A stretch of DNA of 45,673 bases from sequence record DRR723986_637; one strand, 5' to 3'. A model generated the notes under the pieces. That model saw only the letters and a program-made list of their open reading frames with translations. It was not told where the DNA came from and ran no database searches. The position numbers and the translations under genes were made by a program. Every line of letters begins with the position of its first letter. Position 1 is the stretch's first letter. Of this stretch, positions 1 to 45,673 are shown one piece after another.

Positions 1-480
1 TCCTGGTGTATCCTTATACTCCTCAACGAGTACCGTTACTTCATTCATTAATAATTCTGAAGTTTTCGCATCATCGTAAATTGTTACTGGTGTCCATACA
101 CCATCTATGGTTAGACCATATCGACCAAATGAGTGATTTAGCATTGTATAAATGCCATAATTCTCATAAATATATTGAATCCATCTTGCTGGTACTCCAG
201 TATACTGACGAATAACATTTACGCCCATATTTTTTAATAGTGACATTTCTGTGTCAAGTCCGGCTTTTATAATATCATCTGACTTTGTCCAAAAACTAGC
301 GTCAACTACGTCTGTACCGATTGGAATATAATCCCAATTCATACCATTAATTATAAAATTTTCGCCATTAACGACAAGTCTATAACCATCGGTACTACTT
401 TCTACGGTTACTTTATCTGTTTGTCCCAGTGCAATGGATACACTAAACATTAAGAAAAGTATGATTAGTTTATTTTTCAT
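1..480 (-). CDS. Secreted glycoside hydrolase, GH2-like TIM-barrel (5' part only; runs off the window)
   Basis: Not in the ORF track. Manual translation from ATG at 480 gives MKNKLIILFLMFSVSIALGQTDKV...FIINGMNWDYIPIG...LKNMGVNVIRQYTG...YGIYTMLNHSFGRYG...EEYKDTPG, open to base 1. It has a signal peptide and a clan-A-type MGVNxIR motif, and follows susCD and the surface lipoprotein. Confidence 0.75.
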   Translation of the reverse strand, partial: MKNKLIILFLMFSVSIALGQTDKVTVESSTDGYRLVVNGENFIINGMNWDYIPIGTDVVDASFWTKSDDIIKAGLDTEMSLLKNMGVNVIRQYTGVPARWIQYIYENYGIYTMLNHSFGRYGLTIDGVWTPVTIYDDAKTSELLMNEVTVLVEEYKDTPG

Positions 481-577
481 ATAGTTATTTTAATGTTCTT
501 ATTTATTTTTAAAGGTTAACACCTTACTTAAAAAATCACAATCTATCTTTTAGATATTAATGACTTTCAATAATTTA

Positions 578-618
578 AAAGATAAGGTCAATACATGGTA
601 AATATTGACCTTATCTTT
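578..618 (-). terminator. Long hairpin after the surface lipoprotein gene (terminator or mRNA-stabilising stem)
   Basis: Perfect 16-bp inverted repeat AAAGATAAGGTCAATA-N9-TATTGACCTTATCTTT, about 18 nt downstream of the stop at 637. Confidence 0.7.
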
Positions 619-636
619 GACTAGTAAACTAAATAA

Positions 637-2508
637 TTATTGCCTTGCGAGTTTAAATGACCACCAGCCTTCTCCTGCTACGGCGATATCTAACTCTAAT
701 GTATTTCCGTCTTCTGATAATGTTGCGATATACGTAATGGAATCTGCTGCCTCCGCTGGTGAAGCTAATTCTGCTCCATTCACAACTTTTGCTAATCCTA
801 GGAAAGCACCAGCGCCGTCTATAGTAATCGTTCCAGCACCTTCATCATAAGTATATGTTGCTGATGCAGTGCCATCATGCGGGAATATAGGCGTACCGCA
901 AGCTTCTGGATCAGCACCTTGCCATGGCTCTAACCAAGTTTCTGATCCTAAAATATTTTCGAATGTACCATCTGCATTAAATACATATTCATCATCAAAG
1001 AAGCAATCTCTTGTTGCAACATCCTCTGATGAATTTGACCACCATGATACATTATCTTGACCAGGTCCTACACCTAAAGCACCAGCTTCTGGAGCAATTT
1101 TCCACGTCCCTTGTACACCAGTTGGCACAACATCTTTCACTAATTTAAAAGACCACCAGCCTTCACCAGCTACTGCAATATCTAATTCTAAAGTATTACC
1201 ATCTTCAGAGAGTGTAGCTATGTAAGTAATGGAATCAGGAGCTTCAGCCGGATTTGCTAATTCAGCACCATTAACAACTTTTGCTAATCCTAAGAACGCA
1301 CCGGCACCTTCGATTGTAAGTGTTCCTGCACCTGCATCGTAATTGTACGTAGCTGATGCTGAACCATCGTGTGGAAATACAGGAGTACCACATTGCTCAG
1401 GATCAACACCTTGCCATGGTTCTAACCATGTTTCTGAACCTAATACGTTTTGGAACGTTCCGTCTGAATTAAACACATATGTATCATCAAACAAGCAATC
1501 TCTGGTCGCAACATCTTCAGATGAATTAGACCACCAACTCACATTGTCTTGACCTGGACCTACACCCAAAGCACCAGCTTCTGGAGCTAATCTCCATGTT
1601 CCATCTAAAGCTGAAGGAGCAGGTGGAGCGTCTTTTACAAATTTAAAAGACCACCATCCTTCACCAGCAACCTGGATATCTAATTCTAAAGTATTTGTAT
1701 CATCTGAAAGTGATGCAACATATGTAATTGAACTTGGTGCATCTCCGGGAGATGCTAATTCTGCACCATTAATAACTTTTGCAAGTCCCATGAATGCGCC
1801 TGCGCCATCTAAAGTTAGTGTGCCCATAGCTTCATTGAAATTATAAGTCGCACTTGCTGAACCATCATGTGGGAAAACTGGAGTTCCACACGCTTCTGGA
1901 TCAGTTCCTTGCCATGGCTCTAACCAAGTTTCATCTCCTAAAACATTTTGGAATGTTCCGTCTGAGTTAAAGACATATTCATCGTCAAACAAACAATCTC
2001 TTGTGGCTACATCTTCAGTTGAATTAGAAAACCATGATACATCATTAAACCCTGGTCCTACACCCAAAGCACCTGCCTCTGGAGCTAAACGCCAAGTTCC
2101 TTCGATACCTGCAGAAGGAGTTGGGCCTGGATCTACAGTGTAAATTACTGTGTGTTCTTTTGTTATTGTAACATCATCTCGTCCTGGTAATGAAGCAGTA
2201 ACACTAATTGTATACGTCGCAGTTTCTAATGGATATTCATAAATCACCATTGGTCCACTTGTCATTTGTACTACCTCAGCAGCATCACCATTAGGATCAC
2301 CAAAGTCAACTGTGTATACAATACGTCCATCTGGTGGAACAGTTGTTGCAATAACACCAGTTCTATTACCTTCAGCATTTAGTGTTGCGATGGTAAAATC
2401 TAATCCAGCAATTATGTTTAATTCATCGTCTTCCTCACAAGAAAATGGAGTACTAAGTAAAATTAATAATGCTAGGAATTTGTAAGCTCCTTGTTTTAAT
2501 ATTTTCAT
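637..2508 (-). CDS. Surface glycan-binding lipoprotein (SGBP-B/SusE-positioned): Ig/PKD-like domain plus three tandem putative carbohydrate-binding modules
   Basis: Lipobox (PFS-C) followed by acidic EEDDE; PKD-like YTVDFGD; three repeats starting GTW(R/K)(L/I)APEAGALGVGPG; lies directly downstream of susD. Confidence 0.8.
   Translation of the reverse strand: MKILKQGAYKFLALLILLSTPFSCEEDDELNIIAGLDFTIATLNAEGNRTGVIATTVPPDGRIVYTVDFGDPNGDAAEVVQMTSGPMVIYEYPLETATYTISVTASLPGRDDVTITKEHTVIYTVDPGPTPSAGIEGTWRLAPEAGALGVGPGFNDVSWFSNSTEDVATRDCLFDDEYVFNSDGTFQNVLGDETWLEPWQGTDPEACGTPVFPHDGSASATYNFNEAMGTLTLDGAGAFMGLAKVINGAELASPGDAPSSITYVASLSDDTNTLELDIQVAGEGWWSFKFVKDAPPAPSALDGTWRLAPEAGALGVGPGQDNVSWWSNSSEDVATRDCLFDDTYVFNSDGTFQNVLGSETWLEPWQGVDPEQCGTPVFPHDGSASATYNYDAGAGTLTIEGAGAFLGLAKVVNGAELANPAEAPDSITYIATLSEDGNTLELDIAVAGEGWWSFKLVKDVVPTGVQGTWKIAPEAGALGVGPGQDNVSWWSNSSEDVATRDCFFDDEYVFNADGTFENILGSETWLEPWQGADPEACGTPIFPHDGTASATYTYDEGAGTITIDGAGAFLGLAKVVNGAELASPAEAADSITYIATLSEDGNTLELDIAVAGEGWWSFKLARQ
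640..2100 (-). repeat. Three intragenic tandem domain repeats (periods 498 and 492 bp)
   Basis: GTW motifs begin at 2100, 1602 and 1110; protein repeats are nearly identical but carry many synonymous differences. Confidence 0.95.
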
Positions 2509-2539
2509 TTTAGTTTAATTTTTGTTCAACAATTTTTTT

Positions 2540-4051
2540 TTAATATCCTGGATTTCCCCAACGCTCTACAGCATTAGCTAATTGTAACTCTATTAGTGGT
2601 ATTGGAAAAACTTCATTTTTGTTTGTAGTAAATCCTTCTATATATTGTGCAGCTTTATTGGTTCTAACTAAATCAAAAAAGCGATGACCTTCACCAGCTA
2701 GTTCTTTTCTTCTTTCTGTATAAATAACTTCAAGTAAGTCACCCTCTGCAGTTGTATAGTCATTGCTATTATCGCCATAAGCTCTTGCTCTTACCTGATT
2801 TAAATATTCTTCTGCGTTTCCACCGCCTGATTGAGCTTCTGCCTCAGCAGCCATAAGTAAAACATCTGAATATCTAATAGAACGATAATTCTGAGCATAA
2901 TTCAATGGGTCTGAACCTACACCATCTTCGGATTTACGTGGCATATACTTTCTATTAAATAAACCAGTATCGTCTCTTCCTTGAGAATACGAATCTTGGT
3001 CATTTCGTAAATCATAGAAGGTAACATCTCTTCTAGAATCATTTGCATCAAACATATCATAAAGCTCTACTGATGGTAAACAAAATCCCCAACCAGAAGA
3101 ATACACAGGGTTATCGTAAGGTGATCTAGGTCCACAGAATTGAGGGAAATATGTTCCCTGACTACATTCTATGCAGCCCCATCCTGCTGGTTCAACACCA
3201 GTATATTGAATTTCAAATACGGATTCTGATGCATTTTCACCTTCACCTTCGAAAAGCATAGCATAGTTTTCAACTGTTGTTAAGCTATATTGGTTACTTC
3301 CTATAACTTCATTTAATTCTGATGCTGCATCAGCAAACTTAGTTTGGTCAAAAGTACCATGGTACAAATACACCTTGCCCAATAATGCCTGAGCTGCTCC
3401 TTTCGTTGCCTCATACGGCAAATCCTGTACTAATGGTAAATGTGGGATTGCTTGTTTTAAATCCTCTTCAATAACACTATATGCTGTGGCGATATCTGCA
3501 ATTCTATTTAAGTTAAATTCTTCTTCAGGGAAAATTCGCTCATCGGCAATTCTTAAAACACCATCTCTTTCTACAGTTTTTAATGGTACATTACCAAAAT
3601 ATTTTACTAACTCAAATGTAAAATAAGCTCTTAAGAAATATGTTTCGGCTAGAAGCTCTTCTTTCCCTTCAAAATCCGTTTTATTCTTAAATTCTAATAT
3701 GAAGTTTGCTCTATTCAACCCTGCATACATTAAACCCCAAATACTTCTTAACTGATTCTCATCAGAAGGAGTATGAATCATTAAATTGACATTTTGTAAC
3801 GTTGGTTGATCATAGTTAAAAGCATCACCACCTGCAGCATAATCATCCGATGCTACAATACCAGTTAATACATTCCAAAACGTAGATTGGAGCATATCGT
3901 ATGTACCTACGAGAGCATTTTTATATTCTTCCTGATTATTAAAAAAATCAGAATCGTTGAAACCATCTGGCTCCACTTCTACAAAATCATCACTACAGCC
4001 AACTACATAAAGTAGTGTAAAACCTAGCAAAATTATTAATGTTCTTTTCAT
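2540..4051 (-). CDS. susD: RagB/SusD family outer-membrane lipoprotein
   Basis: Lipobox VVG-C; motifs FLRAYFTFELVKYFGNVPL, IRYSDVLLMAAEA and ERRKELAGEGHRFFDLVR; downstream of susC. Confidence 0.95.
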   Translation of the reverse strand: MKRTLIILLGFTLLYVVGCSDDFVEVEPDGFNDSDFFNNQEEYKNALVGTYDMLQSTFWNVLTGIVASDDYAAGGDAFNYDQPTLQNVNLMIHTPSDENQLRSIWGLMYAGLNRANFILEFKNKTDFEGKEELLAETYFLRAYFTFELVKYFGNVPLKTVERDGVLRIADERIFPEEEFNLNRIADIATAYSVIEEDLKQAIPHLPLVQDLPYEATKGAAQALLGKVYLYHGTFDQTKFADAASELNEVIGSNQYSLTTVENYAMLFEGEGENASESVFEIQYTGVEPAGWGCIECSQGTYFPQFCGPRSPYDNPVYSSGWGFCLPSVELYDMFDANDSRRDVTFYDLRNDQDSYSQGRDDTGLFNRKYMPRKSEDGVGSDPLNYAQNYRSIRYSDVLLMAAEAEAQSGGGNAEEYLNQVRARAYGDNSNDYTTAEGDLLEVIYTERRKELAGEGHRFFDLVRTNKAAQYIEGFTTNKNEVFPIPLIELQLANAVERWGNPGY

Positions 4052-4056
4052 AACAA

Positions 4057-7000
4057 TTAAAAGTTTAAATTAATTCCAAGTAAATAAGATGCGGCTACCG
4101 GATAAAATCCTTTATCTATACCTCCACCTAGCGGTGCACCAGTGTTAGCAGATGGATCAAAGCCATTATAATCGGTAATCGTAAATAAGTTATTTCCAGA
4201 AAGATAAATTCTAAGTTTATCTATTCCAACTGAAGAGTTGAATTTTTCTCCGAATGTATAACCAATCTGAATATTTTGTAATCTAATAAATGAAGCATCC
4301 TCTACGTGGAAATCATTGAAAAAATCAGTATTTACATTTGCTCCAGAAACTGCTCTAGGAACAGAATTGCTAGTGCCAGATCCTTGCCATCTGTCTAACA
4401 TATAAGTACCTCTATTCGCATACAAGTCTTTACGCTCGTAATCTCTAATAAGGTCATGCCCAACTGATGCAAAAGCATTAGCACTAAAATCAATATTCTT
4501 ATAAGTGAAGCCTATGTTTATACCAAACGTTACATCTGGTATTGGATCTCCAATATTTGTTCTGTCATCTGCAGTTATTTCTCCATCACCATTAGTATCT
4601 ACAAATCTAAGATCACCGGGTGCAACGTCACCTATAGTACTAAATGTGCCAGAAGGAGCGGCTGCATTTAAAGCGTCAATCTCTGCTTGTGTTTGGTATA
4701 TACCGTTTGTTTCATAACCATAATAGTGTCCTAATGGTAAACCAGGCACCATTCTAGTTATACCAGTTTGGTTAATACCTACGCCGTACTCTCCACCAAC
4801 AGGTGTTGTTCTACCGTTTAGTGAAATAACTTCATTATCTATGGTAGTGAAATTAAAATTAAAGTTAAAATTAAAATCATCTGAGAAATCGTCATTATAT
4901 GCAAATGCTAGTTCTAAACCTTTGTTACGAACTGTACCTGCATTAACCACGGAAGCACCAGTTGCTGGAGCACCAACTCCTGTTGTTGCAGAAGCTTGTG
5001 GAGTTAATAACAAATCTTTTGTTTGCTTTCTGTATGCATCTGCAGATATACTTACTTTGTTATTGAATAATCTAAAATCTATACCAATATTTGCTGTTTC
5101 TTGTTCCTCCCATTTTAAATCAGGGTTACCAGGTCTCCCTGGTGCAAGACCAAATAATAAATCATCAGAACCAACATCAATAGTTGCCTGACCATCTAAT
5201 CTTGTAATGAAAGCAAATGATGGAATACGGTCATTACCTATAATACCATAACTACCTCTTAATTTGAGGTTACTAATCCAACTTACATCTTGCATAAAAT
5301 CTTCTTCAGAAATATTCCAACCAATGGAACCTGAAGGAAAATATCCTACATTGTTACCATCTTTTGATGAAAATTGAGATGACACATCTCTTCGGATTAC
5401 TGCTGAAAGTAAATATTTACCTTTATAGCTATATTGAAATCTAGTAAATAACGAAGACAATCTTACATCATACCAATCTGCACCATTTTCTAAAGCTGCT
5501 TCTGTAAATCTTGGTTGTCTTACCATTCCAGGATCCCATATAGATTGACCAACCCTATCTGTACCAACCTCTGTTCTTCCTATATCACCATAGAATCTAC
5601 CTTTATTTCTATATAATGATGTTCCTAAAAGAACTGTTAGATCGTGACTTTCGTTAAATGTATTGGTATATGTTATAAAATTATCCCAAGTGAAATCTGT
5701 ATAATCTGCACCAAAATCAATTACCTCATTTATTACTGCATCATCTTCTAACTCTGCTAATGAATTTACAGTATTTAAAGATTTTCCACCACCATAATAT
5801 ACTTCAGGTCTGAATATATCATCGCGTACATTGGCATGGTTTCCCTGAAATCTTGAAGTTACTTTAAAATTCTCTAAAAACGTATAATCCAATCCAAGAA
5901 CACCACTCCAACGTGCTACTCTTGAGGTATTATAAGTGTCTGCTATTTGAGCAACAGGATTAATGATTTCAATTTGAGTAATATCATTTGCGAGGGCAAA
6001 ATTTCCATCCATGTCTCTAACAGACATTGTTGGATTGATATTTACAGCATTATATAAAACAGCTCCAATACCACCTTCAGCTAAATTCTGTTTTTCGGAA
6101 ATAGTATGTAGACCGTTTGCTGTAAGTTTTAAATTTTTTAGTATATCATATTGATAATTAAATCTTGCCGTTAAACGTTCATAATTATTTTTACTTCCTC
6201 CAACGATACCATCTTGATTTAAATAAGAAATACCAAAAGAGTAAGCTGATTTTTCACCACCACCAGTTACGTTTAAAGAAATATTAGATATAGAAGCACG
6301 CTCAAATACTTCATCCTGCCAATCGGTACCTTTTCTTGGATATACAAAAAATTCAGTATCATCAGCAGCGTCATTTACATAAATTGCAAAAGCGCGTGGA
6401 CTTAATAAGTCCATCTTTCTACTTGTGGTTTGAAAACCAGTATAACTATCTAATTGAAACTTTAGTTCTGAACTAGTTCTACCAGACTTAGTTGTAATAA
6501 GGATAACACCATTGGCTGCTTGCACACCATAAATACCAGCTGTTGCATCTTTTAATACGTTAACTGTTTTTATATCGTTAGGATTTATTACAGATAAATC
6601 TGTTATTCTGTTTCCATCAACTAAGATTAATGGTGCATTATCTCCATTTGTTGTGATTCCCCTAATTCTAATATTCAATCCACTACCAGGTGAACCTGAG
6701 TTTGATGTAATATTAACACCTGCTACTTGACCTTGAATCGCTTGTTCTACTCTTACTGGATTGAGCTTTTCAATGGTTTTGGAGTCTAATACACTTACAG
6801 CACCAGTAACTTCTTTTTTCTTCTGTGTACCGTAACCAATAACTACAATTTCACTTAATGCTTCTGCATCTTCTTGCAGCATTATATTAAGCGGTTGGGC
6901 ATTGGTAATAGTGATTTCTTGTGTTATAAATCCTAAATAAGAAATGATTATAACAGAATTTAAAGGCACATCCGTAAGGGTAAATTTACCATCAAAATCT

Positions 7001-7158
7001 GTAGACGCACCACGGCTTGTGTTTTTAAGTAAAACATTAACTCCAGGAAGTGGCTGACCACTTGATGCTTCTGTAATTGTACCAGACACATCTACATTTT
7101 GACATGTCACAGATAATGAAAAAAGTACGAGGAAAATTGTAAAAAGGTTGATTTTCAT
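4057..7158 (-). CDS. susC: SusC/RagA family TonB-dependent transporter
   Basis: N-terminal carboxypeptidase-regulatory-like domain; VVIGYGTQKK; VLKDATAGIYGVQAANGVILITTK; NPDLKWE; C-terminal NLNF. Start moved to ATG 7158 (MKINLF), which gives a signal peptide. Confidence 0.95.
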   Translation of the reverse strand: MKINLFTIFLVLFSLSVTCQNVDVSGTITEASSGQPLPGVNVLLKNTSRGASTDFDGKFTLTDVPLNSVIIISYLGFITQEITITNAQPLNIMLQEDAEALSEIVVIGYGTQKKKEVTGAVSVLDSKTIEKLNPVRVEQAIQGQVAGVNITSNSGSPGSGLNIRIRGITTNGDNAPLILVDGNRITDLSVINPNDIKTVNVLKDATAGIYGVQAANGVILITTKSGRTSSELKFQLDSYTGFQTTSRKMDLLSPRAFAIYVNDAADDTEFFVYPRKGTDWQDEVFERASISNISLNVTGGGEKSAYSFGISYLNQDGIVGGSKNNYERLTARFNYQYDILKNLKLTANGLHTISEKQNLAEGGIGAVLYNAVNINPTMSVRDMDGNFALANDITQIEIINPVAQIADTYNTSRVARWSGVLGLDYTFLENFKVTSRFQGNHANVRDDIFRPEVYYGGGKSLNTVNSLAELEDDAVINEVIDFGADYTDFTWDNFITYTNTFNESHDLTVLLGTSLYRNKGRFYGDIGRTEVGTDRVGQSIWDPGMVRQPRFTEAALENGADWYDVRLSSLFTRFQYSYKGKYLLSAVIRRDVSSQFSSKDGNNVGYFPSGSIGWNISEEDFMQDVSWISNLKLRGSYGIIGNDRIPSFAFITRLDGQATIDVGSDDLLFGLAPGRPGNPDLKWEEQETANIGIDFRLFNNKVSISADAYRKQTKDLLLTPQASATTGVGAPATGASVVNAGTVRNKGLELAFAYNDDFSDDFNFNFNFNFTTIDNEVISLNGRTTPVGGEYGVGINQTGITRMVPGLPLGHYYGYETNGIYQTQAEIDALNAAAPSGTFSTIGDVAPGDLRFVDTNGDGEITADDRTNIGDPIPDVTFGINIGFTYKNIDFSANAFASVGHDLIRDYERKDLYANRGTYMLDRWQGSGTSNSVPRAVSGANVNTDFFNDFHVEDASFIRLQNIQIGYTFGEKFNSSVGIDKLRIYLSGNNLFTITDYNGFDPSANTGAPLGGGIDKGFYPVAASYLLGINLNF

Positions 7159-7218
7159 ATTTAGTTGAGTTAGATACTGCAACTTAACTAGAAAGATTAA
7201 AGAATCCTCAATATTTAA

Positions 7219-7393
7219 CTATACAAAAAACATACATCGTATATTTTACTTTGAAAAATTAGTAATTTCGCATTAAATACCACCTAAATTCCGTAATCTC
7301 AGAATTATAACAGAATATTAAGTTTCTCTTAACTCTAGTGTTAAAATAGACAAATGTATGGGTTCTGTATAGGTGATTATGCCTTTTGTATAG
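7219..7393. promoter_or_regulatory. Three copies of a putative operator ATGTATG-N5-TGTATAG upstream of susC
   Basis: 7219-7237 (minus strand, ATGTATGtttttTGTATAG); 7354-7372 (plus, ATGTATGggttcTGTATAG); 7375-7393 (plus, gatTATGcctttTGTATAG). Confidence 0.6.
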
Positions 7394-7396
7394 GTA

Positions 7397-10204
7397 TTAT
7401 AGCTCAATAATGTAGTTCGACAAGCTCTGATCGTGATTTAAACCCATTTTTTTTCTTAAACGATAACGTTTCACTTCAACACTTTTATGAGAAATATTTA
7501 ATAAAGGGGCAATCTCCTTAGAAGATAAATTCAACCTCAGATAAGCACATAATCTTAAGTCATTTGGCGTAATGGATGGGTGCAGATTTTTAACGCGTTT
7601 CATAAAATCTTTATCTACATTATTAAAGGCCTCCTCAAAAAGTTTCCAATCACTCGTATTATTAAGACTCCTGTTAATTAATCTTATCACCGCTTTGATA
7701 TCAGTGATAGTTTTACTTTTAACTAATTCTACTTTAATGTCATTTAATAATTCATTTCTTTTCACCAAGTTCATGGTAGCCATTCCAAGCTCTCGGTTTT
7801 TATTATCTATATCGAGCCTTAAATTTTTGTTTTTAAACTCAATAATTTGCCTCTCGTTCTCAAGCTGCTCTAATTCCAATTCTCTTTCTTTATCCTTAAT
7901 TAATTTTTGCTTTTGTTTTTTGTAATGTTTCTTATTGAAATAGTGGATTAATAACATCACACAAATACTTGACATAACATAAAATACAATAGCTAGCGGC
8001 TTTAAGTACCATGGTTTTTCTATTGAAAAACTATAAGAAATAGTATTATTTGATAAAACACCGTCAGACTTGGACCTTACTTCAAAAATGTAATCACCAT
8101 GAGGTAAGTTTTCAAATAATATTTTAGATTTGGAAGTCCAATCACTCCAAACATCATAAATACCTAAAAGTCTATATTGGTAGAGAGTTGATGTGAGTTT
8201 ATTATAATTAGCAACACTGTAATTAAACTCTATATTATTCTCCTTATTCTTAAATTCTGCCTCATTTGTTAAATCAATAGAAGTTAAATCATTATGCAGA
8301 GTTCCATAAGAAACTGCATTTAATACTATGTTCTCTGGATTTAAAATCAGTTTATTAATATCAATGATGATATAACCTTCTGTTGTCCCAATTAAATATT
8401 TATCATCACCAAGAAATAATATATTCTCATAACCAGACTTACTTTTCCTCAGTTCACTGGAAATTGGAATAGAATTAACTAATGGCTCATTGGATAGTTT
8501 ACCAGGTTCAATAAAAACTATTTCATCTTTAGAAAAACCCCATATTCTATTTCCAAGTTTATCACTTATTAACTTGCCAGATAAATACTTCTCACCACCA
8601 AATAACGCGCTTAAAAGACTATCTTTTTCTAATGAATTATTGGCTTTTTCATAACGAAAAACTCCTTCCTTAAAACTATAAATAATGTCGTTATTGTATT
8701 TACATAGACTCGATTTAATACCTTTTTCTATTGGTATTTTATTATAATCAACGACTCTTTTAAAGGATGAATCTATAACCAGTTGATAAACACCTTTATA
8801 CTCATGACTTACTAATAATTCATTTGTGCCTGAAACTTCAAAAAAACGAGAAGACATGTCAAATCCTTCTAATTTATTTCTATAAAACCATGTATTGTTT
8901 TTTTTCTCCAATACTGATAATCCTTTATAATTTCCTTGAAGTAATAAATTTGGATAGCCTTCTATTCTTTTTATAGACCATGTACCTTTTTCCTTGGCAA
9001 TTAAACTTATGGTTTTATCATTGTTAATTAAAAAAGTTCCATTATCATGACCACAGAAAAGCGTATCGTTAAGAACAAATAAACACCATACCTGACCTTC
9101 TGTACCCTTAATAAAATTAAAACTAGTATTAGAATCTAATTGCTTATAAAACAGCCCTTGATTAGTCCCTAAAAATAAATATTCATTTAATTTAGCCGAT
9201 GTATAAACGGTACCTAAAACACCTTGCTTATCCTTATAAACTCTATAAGGCGAATCTAAGTTAACCGTATTAATACCATTATCTAATCCCAGCCATATAT
9301 TCCCGAAGCTATCCTCTTTGATGGATAATACCGTATTATTTGTTAAACCAGTTTTCTGATCTATTTTCAGTTTTACATTACCAGATTTATCTAGGTGTAG
9401 GATACCATTAGAGATGGTACCTAGCATAAAACTTCCATCAATTAATCTAATACTACTATAAATGCTAATATTAGACAGTAATGTATCTGCAGGAATTTCC
9501 CATTTACTAATAAGCCCGTTTTCGTAAGAAAAAAATCCGTCGTTTTTTGTTTGTAATAATAAAGTATTTTCAGAGTCGTAAATACCAACTAATTCTTGAT
9601 TTTGAATCTCACTAGAATTTAAAAATAATATTTCCTTACCAGTTTCTATTTTATAGATACCGTCATTTTCTTTCTGAAAATATATAGTTTCATTAACCTT
9701 AAACATCTTACTCAATCTTGATTCAGAATTAATTATCTGGAAGCTCTCATCTTGAGTATTATAGATATAGATACGTTCTAAAGATTGAAATAAAACATAG
9801 CCTTGAATATCAATAATACCCCAAAATTCTTCGTCTTCTTTTACTTTAAACTCTTTATTATCTAATAGTGAAGTGTAAGTAAGTTGGCCATAGATATCCT
9901 TTATCCAATATCCAAAATCCATATAACCACCAGAATAGATTCTATCCTTTACAGCATTAACAGATCTTATAATTCCTTCATTAGGAGAATTATACAATAG
10001 CCAAGATGAGCCATTATATTCCAATAGTCCTTTATTATTGGCCACATATATAAATCCATTATCAGCTTGGTCTATAGACCAATTCTGATCTTCAGCATTA
10101 TATTCTTGCGGTGTAAATACTTGAATAGAAGGAATTTCTTGTGACACTGCCAAGGTCACAAATAAAAAAACCATAAGAAAGAAAGCCTTTTTTAGCAAAT
10201 CCAT
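7397..10204 (-). CDS. Membrane-spanning PUL regulator: periplasmic beta-propeller + Y_Y_Y domain, TM helix, coiled coil, LuxR-type HTH
   Basis: Signal peptide; propeller repeats (IWLGLDNGI); YQYRLLG..W..FENLPHGDYIFEV; KPWY followed by a TM helix; C-terminal LSSKEIAPLLNISHKSVEVKRYRLRKK. No kinase or receiver domain. Confidence 0.9.
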   Translation of the reverse strand: MDLLKKAFFLMVFLFVTLAVSQEIPSIQVFTPQEYNAEDQNWSIDQADNGFIYVANNKGLLEYNGSSWLLYNSPNEGIIRSVNAVKDRIYSGGYMDFGYWIKDIYGQLTYTSLLDNKEFKVKEDEEFWGIIDIQGYVLFQSLERIYIYNTQDESFQIINSESRLSKMFKVNETIYFQKENDGIYKIETGKEILFLNSSEIQNQELVGIYDSENTLLLQTKNDGFFSYENGLISKWEIPADTLLSNISIYSSIRLIDGSFMLGTISNGILHLDKSGNVKLKIDQKTGLTNNTVLSIKEDSFGNIWLGLDNGINTVNLDSPYRVYKDKQGVLGTVYTSAKLNEYLFLGTNQGLFYKQLDSNTSFNFIKGTEGQVWCLFVLNDTLFCGHDNGTFLINNDKTISLIAKEKGTWSIKRIEGYPNLLLQGNYKGLSVLEKKNNTWFYRNKLEGFDMSSRFFEVSGTNELLVSHEYKGVYQLVIDSSFKRVVDYNKIPIEKGIKSSLCKYNNDIIYSFKEGVFRYEKANNSLEKDSLLSALFGGEKYLSGKLISDKLGNRIWGFSKDEIVFIEPGKLSNEPLVNSIPISSELRKSKSGYENILFLGDDKYLIGTTEGYIIIDINKLILNPENIVLNAVSYGTLHNDLTSIDLTNEAEFKNKENNIEFNYSVANYNKLTSTLYQYRLLGIYDVWSDWTSKSKILFENLPHGDYIFEVRSKSDGVLSNNTISYSFSIEKPWYLKPLAIVFYVMSSICVMLLIHYFNKKHYKKQKQKLIKDKERELELEQLENERQIIEFKNKNLRLDIDNKNRELGMATMNLVKRNELLNDIKVELVKSKTITDIKAVIRLINRSLNNTSDWKLFEEAFNNVDKDFMKRVKNLHPSITPNDLRLCAYLRLNLSSKEIAPLLNISHKSVEVKRYRLRKKMGLNHDQSLSNYIIEL

Positions 10205-10365
10205 TAATTCTTACCTTAAAATAATAAATTGAGTAGCAACAATACTACCTAAACAACGATGTTAAGGTACTAATATAAGTAAATAATGGCATTCTTTAAG
10301 CGGATGTAGTGTTAGTTTAATATAATTTTAAGTTGAAAAAACATACAACTTAAACATTTTAAACC

Positions 10366-10397
10366 AAAAAAGCCGAAACTTTCGTTTCGGCTTTTTT
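10366..10397 (-). terminator. Intrinsic terminator of the tRNA pair
   Basis: AAAAAAGCCGAAAC-TTTC-GTTTCGGCTTTTTT, immediately 3' of tRNA-Leu. Confidence 0.9.
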
Positions 10398-10400
10398 CTG

Positions 10401-10485
10401 TACTGAAGGCGGGACTTGAACCCGCACGACCATAATGGTCATTGGATTTTAAGTCCAACGTGTCTACCAATTCCACCACTTCAGC
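10401..10485 (-). tRNA. tRNA-Leu (anticodon TAA)
   Basis: Reverse complement GCTGAAGTGGTGGAATTGGTAGACACGTTGGACTTAAAATCCAA...GCGGGTTCAAGTCCCGCCTTCAGTA; cloverleaf with long variable arm; CCA not encoded. Confidence 0.95.
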
Positions 10486-10528
10486 ATCTAGATTACAACT
10501 GCAATCTAATTTGGTATATTTTGTATAG

Positions 10529-10600
10529 AGCGAAAGACGGGATTTGAACCCGCGACCCTCACCTTGGCAAGGTGATGCTCTACCCCTGAGCTACTTTCGC
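10529..10600 (-). tRNA. tRNA-Gly (anticodon GCC)
   Basis: Reverse complement GCGAAAGTAGCTCAGGGGTAGAGCATCACCTTGCCAAGGTGAGGGTCGCGGGTTCAAATCCCGTCTTTCGCT. Confidence 0.95.
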
Positions 10601-10639
10601 GTAGTCTTTTGAATGAACGTTTCGCTGTAAAAGCGGATG

Positions 10640-10669
10640 CAAATTTAAAATATTTCTTAGAAAAGCAAA
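10640..10669 (-). promoter_or_regulatory. Bacteroidota housekeeping promoter for the tRNA pair
   Basis: TTTG-N18-TAAATTTG on the minus strand, about 40 nt upstream of tRNA-Gly; matches the -33/-7 consensus. Confidence 0.7.
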
Positions 10670-10698
10670 GGCTTTTTTAAAAATAAATAGAAATTATT

Positions 10699-13311
10699 TT
10701 AAGCTTGCTTTTTCTTTACTAGCATGCGCTTAATTTCATTAAGCTTCATTAAAGCTTCAACTGGAGTCAAGGTATCAATATCTGTATGTAATATTTCGTC
10801 TTTAATTTCTTCTAACAATGGATCGTCAAGGTTAAAGAAGCTCAACTGCATATCATCTTTAAGCGATTTTACCTTATCCGTTAATTCTTCGCTAGAATGG
10901 GACTTCTCTAATTTCGATAATATCTTATTAGCACGACGAATAACCTGTTGTGGCATACCAGCCATCTTAGCTACATGAATTCCAAAACTATGTTCACTAC
11001 CTCCTTCAACTAGCTTACGCACAAATAGAACATTGTCCTTTAGCTCCTTAATCGCAACATTAAAGTTTTTAATTCTACCGAAGGTCTCAGTCATTTCATT
11101 AAGCTCGTGGTAATGCGTTGCAAATAAGGTTTTTGGTCTTGCAGGATGCTCATGTAGATACTCACTAATGGCCCAAGCGATGGAAATACCATCATAAGTG
11201 CTTGTACCACGACCGATTTCGTCTAGAAGCAACAAGCTTCGTTCAGAAATGTTGTTTAGAATAGATGCCGTTTCATTCATCTCAACCATAAACGTAGATT
11301 CGCCCATTGAGATATTATCACTAGCACCAACACGTGTAAATATCTTATCTACCAAGCCTATTCTAGCTTCTTTTGCTGGAACAAAACTTCCTATTTGAGC
11401 CAGCAATACTATTAAAGCCGTTTGTCTCAATATAGCTGACTTACCAGACATATTAGGTCCGGTTATCATAATGATTTGTTGTGACTCTCTATCGAGATAA
11501 ACATCATTTGCAATATAGGGCTCACCAAGTGGTAGTTGCTTTTCAATAACTGGGTGACGACCATCTTTGATATCTAATTCAAAGCTCTCATCAATCTGTG
11601 GGTAATTATATTTATTGGATTTTGCCAAACTTGCAAAGCCACACAGACAATCTAACTGACCTATCAGTTGCGCATTTTGTTGCACTTTAATAATGAATTG
11701 GTGCATCCAAAGTACTAGCTCAGAAAACAGTTGTTGTTCAATGGCTAAAATACGCTCTTCTGCACCAAGAATCTTAGCTTCATATTCCTTTAGTTCTTCT
11801 GTAATATAGCGTTCTGCATTGACTAAAGTTTGCTTTCTAATCCACTCTTCCGGTACTTTATCTTTATGCGAATTACGTACTTCTATATAATACCCAAACA
11901 CATTATTCGAGGCTATCTTTAGTGAGGTAATCCCTGTACGTTCACTTTCACGTTGTAGCATAGCATCTAGGTAATCCTTACCTGACTTTGACAATCCTCT
12001 TAGCTCATCTAATTCTTGAGAATAACCTGTAGCAATTGTATTACCCTTCAATACATTAACTGGCGCTTCTTCATTAAGCGTCTGCTTTATCTTATCCCTT
12101 AATAAATCGCAATTATTTAGATTCTCACCAATGACTTTTAGAGCTTCATTTTCACATGTTTCTGCCAAAGATTTTATCGGCACAATTGCTTCCAATGAAT
12201 TCTTTAACTGAATTACTTCGCGAGGACTCACTTTAGTCGTTGCAATCTTTGAGATAAGACGTTCTACATCACCAATATGCTTTATTTGTCCTTGTATTTT
12301 TTGAAGAACGGCTTCATTATCTAGCAAAAACTGTACAACCTCATGTCGTTGTTTTATCTTATCTGCATGCTTTAACGGTAAAGCTAACCAACGTTTTAAA
12401 GTTCGCCCTCCCATCGCAGAAATGGTCTTATCAATAACGTTAATAAGTGTAACGGCATTTGCATTTGTGGTATGGTACAACTCTAAATTTCTAATAGTGA
12501 ATTTATCCATCCACACATAATCATCAGTTGCAATCCTTGATATGGTTGCAATATGCTCTAACCTATTATGCCGAGTTTCACTTAAATAATGAAGCACAAC
12601 GCCAGAAGCAATTATACCTTCATATAAATCATCAATACCAAAGCCTTTAAGGGTTTTTGTATTAAAATGTTTGGTTAAGGTTTCGTGAGCATAATCTGCT
12701 TGAAACACCCAATCTTCCAGATAAAATGTATGGAAGTCATTTCCGAAAGTTTCGGTGCATTCCTTTCTGCATTGTTTGGATATTAAAACTTCACTAGGAT
12801 TAAAATTCTGAAGTAACTTATCTACATATTCTGCATCACCTTGAGATGTTAAAAATTCTCCAGTAGAAATATCTAAGAAGGAAACACCGATATATTTTTT
12901 ATCAAAATGGACCGCACATAAAAAGTTGTTTGATTTTGAGTGCAGTATATCATCATTCAAGGCCACACCTGGTGTTACCAATTCTGTTACACCGCGTTTT
13001 ACAATCTTTTTGGTTTGCTTAGGATCTTCTAATTGATCGCAAATCGCTACACGCTCACCTGCTCTCACCAATTTTGGCAAATACGTATTTAACGAATGGT
13101 GCGGGAATCCTGCCAATTCAGTTTCACTTTCGCTACCAGCACCTCGCTTTGTTAGAATTATATCTAAAATCTTAGATGCTTTAATAGCGTCACTACCAAA
13201 GGTTTCATAGAAATCACCAACCCTAAACAACAATAAAGCATCTGGATACTTTGCTTTAATAGCATTGTATTGCTTCATTAATGGTGTTTCTTTTTTTGCC
13301 TTTTTAGCCAA
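10699..13311 (-). CDS. mutS: DNA mismatch repair protein MutS
   Basis: [19 protein letters not shown], Walker [34 protein letters not shown]. Likely start is TTG 13311 ([11 protein letters not shown]); the ORF track extends to 13359. Confidence 0.97.
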
Positions 13312-13421
13312 GAGTTTTGTGTATTTTTGTCGAAAATGTAAGTGTGCTAATTTAGCCAAATAGCTAAGTTATATAAAGTAAAAAAGCTATAAGTTATCTA
13401 CAATTAGACCAAGATTTCAAC

Positions 13422-13958
13422 ATGCGAAAGTTAAAAAACGAAGAATTAGACCGATTAGATATTTCAGAATTTAAACAAGCTGACAAGTCACCTATTATAA
13501 TAGTTCTTGATAATATTAGAAGTTTAAATAATATTGGTTCTGTGTTTAGAACCAGCGATGCCTTCCTAATTGAGAAAATATATCTCTGTGGAATAACAGC
13601 TCAACCACCACATAACGATATTAGAAAAACGGCTTTAGGAAGCACAGAATCTGTAAGTTGGGAATACCATGAAAACACACTTAATGTAGTTGACAACTTA
13701 AAATCTGAGAACTTCATTATATGCTCAATTGAGCAAGCAGAAAACGCCACATTTCTCAATACTTTTGAACCTCAACCAAATACTAAATATGCCTTTGTTT
13801 TTGGTAACGAAGTTAAAGGTGTACAACAAGATGTGGTTGACATAAGCGATTTTGTTATTGAAATCCCTCAATATGGCACCAAACATTCCTTAAATATTTC
13901 TGTTAGTGCTGGCGTGGTAATATGGGATGTGTTTTCTAAACTTAAGCAACGTAATTAA
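13422..13958 (+). CDS. SpoU/TrmH family RNA methyltransferase
   Basis: SPOUT motifs VLDNIRSLNNIGSVFRT, FVFGNEVKG, IEIPQYGTKHSLNISVS. Confidence 0.9.
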   Translation: MRKLKNEELDRLDISEFKQADKSPIIIVLDNIRSLNNIGSVFRTSDAFLIEKIYLCGITAQPPHNDIRKTALGSTESVSWEYHENTLNVVDNLKSENFIICSIEQAENATFLNTFEPQPNTKYAFVFGNEVKGVQQDVVDISDFVIEIPQYGTKHSLNISVSAGVVIWDVFSKLKQRN

Positions 13959-13959
13959 A

Positions 13960-14616
13960 TTGAATAAGTTAAAAAAACCTTGGCCAACTAAGGAAGCAAT
14001 GACTCAAATTTATGAGATGCATCTTTGGGGCGGAAAGGACTATGATTTTTATTCTGGTGAAGGTTCTCACCATCGAGACATTATAAAACCCTATTTAGAA
14101 GCCGTGACTTCTTTTTTAGCTTCGCACAACAATAAACTAACGGTTTGCGACTTGGGATGTGGTGATTTTAATGTTGGAAAGCAACTTGTTGAATTTACTA
14201 AATCATTCATTGCTATTGATATTGTAGAAAACCTAATCAAAAGGAACAAAGCATTATTCATGGCAGATAATTTAGAGTTTCATTGTTTAGATATTTCCTT
14301 AGATGAATTGCCAAAAGCAGGTTGCATTATTCTGAGGCAAGTCCTTCAGCATTTATCAAATAATGAAATTAAAAGTATTGTCGAAAAACTTTCTAACTAT
14401 AAATACATAATACTCACAGAGCATCTTCCAATCGGTGAATTCACTGCTAACAAAGATGTTATTTCTGGTCAAGGAATTCGTATAAAATATAATAGTGGTG
14501 TAAATCTATTGGTCGCGCCTTTTAATCTCATAATAAAAAAGGAAATACTACTGAATGAAATAAAATTAGAAACTAATAAAGGAATAATTAAAACTGTTTT
14601 ATACGAACTGTACTAA
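13960..14616 (+). CDS. Class I SAM-dependent methyltransferase, substrate unknown
   Basis: Motif I VCDLGCGD, acidic IDI, ILRQVLQHL. Likely start is TTG 13960, just after the upstream stop (ORF track gives 13927). Confidence 0.8.
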   Translation: MNKLKKPWPTKEAMTQIYEMHLWGGKDYDFYSGEGSHHRDIIKPYLEAVTSFLASHNNKLTVCDLGCGDFNVGKQLVEFTKSFIAIDIVENLIKRNKALFMADNLEFHCLDISLDELPKAGCIILRQVLQHLSNNEIKSIVEKLSNYKYIILTEHLPIGEFTANKDVISGQGIRIKYNSGVNLLVAPFNLIIKKEILLNEIKLETNKGIIKTVLYELY

Positions 14617-15740
14617 CTATTAATTTCATTCAACAACCACAAGTAATCTTCACGATTCTTTACAAAATCACGATCTGAAATATCTATAATTTTTACGTTT
14701 AATTCTGTTTGATTCCGTAAGAAGCTTAAGTATCCAGAATTGATTTTCTCAAGATATTCATCTTGTATTTCTTTCTCATACTTACGTCCGCGCTTTTTTA
14801 TATTTTCTTGCAATCGTTCCGTATTTTGATAGAGATAGACATATAAATCTGGTCTTGCGATGTCTTTATAAACCTGATAGAACAATTTTCGATATAGTCT
14901 AAACTCATCCTCGGGTAAGGTTACCTTTGAAAAAATGAGCGACTTATGGACGTCGTAATCACTAACCATAAAGTCTTTGAACAAATCCAATTGCGATAAA
15001 TCATCACTTATTTGCTGATAGCGATCCGCTAAAAAAGACATCTCTAGTGTAAAGGCGTAACGCTCTGGTTCCTTATAAAATTTGGGTAAAAACGGATTGT
15101 CAGCAAAGCGCTCTAAAATGAGTTTAGCATTAAAATCTTTTGAAATATTTGTTGCTAAGCTCGTTTTCCCTGCACCAATATTCCCTTCTATTGCAATAAA
15201 GTTATAATCTTTGAAACCATATATTCGTTGTGGATTCTTCAACCATAGATTTATTGGTTTAATTTTAGAATTATCAGCACATTCTTCCAAAAGGATTAAA
15301 ACTTTCTTGTTGAGTTCTGGGTGATCAAAATCCTTAGCAATATCCGCCAAAGGCTGTAATACAAATTTACGTTTATGCATCTCTGGATGTGGAATCATTA
15401 ATTCCTTTTCAGAAATTATTTCATCCTCATAAAACAAAATGTCTAAATCTATTTCACGCGATTCATAACCAATGTAACTTGATTTTTTACGTCCCAATCT
15501 TTTCTCAATTAGTTGAAGTTGCTTAAGTAACTTCTTAGGCTTTAATTCAGTTTCAACTCTAATACAGGCATTAAAAAAGTCATCACCATCAAAACCCATA
15601 GCCGCAGTTTCATAGACTTTAGACAGTCTTTGTATTGTTCCAATTTTTGTATAAATAAGATCTACCGCAGACTGCAAATTTTGCAATTTGTTACCTTTAT
15701 TCGATCCTAGTGCGATGTATACTTTTTTTATGGTTGTCAT
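14613..15740 (-). CDS. folK: HPPK (FolK) fused to a deoxynucleoside kinase domain
   Basis: N-terminal YIALGSNKG, SREIDLDIL, IPHPEMHKRKFVLQPL; C-terminal IAIEGNIGAGKTS P-loop and dNK-type LERFADNPFL, PDLYVYL. Confidence 0.92.
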   Translation of the reverse strand: MTTIKKVYIALGSNKGNKLQNLQSAVDLIYTKIGTIQRLSKVYETAAMGFDGDDFFNACIRVETELKPKKLLKQLQLIEKRLGRKKSSYIGYESREIDLDILFYEDEIISEKELMIPHPEMHKRKFVLQPLADIAKDFDHPELNKKVLILLEECADNSKIKPINLWLKNPQRIYGFKDYNFIAIEGNIGAGKTSLATNISKDFNAKLILERFADNPFLPKFYKEPERYAFTLEMSFLADRYQQISDDLSQLDLFKDFMVSDYDVHKSLIFSKVTLPEDEFRLYRKLFYQVYKDIARPDLYVYLYQNTERLQENIKKRGRKYEKEIQDEYLEKINSGYLSFLRNQTELNVKIIDISDRDFVKNREDYLWLLNEINS

Positions 15741-15811
15741 TGAAGGTTCAAAATAACTAAAACAATTTTTAATAGATTATCTTTACATCAACAATTTATC
15801 GACAAATTTAA

Positions 15812-16516
15812 ATGCAACTAAAAGACAAGCTTTTAGCACAGCGTATTTACCTTTTGTTAGGTGCGCTATTTATAACCTCACTTGTTGTTTCAAACTTAAT
15901 TTTTCAAAAGTTTTTTTACTGGTATCCTTTAGATATAGAAGTTTTTGGAAGTAACCTTTTTGAAATTTCCGTTGGTATTTTACCGTACCCTATTACGTTT
16001 TTAATAACAGATTTAATAAGTGAAATATATGGAAGAAAACGTGCCAATGATGTTGTTGTAGCAGGTATTTTTGCGTCATTATTTTCTGTAGGTATTATAT
16101 TGGTTGCTGATGCTTTGCCGGCATTAGACAATTCACCATTAGATGATAAAACATTTAAATTTGTTTTTAGTAAAACCATTATAGCGGTAGGCTCTAGTAT
16201 GTTTGCCTATTTATTTGCCCAATTTATTGATATTAGAATCTATCACTTCTGGAAGAACTTAACGCAAGGAAAACATCTATGGTTAAGAAATAATTTCTCC
16301 ACTTGGATTTCTCAGTTTATAGACACATTATCAATAATTAGTCTTCTTTGTTATTTTGAGGTTTTACCATGGTCTAGTTTCAAGGGTCTTTTAATAAGTG
16401 GGTTTCTTTTTAAAGTGTTGGTTGCCTTTTTTGACACACCGTTTCTTTATCTTGGAGTTTATTTGTTTAGAAAACGATTTAATTTAAAAATAAACGAAGA
16501 GATTGATCTTCTATAA
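15812..16516 (+). CDS. Queuosine precursor transporter (YhhQ/Vut_1 family)
   Basis: Multiple TM helices; YPITFLITDLISEIYG, AQFIDI, HLWLRNNFSTWISQFIDT. Confidence 0.9.
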   Translation: MQLKDKLLAQRIYLLLGALFITSLVVSNLIFQKFFYWYPLDIEVFGSNLFEISVGILPYPITFLITDLISEIYGRKRANDVVVAGIFASLFSVGIILVADALPALDNSPLDDKTFKFVFSKTIIAVGSSMFAYLFAQFIDIRIYHFWKNLTQGKHLWLRNNFSTWISQFIDTLSIISLLCYFEVLPWSSFKGLLISGFLFKVLVAFFDTPFLYLGVYLFRKRFNLKINEEIDLL

Positions 16517-16625
16517 GTGTTATTAAATCCTTAAATCCTTGCTAAAGTTTATTAAAAGCACAACTATTATCTGAAACATTGCGTATACTATAAAGATGCT
16601 ATCTCTTAATCATGTAATTTAAATT

Positions 16626-19286
16626 ATGAAAAAGTTTCTCAAAGTTATTGGAATTATTTTACTGCTTTTTATAGCTATTCTCATTGCAATTCCGTTTGTA
16701 TTAGAATCTAAAATAGATACTATTGTGCAGAATTACGCCGATGAAAACATAGATGCTGACCTCAGTTTCGACGACATTGGCCTTAGCCTTATTACCAGTT
16801 TTCCTAAAGCAGAAGTAAGTGTAGAAAACCTTAAAATTATAAATAGAGCACCATTCGAAGATGAGACTTTAGCTACTGCAAAATCCATTTCTTTTGACTT
16901 TCCTGTTGGTCAATTATTTAGCAGCTCTAGTGAGCCTTTAGCAATAAATGAAATTATTGCAGATGAGTTGCTTTTAACTTTAAAAACAAATAAAAATGGA
17001 ACTGTTAATTACGACATTTCAAAGGATAAGTCCTCTACAGCTCAAAGAGCAGACTCGAGCGCCACAGGTTTTAGTTTTGATATAGAACATTATGAGCTCA
17101 ACAATAGTGCCTTCACTTACATTGACGAAGTTTCTAATACAACGTTTTATGCTACTGAAATTAATCATTTTGGGTATGGTATATTTTCAGGTGAAGTTTC
17201 CGAATTAGAAACAGAAACCGAAGCAAAAATTAGCCTAAGTATTGACAGCACATCTTATTTGAAAAACAATGCTATCAAATTAGACGCATTAATTGATATC
17301 GATTTAAGTGAAGAAAAGTACACCTTCAAGGAAAACAAAGGATTTGTAAATGCCTTACCATTAGAATTTCAAGGCTATGCGCAAATGGTTGAAGCTGGTC
17401 AGCAAATAGATCTCACGTTTAAAAATCCAGAATCTACATTTAAAGACTTTTTAGCTGTTATTCCGCAAGACTATGCTAAAAATATTGAAGATGTAAATAC
17501 AACCGGAAACTTTACGGTTAATGGAAAAATTAAAGGTCTTGTGTCGGAAGAAACTATACCAATGTTAGATATAAATATGCAATCTGATAATGCATCCTTT
17601 AAATATCCTGATTTACCAAAACGTGTTGATAATATTAAAATAGATGCCTCTATAAAAAATACTACTGGATATGCAAAGGACACTTATGTAGATGTTAACA
17701 CTTTAGATTTTAAAATTGATGAAGATGTTTTTAAATCTGAAGCACATATTAAAAACCTTACTGGCAATATGTTGGTAAATGCTAATTTGAATGGAATTTT
17801 AAACTTAGCTAACATCACCAAAGCCTATCCAGTAGAGTTAGAAAACCAATTAAGTGGTATTATAAAAGGTAAACTAAATACCTCTTTTGATATTAATGCT
17901 ATTGAGACAAATGCCTATCAACGCATTAAAAATAATGGTAATGTCTCAATTACAGATTTTATCTTTTCTTCTGAAGATATTGTCAATCCAATACAAATTA
18001 GTAAAGCAGATCTTACATTTTATCCAGGTGTTGTAAACTTAGACAGTTTTAAAGCTATGACTGGAAAAAGTGATCTTTATGCCACAGGCCGAATTAATAA
18101 TCTCTTGGGTTTTTTATTAAGCGATAAAAAACTTCAAGGCGACTTTAAGGTAACCTCAGATAATTTTGTGGTATCAGATTTTATGGTGGAAGATGAGTCA
18201 GCATCAAAATCCTCAAATAAGACGTCATCAGACGAAGAATCATTAAAAATTCCAGATTTTCTAGATTGTTCTATTTATGCCAATGCGCAAAATGTAGTTT
18301 ATGATAACTTAAACCTCAAGAAGGTCAGTGGTAAACTTCTTATAAAAGACCAAAACGCTAAATTAAGTGAAATGACCACAAATTTGTTTGGTGGCAAACT
18401 GGGCATAAATGGCAATATTTCAACCAAAGAGGCAAAGCCAAAATTTGATATGCAACTCGCCATGGAGCAATTTGACATTTCCCAATCTTTTAAAGACTTA
18501 GAAATGCTAAAAGCCTTAGCACCTATTGCTAAAGTTATCCAAGGTAAGCTCAATTCAACAATAGACGTTAGTGGATTATTAGATGCCCATTTTGCTCCTG
18601 ATTTAAGTACCATTTCTGGCAATGCACTTACAGAAATATTAACCTCTAATATTGATGTTTCTAAAAGCCCACTGCTATCTAGCTTAGATAGTAAGTTAAA
18701 TTTTATTGATTTTAATCAACTCGAAAAGGATATAACTACCAAATTAAATTTTGAAAATGGTGAAGTTTCCGTAAAACCATTTACAGTTACTTATAAAGAT
18801 ATTCCTATTGAGGTTTCAGGATCTCACGGTTTTAATAAAAGTATGAATTATAATGCTATGTTTCAAGTACCAGCTAAATATCTTGGTGGTGAAGTAAACC
18901 GATTGATTGGACAAATTAATGATTCGGAAGTTAATAAATTGACGATACCAGTTACAGCAAATATTGGTGGTACATTTTCTAGCCCAAATGTTTCCACTGA
19001 CTTAACAAGTGGAATTTCAAATCTGACCAATCAGTTAATCGAAATTCAGAAACAGAAACTTATTAGAAAAGGAAAAGACAAGTTAAATGATCTATTAGGT
19101 GTTGCATTAGGTGGAAATTCTAACAGTACCAAAACAGATTCCTCATCTACAAAAACAGATAGCACAAAAACCAGCACTACCGAAGATAAAGTTAAGGAAG
19201 GTGTTAAAGAGGTATTTGGCAATATCTTTGGAAAAAAGAAAAGCAAAAAAGATAAAAAAGAGCAAGATTCTACCCAAAATGAGTGA
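16626..19286 (+). CDS. AsmA family protein
   Basis: N-terminal anchor, long beta-strand-rich body, AsmA-like C-terminus (IPVTANIGGTFSSPNV), low-complexity tail. Confidence 0.85.
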   Translation: MKKFLKVIGIILLLFIAILIAIPFVLESKIDTIVQNYADENIDADLSFDDIGLSLITSFPKAEVSVENLKIINRAPFEDETLATAKSISFDFPVGQLFSSSSEPLAINEIIADELLLTLKTNKNGTVNYDISKDKSSTAQRADSSATGFSFDIEHYELNNSAFTYIDEVSNTTFYATEINHFGYGIFSGEVSELETETEAKISLSIDSTSYLKNNAIKLDALIDIDLSEEKYTFKENKGFVNALPLEFQGYAQMVEAGQQIDLTFKNPESTFKDFLAVIPQDYAKNIEDVNTTGNFTVNGKIKGLVSEETIPMLDINMQSDNASFKYPDLPKRVDNIKIDASIKNTTGYAKDTYVDVNTLDFKIDEDVFKSEAHIKNLTGNMLVNANLNGILNLANITKAYPVELENQLSGIIKGKLNTSFDINAIETNAYQRIKNNGNVSITDFIFSSEDIVNPIQISKADLTFYPGVVNLDSFKAMTGKSDLYATGRINNLLGFLLSDKKLQGDFKVTSDNFVVSDFMVEDESASKSSNKTSSDEESLKIPDFLDCSIYANAQNVVYDNLNLKKVSGKLLIKDQNAKLSEMTTNLFGGKLGINGNISTKEAKPKFDMQLAMEQFDISQSFKDLEMLKALAPIAKVIQGKLNSTIDVSGLLDAHFAPDLSTISGNALTEILTSNIDVSKSPLLSSLDSKLNFIDFNQLEKDITTKLNFENGEVSVKPFTVTYKDIPIEVSGSHGFNKSMNYNAMFQVPAKYLGGEVNRLIGQINDSEVNKLTIPVTANIGGTFSSPNVSTDLTSGISNLTNQLIEIQKQKLIRKGKDKLNDLLGVALGGNSNSTKTDSSSTKTDSTKTSTTEDKVKEGVKEVFGNIFGKKKSKKDKKEQDSTQNE

Positions 19287-19399
19287 TTTTTACGTAAAAA
19301 CCACACATTTCTCCCAATTTTTGTTAATAATTGCTCATTTTTTTGGATATCTAAAATATTACGTTATATTATGGGTTGACAAAATTTTAAATAGTATAC

Positions 19400-20263
19400 A
19401 TGAGGCAATTAAAAATCACCAAGCAGGTAACCAACAGAGAAGACAAATCTTTAGATAAGTATTTACAAGATATTAGTAAAATTCCGTTGATTACTGCAGA
19501 TGAAGAAGTAGAATTAGCGCAACGAATAAAAAAGGGTGATCAAGAAGCTTTAGACAAACTAACAACAGCCAACTTAAGGTTTGTTGTTTCTGTAGCTAAG
19601 CAATACCAAAATCAAGGTTTAAAACTTCCTGATTTGATAAATGAAGGAAATGCTGGTTTAGTAAAGGCTGCAAAACGTTTTGATGAAACCAGAGGATTTA
19701 AATTTATATCTTATGCCGTATGGTGGATTAGGCAAGCTATCTTACAAGCTCTAGCTGAGCAATCTCGTATTGTACGTTTACCTCTTAATAAGATAGGTAC
19801 TATAAATAAGATAAATAAAACATTTTCTCATTTAGAGCAAATACACCAGAGACCACCTAATGCAGAAGAAATTGCAAGAGAGTTAGACATTAGCGTTAGA
19901 GAAGTTAAACAGTCTATGAAGAATTCTGGGCGTCATCTTTCAATGGATGCACCATTGAAAGACGGTGAGAACTTTAGCCTGTATGACGTAGTGAGTGAAA
20001 GTGAATCACCAAGACCAGATAAGAGTTTAATGAAAGCATCATTGAACACAGAGATTAATCGTGCATTAGAAACCTTAACACAAAAGGAAAGTGATGTTAT
20101 TCGTTTAAATTTTGGTATTGGAGATCAACCACCAATGACCTTGGAAGAAATAGGTAGCATTTACGATTTAACTCGCGAACGTGTGAGGCAAATTAGAGAA
20201 AAAGGAATAAGAAGATTACGCCACGCAAGTAAAAGTAAAATCCTTAAGACCTATTTAGGGTAA
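19400..20263 (+). CDS. RNA polymerase sigma factor, RpoD/SigA family (Bacteroidota type lacking region 1.1); probably a paralog of the primary sigma
   Basis: [55 protein letters not shown]. Confidence 0.93.
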
Positions 20264-20313
20264 AAAAAGCTTATTTAAATATTATATTATTTTTTATTTA
20301 CAAATAGTTGCCA

Positions 20314-20321
20314 TATATTTG
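20314..20321 (+). promoter_or_regulatory. -7 promoter element upstream of rpsU
   Basis: TATATTTG matches TAnnTTTG, 42 nt before the ATG. Confidence 0.6.
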
Positions 20322-20363
20322 CCGACCATTTGCAAGAATTAGATAACAAAAAAATATCGATAG

Positions 20364-20558
20364 ATGATTAAAATCGAAATAAAAGAAGGAGAAAATATAG
20401 AGCGTGCTCTTAAGCGTTACAAGCGTAAACATAGAAACGTTCAGATTATGCAAAATCTGAGAGAGTCTCGTTATTTCACTAAACCATCTGTTAAGAGAAG
20501 AAGAGAAATCCAAAAAGCTCAGTACATTCAGGGTTTAAGAGATCAAGAAGACATATAG
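20364..20558 (+). CDS. rpsU: 30S ribosomal protein bS21 (probably a second copy)
   Basis: 64 aa; KEGENIERALKRYKRK, YFTKPSVKRR, KAQYIQ. Confidence 0.93.
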   Translation: MIKIEIKEGENIERALKRYKRKHRNVQIMQNLRESRYFTKPSVKRRREIQKAQYIQGLRDQEDI

Positions 20559-20582
20559 GTAATTGCTACACTAAGAATTATC

Positions 20583-20618
20583 AAAAAAAAGAGCAACCAA
20601 ATGGTCGCTCTTTTTTTT
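20583..20618. terminator. Bidirectional intrinsic terminator
   Basis: A8-GAGCAACC-AAAT-GGTCGCTC-T8 between convergent genes. Confidence 0.85.
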
Positions 20619-20635
20619 GTGCAAAATAATTTGCT

Positions 20636-20887
20636 CTACCTGAATTTCTCTTTTTCAATTGGAATTTCAATGGGTTCTATTGGTCTGTCTTCATAAAAAT
20701 GTTCAAAGGTCTTATCTGTGGTATAATCATCGGTCAATACTTTATACACCATTACCACAACAAGTATTTGTCCTGTAACGGTTAAATAAAATACCCAATT
20801 AAAAGGAAAATTTAATGCGCACATTACCGTAATCGTAATTAGTATTAACGATGTAATGCTTATATACAAAAATGGTGAAAGCTTCAT
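20636..20887 (-). CDS. Small membrane protein of unknown function (two TM helices)
   Basis: 83-aa ORF with ATG start, two hydrophobic segments and an acidic tail; ends at the terminator. Confidence 0.75.
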   Translation of the reverse strand: MKLSPFLYISITSLILITITVMCALNFPFNWVFYLTVTGQILVVVMVYKVLTDDYTTDKTFEHFYEDRPIEPIEIPIEKEKFR

Positions 20888-20958
20888 TTATCCTATATTT
20901 TGTTTAAAAATATTTATTTTTTATTAAACAAAATAAATTTTAACGCTATCCTAACATC

Positions 20959-21750
20959 CTAAAGATGAATGTTAACTACTAAACCCTCATTTGCTCTTAC
21001 ATTAAAAACAGTATTATCTTCAAAAATCAAATACTGACCTTTAATACCGACCAACTTACCTTGATATTCCATTGTCTTATTAAGATTTAGGCTTTTAGGC
21101 TTCTCTGGATATTGTTGCACGGGAAAATGTATATGCGTTTCAGAATTGTTATCAATAAAATAGTCTTTAGCTTCCTCCGGAATATAGTTTTTTAGTTTAC
21201 TTCTCCATTCCAACAAATCTTCATCTTTTACATCATTCTTAAGCATATTACGCCAATTGGTTTTATCTGCTACATAATCTTTCAAAGCAACTTCAGTAAT
21301 ACCAGCCAAATATCTATTTGGCACTTCAACGATTTCTAAGGCCTCATGTGCGCCTTGATCTATCCAACGTGTTGGTACTTGACTTTTTCGCGTAACACCA
21401 ACTTTTACATTACTAGAATTTGCTAAATAGACGATATGCGGTTGTAGTTGCACCTTTTTTTCATACTCTAAATCTCTATCTTCTTTACCAAGATGCGCTG
21501 TACTTAGTTCTGGTCGCATTATCCAATCACCTGCGATTGGTTTATCAAAAAAACAAGTTCTACAAAAGCCTTGTCTGTAGATTGGCCTATCTAATCCGCA
21601 GCTTAAACATTGATGTCCAACGAGTTTTATAGTAACTCTTTTATTAATTAATTGATTAACATGAATAAAGTCATTATTAAATACCAAATAATACTGAATT
21701 GGATCTAAAAATTCAGTTTGCATTTTAGTAAGGACACCTGTATAAACCAT
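20959..21750 (-). CDS. DUF2797 domain protein
   Basis: CLSCG..YRQGFCRTCF, PHIVYLANSSNVKVGVTR, RWIDQGA, GKLVGIKGQYLIF. Confidence 0.85.
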   Translation of the reverse strand: MVYTGVLTKMQTEFLDPIQYYLVFNNDFIHVNQLINKRVTIKLVGHQCLSCGLDRPIYRQGFCRTCFFDKPIAGDWIMRPELSTAHLGKEDRDLEYEKKVQLQPHIVYLANSSNVKVGVTRKSQVPTRWIDQGAHEALEIVEVPNRYLAGITEVALKDYVADKTNWRNMLKNDVKDEDLLEWRSKLKNYIPEEAKDYFIDNNSETHIHFPVQQYPEKPKSLNLNKTMEYQGKLVGIKGQYLIFEDNTVFNVRANEGLVVNIHL

Positions 21751-21803
21751 AAAAGAATTTTAGTATTTTTAGCATTAATTAGTAGTGTAAAGATAGCCAA
21801 TCC

Positions 21804-23321
21804 ATGCCAATTCCTATTGTAAATTCTATTGCTTCTTGGTTTTTAAAAAAACGATTTCATCAGATTGAATTGTTCTTAAAATACCCAAATGAGGTACAAA
21901 GCGAATTACTTTTTAGTCTTTTAAAATTTGCAAAAGACACTGAAGTTGGTAGGCAATATGATTTTGCATCTATAAAATCATATGAAGAATTTAATAAAAG
22001 AGTTCCTATTGTAAATTATGAAGATATTCAATCGCAAATAGAACGCTCGCGACGTGGTGAACAAAATATTTTTTGGCCAAGGCCTATTAAATGGTTCGCT
22101 AAGTCTAGTGGAACAACAAACGCGAAGAGCAAGTTTATACCAGTAAGTAATGACTCCTTAGAGGATTGTCATTATGCAGCCAGTAAGGATTTATTGTGCA
22201 TGTACCTAAACAACAATGAAAATTCTCAATTATTTACAGGTAAAAGTCTTCGCTTAGGAGGTAGTAAAGAACTTTACAAAGAAAATGGCACTGTTTTCGG
22301 AGATTTAAGCGCTATTCTTATTGACAACATGCCTTTTTGGGCAGAATTTAGCAGCACACCAAGTAATAAGGTTTCGTTAATGAGTGAATGGGAGACAAAA
22401 ATGGCAGCAATTGTGGACGAAACCATTAATGAAAATGTAACTAGTTTAGCTGGTGTACCATCTTGGATGTTAGTTTTATTAAATAACGTATTAGATAAAA
22501 CTGGTAAAGACAATCTCTTTGAAATCTGGCCTAATCTAGAAGTTTATTTTCATGGAGGTGTTAGTTTTAATCCTTACATAGAACAATACCGAGCAATTTT
22601 ACCAAAAAGACAATTCAAATATTACGAAATATATAATGCCTCAGAAGGATTTTTCGCCATTCAAGACCAAAATTATTCAGGTGATCTTTTATTGATGCTA
22701 GACTATGGTATTTTTTATGAGTTTATTCCTATGGACACCTATGGCACAAGTAATCAAAAGGTGATACCATTGAGCGAATTAGAGTTAAATAAAAATTACG
22801 CACTTTTAATTACTACTAATGCAGGACTATGGAGATATAAAATTGGTGACACGATAAGATTTGTAAGTTTAAGTCCACATCGAATTAAAGTTTCTGGTAG
22901 AACTAAGCACCATATAAATGCATTTGGTGAAGAATTGATAATTGAAAATGCGGAAGATGCACTTAAGAAAGTATGTAAAAGAACCTCATCTGAGATTGTT
23001 GATTATACAGCAGCACCGATTTTTATGCAGGGCAAGGAAAAAGGTGCCCACGAATGGATAATTGAGTTTAAGACTCCACCAGAAAACATGTCTTATTTTG
23101 AAGAGTTATTTGATAATGCTCTTAAAGCACTAAACTCAGATTACGAGGCTAAGCGCTATAATAATATGACATTAAATAAACCAAAAATTCATAGGGGAAG
23201 ACCTCATTTATTTTATGATTGGTTAAAAGAAAATGATAAGCTTGGAGGGCAACACAAAGTGCCTCGTTTATCAAATTCTAGAGAATATATAGATGAATTA
23301 CTTCGGTTAAATAAAGCATAA
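21804..23321 (+). CDS. GH3 (auxin-responsive) acyl-adenylating family protein
   Basis: AKSSGTT..KSKFIP, YNASEGFF, GLWRYKIGD, GGQHKVPRL. Confidence 0.92.
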   Translation: MPIPIVNSIASWFLKKRFHQIELFLKYPNEVQSELLFSLLKFAKDTEVGRQYDFASIKSYEEFNKRVPIVNYEDIQSQIERSRRGEQNIFWPRPIKWFAKSSGTTNAKSKFIPVSNDSLEDCHYAASKDLLCMYLNNNENSQLFTGKSLRLGGSKELYKENGTVFGDLSAILIDNMPFWAEFSSTPSNKVSLMSEWETKMAAIVDETINENVTSLAGVPSWMLVLLNNVLDKTGKDNLFEIWPNLEVYFHGGVSFNPYIEQYRAILPKRQFKYYEIYNASEGFFAIQDQNYSGDLLLMLDYGIFYEFIPMDTYGTSNQKVIPLSELELNKNYALLITTNAGLWRYKIGDTIRFVSLSPHRIKVSGRTKHHINAFGEELIIENAEDALKKVCKRTSSEIVDYTAAPIFMQGKEKGAHEWIIEFKTPPENMSYFEELFDNALKALNSDYEAKRYNNMTLNKPKIHRGRPHLFYDWLKENDKLGGQHKVPRLSNSREYIDELLRLNKA

Positions 23322-23457
23322 TTTCATCGATTAAATAGACATTTTCTACTTCATTATCGATAAAAATTCCATTCTCATCTAATAAAAATACCTAAAAGGC
23401 CTTTAGATTTCCTTCTGTAGTAATTTGCTATTGCTATTAATCCATTATCCCTACGTT

Positions 23458-24681
23458 ATGAAATCTACAATACACGTGCTGTTGTCAGCACTGATGTTTT
23501 GTTCCCTACTTTTTACTGGCTCAACAAAACCCAAAAACAATCCAAAAATTGATGACTTAAATAAAAGCGGATATGCTTTTACTGTTAATATCGCAAAAAT
23601 TAATTCTAAGTATTCTGAAATAGCAAGTGCTGTTTTTAGAAATAAACTTGTTATTGTTTCTTCAAAAAAAATTGGAGGTCTTGGTAACGGTATAGACAAA
23701 CATACAAATGAGCCTTACACAGATCTATTTTGCGCAAGTTTTAAAGCATATGGTGAGTTGTCGCAGCCTATTTTGTTTAGCAGAATCCTAAATACTAAAG
23801 CCAACGAAGGTCAGGTAGCATTCTCACCAGATGAACATACTATTTATTATACCAGAAGCCAACGAGACCAGGCCAACTACAAACTATATATGGCTCATCT
23901 AGAAAAGGACTCCTTTGGCAAGTGGAAAGATGAAATAGAATTAGCAATTAGTAATGATAATTACTCCGTTGAAAACCCTCACGTATCTAGTAATGGTCAA
24001 TTTTTGTATTTCTCTTCTAATATGAGTGGCGGATATGGTGGTTTTGACATCTATAAAGCCAAAATATTCTCTGACGGTAGCTTAGGCACACCTATAAATT
24101 TAGGATCTACCATTAATACTCCAGAAGACGAAAAATACCCTCATACATCAAAAAATGAAAAAGAGCTTTATTTTTCATCTAAAGGCCACAATAGTATTGG
24201 TGGTTTCGATATTTTTATTTCGAATCGTAAAAATAATAATTTCTCAAATCCAAGAAATTTAGGATTATCAATAAATTCCAAAAGAGATGAAATTGCCTTT
24301 TTATTTGTAGATGACCAAACAGGTGTATTTTCATCAAACAATGGAAATAGTTCTAATGGGTATAATATCTATCAGTTTAAGTCCAAAGCGTTATATCAAG
24401 ACTTAGAAGGTATAGTGATTGATGATGAAGGGAAAATTCTGCCAAATTCTACGGTTCTATTATTAGACAATGAAGGAAATGAAATAGCTCGTCAAACTAT
24501 TGGTAAAGACGCATCATATAGTTTTAAAATACGAGTTTTTGAAGAATACAATTTAAAAGTACTTAAGGACGGATTTGATGATTTTTCTTTAGCAATTAAG
24601 ACAAGTAATAAAAATTTAGATGTCGCATTTAAAGCAGTATTAAAATTATCTGCCGAAAATAGTATAGTGAAAAAGCGTTAA
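23458..24681 (+). CDS. Exported PD40/TolB-like beta-propeller protein with a C-terminal carboxypeptidase-regulatory-like domain (no OmpA domain)
   Basis: Signal peptide from ATG 23458; PD40 repeats (LYFSSNMSGGYGGFDIY, PINLGSTINT, LYFSSKGH..GGFDIF); LEGIVID...LPNSTVLL. Confidence 0.8.
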   Translation: MKSTIHVLLSALMFCSLLFTGSTKPKNNPKIDDLNKSGYAFTVNIAKINSKYSEIASAVFRNKLVIVSSKKIGGLGNGIDKHTNEPYTDLFCASFKAYGELSQPILFSRILNTKANEGQVAFSPDEHTIYYTRSQRDQANYKLYMAHLEKDSFGKWKDEIELAISNDNYSVENPHVSSNGQFLYFSSNMSGGYGGFDIYKAKIFSDGSLGTPINLGSTINTPEDEKYPHTSKNEKELYFSSKGHNSIGGFDIFISNRKNNNFSNPRNLGLSINSKRDEIAFLFVDDQTGVFSSNNGNSSNGYNIYQFKSKALYQDLEGIVIDDEGKILPNSTVLLLDNEGNEIARQTIGKDASYSFKIRVFEEYNLKVLKDGFDDFSLAIKTSNKNLDVAFKAVLKLSAENSIVKKR

Positions 24682-24879
24682 CCGTTGAACGTTAAAAATT
24701 GTAATCTTAAAATGTTTAACGAGAATAAAAGTAGCTTCAACCAAAAAACAAATAGAATTTAATTTACTTTAAAATATGCTTATAAATTAGCAGTAAATAA
24801 ATGTGCTAAACATTATAAATAATCCTTATTACATATAAAATATTGTCAGCAATATTAAATTAATCAATCCCTAACTAAT

Positions 24880-24917
24880 AAAAAAACCACAACATCAGTA
24901 TTGATATTGTGGTTTTT
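24880..24917 (-). terminator. Intrinsic terminator after clpX (possibly bidirectional)
   Basis: Minus strand AAAAACCACAATATCA-ATAC-TGATGTTGTGGTTTTTTT. Confidence 0.8.
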
Positions 24918-24940
24918 ATTTTTTTTGCTAAACTTATATA

Positions 24941-26170
24941 CTAAGAGACCGCTTTCAATTTCTTTAAAGTAGATTTGTTCAATCTGCCTTCAGCATAAGC
25001 CTTAGTTACGTTTAGTTTTGTCTCACCCGAACCAGGCATATCAAACATTGCTTCAGTTAAAATCTCTTCGCATAGAGAGCGTAAACCACGTGCACCAAGT
25101 TTATATTCTATTGCTTTTTCTACTATATAATTTAATGCACCATCTGTTATACTAAAATCAACTTCATCCATAGCAAACAGTTTTTTATACTGTTTTATAA
25201 TGGCATTTTTTGGCTCAGTTAATATTGCTCTTAATGTATTTGCATCTAACGGATCCATATGTGTTAATACTGGTAAACGACCAATAATCTCAGGTATTAG
25301 ACCAAAGTCTTTTAAATCTTTAGGTATAATATACTGAAGGATATTATCATTATCTACATTATCATCCTTAACAGAACTATAACCAATAGCTTGCATATTT
25401 AATCGCTTGGTAATTACACGTTCTATGCCATCAAAAGCACCGCCAGCAATAAACAATATATGCTCAGTATTAACCTCTATGAACTTTTGATCTGGATGCT
25501 TTCTACCTCCTTTAGGTGGAACATTAACTACAGTTCCCTCTAAAAGCTTAAGCAAAGCTTGTTGTACTCCTTCGCCGGAAACGTCTCTTGTTATCGATGG
25601 ATTATCACTCTTACGAGCTATTTTATCTATTTCATCAATAAATACAATGCCACGTTGAGCTTTCTCTAAATTATAATCTGCTGCCTGCAATAAGCGTGTT
25701 AAAATACTTTCAACATCCTCACCAACATAACCTGCCTCTGTAAGTACCGTTGCATCCACAATGGCTAAAGGTACGTTAAGCATTCTGGCAATAGTTTTTG
25801 CCATTAATGTTTTACCTGTACCTGTTTGGCCAACCATAATGATATTACTTTTTTGTATTTCAATATCATCATCAGACGGCGGTTGTAACAACCTTTTGTA
25901 ATGATTATAAACTGCCACAGACATGACGCGTTTAGTATATTCTTGCCCAATTATATACTCGTCTAAAAAGGCTTTAATCTCTTTAGGTTTTCTGAGCATT
26001 AATTCTGCACTAAGCTCTGAATTGCCACTTTGCTTAGATTCTTCTATAACAATACCATGTGCTTGTTCAATACAACGATCACAAATGTGCGCATCTAAAC
26101 CTGCAATAAGTAAATTAGTTTCTGGCTTTTTCCTTCCACAAAATGAACATTCTAATTCTTCTTTTGCCAT
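24941..26170 (-). CDS. clpX: ATP-dependent Clp protease ATP-binding subunit ClpX
   Basis: Zn finger CSFCG..ICDRC, Walker [30 protein letters not shown]. Confidence 0.98.
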
Positions 26171-26215
26171 AATTTTTAATTCTAATTAGTATTGGTTAGT
26201 CGAAAGTACTTTTAA

Positions 26216-26890
26216 TTACTTGCGCTCTAAAACCTCATCTATCATTCCATAATCTAAAGCTTCACTAGATTTCATCCAGTAATCTCTATCGGAATCTTTT
26301 TCAACTTGCTCATATGGCTTACCTGAATGACTAGATATTATATGATATAATTCTTCTTTGACCTTAATTGTTTCTCGTACTGCAATTTCCATATCAGACA
26401 CTTGTCCTTGAGTACCACTCATTGGTTGGTGAATCATAACACGAGAATGTTTTAATGCAGATCGTTTTCCTTTTTCTCCTGCACATAATAATACTGCCGC
26501 CATAGACGCTGCAATACCTGTACAAATAGTGGCAACATCTGGTTTTATAAATTGCATAGTATCATAAATTCCTAATCCTGCATAAACACTACCACCTGGA
26601 GAATTAATATATATCTGAACATCTTTTGATGCATCAACACTCTGTAAGAATAATAGTTGTGCTTGTATAATATTTGCAACCTGATCATTAACACCTGTTC
26701 CTAAAAAAATGATGCGATCCATCATTAAACGCGAAAACACATCCATTGCAACAGCATTCATCTGGCGTTCTTCTATAATATTAGGTGTAAGATTTGTTGG
26801 ATACATACTTGTAATAATCTTGTCGTAATGCAAGCTATTTATTCCTTGATCCTTAATTGCGAACTTCTCAAACTCTTTTCCGTAGTTCAT
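26216..26890 (-). CDS. clpP: Clp protease proteolytic subunit
   Basis: DVFSRLMMDRIIFLG, YINSPGG, GIAASMA, RVMIHQP, DRDYWM. Confidence 0.98.
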   Translation of the reverse strand: MNYGKEFEKFAIKDQGINSLHYDKIITSMYPTNLTPNIIEERQMNAVAMDVFSRLMMDRIIFLGTGVNDQVANIIQAQLLFLQSVDASKDVQIYINSPGGSVYAGLGIYDTMQFIKPDVATICTGIAASMAAVLLCAGEKGKRSALKHSRVMIHQPMSGTQGQVSDMEIAVRETIKVKEELYHIISSHSGKPYEQVEKDSDRDYWMKSSEALDYGMIDEVLERK

Positions 26891-26914
26891 ATATTTCTAA
26901 TTTGTTTTTTGATT

Positions 26915-26949
26915 AAAAAAAAAGCGTAAAACTTTTCAGTTCTACGCCC
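26915..26949 (-). terminator. Hairpin plus U-tract between tig and clpP
   Basis: Minus strand GGGCGTAGAACT-GAAA-AGTTTTACGCTT followed by a T run. Confidence 0.7.
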
Positions 26950-26976
26950 TAAAGATACTAATTTATTCAATATCGA

Positions 26977-28299
26977 TTAACTGTAGAATTCTTTAACAAA
27001 ATCATCATAAGTGATTTCTTTTGTCTTTAGATTTGCTTCAGTTTTATATAGGTTCAATAATTTTTGACTCATCAATTGTTCCGATAATCGCTTAACTTCA
27101 TCTTGATTAGATAAAATACGAGCAGCAATATCTTCCAATTCTTTCTCAGAAGGATTCATTTGACCAAATTGTGCCATTTGACCTTTGATCATCTCCATAG
27201 CATACGCCTTTAAATCTTCAAACTGAACTTGTAAGTTATGTTCCTGGATTAATTTACCCTCTATAAGTTGGTAACGCATACTTTTTTCTGACTTTTCGTA
27301 CTCCTCTTTAGCCTGCTCTTCAGTCATTGGCTCTTCGCCTGCTGTCTGCATCCATTTTTGAAGGAACTCTGCGGGTAAATCAAACTTAGTATTTTCAACT
27401 AAATACTCGGTTACATCATTTAAAAGCTTCTGATCACCTTGCTGTGCAAATTGTTTTTCAGAATCTTCTTTGATTTTAGCTTTTAATTCAGTCACTGAAG
27501 TAACAGCTTTTGGACCGAATAGCTTATCAAACAACTCTTGATCTAGATCTGCTAACTCGCGCTGATTGATCTCAGAGACTTCAAAATCTACATCAATTGC
27601 CAGACCATGTGCCTCATCATGAGATACTTTTAAAAAGTTCATTAAATCATGATCATCATTAAATAGACCCTTTGTTTTTAAAGTAATAACATCTCCAACT
27701 TTAGCGCCAATAAATTTCTTAGGGTTTGTTTTACCTTTTAATTTATCTAGAGTAATTGTGGCAACGTTTTCAATTCCTTTTTCTTCGCTAGAAAACTTTC
27801 CTGTAATCTCAGAATCATTTGTAACCTCAGTCTGAGATACTAACTTACCATACTGCTTTTGTATGTGCTCAATCTGATTATCCACCATTTTATCATCTGC
27901 AACGATGTTATAATGTGTTATTGCTTTTTTACTTTTTAGTTTCGCATCAAACTCTGGCGCTAAACCAAGCTCAAACTCAAATGTGAATGCATCCGCATCC
28001 CAATCTAAGTCGTCTTGTGGTTTTGGTAGTGGATTTCCTAAAACGTCTAACTGTTCTTCTACTAAATACTTTCCTAAGGCATCTTGAAGTAATTTGTTCA
28101 CTTCATCAACCAACACAGCCTTACCATATTGCTTTTTCACCATTCCCATAGGTACATGCCCTTTTCTAAAACCAGGTATATTTGCAGATTTGCGGTAATC
28201 TGTTAAGATTTTTTCAACTTTATCGCTGTAATCTTCTTTAGCGATATCCACTTTTACAACTGCATTTAATGCGTCAATGTTTTCTCTTGTAATGTTCAT
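26977..28299 (-). CDS. tig: Trigger factor
   Basis: ANIPGFRKGHVP signature; tig-clpP-clpX order; start ATG 28299 (MNITREN). Confidence 0.96.
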   Translation of the reverse strand: MNITRENIDALNAVVKVDIAKEDYSDKVEKILTDYRKSANIPGFRKGHVPMGMVKKQYGKAVLVDEVNKLLQDALGKYLVEEQLDVLGNPLPKPQDDLDWDADAFTFEFELGLAPEFDAKLKSKKAITHYNIVADDKMVDNQIEHIQKQYGKLVSQTEVTNDSEITGKFSSEEKGIENVATITLDKLKGKTNPKKFIGAKVGDVITLKTKGLFNDDHDLMNFLKVSHDEAHGLAIDVDFEVSEINQRELADLDQELFDKLFGPKAVTSVTELKAKIKEDSEKQFAQQGDQKLLNDVTEYLVENTKFDLPAEFLQKWMQTAGEEPMTEEQAKEEYEKSEKSMRYQLIEGKLIQEHNLQVQFEDLKAYAMEMIKGQMAQFGQMNPSEKELEDIAARILSNQDEVKRLSEQLMSQKLLNLYKTEANLKTKEITYDDFVKEFYS

Positions 28300-28316
28300 T
28301 ATTATTGAAACTAAAA

Positions 28317-28352
28317 TTGGGCTGCAAAAATACAATATTTTTTACAACCCAA
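28317..28352 (-). terminator. Hairpin after the holin-like gene, overlapping the probable tig -7 element
   Basis: Minus strand TTGGGTTGTAAAAAATA-TTG-TATTTTTGCAGCCCAA then TTTT; the 3' arm contains TATTTTTG. Confidence 0.6.
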
Positions 28353-28379
28353 CAACAGTTTTAAGCGTTTGATTTAGAG

Positions 28380-28727
28380 TTACTTTTTATCAGTTTTAAT
28401 AAATGAATGTAATAATGATTGAAGGATGCAAAGCAAGATACTAAATAGTACTGCAGTCCATAATCCGTCCACACTAAAACCATCTATAAGTTTATCTGCC
28501 AATAGAATTATTATAGCATTTATAATAAACAAGAAAAGCCCTAGGGTTATAATAGTTACTGGTAGTGTTAAAATAACCAAAATAGGTTTTACTAAGACAT
28601 TTAAAATAGCAATAACCACCGCTACAATAATTGCCGTTAAATACGTATCTACAAAAACACCATTTAGCACTTTTGCCAAAAAAACAACTGCCACCGCATT
28701 TAATAATAGTTTAATGAGTGTATTCAT
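28380..28727 (-). CDS. Phage holin family (YvlD-like, four TM) membrane protein
   Basis: LNVLVKPILVILTLPVTIITLGLFLFIINA, GFSVDGLWTA; no phage genes nearby. Confidence 0.85.
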   Translation of the reverse strand: MNTLIKLLLNAVAVVFLAKVLNGVFVDTYLTAIIVAVVIAILNVLVKPILVILTLPVTIITLGLFLFIINAIIILLADKLIDGFSVDGLWTAVLFSILLCILQSLLHSFIKTDKK

Positions 28728-28800
28728 AGTATAATATTTTTAAGTTTACATGTTTAAAGTTAAGGAAAATTAAGAATTGCTAGGCCTTTACTAAATGATC

Positions 28801-29877
28801 TTACTGAACTTGAAACACTATTGGAATAGAAAACGGAAATACAACTGGCTTCCCTCTAAAATATCCAGGTGCTTCTAGTCTAGGTATCATTTCCATTATA
28901 CGCTTTGTTTCTATTCGTAATCTAGGGTGAGGTGCTCTTATCTTTACATTAGCTACATAGCCATCCTTATCTACTTTAAAAGATACATATATTCTTTGGC
29001 GACCAGTTAAGCCAGTATCTGATGCTATATCTGTATTAAAATTATCTACGATAAATTGCGCAATATTTTGATTCATACATTTTTTTCTGGCGATATTACC
29101 AAATACTTCACTACAACCAGGAAAAACAGGAATTTTCTCTAAAACTCCATCTGGCACCTTTGTAGGCGTTAAATTGACTGTTTCTCTCTTGGTATTTATT
29201 TTCTTAACTTTTTTACCTTTTTCATTGTATTGTATCCAGGTTTTAACAAACTCATCGTTATCATAATAACCTTTCCATACTAAATTACCATTTTCATCAA
29301 ATCGTTTTTCTTCTCCTTTCTTCTTTTCATTAAGGATAACTCCCTTAACTTTTAATATACCATTTTCATAATATTCTTCATAAACACCATTTCTATACCC
29401 ACTTTCATAACTCACACTCCATTTTACTTTACCATCATTATAATATTCCTTCCATTTACCGTATAAATTAAAATCTTTGTAATTAGCTTCAATTTTTAAA
29501 ACGCCATCTTCAGTAAACTCTTTATAATACCCACTTTTATAGGCACGTTCAAAGAAAAGTTTTCCACTTTCAAAATAATTTTTTTGAATGTGTATATCTC
29601 CCACGTTCTCAGTTTTACTTTTCACTGTGCCGTCTTTATAATATGATATTTCAGGTATATCTTTTTTGCCATCAGTAAAAGTTGAAATATTTGAAATCTG
29701 ACCATTAGTATAATAGCCTATCCATTCACCAACTCGTTTACCGTCTTTATATTGGCCTTCTAACATTAATTCACCAGAATCATGATAGCGCTTATATGGC
29801 CCATCTTCTGGTTTAAGCTGAGCCATTGAAAATTGCATGCAAAGAACTAATAGTGTAAGACTAAATAGATTTTTCAT
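28801..29877 (-). CDS. MORN-variant (YwqK-like) repeat protein with a C-terminal TonB domain
   Basis: Signal peptide; repeats of the type G.W..YY.NG....G.Y; C-terminal EKIPVFPGC...YVSFKVDKDG...PG..RGKPV..FSIPIVFQV. Confidence 0.8.
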   Translation of the reverse strand: MKNLFSLTLLVLCMQFSMAQLKPEDGPYKRYHDSGELMLEGQYKDGKRVGEWIGYYTNGQISNISTFTDGKKDIPEISYYKDGTVKSKTENVGDIHIQKNYFESGKLFFERAYKSGYYKEFTEDGVLKIEANYKDFNLYGKWKEYYNDGKVKWSVSYESGYRNGVYEEYYENGILKVKGVILNEKKKGEEKRFDENGNLVWKGYYDNDEFVKTWIQYNEKGKKVKKINTKRETVNLTPTKVPDGVLEKIPVFPGCSEVFGNIARKKCMNQNIAQFIVDNFNTDIASDTGLTGRQRIYVSFKVDKDGYVANVKIRAPHPRLRIETKRIMEMIPRLEAPGYFRGKPVVFPFSIPIVFQVQ

Positions 29878-29907
29878 TTTAATAAGATTGATTTTAGGAA
29901 GCGTAAA

Positions 29908-30669
29908 TTAAACGAATTTTATTACAGCATCATGAAATTCTTTGGGGTTTTCGGCGTGTAACCAATGACCTGCATTAGAAATAGTTACAATATTAGAATT
30001 TGGAAAGTGACGTTTAATTATTACCTCATCTGAATTACCAATATATTCAGATTTGTCACCTCTTAAGAACAATGTGTCATTTTCAAATACGGCATGTATT
30101 GGCAATGCTTCACCTACCTCAGATACATTTTCTTTTAGTACTTCTAAATTAATCCTTAAACCTAATTCACCTTTATGGACCCAATACAGGTTTTTTAATA
30201 AAAATTGCCTTGTTCCGAGATCTGGCACATAAGATTCTAAAACCTGATCTGCTTCTAACCTAGTTTTAACATAGGCAAAATCCAATTGACTTAATCCTTC
30301 TAAAATGGCGTCATGATGAACAGGGTAATAGCGAGGAGATATATCTGCAACGATTAGCTTAGAAACTAACTCTGGATATTTTGAAGCAAAAAACATAGCA
30401 GTTTTACCACCCATGGAATGACCTATTAATACAATTTGAGATAAATTATTTTCATCACAATAGGCTTTTAAATCTTCGGCCATGAGATGATAATCAAATT
30501 CTTCTGAATGAAAACTTCGCCCATGATTTCGTTGATCTACTAAGTGCATTTCAAATTGAGATTCAGAAAATTTTCTGGCGAGAGTTTTCCAGTTATCACC
30601 CATACCCAAAAATCCATGAAGAATTACAAATGGTTTTCCTTCACCAAAAGTGTTTGAGTGTAATATCAT
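29908..30669 (-). CDS. Alpha/beta hydrolase (YbfF-like esterase)
   Basis: LHGFLG, DQRNHGRS, GHSMGG, NAGHWLHAENP; ATGA overlap with pdxJ. Confidence 0.92.
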   Translation of the reverse strand: MILHSNTFGEGKPFVILHGFLGMGDNWKTLARKFSESQFEMHLVDQRNHGRSFHSEEFDYHLMAEDLKAYCDENNLSQIVLIGHSMGGKTAMFFASKYPELVSKLIVADISPRYYPVHHDAILEGLSQLDFAYVKTRLEADQVLESYVPDLGTRQFLLKNLYWVHKGELGLRINLEVLKENVSEVGEALPIHAVFENDTLFLRGDKSEYIGNSDEVIIKRHFPNSNIVTISNAGHWLHAENPKEFHDAVIKFV

Positions 30670-31379
30670 TTTAAACGACTTAAATACATTTGTATCACGT
30701 TCTCAACTCCTAGATATAAACTTTCAGAAATAAGAGCATGTCCAATTGAGACTTCTAATAAACCTGTAATATTCTCTTTAAAAAATTTTATGTTATCTAA
30801 TGAAAGATCATGACCAGCATTAATACCTAATTGCAAGGTATTTGCCAAGCCTGCACACTCCATATATGGCTTTATCGCATCTTTATCACCAAGACTATAT
30901 TGATGCGCATAAGCTTCTGTGTATAATTCTATTCGGTCTGTACCAATTTCTTTTGCACCTTCAATTTGATGCAAGTCTGGATCTACGAAAATGGATGTCC
31001 TAATACCATTATTTTTAAACTCCTTTAAAACTTCAACTAAAAAATCTTTATGCTTTATCGTATCCCAACCTGCATTAGACGTAATGGCATCAACAGCATC
31101 TGGCACTAATGTAACCTGAGTAGGTTTTATCTCTAGTACCATGTCTATAAATTTTGGAATAGGGTTTCCTTCAATATTATATTCAGTATAGACTTCAGGT
31201 TTTAAATCGTAAGCATCCTGGTAACGAATATGGCGTTCATCTGGTCTTGGATGAATTGTAACACCCTGAGCACCGAATCGCTGTACATCCTGAGCAAATT
31301 TTACCACATTTGGTACATCTCCTCCTCTACTGTTTCGAAGTGTAGCAATCTTATTAATATTAACACTTAGTTTTGTCAT
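30666..31379 (-). CDS. pdxJ: Pyridoxine 5'-phosphate synthase
   Basis: LSVNINKIATLRNSRG, TIHPRPDERHI, IELYT, NAGHDL, EVSIGHALI; start ATG 31379. Confidence 0.96.
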   Translation of the reverse strand: MTKLSVNINKIATLRNSRGGDVPNVVKFAQDVQRFGAQGVTIHPRPDERHIRYQDAYDLKPEVYTEYNIEGNPIPKFIDMVLEIKPTQVTLVPDAVDAITSNAGWDTIKHKDFLVEVLKEFKNNGIRTSIFVDPDLHQIEGAKEIGTDRIELYTEAYAHQYSLGDKDAIKPYMECAGLANTLQLGINAGHDLSLDNIKFFKENITGLLEVSIGHALISESLYLGVENVIQMYLSRLK

Positions 31380-31469
31380 TTTACTAATTTTTGAAATACA
31401 AAAATACAAAGTAGAACACGCAAATTGTGGTTATTTTTGATTAATTTGCAGCGTATTTAAAGCACCATT

Positions 31470-32126
31470 ATGCAACTACAGGATTTTGTAATAAATGACA
31501 TAAAACCTCTAAGTATTGCCGATAAAATCAGTGATTTACAACTGCTATTTAATCAACTCACTTATTCTCATATTCCTATACAGAATAATGGTGTGTATAT
31601 AGGTTGCATATCTGAAACAGACGCACATTGTTTTGATGGTGCCATTTCCATTAGTGAGTGCAATTATGCTATAGAAGGCTTCTATGTAAGACCTACTACA
31701 AATTGGTTAGATGTTTTAGAGGCATTTGCTCAAAACGACTCTAATATTATGCCTATTCTAGACAAGAACAACAGATATCTTGGTTATTATGAGCTTAATG
31801 ACATGATTCATTTATTTAATGAAACTCCTTTCTTTGCAGAACCAGGTGGTATATTAATTGTAGAAAAAGGTATTAACGATTATTCGTTTAGTGAAATAAG
31901 CCAAATTGTAGAGTCTAATGATGCTAAGTTATTCGGTGCATTTATTTCTAAAATGGATGGTGATTTAGCGAGGATTACCATTAAAGTTGGTAACGCTAGT
32001 TTAAATGAAATTATTCAAACGTTTAGGAGATACAGTTATAATATTGTCTCAGGACATGAAGAAGACTCCTATATAGAGAGTTTAAAAGAACGCTCTAAAT
32101 ATTTGGACAAATACCTAAACATGTAA
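31470..32126 (+). CDS. CBS domain-containing protein
   Basis: Tandem CBS-like segments (SHIPI..YIG, MPILD..YLG) plus an ACT-like C-terminus; directly upstream of nadK. Confidence 0.8.
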   Translation: MQLQDFVINDIKPLSIADKISDLQLLFNQLTYSHIPIQNNGVYIGCISETDAHCFDGAISISECNYAIEGFYVRPTTNWLDVLEAFAQNDSNIMPILDKNNRYLGYYELNDMIHLFNETPFFAEPGGILIVEKGINDYSFSEISQIVESNDAKLFGAFISKMDGDLARITIKVGNASLNEIIQTFRRYSYNIVSGHEEDSYIESLKERSKYLDKYLNM

Positions 32127-32129
32127 GTA

Positions 32130-33008
32130 ATGAAGGTAGCTGTATACGGACAACGCTTTACAAAAGAAGCTACTCAAAAGGCATTTGACATACTTCTTAA
32201 TTCACTAAATCAATCTAAGGTTCAAGTCTATGTAGAATCCGATTTCCTAAATCATCTCACAATTAATAACAAAAGTGATGTTGTACTACATAAATTTAAT
32301 GAACTAGATAACAGTTTTGACCTCTTAGTTAGTATCGGTGGAGATGGTACTATATTAAGAGCTATAACTTATGTACGAGATTACGGAATTCCTATCGTAG
32401 GCATAAATACTGGTAGACTTGGTTTCTTGGCTACTATACAGATTGATGAAATAGATGCGGCATTAACTAAAATATTTAATGGGAACTACAAAATTTCTGA
32501 ACGTGCTTTACTCAGTGTAGAAACCAAGCCAAAAAATGATGACGTAACTACCACTAACTTTGCCCTTAATGAAATAGCAGTAAGTAGAAAAAACACCACA
32601 TCTATGATTACTGTAGAAACCCATTTAAACGATGAATACCTGACATCTTATTGGGCAGATGGTTTAATTCTCTCTACTCCAACCGGTTCTACAGGATATT
32701 CTTTAAGTTGTGGAGGACCAGTAATAACACCAGATGCAAAGAATTTTGTTTTAACACCAATTGCACCTCACAACCTTAGTGCGCGCCCATTAGTTATTCC
32801 AGACAATACAGAAGTAAAACTTAGAGTTGATGGAAGAGAAGATCAGTTTTTAATGTCTTTAGATTCCAGAATTGTGACTTTAGCCAATACAACAACAGTT
32901 ATCATTAAAAAAGCTGACTTTGTAATTAAGATGGTAGAACTTCTAGAGGAAACATTTTTAGATACACTCCGCAAAAAGTTACTTTGGGGCGAAGATAGAC
33001 GTAACTAG
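32130..33008 (+). CDS. nadK: NAD kinase
   Basis: GGDGTIL, GINTGRLGFL, ALNE, DGLILSTPTGSTGYSLSCGGP. Confidence 0.97.
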   Translation: MKVAVYGQRFTKEATQKAFDILLNSLNQSKVQVYVESDFLNHLTINNKSDVVLHKFNELDNSFDLLVSIGGDGTILRAITYVRDYGIPIVGINTGRLGFLATIQIDEIDAALTKIFNGNYKISERALLSVETKPKNDDVTTTNFALNEIAVSRKNTTSMITVETHLNDEYLTSYWADGLILSTPTGSTGYSLSCGGPVITPDAKNFVLTPIAPHNLSARPLVIPDNTEVKLRVDGREDQFLMSLDSRIVTLANTTTVIIKKADFVIKMVELLEETFLDTLRKKLLWGEDRRN

Positions 33009-33058
33009 GCAATAAAAAGTGGTAAAATCTGTTTATCTGTAAGACTATTTAATTCAAA

Positions 33059-33090
33059 TTGTCATAGGCTAATCATAATTGTTATATTTG
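33059..33090 (+). promoter_or_regulatory. Housekeeping promoter for porG-uppS-bamA
   Basis: TTG-N21-TATATTTG ending 17 nt before the ATG at 33108. Confidence 0.55.
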
Positions 33091-33107
33091 CAAACTTTGG
33101 AAAATTT

Positions 33108-33797
33108 ATGAGATATTTATTTCTAATTTTAATTAACATTTTTACCATTCAATTGATTGATGCTCAAATCTATGAAGTTGGTATATTTGCTGGTGGCAGC
33201 AACTTCATTGGCGATGTTGGTGCAACTAATTATATCTCACCTAACCAATCTGCAATTGGAGGTATTTTTAAGTGGAATAGAAGCCCAAGACATTCCCTTA
33301 GAGCCTCAATTATTTTTTCTGATATTGAAGGATTAGATAGTAAGTCAGATGACCCAAGACGTAAACAAAGAGATTACAGTTTTTCAAATGGTCTTTTAGA
33401 AATTTCAGCCGGAATGGAATTTACATTTATGGAATTTGATCTTCATACCGTAGGTATAAAAGGCACACCATATTTATACTCAGGCATTACGTTTACTAAA
33501 TATGATAATTACTATTTTTCAAATTCTGGTGAGTTTACTTCAGAAGAAACAAGCAGTTGGGCCTATGGAATACCAATGGTATTAGGATACAAAACCAATA
33601 TTTCCACTCACTTAGTACTAGCAGCTGAAATTGGTGCCAGATATACGTTTACCGATGAATTAGATGGCAGTGTGCCAGAAGCAAAAAGTTTAGAATCTCT
33701 AAGTTTTGGTAATACAAATAGTAATGATTGGTATGTGTTCTCAGGATTTACACTAACTTACACCTTTGGTAGAAGACCATGCTATTGCAACTTTTAA
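33108..33797 (+). CDS. porG: Outer-membrane beta-barrel, T9SS protein PorG/DUF6089 family
   Basis: Signal peptide; YEVGIFAGGSNFIGDVG, ARYTFTDELDG, NDWYVFSG, C-terminal PCYC; position upstream of uppS-bamA-ompH. Confidence 0.75.
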   Translation: MRYLFLILINIFTIQLIDAQIYEVGIFAGGSNFIGDVGATNYISPNQSAIGGIFKWNRSPRHSLRASIIFSDIEGLDSKSDDPRRKQRDYSFSNGLLEISAGMEFTFMEFDLHTVGIKGTPYLYSGITFTKYDNYYFSNSGEFTSEETSSWAYGIPMVLGYKTNISTHLVLAAEIGARYTFTDELDGSVPEAKSLESLSFGNTNSNDWYVFSGFTLTYTFGRRPCYCNF

Positions 33798-33798
33798 A

Positions 33799-34542
33799 AT
33801 GAGCCTTTCACAACAAATAAATAAAGACAGATTACCCAACCATATCGCTATTATTATGGATGGTAATGGTCGTTGGGCTAAACAAAAAGGCCTTATACGT
33901 GTTATAGGTCATGAAAATGGCACTAAAGCTGTAAGGGAAACTGTAGAAGCTAGTGCTGAATTAGGCGTTAAAAATTTAACGCTATATGCGTTCTCTACAG
34001 AAAACTGGAACAGACCAAAGTTAGAAGTTCAGACCTTAATGAAGTTATTAGTAAAATCTTTGAAAAAAGAAATAAAAACGCTTCAAGACAATAATATTAA
34101 ACTTGCAGCCATAGGTTGCTTGCACGATTTACCTAAAAAGGCACATCAAGAACTTCTAGATGTTATCGAAAAAACGAAAAATAATACGAATATGACATTA
34201 ACTCTAGCTTTAAGCTATGGTTCTCGTGAAGAAATTGTTAATGTTATTAAAGAATTATCAGTTAAAGTTAAAAATAATATAATTTCTGCTGAAAGTATTG
34301 ATGAATCCATTATAAATAAGCATCTTTACACGCAAAATTTACCAGACGTTGACCTGCTTATTCGCACAAGCGGTGAACAAAGAATTAGTAATTTTTTGCT
34401 ATGGCAAATAGCCTATGCAGAATTATATTTTACAGATATTTTATGGCCAGATTTTAAACGAGAAAATCTGTATGAAGCAATCATAAACTATCAAAATAGA
34501 GAACGAAGATTTGGAAAAACAAGCGAACAACTTACCTCCTAA
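33799..34542 (+). CDS. uppS: Undecaprenyl diphosphate synthase (isoprenyl transferase)
   Basis: HIAIIMDGNGRWA, YAFSTENWNRP, DLLIRTSGEQRISNFLLWQIAYAE, RERRFG; start ATG 33799. Confidence 0.97.
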   Translation: MSLSQQINKDRLPNHIAIIMDGNGRWAKQKGLIRVIGHENGTKAVRETVEASAELGVKNLTLYAFSTENWNRPKLEVQTLMKLLVKSLKKEIKTLQDNNIKLAAIGCLHDLPKKAHQELLDVIEKTKNNTNMTLTLALSYGSREEIVNVIKELSVKVKNNIISAESIDESIINKHLYTQNLPDVDLLIRTSGEQRISNFLLWQIAYAELYFTDILWPDFKRENLYEAIINYQNRERRFGKTSEQLTS

Positions 34543-37084
34543 GACAGCACTACAAACTATAACTAAGTTTATTCTTACCGCATTACTATTTATATTTTCA
34601 TTTAGTACATATGCGCAGGTAGACGGAGGAGAAACATATCTTATTAATGAGATTACTGTAACAGGTAATACTAATTTTAGTCCGCAGACTATTATTGCCT
34701 ACTCTAAATTAAGAAAAGGAGAAACCATTCAAATTGGTGGTGAAAAAATAGCTAATGCTGTTAAGACCTTGTGGAAATCTAACCTATTTAGTAGTATAGA
34801 TATTTATGTTGTTAATATAGAAGGTAACACAGCAGATTTAGAGATTAATTTAATTGATTTACCAGAATTAAAAGACTTAACTATTGAAGGTGTTAGGAAA
34901 GGTAAAAAAGAAGAAATTATAAACGAAAATAATCTTCAATCAGGTCAAAAAGTTACCGAAAACCTTATTGCCACTACCAGAAATTTCTTAACTGACAAAT
35001 ATAAAAAGAAAGGTTTTTTAAATACCAAAGTAAATATAGTTACATCTCAGGTCATCGATTCTGTTGAAAAAGAGCGTGTAAATATGCTTATAAAAATAGA
35101 CAAGGGAGAAAAAGTAAAGATTAAGAAAATTAACTTTGTCGGTAACGAAAAAATTAAGGATGGGAAGCTTCGTAAGACTATGAAAAATACGAAGCAAATC
35201 AATATTATAAGACTACTTAAACGCTCTAAATTTATTGAAGAAGACTTTAAAACAGACTTAGTAAATGTTATTGATAAGTACAAAGAAAATGGTTACAGAG
35301 ATGCCAGGATTATTTCAGATTCTATTATTTATAATGATGATAAAACCATAAGTCTAAATATAGAGGTTGAAGAAGGTGAAAAATACACATTCGGTAAAAT
35401 TTCTTTTGTAGGTAATACCATTTATACAGATAAACAGTTATCAGGTATTTTAAAGATTAAAGAAGGAGATACTTACAATGGTGTTGAACTAAGAGAACGA
35501 ATTGCCAATCAACAGAATCCTGATGCAAACGACTTAACAAATGCCTACCAAAACTTTGGTTACATGTTCTCAACAATAAATCCTGTTGAAGTAAGTGCAG
35601 ATGGTAATGTAATTGATATGGAAATTCGCATTTCTGAGGGTAAACCTGCATACTTTAATAATGTCACTGTTGTCGGTAATGATGTAACAAATGACCATGT
35701 CATTTATAGAGAAATAAGAACGCGTCCGGGAGAGCTTTACAGTAAGGCTAAAATTATCAGAACCATTAGAGAGTTAGGTCAGTTAGGTTTCTTTGATGCG
35801 CAACAAATTGCACCAAATATTAAAAATCCTAATCCTGTAGACGGAACTTTAGATGTGGAGTATTCTGTTGTTGAGCAAGGATCTAGCCAGATACAACTAC
35901 AAGGTGGTTATGGTGGTGGTGGGTTTATTGGTACCTTAGGTTTATCATTTAATAACTTTGCCATCAAAGACATTTTTAATAAAGAAGCCTATAAACCAGT
36001 GCCGAGAGGTGATGGGCAAAGTTTAGCTCTAAGATTACAGGCAAGTCAGTTTTTTCAAACTTATAGTTTTTCGTTTAGTGAGCCATGGTTTGGTGGTAAA
36101 AAGCCATTTCAGGTATCCACATCATTATCTTATTCAAGACAATTCTTATTTGATCAAAGAACCAGAAGGGCAGATAAAAGCAGAAGTTTTAATATTATTG
36201 GCTTAACATTTGGAGCTTCAACCAGATTAACAGAACCTGATGATTACTTCGTTCTATCTCAGGCTATTAGTTACCAAAATTATAGTCTTAATAATTATAA
36301 TACAGGATTATTCACGTTTGGTAATGGTACATCGAACAACTTATCATATACCATTGGATTAAGCAGAAATAACTTATATACAGATCCGATTTTCCCAACT
36401 GGTGGTTCTAGTTTTACAGCCACAGCAAAATTCTCATTTCCTTATTCCTTAGTTAATGGAGTAGATTATAAAGCACTTAAAGACGAAAGAGATAGTTTAG
36501 ACCCATCAAATCCAGATGAATTTGCGAGAATTGGTGAAATAGATCAGGAACGTTTTAAATGGTTAGAATTCTATAAAATTAAATTCAAAGTGGACTGGTA
36601 CACTGAATTAGCAAAAAATTTAGTTTTACGCCCAAGTGCAGAATTTGGTTTTCTTGGTGCGTATAATAACGATAGAGGTGTAATTCCGTTTGAGCGTTTT
36701 TTCCTTGGGGGTGATGGACTTGGTAACTTTGCTTTAGATGGTAGAGAGATCATACAGTTACGTGGCTACCCTAATCAATCATTGTCACAAACAGATGGTG
36801 GTTCTATCTATAATAAATTCTCTTTAGAGTTACGATACCCAATTACACTAGGAGCTCAGGCAAAAATATATGCACTTTCCTTTTTAGAGGCAGGTGCGTC
36901 TGTAAACAGTTTTAAAGATTTCAATCCTTTTAACCTAAATAGATCTGCTGGTTTAGGACTAAGAATATTTATGCCAGCCTTTGGTTTACTTGGTATTGAC
37001 TTTGGTCATGGATTTGATCCTGTACCTGGAACAACAGGTGCAAATGGATGGGAAACTCACTTCATAATTGGTCAACAGTTTTAA
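34511..37084 (+). CDS. bamA: Outer membrane protein assembly factor BamA
   Basis: POTRA repeats; ERFFLGG, LRGY, LELRYP; C-terminal HFIIGQQF. Confidence 0.96.
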   Translation: MEKQANNLPPKTALQTITKFILTALLFIFSFSTYAQVDGGETYLINEITVTGNTNFSPQTIIAYSKLRKGETIQIGGEKIANAVKTLWKSNLFSSIDIYVVNIEGNTADLEINLIDLPELKDLTIEGVRKGKKEEIINENNLQSGQKVTENLIATTRNFLTDKYKKKGFLNTKVNIVTSQVIDSVEKERVNMLIKIDKGEKVKIKKINFVGNEKIKDGKLRKTMKNTKQINIIRLLKRSKFIEEDFKTDLVNVIDKYKENGYRDARIISDSIIYNDDKTISLNIEVEEGEKYTFGKISFVGNTIYTDKQLSGILKIKEGDTYNGVELRERIANQQNPDANDLTNAYQNFGYMFSTINPVEVSADGNVIDMEIRISEGKPAYFNNVTVVGNDVTNDHVIYREIRTRPGELYSKAKIIRTIRELGQLGFFDAQQIAPNIKNPNPVDGTLDVEYSVVEQGSSQIQLQGGYGGGGFIGTLGLSFNNFAIKDIFNKEAYKPVPRGDGQSLALRLQASQFFQTYSFSFSEPWFGGKKPFQVSTSLSYSRQFLFDQRTRRADKSRSFNIIGLTFGASTRLTEPDDYFVLSQAISYQNYSLNNYNTGLFTFGNGTSNNLSYTIGLSRNNLYTDPIFPTGGSSFTATAKFSFPYSLVNGVDYKALKDERDSLDPSNPDEFARIGEIDQERFKWLEFYKIKFKVDWYTELAKNLVLRPSAEFGFLGAYNNDRGVIPFERFFLGGDGLGNFALDGREIIQLRGYPNQSLSQTDGGSIYNKFSLELRYPITLGAQAKIYALSFLEAGASVNSFKDFNPFNLNRSAGLGLRIFMPAFGLLGIDFGHGFDPVPGTTGANGWETHFIIGQQF

Positions 37085-37087
37085 GTT

Positions 37088-37103
37088 TGGCACGATATTT
37101 TCT
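37088..37103 (+). promoter_or_regulatory. Sigma-54-like -24/-12 element upstream of the ompH genes
   Basis: TGGCACG-ATAT-TTTCT against consensus TGGCACG-N4-TTGCW: one mismatch, correct spacing. Confidence 0.5.
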
Positions 37104-37239
37104 AATAGCTAAGTAAGGATTTCATCATGGTGTTAAAATTTTTAAGAATATATTTCGTTAATTTGAAGTAAAGTAACACCAAAACAAAGAAACATTTGGT
37201 TTACCATTAAAATGTCTCAAAAATTAAAAACATAAAACG

Positions 37240-38400
37240 ATGAAATTTAAAGTTCTTTTTTTACTGGCAATAATAGGTCTGATGAGCTTTAGCGCAAATG
37301 CGCAACGTGGTGTTAGAATTGGCTATATTGATACAGAATACATTTTACAAAATGTACCAGAATATCAAGAAGCTTCTACACAGCTAGATAAAAAAGTTCT
37401 ACAATGGAAGTCTGAAATTGAAAAGCGTTTAAATGAAATTGAGCAAAAGAAGAAGGAATTAGAAAACGAAAGCGTTCTTTTAACCAAAGAGTTGTATGAA
37501 GAGCGAATGGAAGATATTTCTTTTGAAGAAGCAGAAGTTTTAGATTATCAGCAAAAGCGTTTTGGTCCAAATGGAGATTTAATGATTCAGAAACGTCAAT
37601 TGATTGAACCGATTCAAGATCAAATTTTCTCTGCAGTACAACAAATAGCTGAAACTAAAAAGTTTGATTTTGTTTTTGATAAATCTGCCGATGTAGTCAT
37701 GTTATACTCAGCAGAGCGATATGACATAAGCGAACAAGTACTTAGAACTATAACAAGAACATCTAGACGTAATCAAGCAAAAAGCAAAAAAGAGCGTAAA
37801 GAATTAGAAGAAGAAGATGTAGTACCTGAAGTAAATGACGAATTAGATGAACGTAAGAAAGCCTTAGAAGAAAAAAAGGCTACAAGAGAAGCACAATTAG
37901 CTGCAAAACGTGCAGAGCGCGAAAAAGCTCTAGAAGAACGAAGAAAGCAACAGCAGGAATTAAGGGATGCTAAAAAACGTGAAGCAGAAGAACGCCGTCA
38001 AAAAGTAATTGATGCACGTAATAAAAAATCTGAGACATCAGAAGATGTAGCAAAAGAGACTCCAGCAAAAACGGAGGACGCAGCAAAAAAGACAACAAAA
38101 GACAGTACTGTAAAAACAAAAAATACGGTTAAAACTGATAGTACTAAAGCAAAAAATACGGTTCAAAAAAATTCAACAGCATCTAAAAAACCTAAAACTG
38201 CTGCTGAGATATTAGAAGAAAAGCGTCAGCAAAAGTTAAAAGACAGAGAAGCAAGAAGAAAAGCATTAGAAGCCAGAAAAAAGAAAATATTAGAAGATAG
38301 AAAAAAAGCACGTGAAGCGCGTGAGAAAAACGTAAAGAAGAACGATTCTATAGCTAAGGCAAAGTCCGAAGAATCGGAAGAAGAAGGAGAAGATAATTAA
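37240..38400 (+). CDS. OmpH/Skp family chaperone with a long charged C-terminal extension
   Basis: RIGYIDTEYILQNVPEY, FDFVFDK, YDISEQVL, followed by about 200 K/E/R-rich residues. Confidence 0.9.
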   Translation: MKFKVLFLLAIIGLMSFSANAQRGVRIGYIDTEYILQNVPEYQEASTQLDKKVLQWKSEIEKRLNEIEQKKKELENESVLLTKELYEERMEDISFEEAEVLDYQQKRFGPNGDLMIQKRQLIEPIQDQIFSAVQQIAETKKFDFVFDKSADVVMLYSAERYDISEQVLRTITRTSRRNQAKSKKERKELEEEDVVPEVNDELDERKKALEEKKATREAQLAAKRAEREKALEERRKQQQELRDAKKREAEERRQKVIDARNKKSETSEDVAKETPAKTEDAAKKTTKDSTVKTKNTVKTDSTKAKNTVQKNSTASKKPKTAAEILEEKRQQKLKDREARRKALEARKKKILEDRKKAREAREKNVKKNDSIAKAKSEESEEEGEDN

Positions 38401-38432
38401 TAATTTATAACACGTAATACAATTTAAAACAA

Positions 38433-38933
38433 ATGAAACATTTAAAAACTTTATTATTTGCAGCAGCATTATTTTTAGGAGCTACAAGTTTTACAGCTGC
38501 CCAAAGCAAAGTTGCACATATTAATACGCAAGAGTTAATCAAAGCTATGCCAGAGTATAAAGCGGCACAAGCTGAGATTGAAAAACTTGGAAAGACTTAT
38601 GAAGCAACAATCCAAGAATCTCTTAAAGAGTTAGACGCAAAACTAAAGCAATATAATGCTGAAGCTAAAGCTCAGACTCAAGAAGAGAACCAAAGACGTA
38701 TGGAAGAGGTTGATGGTATTAAGCAAAGTCTAGGACAGTATCAGCAAGAAGCTCAAAAAGATATTCAACAAAAAGAATTTGAATTCTTAAAGCCAATTAC
38801 TGAAAAAGCTAAAGCAGCTATAGATAAGGTGGCTAAAGCGCAGGGATTTGAGTACGTTTTAGAAGAATCTACACTAGTAGTAGCTTTAGGTAAAAATCTC
38901 TTAGCAGATGTAAAAGCAGAATTAGGTATATAA
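38433..38933 (+). CDS. OmpH/Skp family chaperone
   Basis: KVAHINTQELIKAMPEY, AIDKVAKAQGFEYVL, VKAELGI. Confidence 0.92.
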   Translation: MKHLKTLLFAAALFLGATSFTAAQSKVAHINTQELIKAMPEYKAAQAEIEKLGKTYEATIQESLKELDAKLKQYNAEAKAQTQEENQRRMEEVDGIKQSLGQYQQEAQKDIQQKEFEFLKPITEKAKAAIDKVAKAQGFEYVLEESTLVVALGKNLLADVKAELGI

Positions 38934-38956
38934 TAATTCTACAAAATAATAATTAG

Positions 38957-38984
38957 AAAGTCGCTTAGTTTTAAGCGACTTTTT
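38957..38984 (+). terminator. Intrinsic terminator after ompH
   Basis: AAAGTCGCTTA-GTTT-TAAGCGACTTTTT. Confidence 0.85.
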
Positions 38985-38996
38985 ACTTTTGTAATA

Positions 38997-39776
38997 ATGA
39001 GTAACAAACCTATAGGCATTTTTGATTCTGGCATTGGAGGCACCTCAATCTTAAAAGAGGTTCATGCACTAATGCCTAATGAAAACATTATCTATTTAGC
39101 GGATAGTAAAAATGCACCATATGGTAATAAGTCTAAAGAAGACATTATTCAATTAAGCATAAAAAATACTGAATTACTCATAAATAAAGGATGTAAATTA
39201 ATTGTTGTGGCATGCAATACAGCTACAACAAATGCCATATCCTATTTAAGAGCCTCCTATGATATTCCTTTTATTGGTATTGAGCCAGCTATTAAACCTG
39301 CAGCTCTGAATACTAAAACAAAGGCGGTTGGAATATTAGCCACTAAGGGTACATTGAGCAGTGCCTTGTTTCATAAAACGACAGATCTTTACTCTAAAGG
39401 AATATTAGTTATAGAGCAGGTTGGCGAAGGGTTAGTGCCGTTAATTGAATCCGGGAATTTAGATTCTAGCGAACTACAATCGCTATTAAAAATCTATTTA
39501 GAGCCTATGCTAAAAGCCAATATAGATTATCTGGTATTGGGATGTACGCATTACCCATATCTAATTCCTATACTATCTAAAATCCTTCCCAAGCATGTAA
39601 AAATTATAGATTCTGGTCTTGCAGTCGCCAAGCAAACAAAAACTGTTTTACTAGCTCATAAAATTCTTAATGAAAGCTCTACAAATGGAGATGTAAGCCT
39701 ATTTACTAACGGAAATCTAGAAGTCTTAAAGGCTGTTTTAAATAATCAATTTGAAACCTCTTATTTAGACTTTTAG
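38997..39776 (+). CDS. murI: Glutamate racemase
   Basis: IGIFDSGIGG, VVACNTAT, LVLGCTHYP. Confidence 0.97.
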   Translation: MSNKPIGIFDSGIGGTSILKEVHALMPNENIIYLADSKNAPYGNKSKEDIIQLSIKNTELLINKGCKLIVVACNTATTNAISYLRASYDIPFIGIEPAIKPAALNTKTKAVGILATKGTLSSALFHKTTDLYSKGILVIEQVGEGLVPLIESGNLDSSELQSLLKIYLEPMLKANIDYLVLGCTHYPYLIPILSKILPKHVKIIDSGLAVAKQTKTVLLAHKILNESSTNGDVSLFTNGNLEVLKAVLNNQFETSYLDF

Positions 39777-39806
39777 AAAGATTTTTTTATTGTGTATTAA
39801 AGTTAT

Positions 39807-40154
39807 ATGAAGTTAATATTTGTTTATAATGCTTACTCTGGAAAAGTTAATGCACTGTTTGACGCTGGCCATAAACTATTTAATGCGTCGACATATCCAT
39901 GTAGTTTATGTGCATTAACCTATGACACTTTTTCTGAGAATAATACCTAGAAATCCTTTAGGCAATCTAAAGATATAGACATGGAATTTTTACACAAAGA
40001 TGAATATAAAGCTAAGTATCCAAATTTTAAAGTTGATTATCCTGTGGTCTTAAAACAAGAGGAAGAATACATCTCAGTTCTTTTAAGCCAACGAAAACTT
40101 AATGCTATTACTAGCGTAGAGGAATTAATTGATATTGTAAAAGCTAGTCTTTAA
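39807..40154 (+). pseudogene. Small CxxC-containing hypothetical protein interrupted by an in-frame TAG
   Basis: Manual translation MKLIFVYNAYSG...YPCSLCALTYDTFSENNT*KSFRQSKDIDMEFLHKDEY...IVKASL*; a single TAG at 39948-39950 (codon 48) in an otherwise open 115-codon frame. Confidence 0.8.
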
Positions 40155-40272
40155 ACCAAATACTACACTTGTTGCCCATAGTTACTTCTCCTACTATTGT
40201 GGCATTCTCAGCAACATAACAATCTTTTGGTATTTGAGGATGTATTCCTTTAACTGGCTTTATAATTGGCAT
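40144..40272 (-). pseudogene. Truncated gamma-carbonic anhydrase family (YrdA/PaaY-like hexapeptide repeat) gene
   Basis: MPIIKPVKGIHPQIPKDCYVAENATIVGEVTMGNKCSIWFKD* (42 aa); resembles the family N-terminus and stops where N-A-V-x-R-G-D should follow. Confidence 0.85.
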
Positions 40273-40278
40273 TTTATT

Positions 40279-41013
40279 CTATTTAAAATATGAAAGTAAA
40301 TCTGACTTTTTAGAAGCAGATACCATGATTTCTTTTCCGTTGCTCAATACAACACTTCCTCCTTTGCCTTTCACATATTTAACAATCTCATTTACATTAA
40401 CTAAATAACTCTTATGTACTCTGGCAAAATTGGCATCTTTTAAGCTTTCTTCAATATATTTTAAGGTCTTACTGACTAACTTCTTTTTATTAGTGTTAAG
40501 GTATATTTCTGTGTAATTATCGTCTGCTTTACAGTACATTATATTTTTAGTTTCAATAATCTCAAAACCATTTTGCTGTGGTATTGTTATTTTACCGTTA
40601 ACAGAATTTGTTTTTGGCACTAAAATCTGATCCTGTAGTGCATCTTCTTTTATTTTAATTTCAGTGACATAATCTACAGCTTTTATTAAATCGTCAATTG
40701 ATATGGGTTTCATTAAATAATATGACGCATGCGCATTTAAAGCGTCTATTGCATAATGGTTATAAGCGGTTACAAATATGGTTTCAAAATCTATATGACC
40801 AACCTTATACAATAAATCAAATGCATTTCCATAAGGCATCTCAACGTCCAAAAACACAACATCTAAATCGTGATTCCTTATTAATACCGAAGCATCTTCT
40901 ACATTAGCAGCTTCACCAACTATTGAAATATTTGGACAGTATTTAGTGAGGTAATTTCTTAGAATTTCTCTACTAGTTTCTTCGTCTTCAACTATTATAC
41001 TATTTAATTTCAT
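40279..41013 (-). CDS. LytR/AlgR family response regulator
   Basis: Receiver domain (IVEDE, VFLDVEMP, FVTAY, YLMKP) plus LytTR domain (SKTLK, FARVHKSYLVN). Confidence 0.95.
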   Translation of the reverse strand: MKLNSIIVEDEETSREILRNYLTKYCPNISIVGEAANVEDASVLIRNHDLDVVFLDVEMPYGNAFDLLYKVGHIDFETIFVTAYNHYAIDALNAHASYYLMKPISIDDLIKAVDYVTEIKIKEDALQDQILVPKTNSVNGKITIPQQNGFEIIETKNIMYCKADDNYTEIYLNTNKKKLVSKTLKYIEESLKDANFARVHKSYLVNVNEIVKYVKGKGGSVVLSNGKEIMVSASKKSDLLSYFK

Positions 41014-41014
41014 A

Positions 41015-43195
41015 TTAATCCTTTTTTAGTGTCACCACAACTTTAGTACCTACATCTTCTAAGTCCTGAAAATCTTCAATTGTAACATCTACCTTATCCT
41101 TATACATTTCATTTAAAATGGCTACACGCTTTTTAATATTGTTCATACCCTTAGAGTTTTGCTTTTTTTGATTAGACGTTTTTAAGGCCTTAGAGCGTTC
41201 TCTTCCTATACCATCATCGGTTATGGTAATATTTATTTCATTTTTAGATTTTGGCTGTATAGCAATCTTTAAATGACCTTTTTCAGTTTTATAGCGTAGT
41301 CCATGCCAGACTGCATTTTCTATATATGGTTGCAATAACATAGGTGGAATTTGAAATTCTTCAACATTAATACTTTCATCTACGTCAATAGTATAATCAA
41401 ACTTATCCTGAAACCTAAAATGTTCTAACTTGGTATATAAATCTAATAACTCAATTTCCTTCTTTAATGGAATGAAATCCTCTTCACTATTCTCTAAAAC
41501 TGATCGCATTAGATGTGAAAAATCTGAGAGATATTTATTAGCCGTCCGCTCATCATTTGTAGCAATAAAACTATTTACAGAATTAAGCGCATTAAAGATA
41601 AAATGTGGGTTCATTTGACTCCTCAAAGATTTTAAAGCCAAGAGATTATTAGCCAACCGCTGCTGATTGATATACTTAAACATTAAATAGCCAGTGATTA
41701 ACAACAATACTAAACCACCAGCAAGTGAGTAAATAATTATCTGCTGTGTTCTATTTCGCTCTCGAGTTAATTCATACTTACTCTGAGATAATGCTCTATC
41801 ACTTTCTAAAGAGGTAATTCTATTTTGTTGCTCCGCCAAATTACGACTAAAGCGAGCTACCTGTGATAATTCTTGCTCTTTCTTGGCATATAATTCATCT
41901 ACAATATTCTTGTAATTATCTACCATTGCCAATCCTTCTTCTGTTTCACCAGTTCTAAAAAGGGCTTCAGATAATTTTCTTGTAGCATCTTTACCCACCA
42001 CAAGATCTCCTCGTTCTACAGCTTCTTTTCTACTCTCTTCTAAGTAAGGAATAGCATCATCATTTTTATTTTGAAGTATTAAGGCATTACCAATTTTATA
42101 ATTTTGTTTCTGAGATGTAATAGGGCTTTCGTTAGGGATTAGTGAATCCTTTTCAATATCCTCTATATCTTCTAAGGCTTGTTTTCTCAATTCTATTTCA
42201 CTTTCATAATCCTGATTCTCGCTATTGAACTCAGCTACCTTTATCTTCTCTACAACAGCACGCTTTTTATTTTCTTGCTCAGCTAAATTTAGCGAATTGC
42301 TAAAGTAGTCCTTAGCCTTGCTCTTCTCTCCCTTAATGTTATATGCTTGAGCAATTTTTGAATTTAAATCAGTGACTTTGGGTGCTATTAAATGCTTATT
42401 AGCAACCTTTAATCCTTCGTTATATGAGGTTATAGCCTGAATGATATTTTCAGTATTGATATAAACGTCACCTAATCCTTCAGATAACATTGTTTTTTGA
42501 TAATTAGATAAGGCAGCTACATCTATACTTTTGTACGTTGAGATACTTTTTTGATAATCACCATTGTTATTATAAGCATTGGCTAATTTTAGTTTTGCAG
42601 AGCTAGTCTCTGCATTTTGAAGACTAATTTTAAATGCAGAAATAGCCAAATCGTACTGCTTCCAATACAAGTAAATATCACCGAGTAATTCATGTGCTTC
42701 TGCACTTTGATTGGAGGATATTCTAGCGTTTAATGCATCTCCAATAAATTTAAGACTCTTTTCTGCATCTCTTTTTAGATAAACATCTGCTGAGTCTATC
42801 ATTTGATTAAATCGTTGTGTAATGTTATCTCCTCTTTTTTTCCTTCCGTAAAAATCTTTTTCAGAATTAACTTCAATAACTATACGTTCACCACTATCAA
42901 TTGTATGAAAAACAGTTTCAAAATCCTTATGACTCACTGTGAGCTCATCACCTACTTTAGCTCTTACTGTGAATTTTCCGTCTTTGTTTGTTTTTGTATA
43001 GGTGCCATTATTCACTTCAATTTCTACATTTTCAACTGGCACTCTAGAATTTTGCATATACACAGAACCTCTTATAGTATAAATAATATCCTCGCTAGTC
43101 TTTTGCTTACTCGTATTTTGAGCTACCACGAAAAAGCCTAAAAGGACTATGATTAGAGTTAAAATGTATGTTTTATTTATTTTCAAATGTTTCAT
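41015..43195 (-). CDS. LytS-type sensor histidine kinase with periplasmic carboxypeptidase-regulatory-like and TPR domains
   Basis: Signal peptide, TPR helices, one TM helix; LRSQMNPHFIFNALNS, PPMLLQPYIENAVWHG, DDGIG. Confidence 0.93.
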   Translation of the reverse strand: MKHLKINKTYILTLIIVLLGFFVVAQNTSKQKTSEDIIYTIRGSVYMQNSRVPVENVEIEVNNGTYTKTNKDGKFTVRAKVGDELTVSHKDFETVFHTIDSGERIVIEVNSEKDFYGRKKRGDNITQRFNQMIDSADVYLKRDAEKSLKFIGDALNARISSNQSAEAHELLGDIYLYWKQYDLAISAFKISLQNAETSSAKLKLANAYNNNGDYQKSISTYKSIDVAALSNYQKTMLSEGLGDVYINTENIIQAITSYNEGLKVANKHLIAPKVTDLNSKIAQAYNIKGEKSKAKDYFSNSLNLAEQENKKRAVVEKIKVAEFNSENQDYESEIELRKQALEDIEDIEKDSLIPNESPITSQKQNYKIGNALILQNKNDDAIPYLEESRKEAVERGDLVVGKDATRKLSEALFRTGETEEGLAMVDNYKNIVDELYAKKEQELSQVARFSRNLAEQQNRITSLESDRALSQSKYELTRERNRTQQIIIYSLAGGLVLLLITGYLMFKYINQQRLANNLLALKSLRSQMNPHFIFNALNSVNSFIATNDERTANKYLSDFSHLMRSVLENSEEDFIPLKKEIELLDLYTKLEHFRFQDKFDYTIDVDESINVEEFQIPPMLLQPYIENAVWHGLRYKTEKGHLKIAIQPKSKNEINITITDDGIGRERSKALKTSNQKKQNSKGMNNIKKRVAILNEMYKDKVDVTIEDFQDLEDVGTKVVVTLKKD

Positions 43196-43288
43196 TTCTA
43201 AATAACTGGACTAAACTTACATACTTTATTTGGTTTCAAAAAATAGCCTTAACAGATTTTGAGGTTAATAATCTTTAATATTTACTGG

Positions 43289-43339
43289 TTCACTCAAATT
43301 ATTAAGGTCTTCACTCATCCAATCGTTATAGTTACTCAT
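43289..43339 (+). promoter_or_regulatory. Three direct repeats with a 21-bp period (LytTR-type binding site)
   Basis: TTCACTCAA (43289), TTCACTCAT (43310), GTTACTCAT (43331), between the kinase and VWA genes. Confidence 0.7.
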
Positions 43340-43411
43340 TCCGATTTTTTAGTAAAGATTTTTCCTCTGAGCTTTACCACGTTAATCAAAAAACATAAAT
43401 AACTAGAAATT

Positions 43412-44578
43412 ATGAAACAGATAATTAAAACACTAAATCTTGCAATCTGCCTTAGTCTGTTAATGGCATGCAATGCAAACACCAGAACAAATCAACAAGA
43501 ACTAGCTTTAACAGACACAATTATTGAAACAAAAACAAAAGATGAAAAACCAGAAATCAAAGTTGCACTTCTATTAGATACGAGCAATAGTATGGATGGT
43601 CTAATTGACCAGGCAAAAGCACAACTGTGGCAAATTGTAAACGAGCTGTCTTATGCTAAATGCGAAGAGAAAAGTCCTAATCTAAAAATAGCAGTTTATG
43701 AATATGGCAATGATAAGCTTAATGCGGAAGAAGGCTATGTAAGGCAAGTGATTGGTTTTAGTGATGATTTAGACGGAATATCGAAATCTCTTTTTTCTCT
43801 CACAACAAATGGCGGTGAAGAGTATTGTGGTAAAGTGATAAAAACAGCTTTAAGTCAACTTGATTGGGGTAAAAACGAAGATGACTTAAAACTCATTTTT
43901 ATTGCTGGAAATGAACCTTACACGCAAGGTCGTATTAGTTACAAGGACGCCTCAAAGCAAGCACATCAAAATGATGTCACTGTAAATACTGTATTCTGTG
44001 GTGACTATAATACTGGAATTTCATCCTTTTGGAAGGATGGTGCAGACTTAACGCATGGTAATTATATGGCCATTAATCATAACCAGGCAACAGTACACAT
44101 TGCATCACCTTATGATGATAAAATATTAGAACTCAATGAAAAACTAAATAAAACTTATGTAGCCTACGGAAAAAAGGGCAGAATGAAGATGCAGTTACAA
44201 GCAGAGCAAGATTCTAATGCAAGAGGTTATAATAAGGCAAATGCTGTAAATAGAACTGTAAGTAAAAGTTCCCGATTGTATAAGAATAGTAGTTGGAATT
44301 TAGTGGATGCTGAGGAAGAAAAGAGCTTCTCTTATGATGATTTAAAAGACGAGCAATTACCTGAGGATTTAAAGGGTAAATCTAAAGATGAAATTAAATC
44401 ATACATTGAGAAAAAACGAATAGAGCGTAAAAAACTCCAACAAGAAATTGCAGAGCTAAATATAAAACGACGAGATTATGTTTCTAGTAAATCTACAAAC
44501 ACAAATAATGGATTAGAAAATGCACTAATTAAGGCCATTAAAGCGCAAGCAAAACTAAAAAATTATAGATGGGAATAA
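43412..44578 (+). CDS. VWA-domain lipoprotein
   Basis: Lipobox LMA-C; MIDAS motif LLLDTSNSM; TNGGEEYCG; IFIAGNE; C-terminal coiled coil. Confidence 0.88.
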   Translation: MKQIIKTLNLAICLSLLMACNANTRTNQQELALTDTIIETKTKDEKPEIKVALLLDTSNSMDGLIDQAKAQLWQIVNELSYAKCEEKSPNLKIAVYEYGNDKLNAEEGYVRQVIGFSDDLDGISKSLFSLTTNGGEEYCGKVIKTALSQLDWGKNEDDLKLIFIAGNEPYTQGRISYKDASKQAHQNDVTVNTVFCGDYNTGISSFWKDGADLTHGNYMAINHNQATVHIASPYDDKILELNEKLNKTYVAYGKKGRMKMQLQAEQDSNARGYNKANAVNRTVSKSSRLYKNSSWNLVDAEEEKSFSYDDLKDEQLPEDLKGKSKDEIKSYIEKKRIERKKLQQEIAELNIKRRDYVSSKSTNTNNGLENALIKAIKAQAKLKNYRWE

Positions 44579-44588
44579 TTCTTTTAAA

Positions 44589-44628
44589 AATTAAAAAAGG
44601 CTCAATTTTCATTGAGCCTTTTTTAATT
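44589..44628. terminator. Bidirectional intrinsic terminator
   Basis: Perfect 18-bp stem AATTAAAAAAGGCTCAAT-TTTC-ATTGAGCCTTTTTTAATT between convergent genes. Confidence 0.9.
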
Positions 44629-45637
44629 AGTTAACTGCAGGACAATTACATTCGTACTTCTCACGTCTACAATTAAAATTGTAACCAAGAGTAATTTGAT
44701 GAAATCCGCCTGTATTAAAGTTTACCGTATTTGCCTGATATGAATATGTATAAGCAAATACAAAGTTATTATAATCAACGCCTAGGAACGGTGTAATGTA
44801 TTGTGATTTTTGACTACTAACTCCACCACCATCAACAAATTCTGCACCATCTAGACTTCGTCTGTAAGATAAACCTCCCCAAATTTTACCAAAATCCATT
44901 TCTCTATAGACCTTAGCATTAATATCAATAGAAGATTCTTCAGTTGCATCTCTATACATATACATAATAGATGGCTCATAGCTCCAATCACTACCATATT
45001 TACTGAATGTGTATCCAGTAGAGAATAAATAAGTTCTTAAATTATCAAATTCAAATCCTTGATCGTTGAAATTAATTCCTTCATTCTTTAAAATATTCTT
45101 TGCGGTAAAATGGGCATAGAAATCTACGAAATGATATGAGAACCCAAAATCAATATTAAAGTTAGTAGCACTTTGTTCTATACCTGCAATTAGGTCATCA
45201 AATTCGCCTGGTGCTAAAAAATCTGATTCATCTAATTTATATTGTAAAAAGCCAGCACTAAGTCCAAACGAAAGCATATTTAGATCAATTTCATTTCTTG
45301 AAAACATTAGATGGTATGCAAATGTCGCATAACCACCAACTGTAGAATGATATCCGTTGGCATCATTAAATAAAACCCCTCCAAGTGCTACCGGAGAATC
45401 TCCTAATCTACCATTTAAACTTAATGTTTGTAAACTTGGAGCATCGTCAATACCAAACCATTGTTGTCTAGCAGTTAATCTAACTTTTGCACAATTTGCA
45501 ACACCTGCCATAGACGGGTGAATTAAATAATAATTATCAGTTAAATAATCTGAATATATTGGGATACCTTCTTGTGCGAAGCTAAAATTTGTAATTAACG
45601 CTATAAATACAACTAAACAATACTTTTTCAATCTCAT
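44627..45637 (-). CDS. T9SS membrane protein, PorP/SprF family
   Basis: Signal peptide; YLIHPSMAG, RQQWFGIDDAP, WGGLSYR, FAYTYSY, HQITLGYNF. Confidence 0.9.
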   Translation of the reverse strand: MRLKKYCLVVFIALITNFSFAQEGIPIYSDYLTDNYYLIHPSMAGVANCAKVRLTARQQWFGIDDAPSLQTLSLNGRLGDSPVALGGVLFNDANGYHSTVGGYATFAYHLMFSRNEIDLNMLSFGLSAGFLQYKLDESDFLAPGEFDDLIAGIEQSATNFNIDFGFSYHFVDFYAHFTAKNILKNEGINFNDQGFEFDNLRTYLFSTGYTFSKYGSDWSYEPSIMYMYRDATEESSIDINAKVYREMDFGKIWGGLSYRRSLDGAEFVDGGGVSSQKSQYITPFLGVDYNNFVFAYTYSYQANTVNFNTGGFHQITLGYNFNCRREKYECNCPAVN

Positions 45638-45643
45638 AATTTT

Positions 45644-45673
45644 TTATCGTTTCAAGGTAAAATGGGCTTTAAA
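45644..45673 (-). CDS. 3' end of a T9SS type-B CTD (gliding-motility-associated C-terminal domain) protein
   Basis: The last 30 nt read FKAHFTLKR* on the minus strand, the typical type-B CTD ending; the stop is 6 nt before the PorP/SprF start. Confidence 0.7.
   Translation of the reverse strand, partial: FKAHFTLKR

Follow-up and report, generated by a model that had tools for sequence, protein, structure and literature searches.

A gene for an RpoD-type sigma factor lies directly ahead of rpsU, the gene for ribosomal protein bS21, in the stretch of DNA analyzed here (45,673 nucleotides from a marine flavobacterium of the genus Winogradskyella, called the window). This raises the question of whether the two genes form a functional module of paralogs, or whether they are housekeeping genes or mere neighbors. 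On the + strand, the sigma gene (positions 19400 to 20263, 287 aa in the ORF list) is followed by rpsU (20364 to 20558, 64 aa), and the spacer between them (20264 to 20363, + strand) is A-rich and contains no other ORF, no terminator, and no Shine-Dalgarno (SD) sequence. An earlier reading of the same DNA, called here the sequence-only reading, had described a tandem with 100 nt between the genes, which the ORF list bears out with its 100-nt spacer, and all the peptide strings that it quoted are present in the translations. It also placed the pair next to asmA. An ORF does adjoin the pair, at 16626 to 19286, but its name comes from a sub-threshold NCBIfam match (E value of 1.7e-7, 30 bits for a cutoff of 412), and Pfam gave no match for this gene, which we call asmA-like. 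On the other side, a convergent 83-aa ORF (20636 to 20887) is found 3′ of the terminator described below. Rfam revealed no known RNA element near the pair, the two tRNAs of the window being located elsewhere, and the 45.7-kb window contains no second copy of rpsU.

The Pfam profiles PF00140 (residues 17 to 49), PF04542 (56 to 123), PF04539 (134 to 207), and PF04545 (222 to 275) all matched the 287-aa protein above cutoff. Sigma70 regions 1.2, 2, 3, and 4 are thus all present, indicating a primary-like (group 1/2) architecture. With NCBIfam, the protein scored under every RpoD equivalog cutoff, as expected of a Bacteroidota sigma factor lacking region 1.1. We compared it with the sigma factors of four other loci that harbor the same pair (L001, L002, L016, and L020; together with the window, the cassette loci). 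The five proteins share 78 to 89% identity with each other and 74 to 82% identity with primary-type sigma factors, the window protein lying at 76 to 80%, whereas primary-type proteins are about 94 to 97% identical among themselves (median pairwise identity, 94%), reaching 99% for those of Mesoflavibacter, Jejuia, and Hanstruepera. In a tree of 101 rows built by a quick search, the 18 cassette-type rows formed one side of a branch with an SH-aLRT of 74, i.e., modest support for their monophyly, and for 13 of the 18 a neighboring rpsU was presumed on the basis of sequence similarity, not seen. They fell within a clade of 23 divergent sigma factors (support of 98) nested in Flavobacteriaceae. Of the two top-scoring proteins, P0001, a 446-aa sigma factor with an internal duplication, was left out, as was P0002, which has the same length and score profile. 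The sigma paralog originated within Flavobacteriaceae when the primary sigma gene of Bacteroidota was duplicated, and it evolves faster than the primary sigma factor.

The primary-type genes are found in another context. The order rpsO-pnp...sigma-rpe was seen in one locus (L012), and rpe lies downstream of the sigma gene in two others (L007 and L019), which matches the context given in the sequence-only reading; the primary-sigma peptides given there likewise agree with the consensus of 152 primary-type sequences. By identity, clade, context, and upstream motif, the window sigma is not part of this conserved orthologous group. Moreover, the two types coexist. Primary-type sigma factors 99 to 100% identical to that of Jejuia occur under the names Winogradskyella (7 clusters), Psychroserpens, and Gelidibacter sediminis. 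Organism names or longest contigs are common to both types in 6 pairs: the names G. sediminis and Flavobacteriales bacterium 33_180_T64 occur in cassette-type and primary-type clusters, and longest contigs of equal size (3303183, 4106053, 4094245, 3987455, and 1567805 bp) occur for both. The contig of 3303183 bp, from Winogradskyella, apparently holds a primary-type and a cassette-type sigma gene. Its separate clade, its different context, and this coexistence show that the window sigma is a true paralog and not the primary sigma factor of Flavobacteriaceae, as had been supposed from the window by itself.

Cassette and primary sigma factors are distinguished by 26 fixed differences. Only S113A is located in the region 2.3-2.4 segment and only K266R and A269G in the helix-turn-helix of region 4.2, so that the DNA-reading parts (2.4 and 4.2) are largely conserved, again as first proposed. 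The other positions that differ belong to regions 1.2, 3, and 4.1 or to the core-binding segment of region 2, with region borders set from Pfam and the established layout of the family. Coexistence with a primary sigma factor and these promoter-reading segments point to a candidate sigma factor of the group 2 type.

We then considered the pair as a whole. Among the matches listed, 4 of the 80 loci compared showed full synteny with the window. They come from Psychroserpens, Geojedonia, Mariniflexile, and Yeosuana, and have in common with the window the order folK-yhhQ-asmA-like-sigma-rpsU-DUF2797-GH3. The adjacency is therefore kept in relatives together with the flanking genes, a point on which the sequence-only reading had staked its proposal. 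In addition, seven longest contigs are common to the sigma and bS21 lists, including some as short as 4717, 4810, and 6306 bp. Both genes are under purifying selection (pN of 0.05 to 0.16 for pS of 0.63 to 0.97). As the gene order recurs in four genera despite saturated synonymous sites, the arrangement did not come about by chance. Five related second-sigma genes (L003, L009, L048, L051, and L072) have no rpsU nearby, which indicates that the sigma paralog does not need the bS21 gene.

Alignment of the five loci revealed a promoter-like block before the sigma gene (19329 to 19370, + strand), AATTGCTCA ... TTG-N19-GTTATATT, a putative promoter that includes a GTTA[TG]A[TA]T box at 19363 to 19370. 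This box is present in all five cassette loci, 33 to 80 nt 5′ of the sigma ATG. The element TGTAAC-N16/17-CGTA[TC][AC]A, found upstream of primary rpoD in 36 of 39 loci, occurs in none of the five. No terminator-like site was detected between the sigma gene and rpsU, and 21 of 200 shuffled sequences folded as well as the window spacer (z score of -1.26). Downstream of rpsU, a hairpin at 20582 to 20619, unassigned to a strand and followed by a T-run, has a folding energy of -20.3 kcal/mol (z score of -5.2; 0 of 200 shuffles as good), i.e., an intrinsic terminator that closes the pair. An equivalent hairpin with a T-run is present 3′ of rpsU in L001, L002, L016, and L020, and thus in 5/5 loci. 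The terminator is symmetric, its stem being flanked by an A-run on the 5′ side and a T-run on the 3′ side, and may therefore also serve the convergent 83-aa ORF. The spacer measures 100 nt in the window versus 23, 36, 36, and 37 nt in the four other loci. Scan and shuffles thus agree with the earlier description of a pair lacking an internal hairpin and followed by a strong terminator, and together with the short spacers of the relatives they make the pair look like one transcription unit, as had been suggested. The sigma gene and rpsU are probably transcribed as one mRNA, from the conserved upstream block to the hairpin after rpsU.

A match to TAnnTTTG, the flavobacterial promoter consensus (PMC3587595), is present in the window spacer (TATATTTG, 20314 to 20321), 50 nt 5′ of the rpsU ATG, and could be a separate rpsU promoter. 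The motif is at chance level in the window (64 matches versus 73.5 in shuffled sequences), and it is absent from the 23- to 37-nt spacers of the other four loci. Within 150 nt upstream of 10 paralog sigma genes there was no match, and upstream of primary-type sigma genes there was one in 2 of 39 loci, so that this motif cannot tell the sigma types apart. A scan for E. coli-type promoters yielded 7 sites for 7.9 expected and was uninformative.

The 64-aa ORF matched PF01165 (Ribosomal_S21; 58.5 bits, cutoff of 27) and NCBIfam TIGR00030 (50.6 bits, cutoff of 28.95). Its best PDB match was F. johnsoniae bS21 (7jil_z; E value of 2.9e-15), and in the gapless alignment with that protein Tyr54 and Ile55 are kept, the residues that hold the 16S 3′ tail in Bacteroidia bS21 (PMC7797042). 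The motif KRKHRN is found in 116 of the 120 closest database matches, the canonical KF[DE]K[TV] in 0 of the 120, and KA.YIQ in 117 of 120 subfamily members. Relative to canonical bS21, residues 23 to 37 are rebuilt. The C terminus reads LRDQEDI, and identity with full-length representatives of cellular canonical bS21 is 53 to 66%, the canonical set being made of 50%-identity representatives without names or genome context. Judged by its motifs, the window protein is a member of a distinct subfamily (KRKHRN..MQNLRE), in line with the earlier view that it differs from the primary form. It fits the Bacteroidia-type signature, with Tyr54, Ile55, and a weakly basic C-terminal part, and is predicted to sequester the anti-SD. 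The ESM Atlas yielded bS21 clusters at the phylum level only, which are uninformative as to copy number.

Bacteroidia initiate translation without SD pairing, as bS21, bS18, and bS6 hide the anti-SD, and in Flavobacteriales a strong SD is confined to a single gene, rpsU, which detects ribosomes lacking bS21 (PMC7797042 and PMC9976891). We analyzed the rpsU leaders. The 35-nt leaders of the five cassette loci pair with the 16S tail with energies of +1.6 to -4.0 kcal/mol (-1.4 kcal/mol for the window, versus -24.7 for a perfect complement), and none of the five contains a GGAGG-like motif. In PMC9976891 an extended SD is defined by a value at or below -13 kcal/mol. Because such a leader is absent from 5/5 loci, the cassette rpsU cannot be under SD autoregulation. 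In Table S1 of that paper, of which 2418 of 4465 rows are covered here, the rpsU SD value is -16.5 for Mariniflexile, Olleya, Algibacter, Tamlana, Changchengzhania, Oceanihabitans, and Mesoflavibacter and -16.2 for Seonamhaeicola, ten genomes of these eight related genera ranging from -16.2 to -16.5. It is 0 in 3/3 complete genomes of Winogradskyella and -0.36 in Lacinutrix sp000211855. Each genome has a single entry in the table, and the excerpted text of the paper does not state which gene was chosen when two are annotated. Changchengzhania lutea combines the value of -16.5 with a cassette-type bS21 (P0231), which supports a second, SD-bearing rpsU at the species level; two rpsU copies are supported at the genus level for Mariniflexile, Olleya, Tamlana, Seonamhaeicola, and Oceanihabitans. 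The SD-less values of Winogradskyella fit two copies or a single copy alike.

We propose, with a probability of roughly 0.6, that the pair is a bicistronic module coupling a group 2-like sigma factor to a bS21 protein that escapes autoregulation. The conserved block before the sigma gene, distinct from the element of primary rpoD, would be its promoter. Under transcriptional control of its own, the module would deliver a group 2-like sigma factor that recognizes much the same kind of promoters but differs in kinetics or regulation, and it would supply bS21 made outside the SD-dependent feedback that sets the levels of canonical bS21 in Flavobacteriales. With the paralog in the bS21 site and the anti-SD sequestered, translation of the canonical, SD-dependent rpsU would be shut off, and expression of the module would thus shift ribosomes toward the paralog. 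A simultaneous exchange of polymerase and ribosome subunits, as put forward in the sequence-only reading, may be conjectured.

A real, if minority, possibility is that Winogradskyella, the genus from which the window comes, has no bS21 gene besides the cassette rpsU, which would be a housekeeping gene, the canonical SD-regulated copy having been lost. The sigma factor alone would then be alternative, and the enlarged spacer would contain a promoter that drives rpsU at least in part. The SD-less values of Winogradskyella and Lacinutrix, set against the strong ones of related genera, are consistent with such a loss, as are the long spacer of the window and the position of TATATTTG ahead of the rpsU ATG. 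However, an SD-less value may only reflect that the cassette copy was picked for the table of PMC9976891, and the TAnnTTTG match occurs at chance frequency. Were the cassette gene the sole copy in Winogradskyella, the "alternative bS21" part of the proposed module would fall in that genus.

We consider it unlikely that the two genes are neighbors by history only, expressed and acting independently, with an adjacency that carries no functional meaning. The second-sigma genes without rpsU in five loci are compatible with this explanation, and since everything from folK to GH3 is syntenic, a stable chromosome region could explain why the genes have remained together. Nevertheless, terminator-free spacers of 23 to 37 nt and a terminator right after rpsU leave little room for separate control in 4/5 loci, and both partners are divergent paralog lineages that also co-occur on short metagenomic contigs.

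The proposed module might also go further and operate as a self-contained switch, a version that we find quite improbable. Upon activation of the module promoter, the sigma factor would redirect the polymerase, and the bS21 paralog would convert ribosomes and favor the mRNAs produced with its partner. To that end, the SD-less paralog would fill bS21-free 30S subunits, silencing synthesis of canonical bS21, and its residues 23 to 37 would change the choice of leaders in favor of mRNAs of the partner sigma factor. If the switch were real, it would represent the first natural matched pair of a sigma factor and a ribosomal protein, and an instance in nature of perturbed anti-SD sequestration in Bacteroidia.

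Phages encode bS21, and four uncultured phage records matched the window protein. Nevertheless, recent acquisition of the pair as a mobile element or from a phage is very improbable. A phage origin of this bS21 was rejected, as the matches have 49 to 53% identity over 67 to 78% of the protein and are no closer than cellular canonical bS21; in addition, chromosomal synteny is conserved in five genera and the sigma clade branches from within Flavobacteriaceae. It is hardly conceivable that the pair represents the only rpoD and rpsU of the genome, i.e., housekeeping genes in an unusual place, which the sequence-only reading had named as an outcome that would undo its proposal: neither gene is truncated, both are under purifying selection, and annotation sources often call the sigma factor "RpoD/SigA" or "primary sigma factor," but for the sigma gene this explanation is already refuted by the primary-type copies of Winogradskyella, nearly identical to those of other genera, and by the distance of the cassette sigma factors from the primary type.

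A bS21 protein with anti-SD contacts but no SD leader would bypass the feedback loop and could override it, and its link to a second primary-like sigma factor would make the effect of bS21 content on mRNA choice testable in nature. The pair may account for Winogradskyella and Lacinutrix, which are among the exceptions in the published survey of rpsU leaders. Transcription control in Bacteroidota is usually described in terms of one primary sigma factor and ECF sigma factors, to which the window sigma would add a conserved candidate of the group 2 type. Group 2 sigma factors, which are primary-like and non-essential, include RpoS, cyanobacterial SigB-E, and actinobacterial HrdA-D/SigB, and structures of RpoS and SigB were among the PDB matches of the window sigma. 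It has in common with them the primary domain set, near-identical promoter-reading segments, a coexisting conserved primary sigma factor, and faster evolution; unlike them, it appears to be operon-linked to a ribosomal protein gene. Our literature search found no description of group 2 sigma factors in Bacteroidota.

Other features of the pair have precedents. Dokdonia sp. strains MED134, PRO95, and 4H-3-7-5 have two RpoD homologs, one of which shares about 93% identity with F. johnsoniae RpoD, while the promoter consensus of the second is unknown (PMC3587595). Like the organisms with the cassette, they are marine Flavobacteriaceae with a second RpoD; the excerpted text of that paper does not mention a neighboring rpsU. 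In the MMS operon of E. coli and other bacteria (PMC13374519), the genes for bS21 and an RpoD-type sigma factor also share an operon, linking translation and transcription initiation. That operon has the order rpsU-dnaG-rpoD with a terminator after rpsU, whereas in the window the sigma gene precedes rpsU, with no dnaG and no internal terminator. The MMS genes are also housekeeping copies, unlike the sigma gene of the window and, in relatives, its bS21 gene, which are extra paralogs. The statement in the sequence-only reading that no such coupled pair had been described thus does not hold, given that rpsU-rpoD linkage and the two Dokdonia homologs are on record, although our literature search found no pair of sigma and bS21 paralogs in Flavobacteriaceae.

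For the ribosomal protein, a close parallel is the SD-autoregulated rpsU of F. johnsoniae, which shares with the cassette gene the protein family, Tyr54, and an acidic C terminus sequestering the anti-SD (PMC9976891 and PMC7797042), but has the extended SD leader that is missing from 5/5 cassette loci (PMC9976891). Francisella tularensis has several bS21 genes, the paralogs of which are interchangeable in ribosomes and alter the set of mRNAs translated (PMC9578407 and PMC13374519), and one of these genes is located in an MMS operon with rpoD (PMC13374519). Francisella differs in belonging to another phylum, in having SD-using ribosomes, and in lacking a paralogous sigma partner. Bacteroidota are not among the lineages with extra bS21 genes in the list of PMC9976891, as excerpted. 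Zinc-responsive C+/C- ribosomal proteins similarly involve a second copy under separate transcriptional control that can replace the first (PMC9976891); bS21, by comparison, binds no zinc according to the same source, and nothing at the window indicates control of the Zur type. The rpsU-rpoD linkage, the additional RpoD of Dokdonia, and the existence of bS21 paralogs in other lineages are therefore already known, and it is their combination in one locus that appears to be new.

The sigma gene of the window (19400-20263, + strand, 287 aa, Sigma-70 regions 1.2, 2, 3 and 4) is followed, after a spacer of 100 nt, by rpsU (20364-20558, + strand, 64 aa, Ribosomal_S21, TIGR00030 above cutoff). The sequence-only reading had described this tandem with its 100-bp spacing, and its family assignments hold; the peptides that it quoted were all found in the window's translations. 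It had also placed a strong hairpin after rpsU and none between the genes, and indeed the spacer holds no terminator-like site and folds no better than shuffled sequences (z -1.26), and a hairpin with a T-run lies 3′ of rpsU at 20582-20619 (-20.3 kcal/mol, z -5.2). The window contains no further copy of either gene. Its surroundings are ordinary chromosomal genes, the flanks coding for a FolK fusion, a queuosine-precursor transporter, a weakly supported AsmA-like protein, DUF2797, a GH3/OlsH-like enzyme, ClpX, ClpP and trigger factor. The cluster closest to the window's sigma (97% identity) is named W. aquimaris, so that protein similarity points to Winogradskyella. The FolK fusion (14613-15740, - strand, 375 aa) joins an N-terminal HPPK part to a C-terminal dTMP-kinase-like part whose match is weak and sub-threshold (32.7 bits versus a cutoff of 83.25). 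The - strand further carries genes for a SusD-like protein and its paired TonB-dependent receptor at 2540-7182, for a Y_Y_Y-domain protein of 935 aa at 7397-10204 and for two tRNAs at 10401-10485 and 10529-10600. An 83-aa ORF on this strand (20636-20887) contains hydrophobic stretches, matches no family and converges on the rpsU hairpin.

Adjacency of the pair, on which the sequence-only reading depended, recurs in relatives. In a genome scan of 80 loci taken from at least 600 matches, the order folK-(yhhQ)-asmA-like-sigma-rpsU-DUF2797-GH3 was common to the window and four loci, those of Psychroserpens jangbogonensis (L001), Geojedonia litorea (L002), Mariniflexile ostreae (L016) and Yeosuana marina (L020). 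All four keep the FolK fusion, and a relative of the 83-aa ORF was seen only in Y. marina (49% identity over 70 aa). No bS21 gene was found in the fetched flanks of the other 76 loci, where sigma lies in different contexts; 55 of these extend at least 5 kb downstream, and four, with less than 400 nt, are not judgeable. From sigma stop to rpsU start, the distances are 100 nt in the window and 23, 36, 36 and 37 nt elsewhere, and a hairpin with a T-run follows rpsU in all five cassette loci (z -3.4 to -7.4). The spacer, enlarged only in the window's genus, holds TATATTTG (20314-20321, 50 nt upstream of the rpsU start), a match to the flavobacterial TAnnTTTG box that is statistically at chance level. 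In both genes, non-synonymous differences amount to 0.05-0.16 per site versus 0.63-0.97 for synonymous ones, indicating that both are maintained by selection and that their adjacency is older than the saturation of silent sites.

Several lines of evidence bear out the proposal that the window's sigma is a paralog and not the primary factor: lower identity, a different context, a separate clade, and the presence of both types in the same genera. Non-cassette Flavobacteriaceae sigmas (loci L003-L045) have a median pairwise identity of 94%, with the primary-type proteins of Mesoflavibacter, Jejuia and Hanstruepera 99% alike. Identity is 78-89% within the five cassette sigmas and 74-82% between them and the primary type. 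The context that the sequence-only reading gave for the primary gene, rpsO-pnp-...-sigma-rpe, was found in locus L012, and rpe lies 3′ of sigma in L007 and L019. With the primary-type sigma of Jejuia as query, the protein collection returned 99-100% identical proteins from Winogradskyella (P0241, P0246, P0259, P0291, P0309, P0310 and P0330), Psychroserpens (P0271) and Gelidibacter sediminis (P0353), and the window's sigma retrieved cassette-type proteins from those same genera. Both lists include G. sediminis and Flavobacteriales bacterium 33_180_T64, as well as longest contigs of identical size (3303183, 4106053, 4094245, 3987455 and 1567805), which is best explained by cassette- and primary-type sigma genes lying on the same contigs. 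Among the proteins of the collection, P0001 (446 aa, on a short metagenomic contig) is a sigma containing the equivalent of query residues 87-287 twice, through either internal duplication or faulty assembly; P0002 matches it in length and score profile.

A quick maximum-likelihood tree was built from 101 rows: the window, 79 loci (truncated L046 was dropped), and 13 of 120 window-sigma and 8 of 120 Jejuia-sigma matches, picked for carrying names. The 18 cassette-type rows, for 13 of which rpsU adjacency was assumed from similarity, are separated from the rest by a single branch (SH-aLRT 74), within a 23-row clade (support 98) nested among Flavobacteriaceae primary sigmas. Five more second sigmas, in unrelated contexts that lack rpsU, complete this clade: L003:10001-10861 (Flagellimonas profundi), L009:10001-10861, L048:10001-10864 (Zunongwangia), L051:10001-10864 (an Aequorivita MAG) and L072:7749-8609 (a Polaribacter MAG, whose branch is very long). 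L048 and L051 have in common the order sigma, CitMHS-type transporter, MscS channel. Elsewhere in the tree, Bacteroidota-type sigmas on contigs of MAGs labelled Erythrobacter (L032), Dinoroseobacter (L047) and Syntrophothermus (L054) grouped with Flavobacteriales rows (the first two) or Bacteroidales-like rows (the third); they are probably mis-binned Bacteroidota DNA.

Comparison of 121 cassette-type with 152 primary-type sequences, every one exactly 287 aa long, revealed 26 fixed differences, at mean pairwise identities of 0.89 and 0.97 within the respective groups. As had been noticed from the window alone, regions 2.4 and 4.2 are largely conserved: the segment around WWIRQ (region 2.3-2.4) carries a single fixed change, S113A, and the region 4.2 helix-turn-helix two conservative ones, K266R and A269G. 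The remaining changes lie in or next to region 1.2 (15, 16, 24, 26, 29), in region 2.1-2.2 (85, 88, 92), in region 3 (143-198) and in region 4.1 (228-244). We take this pattern to be that of a group-2-type sigma, which presumably reads similar promoter elements and would diverge in how it binds core, contacts the discriminator or is regulated.

The two sigma genes have different upstream control sequences, as judged from their unlike upstream elements. A conserved block 5′ of the cassette sigma ends in GTTA[TG]A[TA]T in all five loci, 33-80 nt before the ATG (19363-19370 in the window). At 36 of 39 primary rpoD loci a family-wide element, TGTAAC-N16/17-CGTA[TC][AC]A, precedes the ATG by about 20-60 nt; it was found in none of the five cassette loci and none of the five other paralog loci. 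This element is unlike the TAnnTTTG box, which occurs within 150 nt in only 2 of the 39 primary loci, and could serve as the promoter of rpoD or as a regulatory site. The upstream block of either gene is a putative promoter.

The bS21 protein also differs from the canonical form, as had been claimed, and belongs to a distinct subfamily. Its best 120 database matches are all at least 80% identical and come from over 20 named genera, among them Bizionia, Winogradskyella, Mangrovimonas, Gelidibacter, Aestuariibaculum, Jejuia, Olleya, Lacinutrix, Tamlana, Mariniflexile, Yeosuana and Changchengzhania. The motif KRKHRN is present in 116 of them, versus none with the canonical KF[DE]K[TV] turn; the canonical form, ...KRKFDKTG..RQLR.R..., is seen in 50%-identity representatives and in 7jil_z, the bS21 chain of the Flavobacterium johnsoniae ribosome. 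The window's protein aligns with 7jil_z without gaps over residues 1-61, differing mainly at residues 23-37 and 44-48. Tyr54 and Ile55, which contact the 16S 3′ tail by stacking and packing (PMC7797042), are both retained. In Flavobacteriales, rpsU is described as the one gene with a strong, extended Shine-Dalgarno (SD) sequence, translated better by ribosomes lacking bS21 and thus autoregulated (PMC9976891). Such an extended SD is absent from all five cassette rpsU leaders, which are A-rich without a GGAGG-like motif and have duplex energies with the 16S tail of +1.6 to -4.0 kcal/mol, versus -24.7 for a perfect complement.

Table S1 of PMC9976891, covered for 2418 of 4465 rows, gives one rpsU value per genome. 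In those rows the leader scores -16.5 kcal/mol in Mariniflexile sp002848895, Olleya sp004843725, three Algibacter, Tamlana_A carrageenivorans, Changchengzhania lutea, Oceanihabitans sp016864015 and Mesoflavibacter profundi, and -16.2 in Seonamhaeicola sp001971785. Mariniflexile, Olleya, Tamlana, Seonamhaeicola, Oceanihabitans and C. lutea are also named as sources of cassette-type bS21, presumably SD-less; the C. lutea protein (P0231) has the KRKHRN motif. These organisms therefore probably have two rpsU genes, the evidence matching at species level in C. lutea and at genus level in the others. Values of 0 for all three Winogradskyella covered (W. forsetii, W. sp000828715 and W. schleiferi) point against a second, SD-bearing rpsU there or are ambiguous, PMC9976891 being silent on how duplicate annotations were treated; in this genus and in Lacinutrix (sp000211855, -0.36), either the cassette copy was scored or there is no SD-bearing rpsU at all. 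The 'S21_Loser' calls in the rows covered, for the three Winogradskyella and one Lacinutrix, fall in genera with an SD-less cassette rpsU; in these exceptions, the paralog may have been scored or the canonical gene lost.

The locus is a tandem of a paralogous sigma gene and rpsU, and we propose that the two form one transcript under its own control. This transcript would supply a primary-like sigma together with a bS21 made independently of bS21-free ribosomes. Because translation of canonical rpsU is stimulated only by such ribosomes, a paralog that occupied the bS21 site with the anti-SD still hidden would shut down the canonical gene, and could thereby take over the ribosome pool.

Parts of this arrangement are already known. 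Linkage of rpsU and rpoD is classical, in the rpsU-dnaG-rpoD (MMS) operon (PMC13374519). Dokdonia has two RpoD homologs, the promoter of the second being described as unknown (PMC3587595). Several phyla have known bS21 paralogs, which have been studied in Francisella. Bacteroidota are not among the lineages with extra bS21 listed in PMC9976891, and a full-text search for a sigma paralog combined with a bS21 paralog returned, in the texts sampled, nothing beyond the MMS, Dokdonia and Francisella cases. What appears to be new is a conserved putative operon in which a clade of marine Flavobacteriaceae joins a group-2-like sigma to an SD-less subfamily of bS21. Whereas the MMS operon carries the housekeeping copies, with rpsU first and the primase gene between, the cassette has the opposite order, a paralogous sigma gene followed by rpsU.
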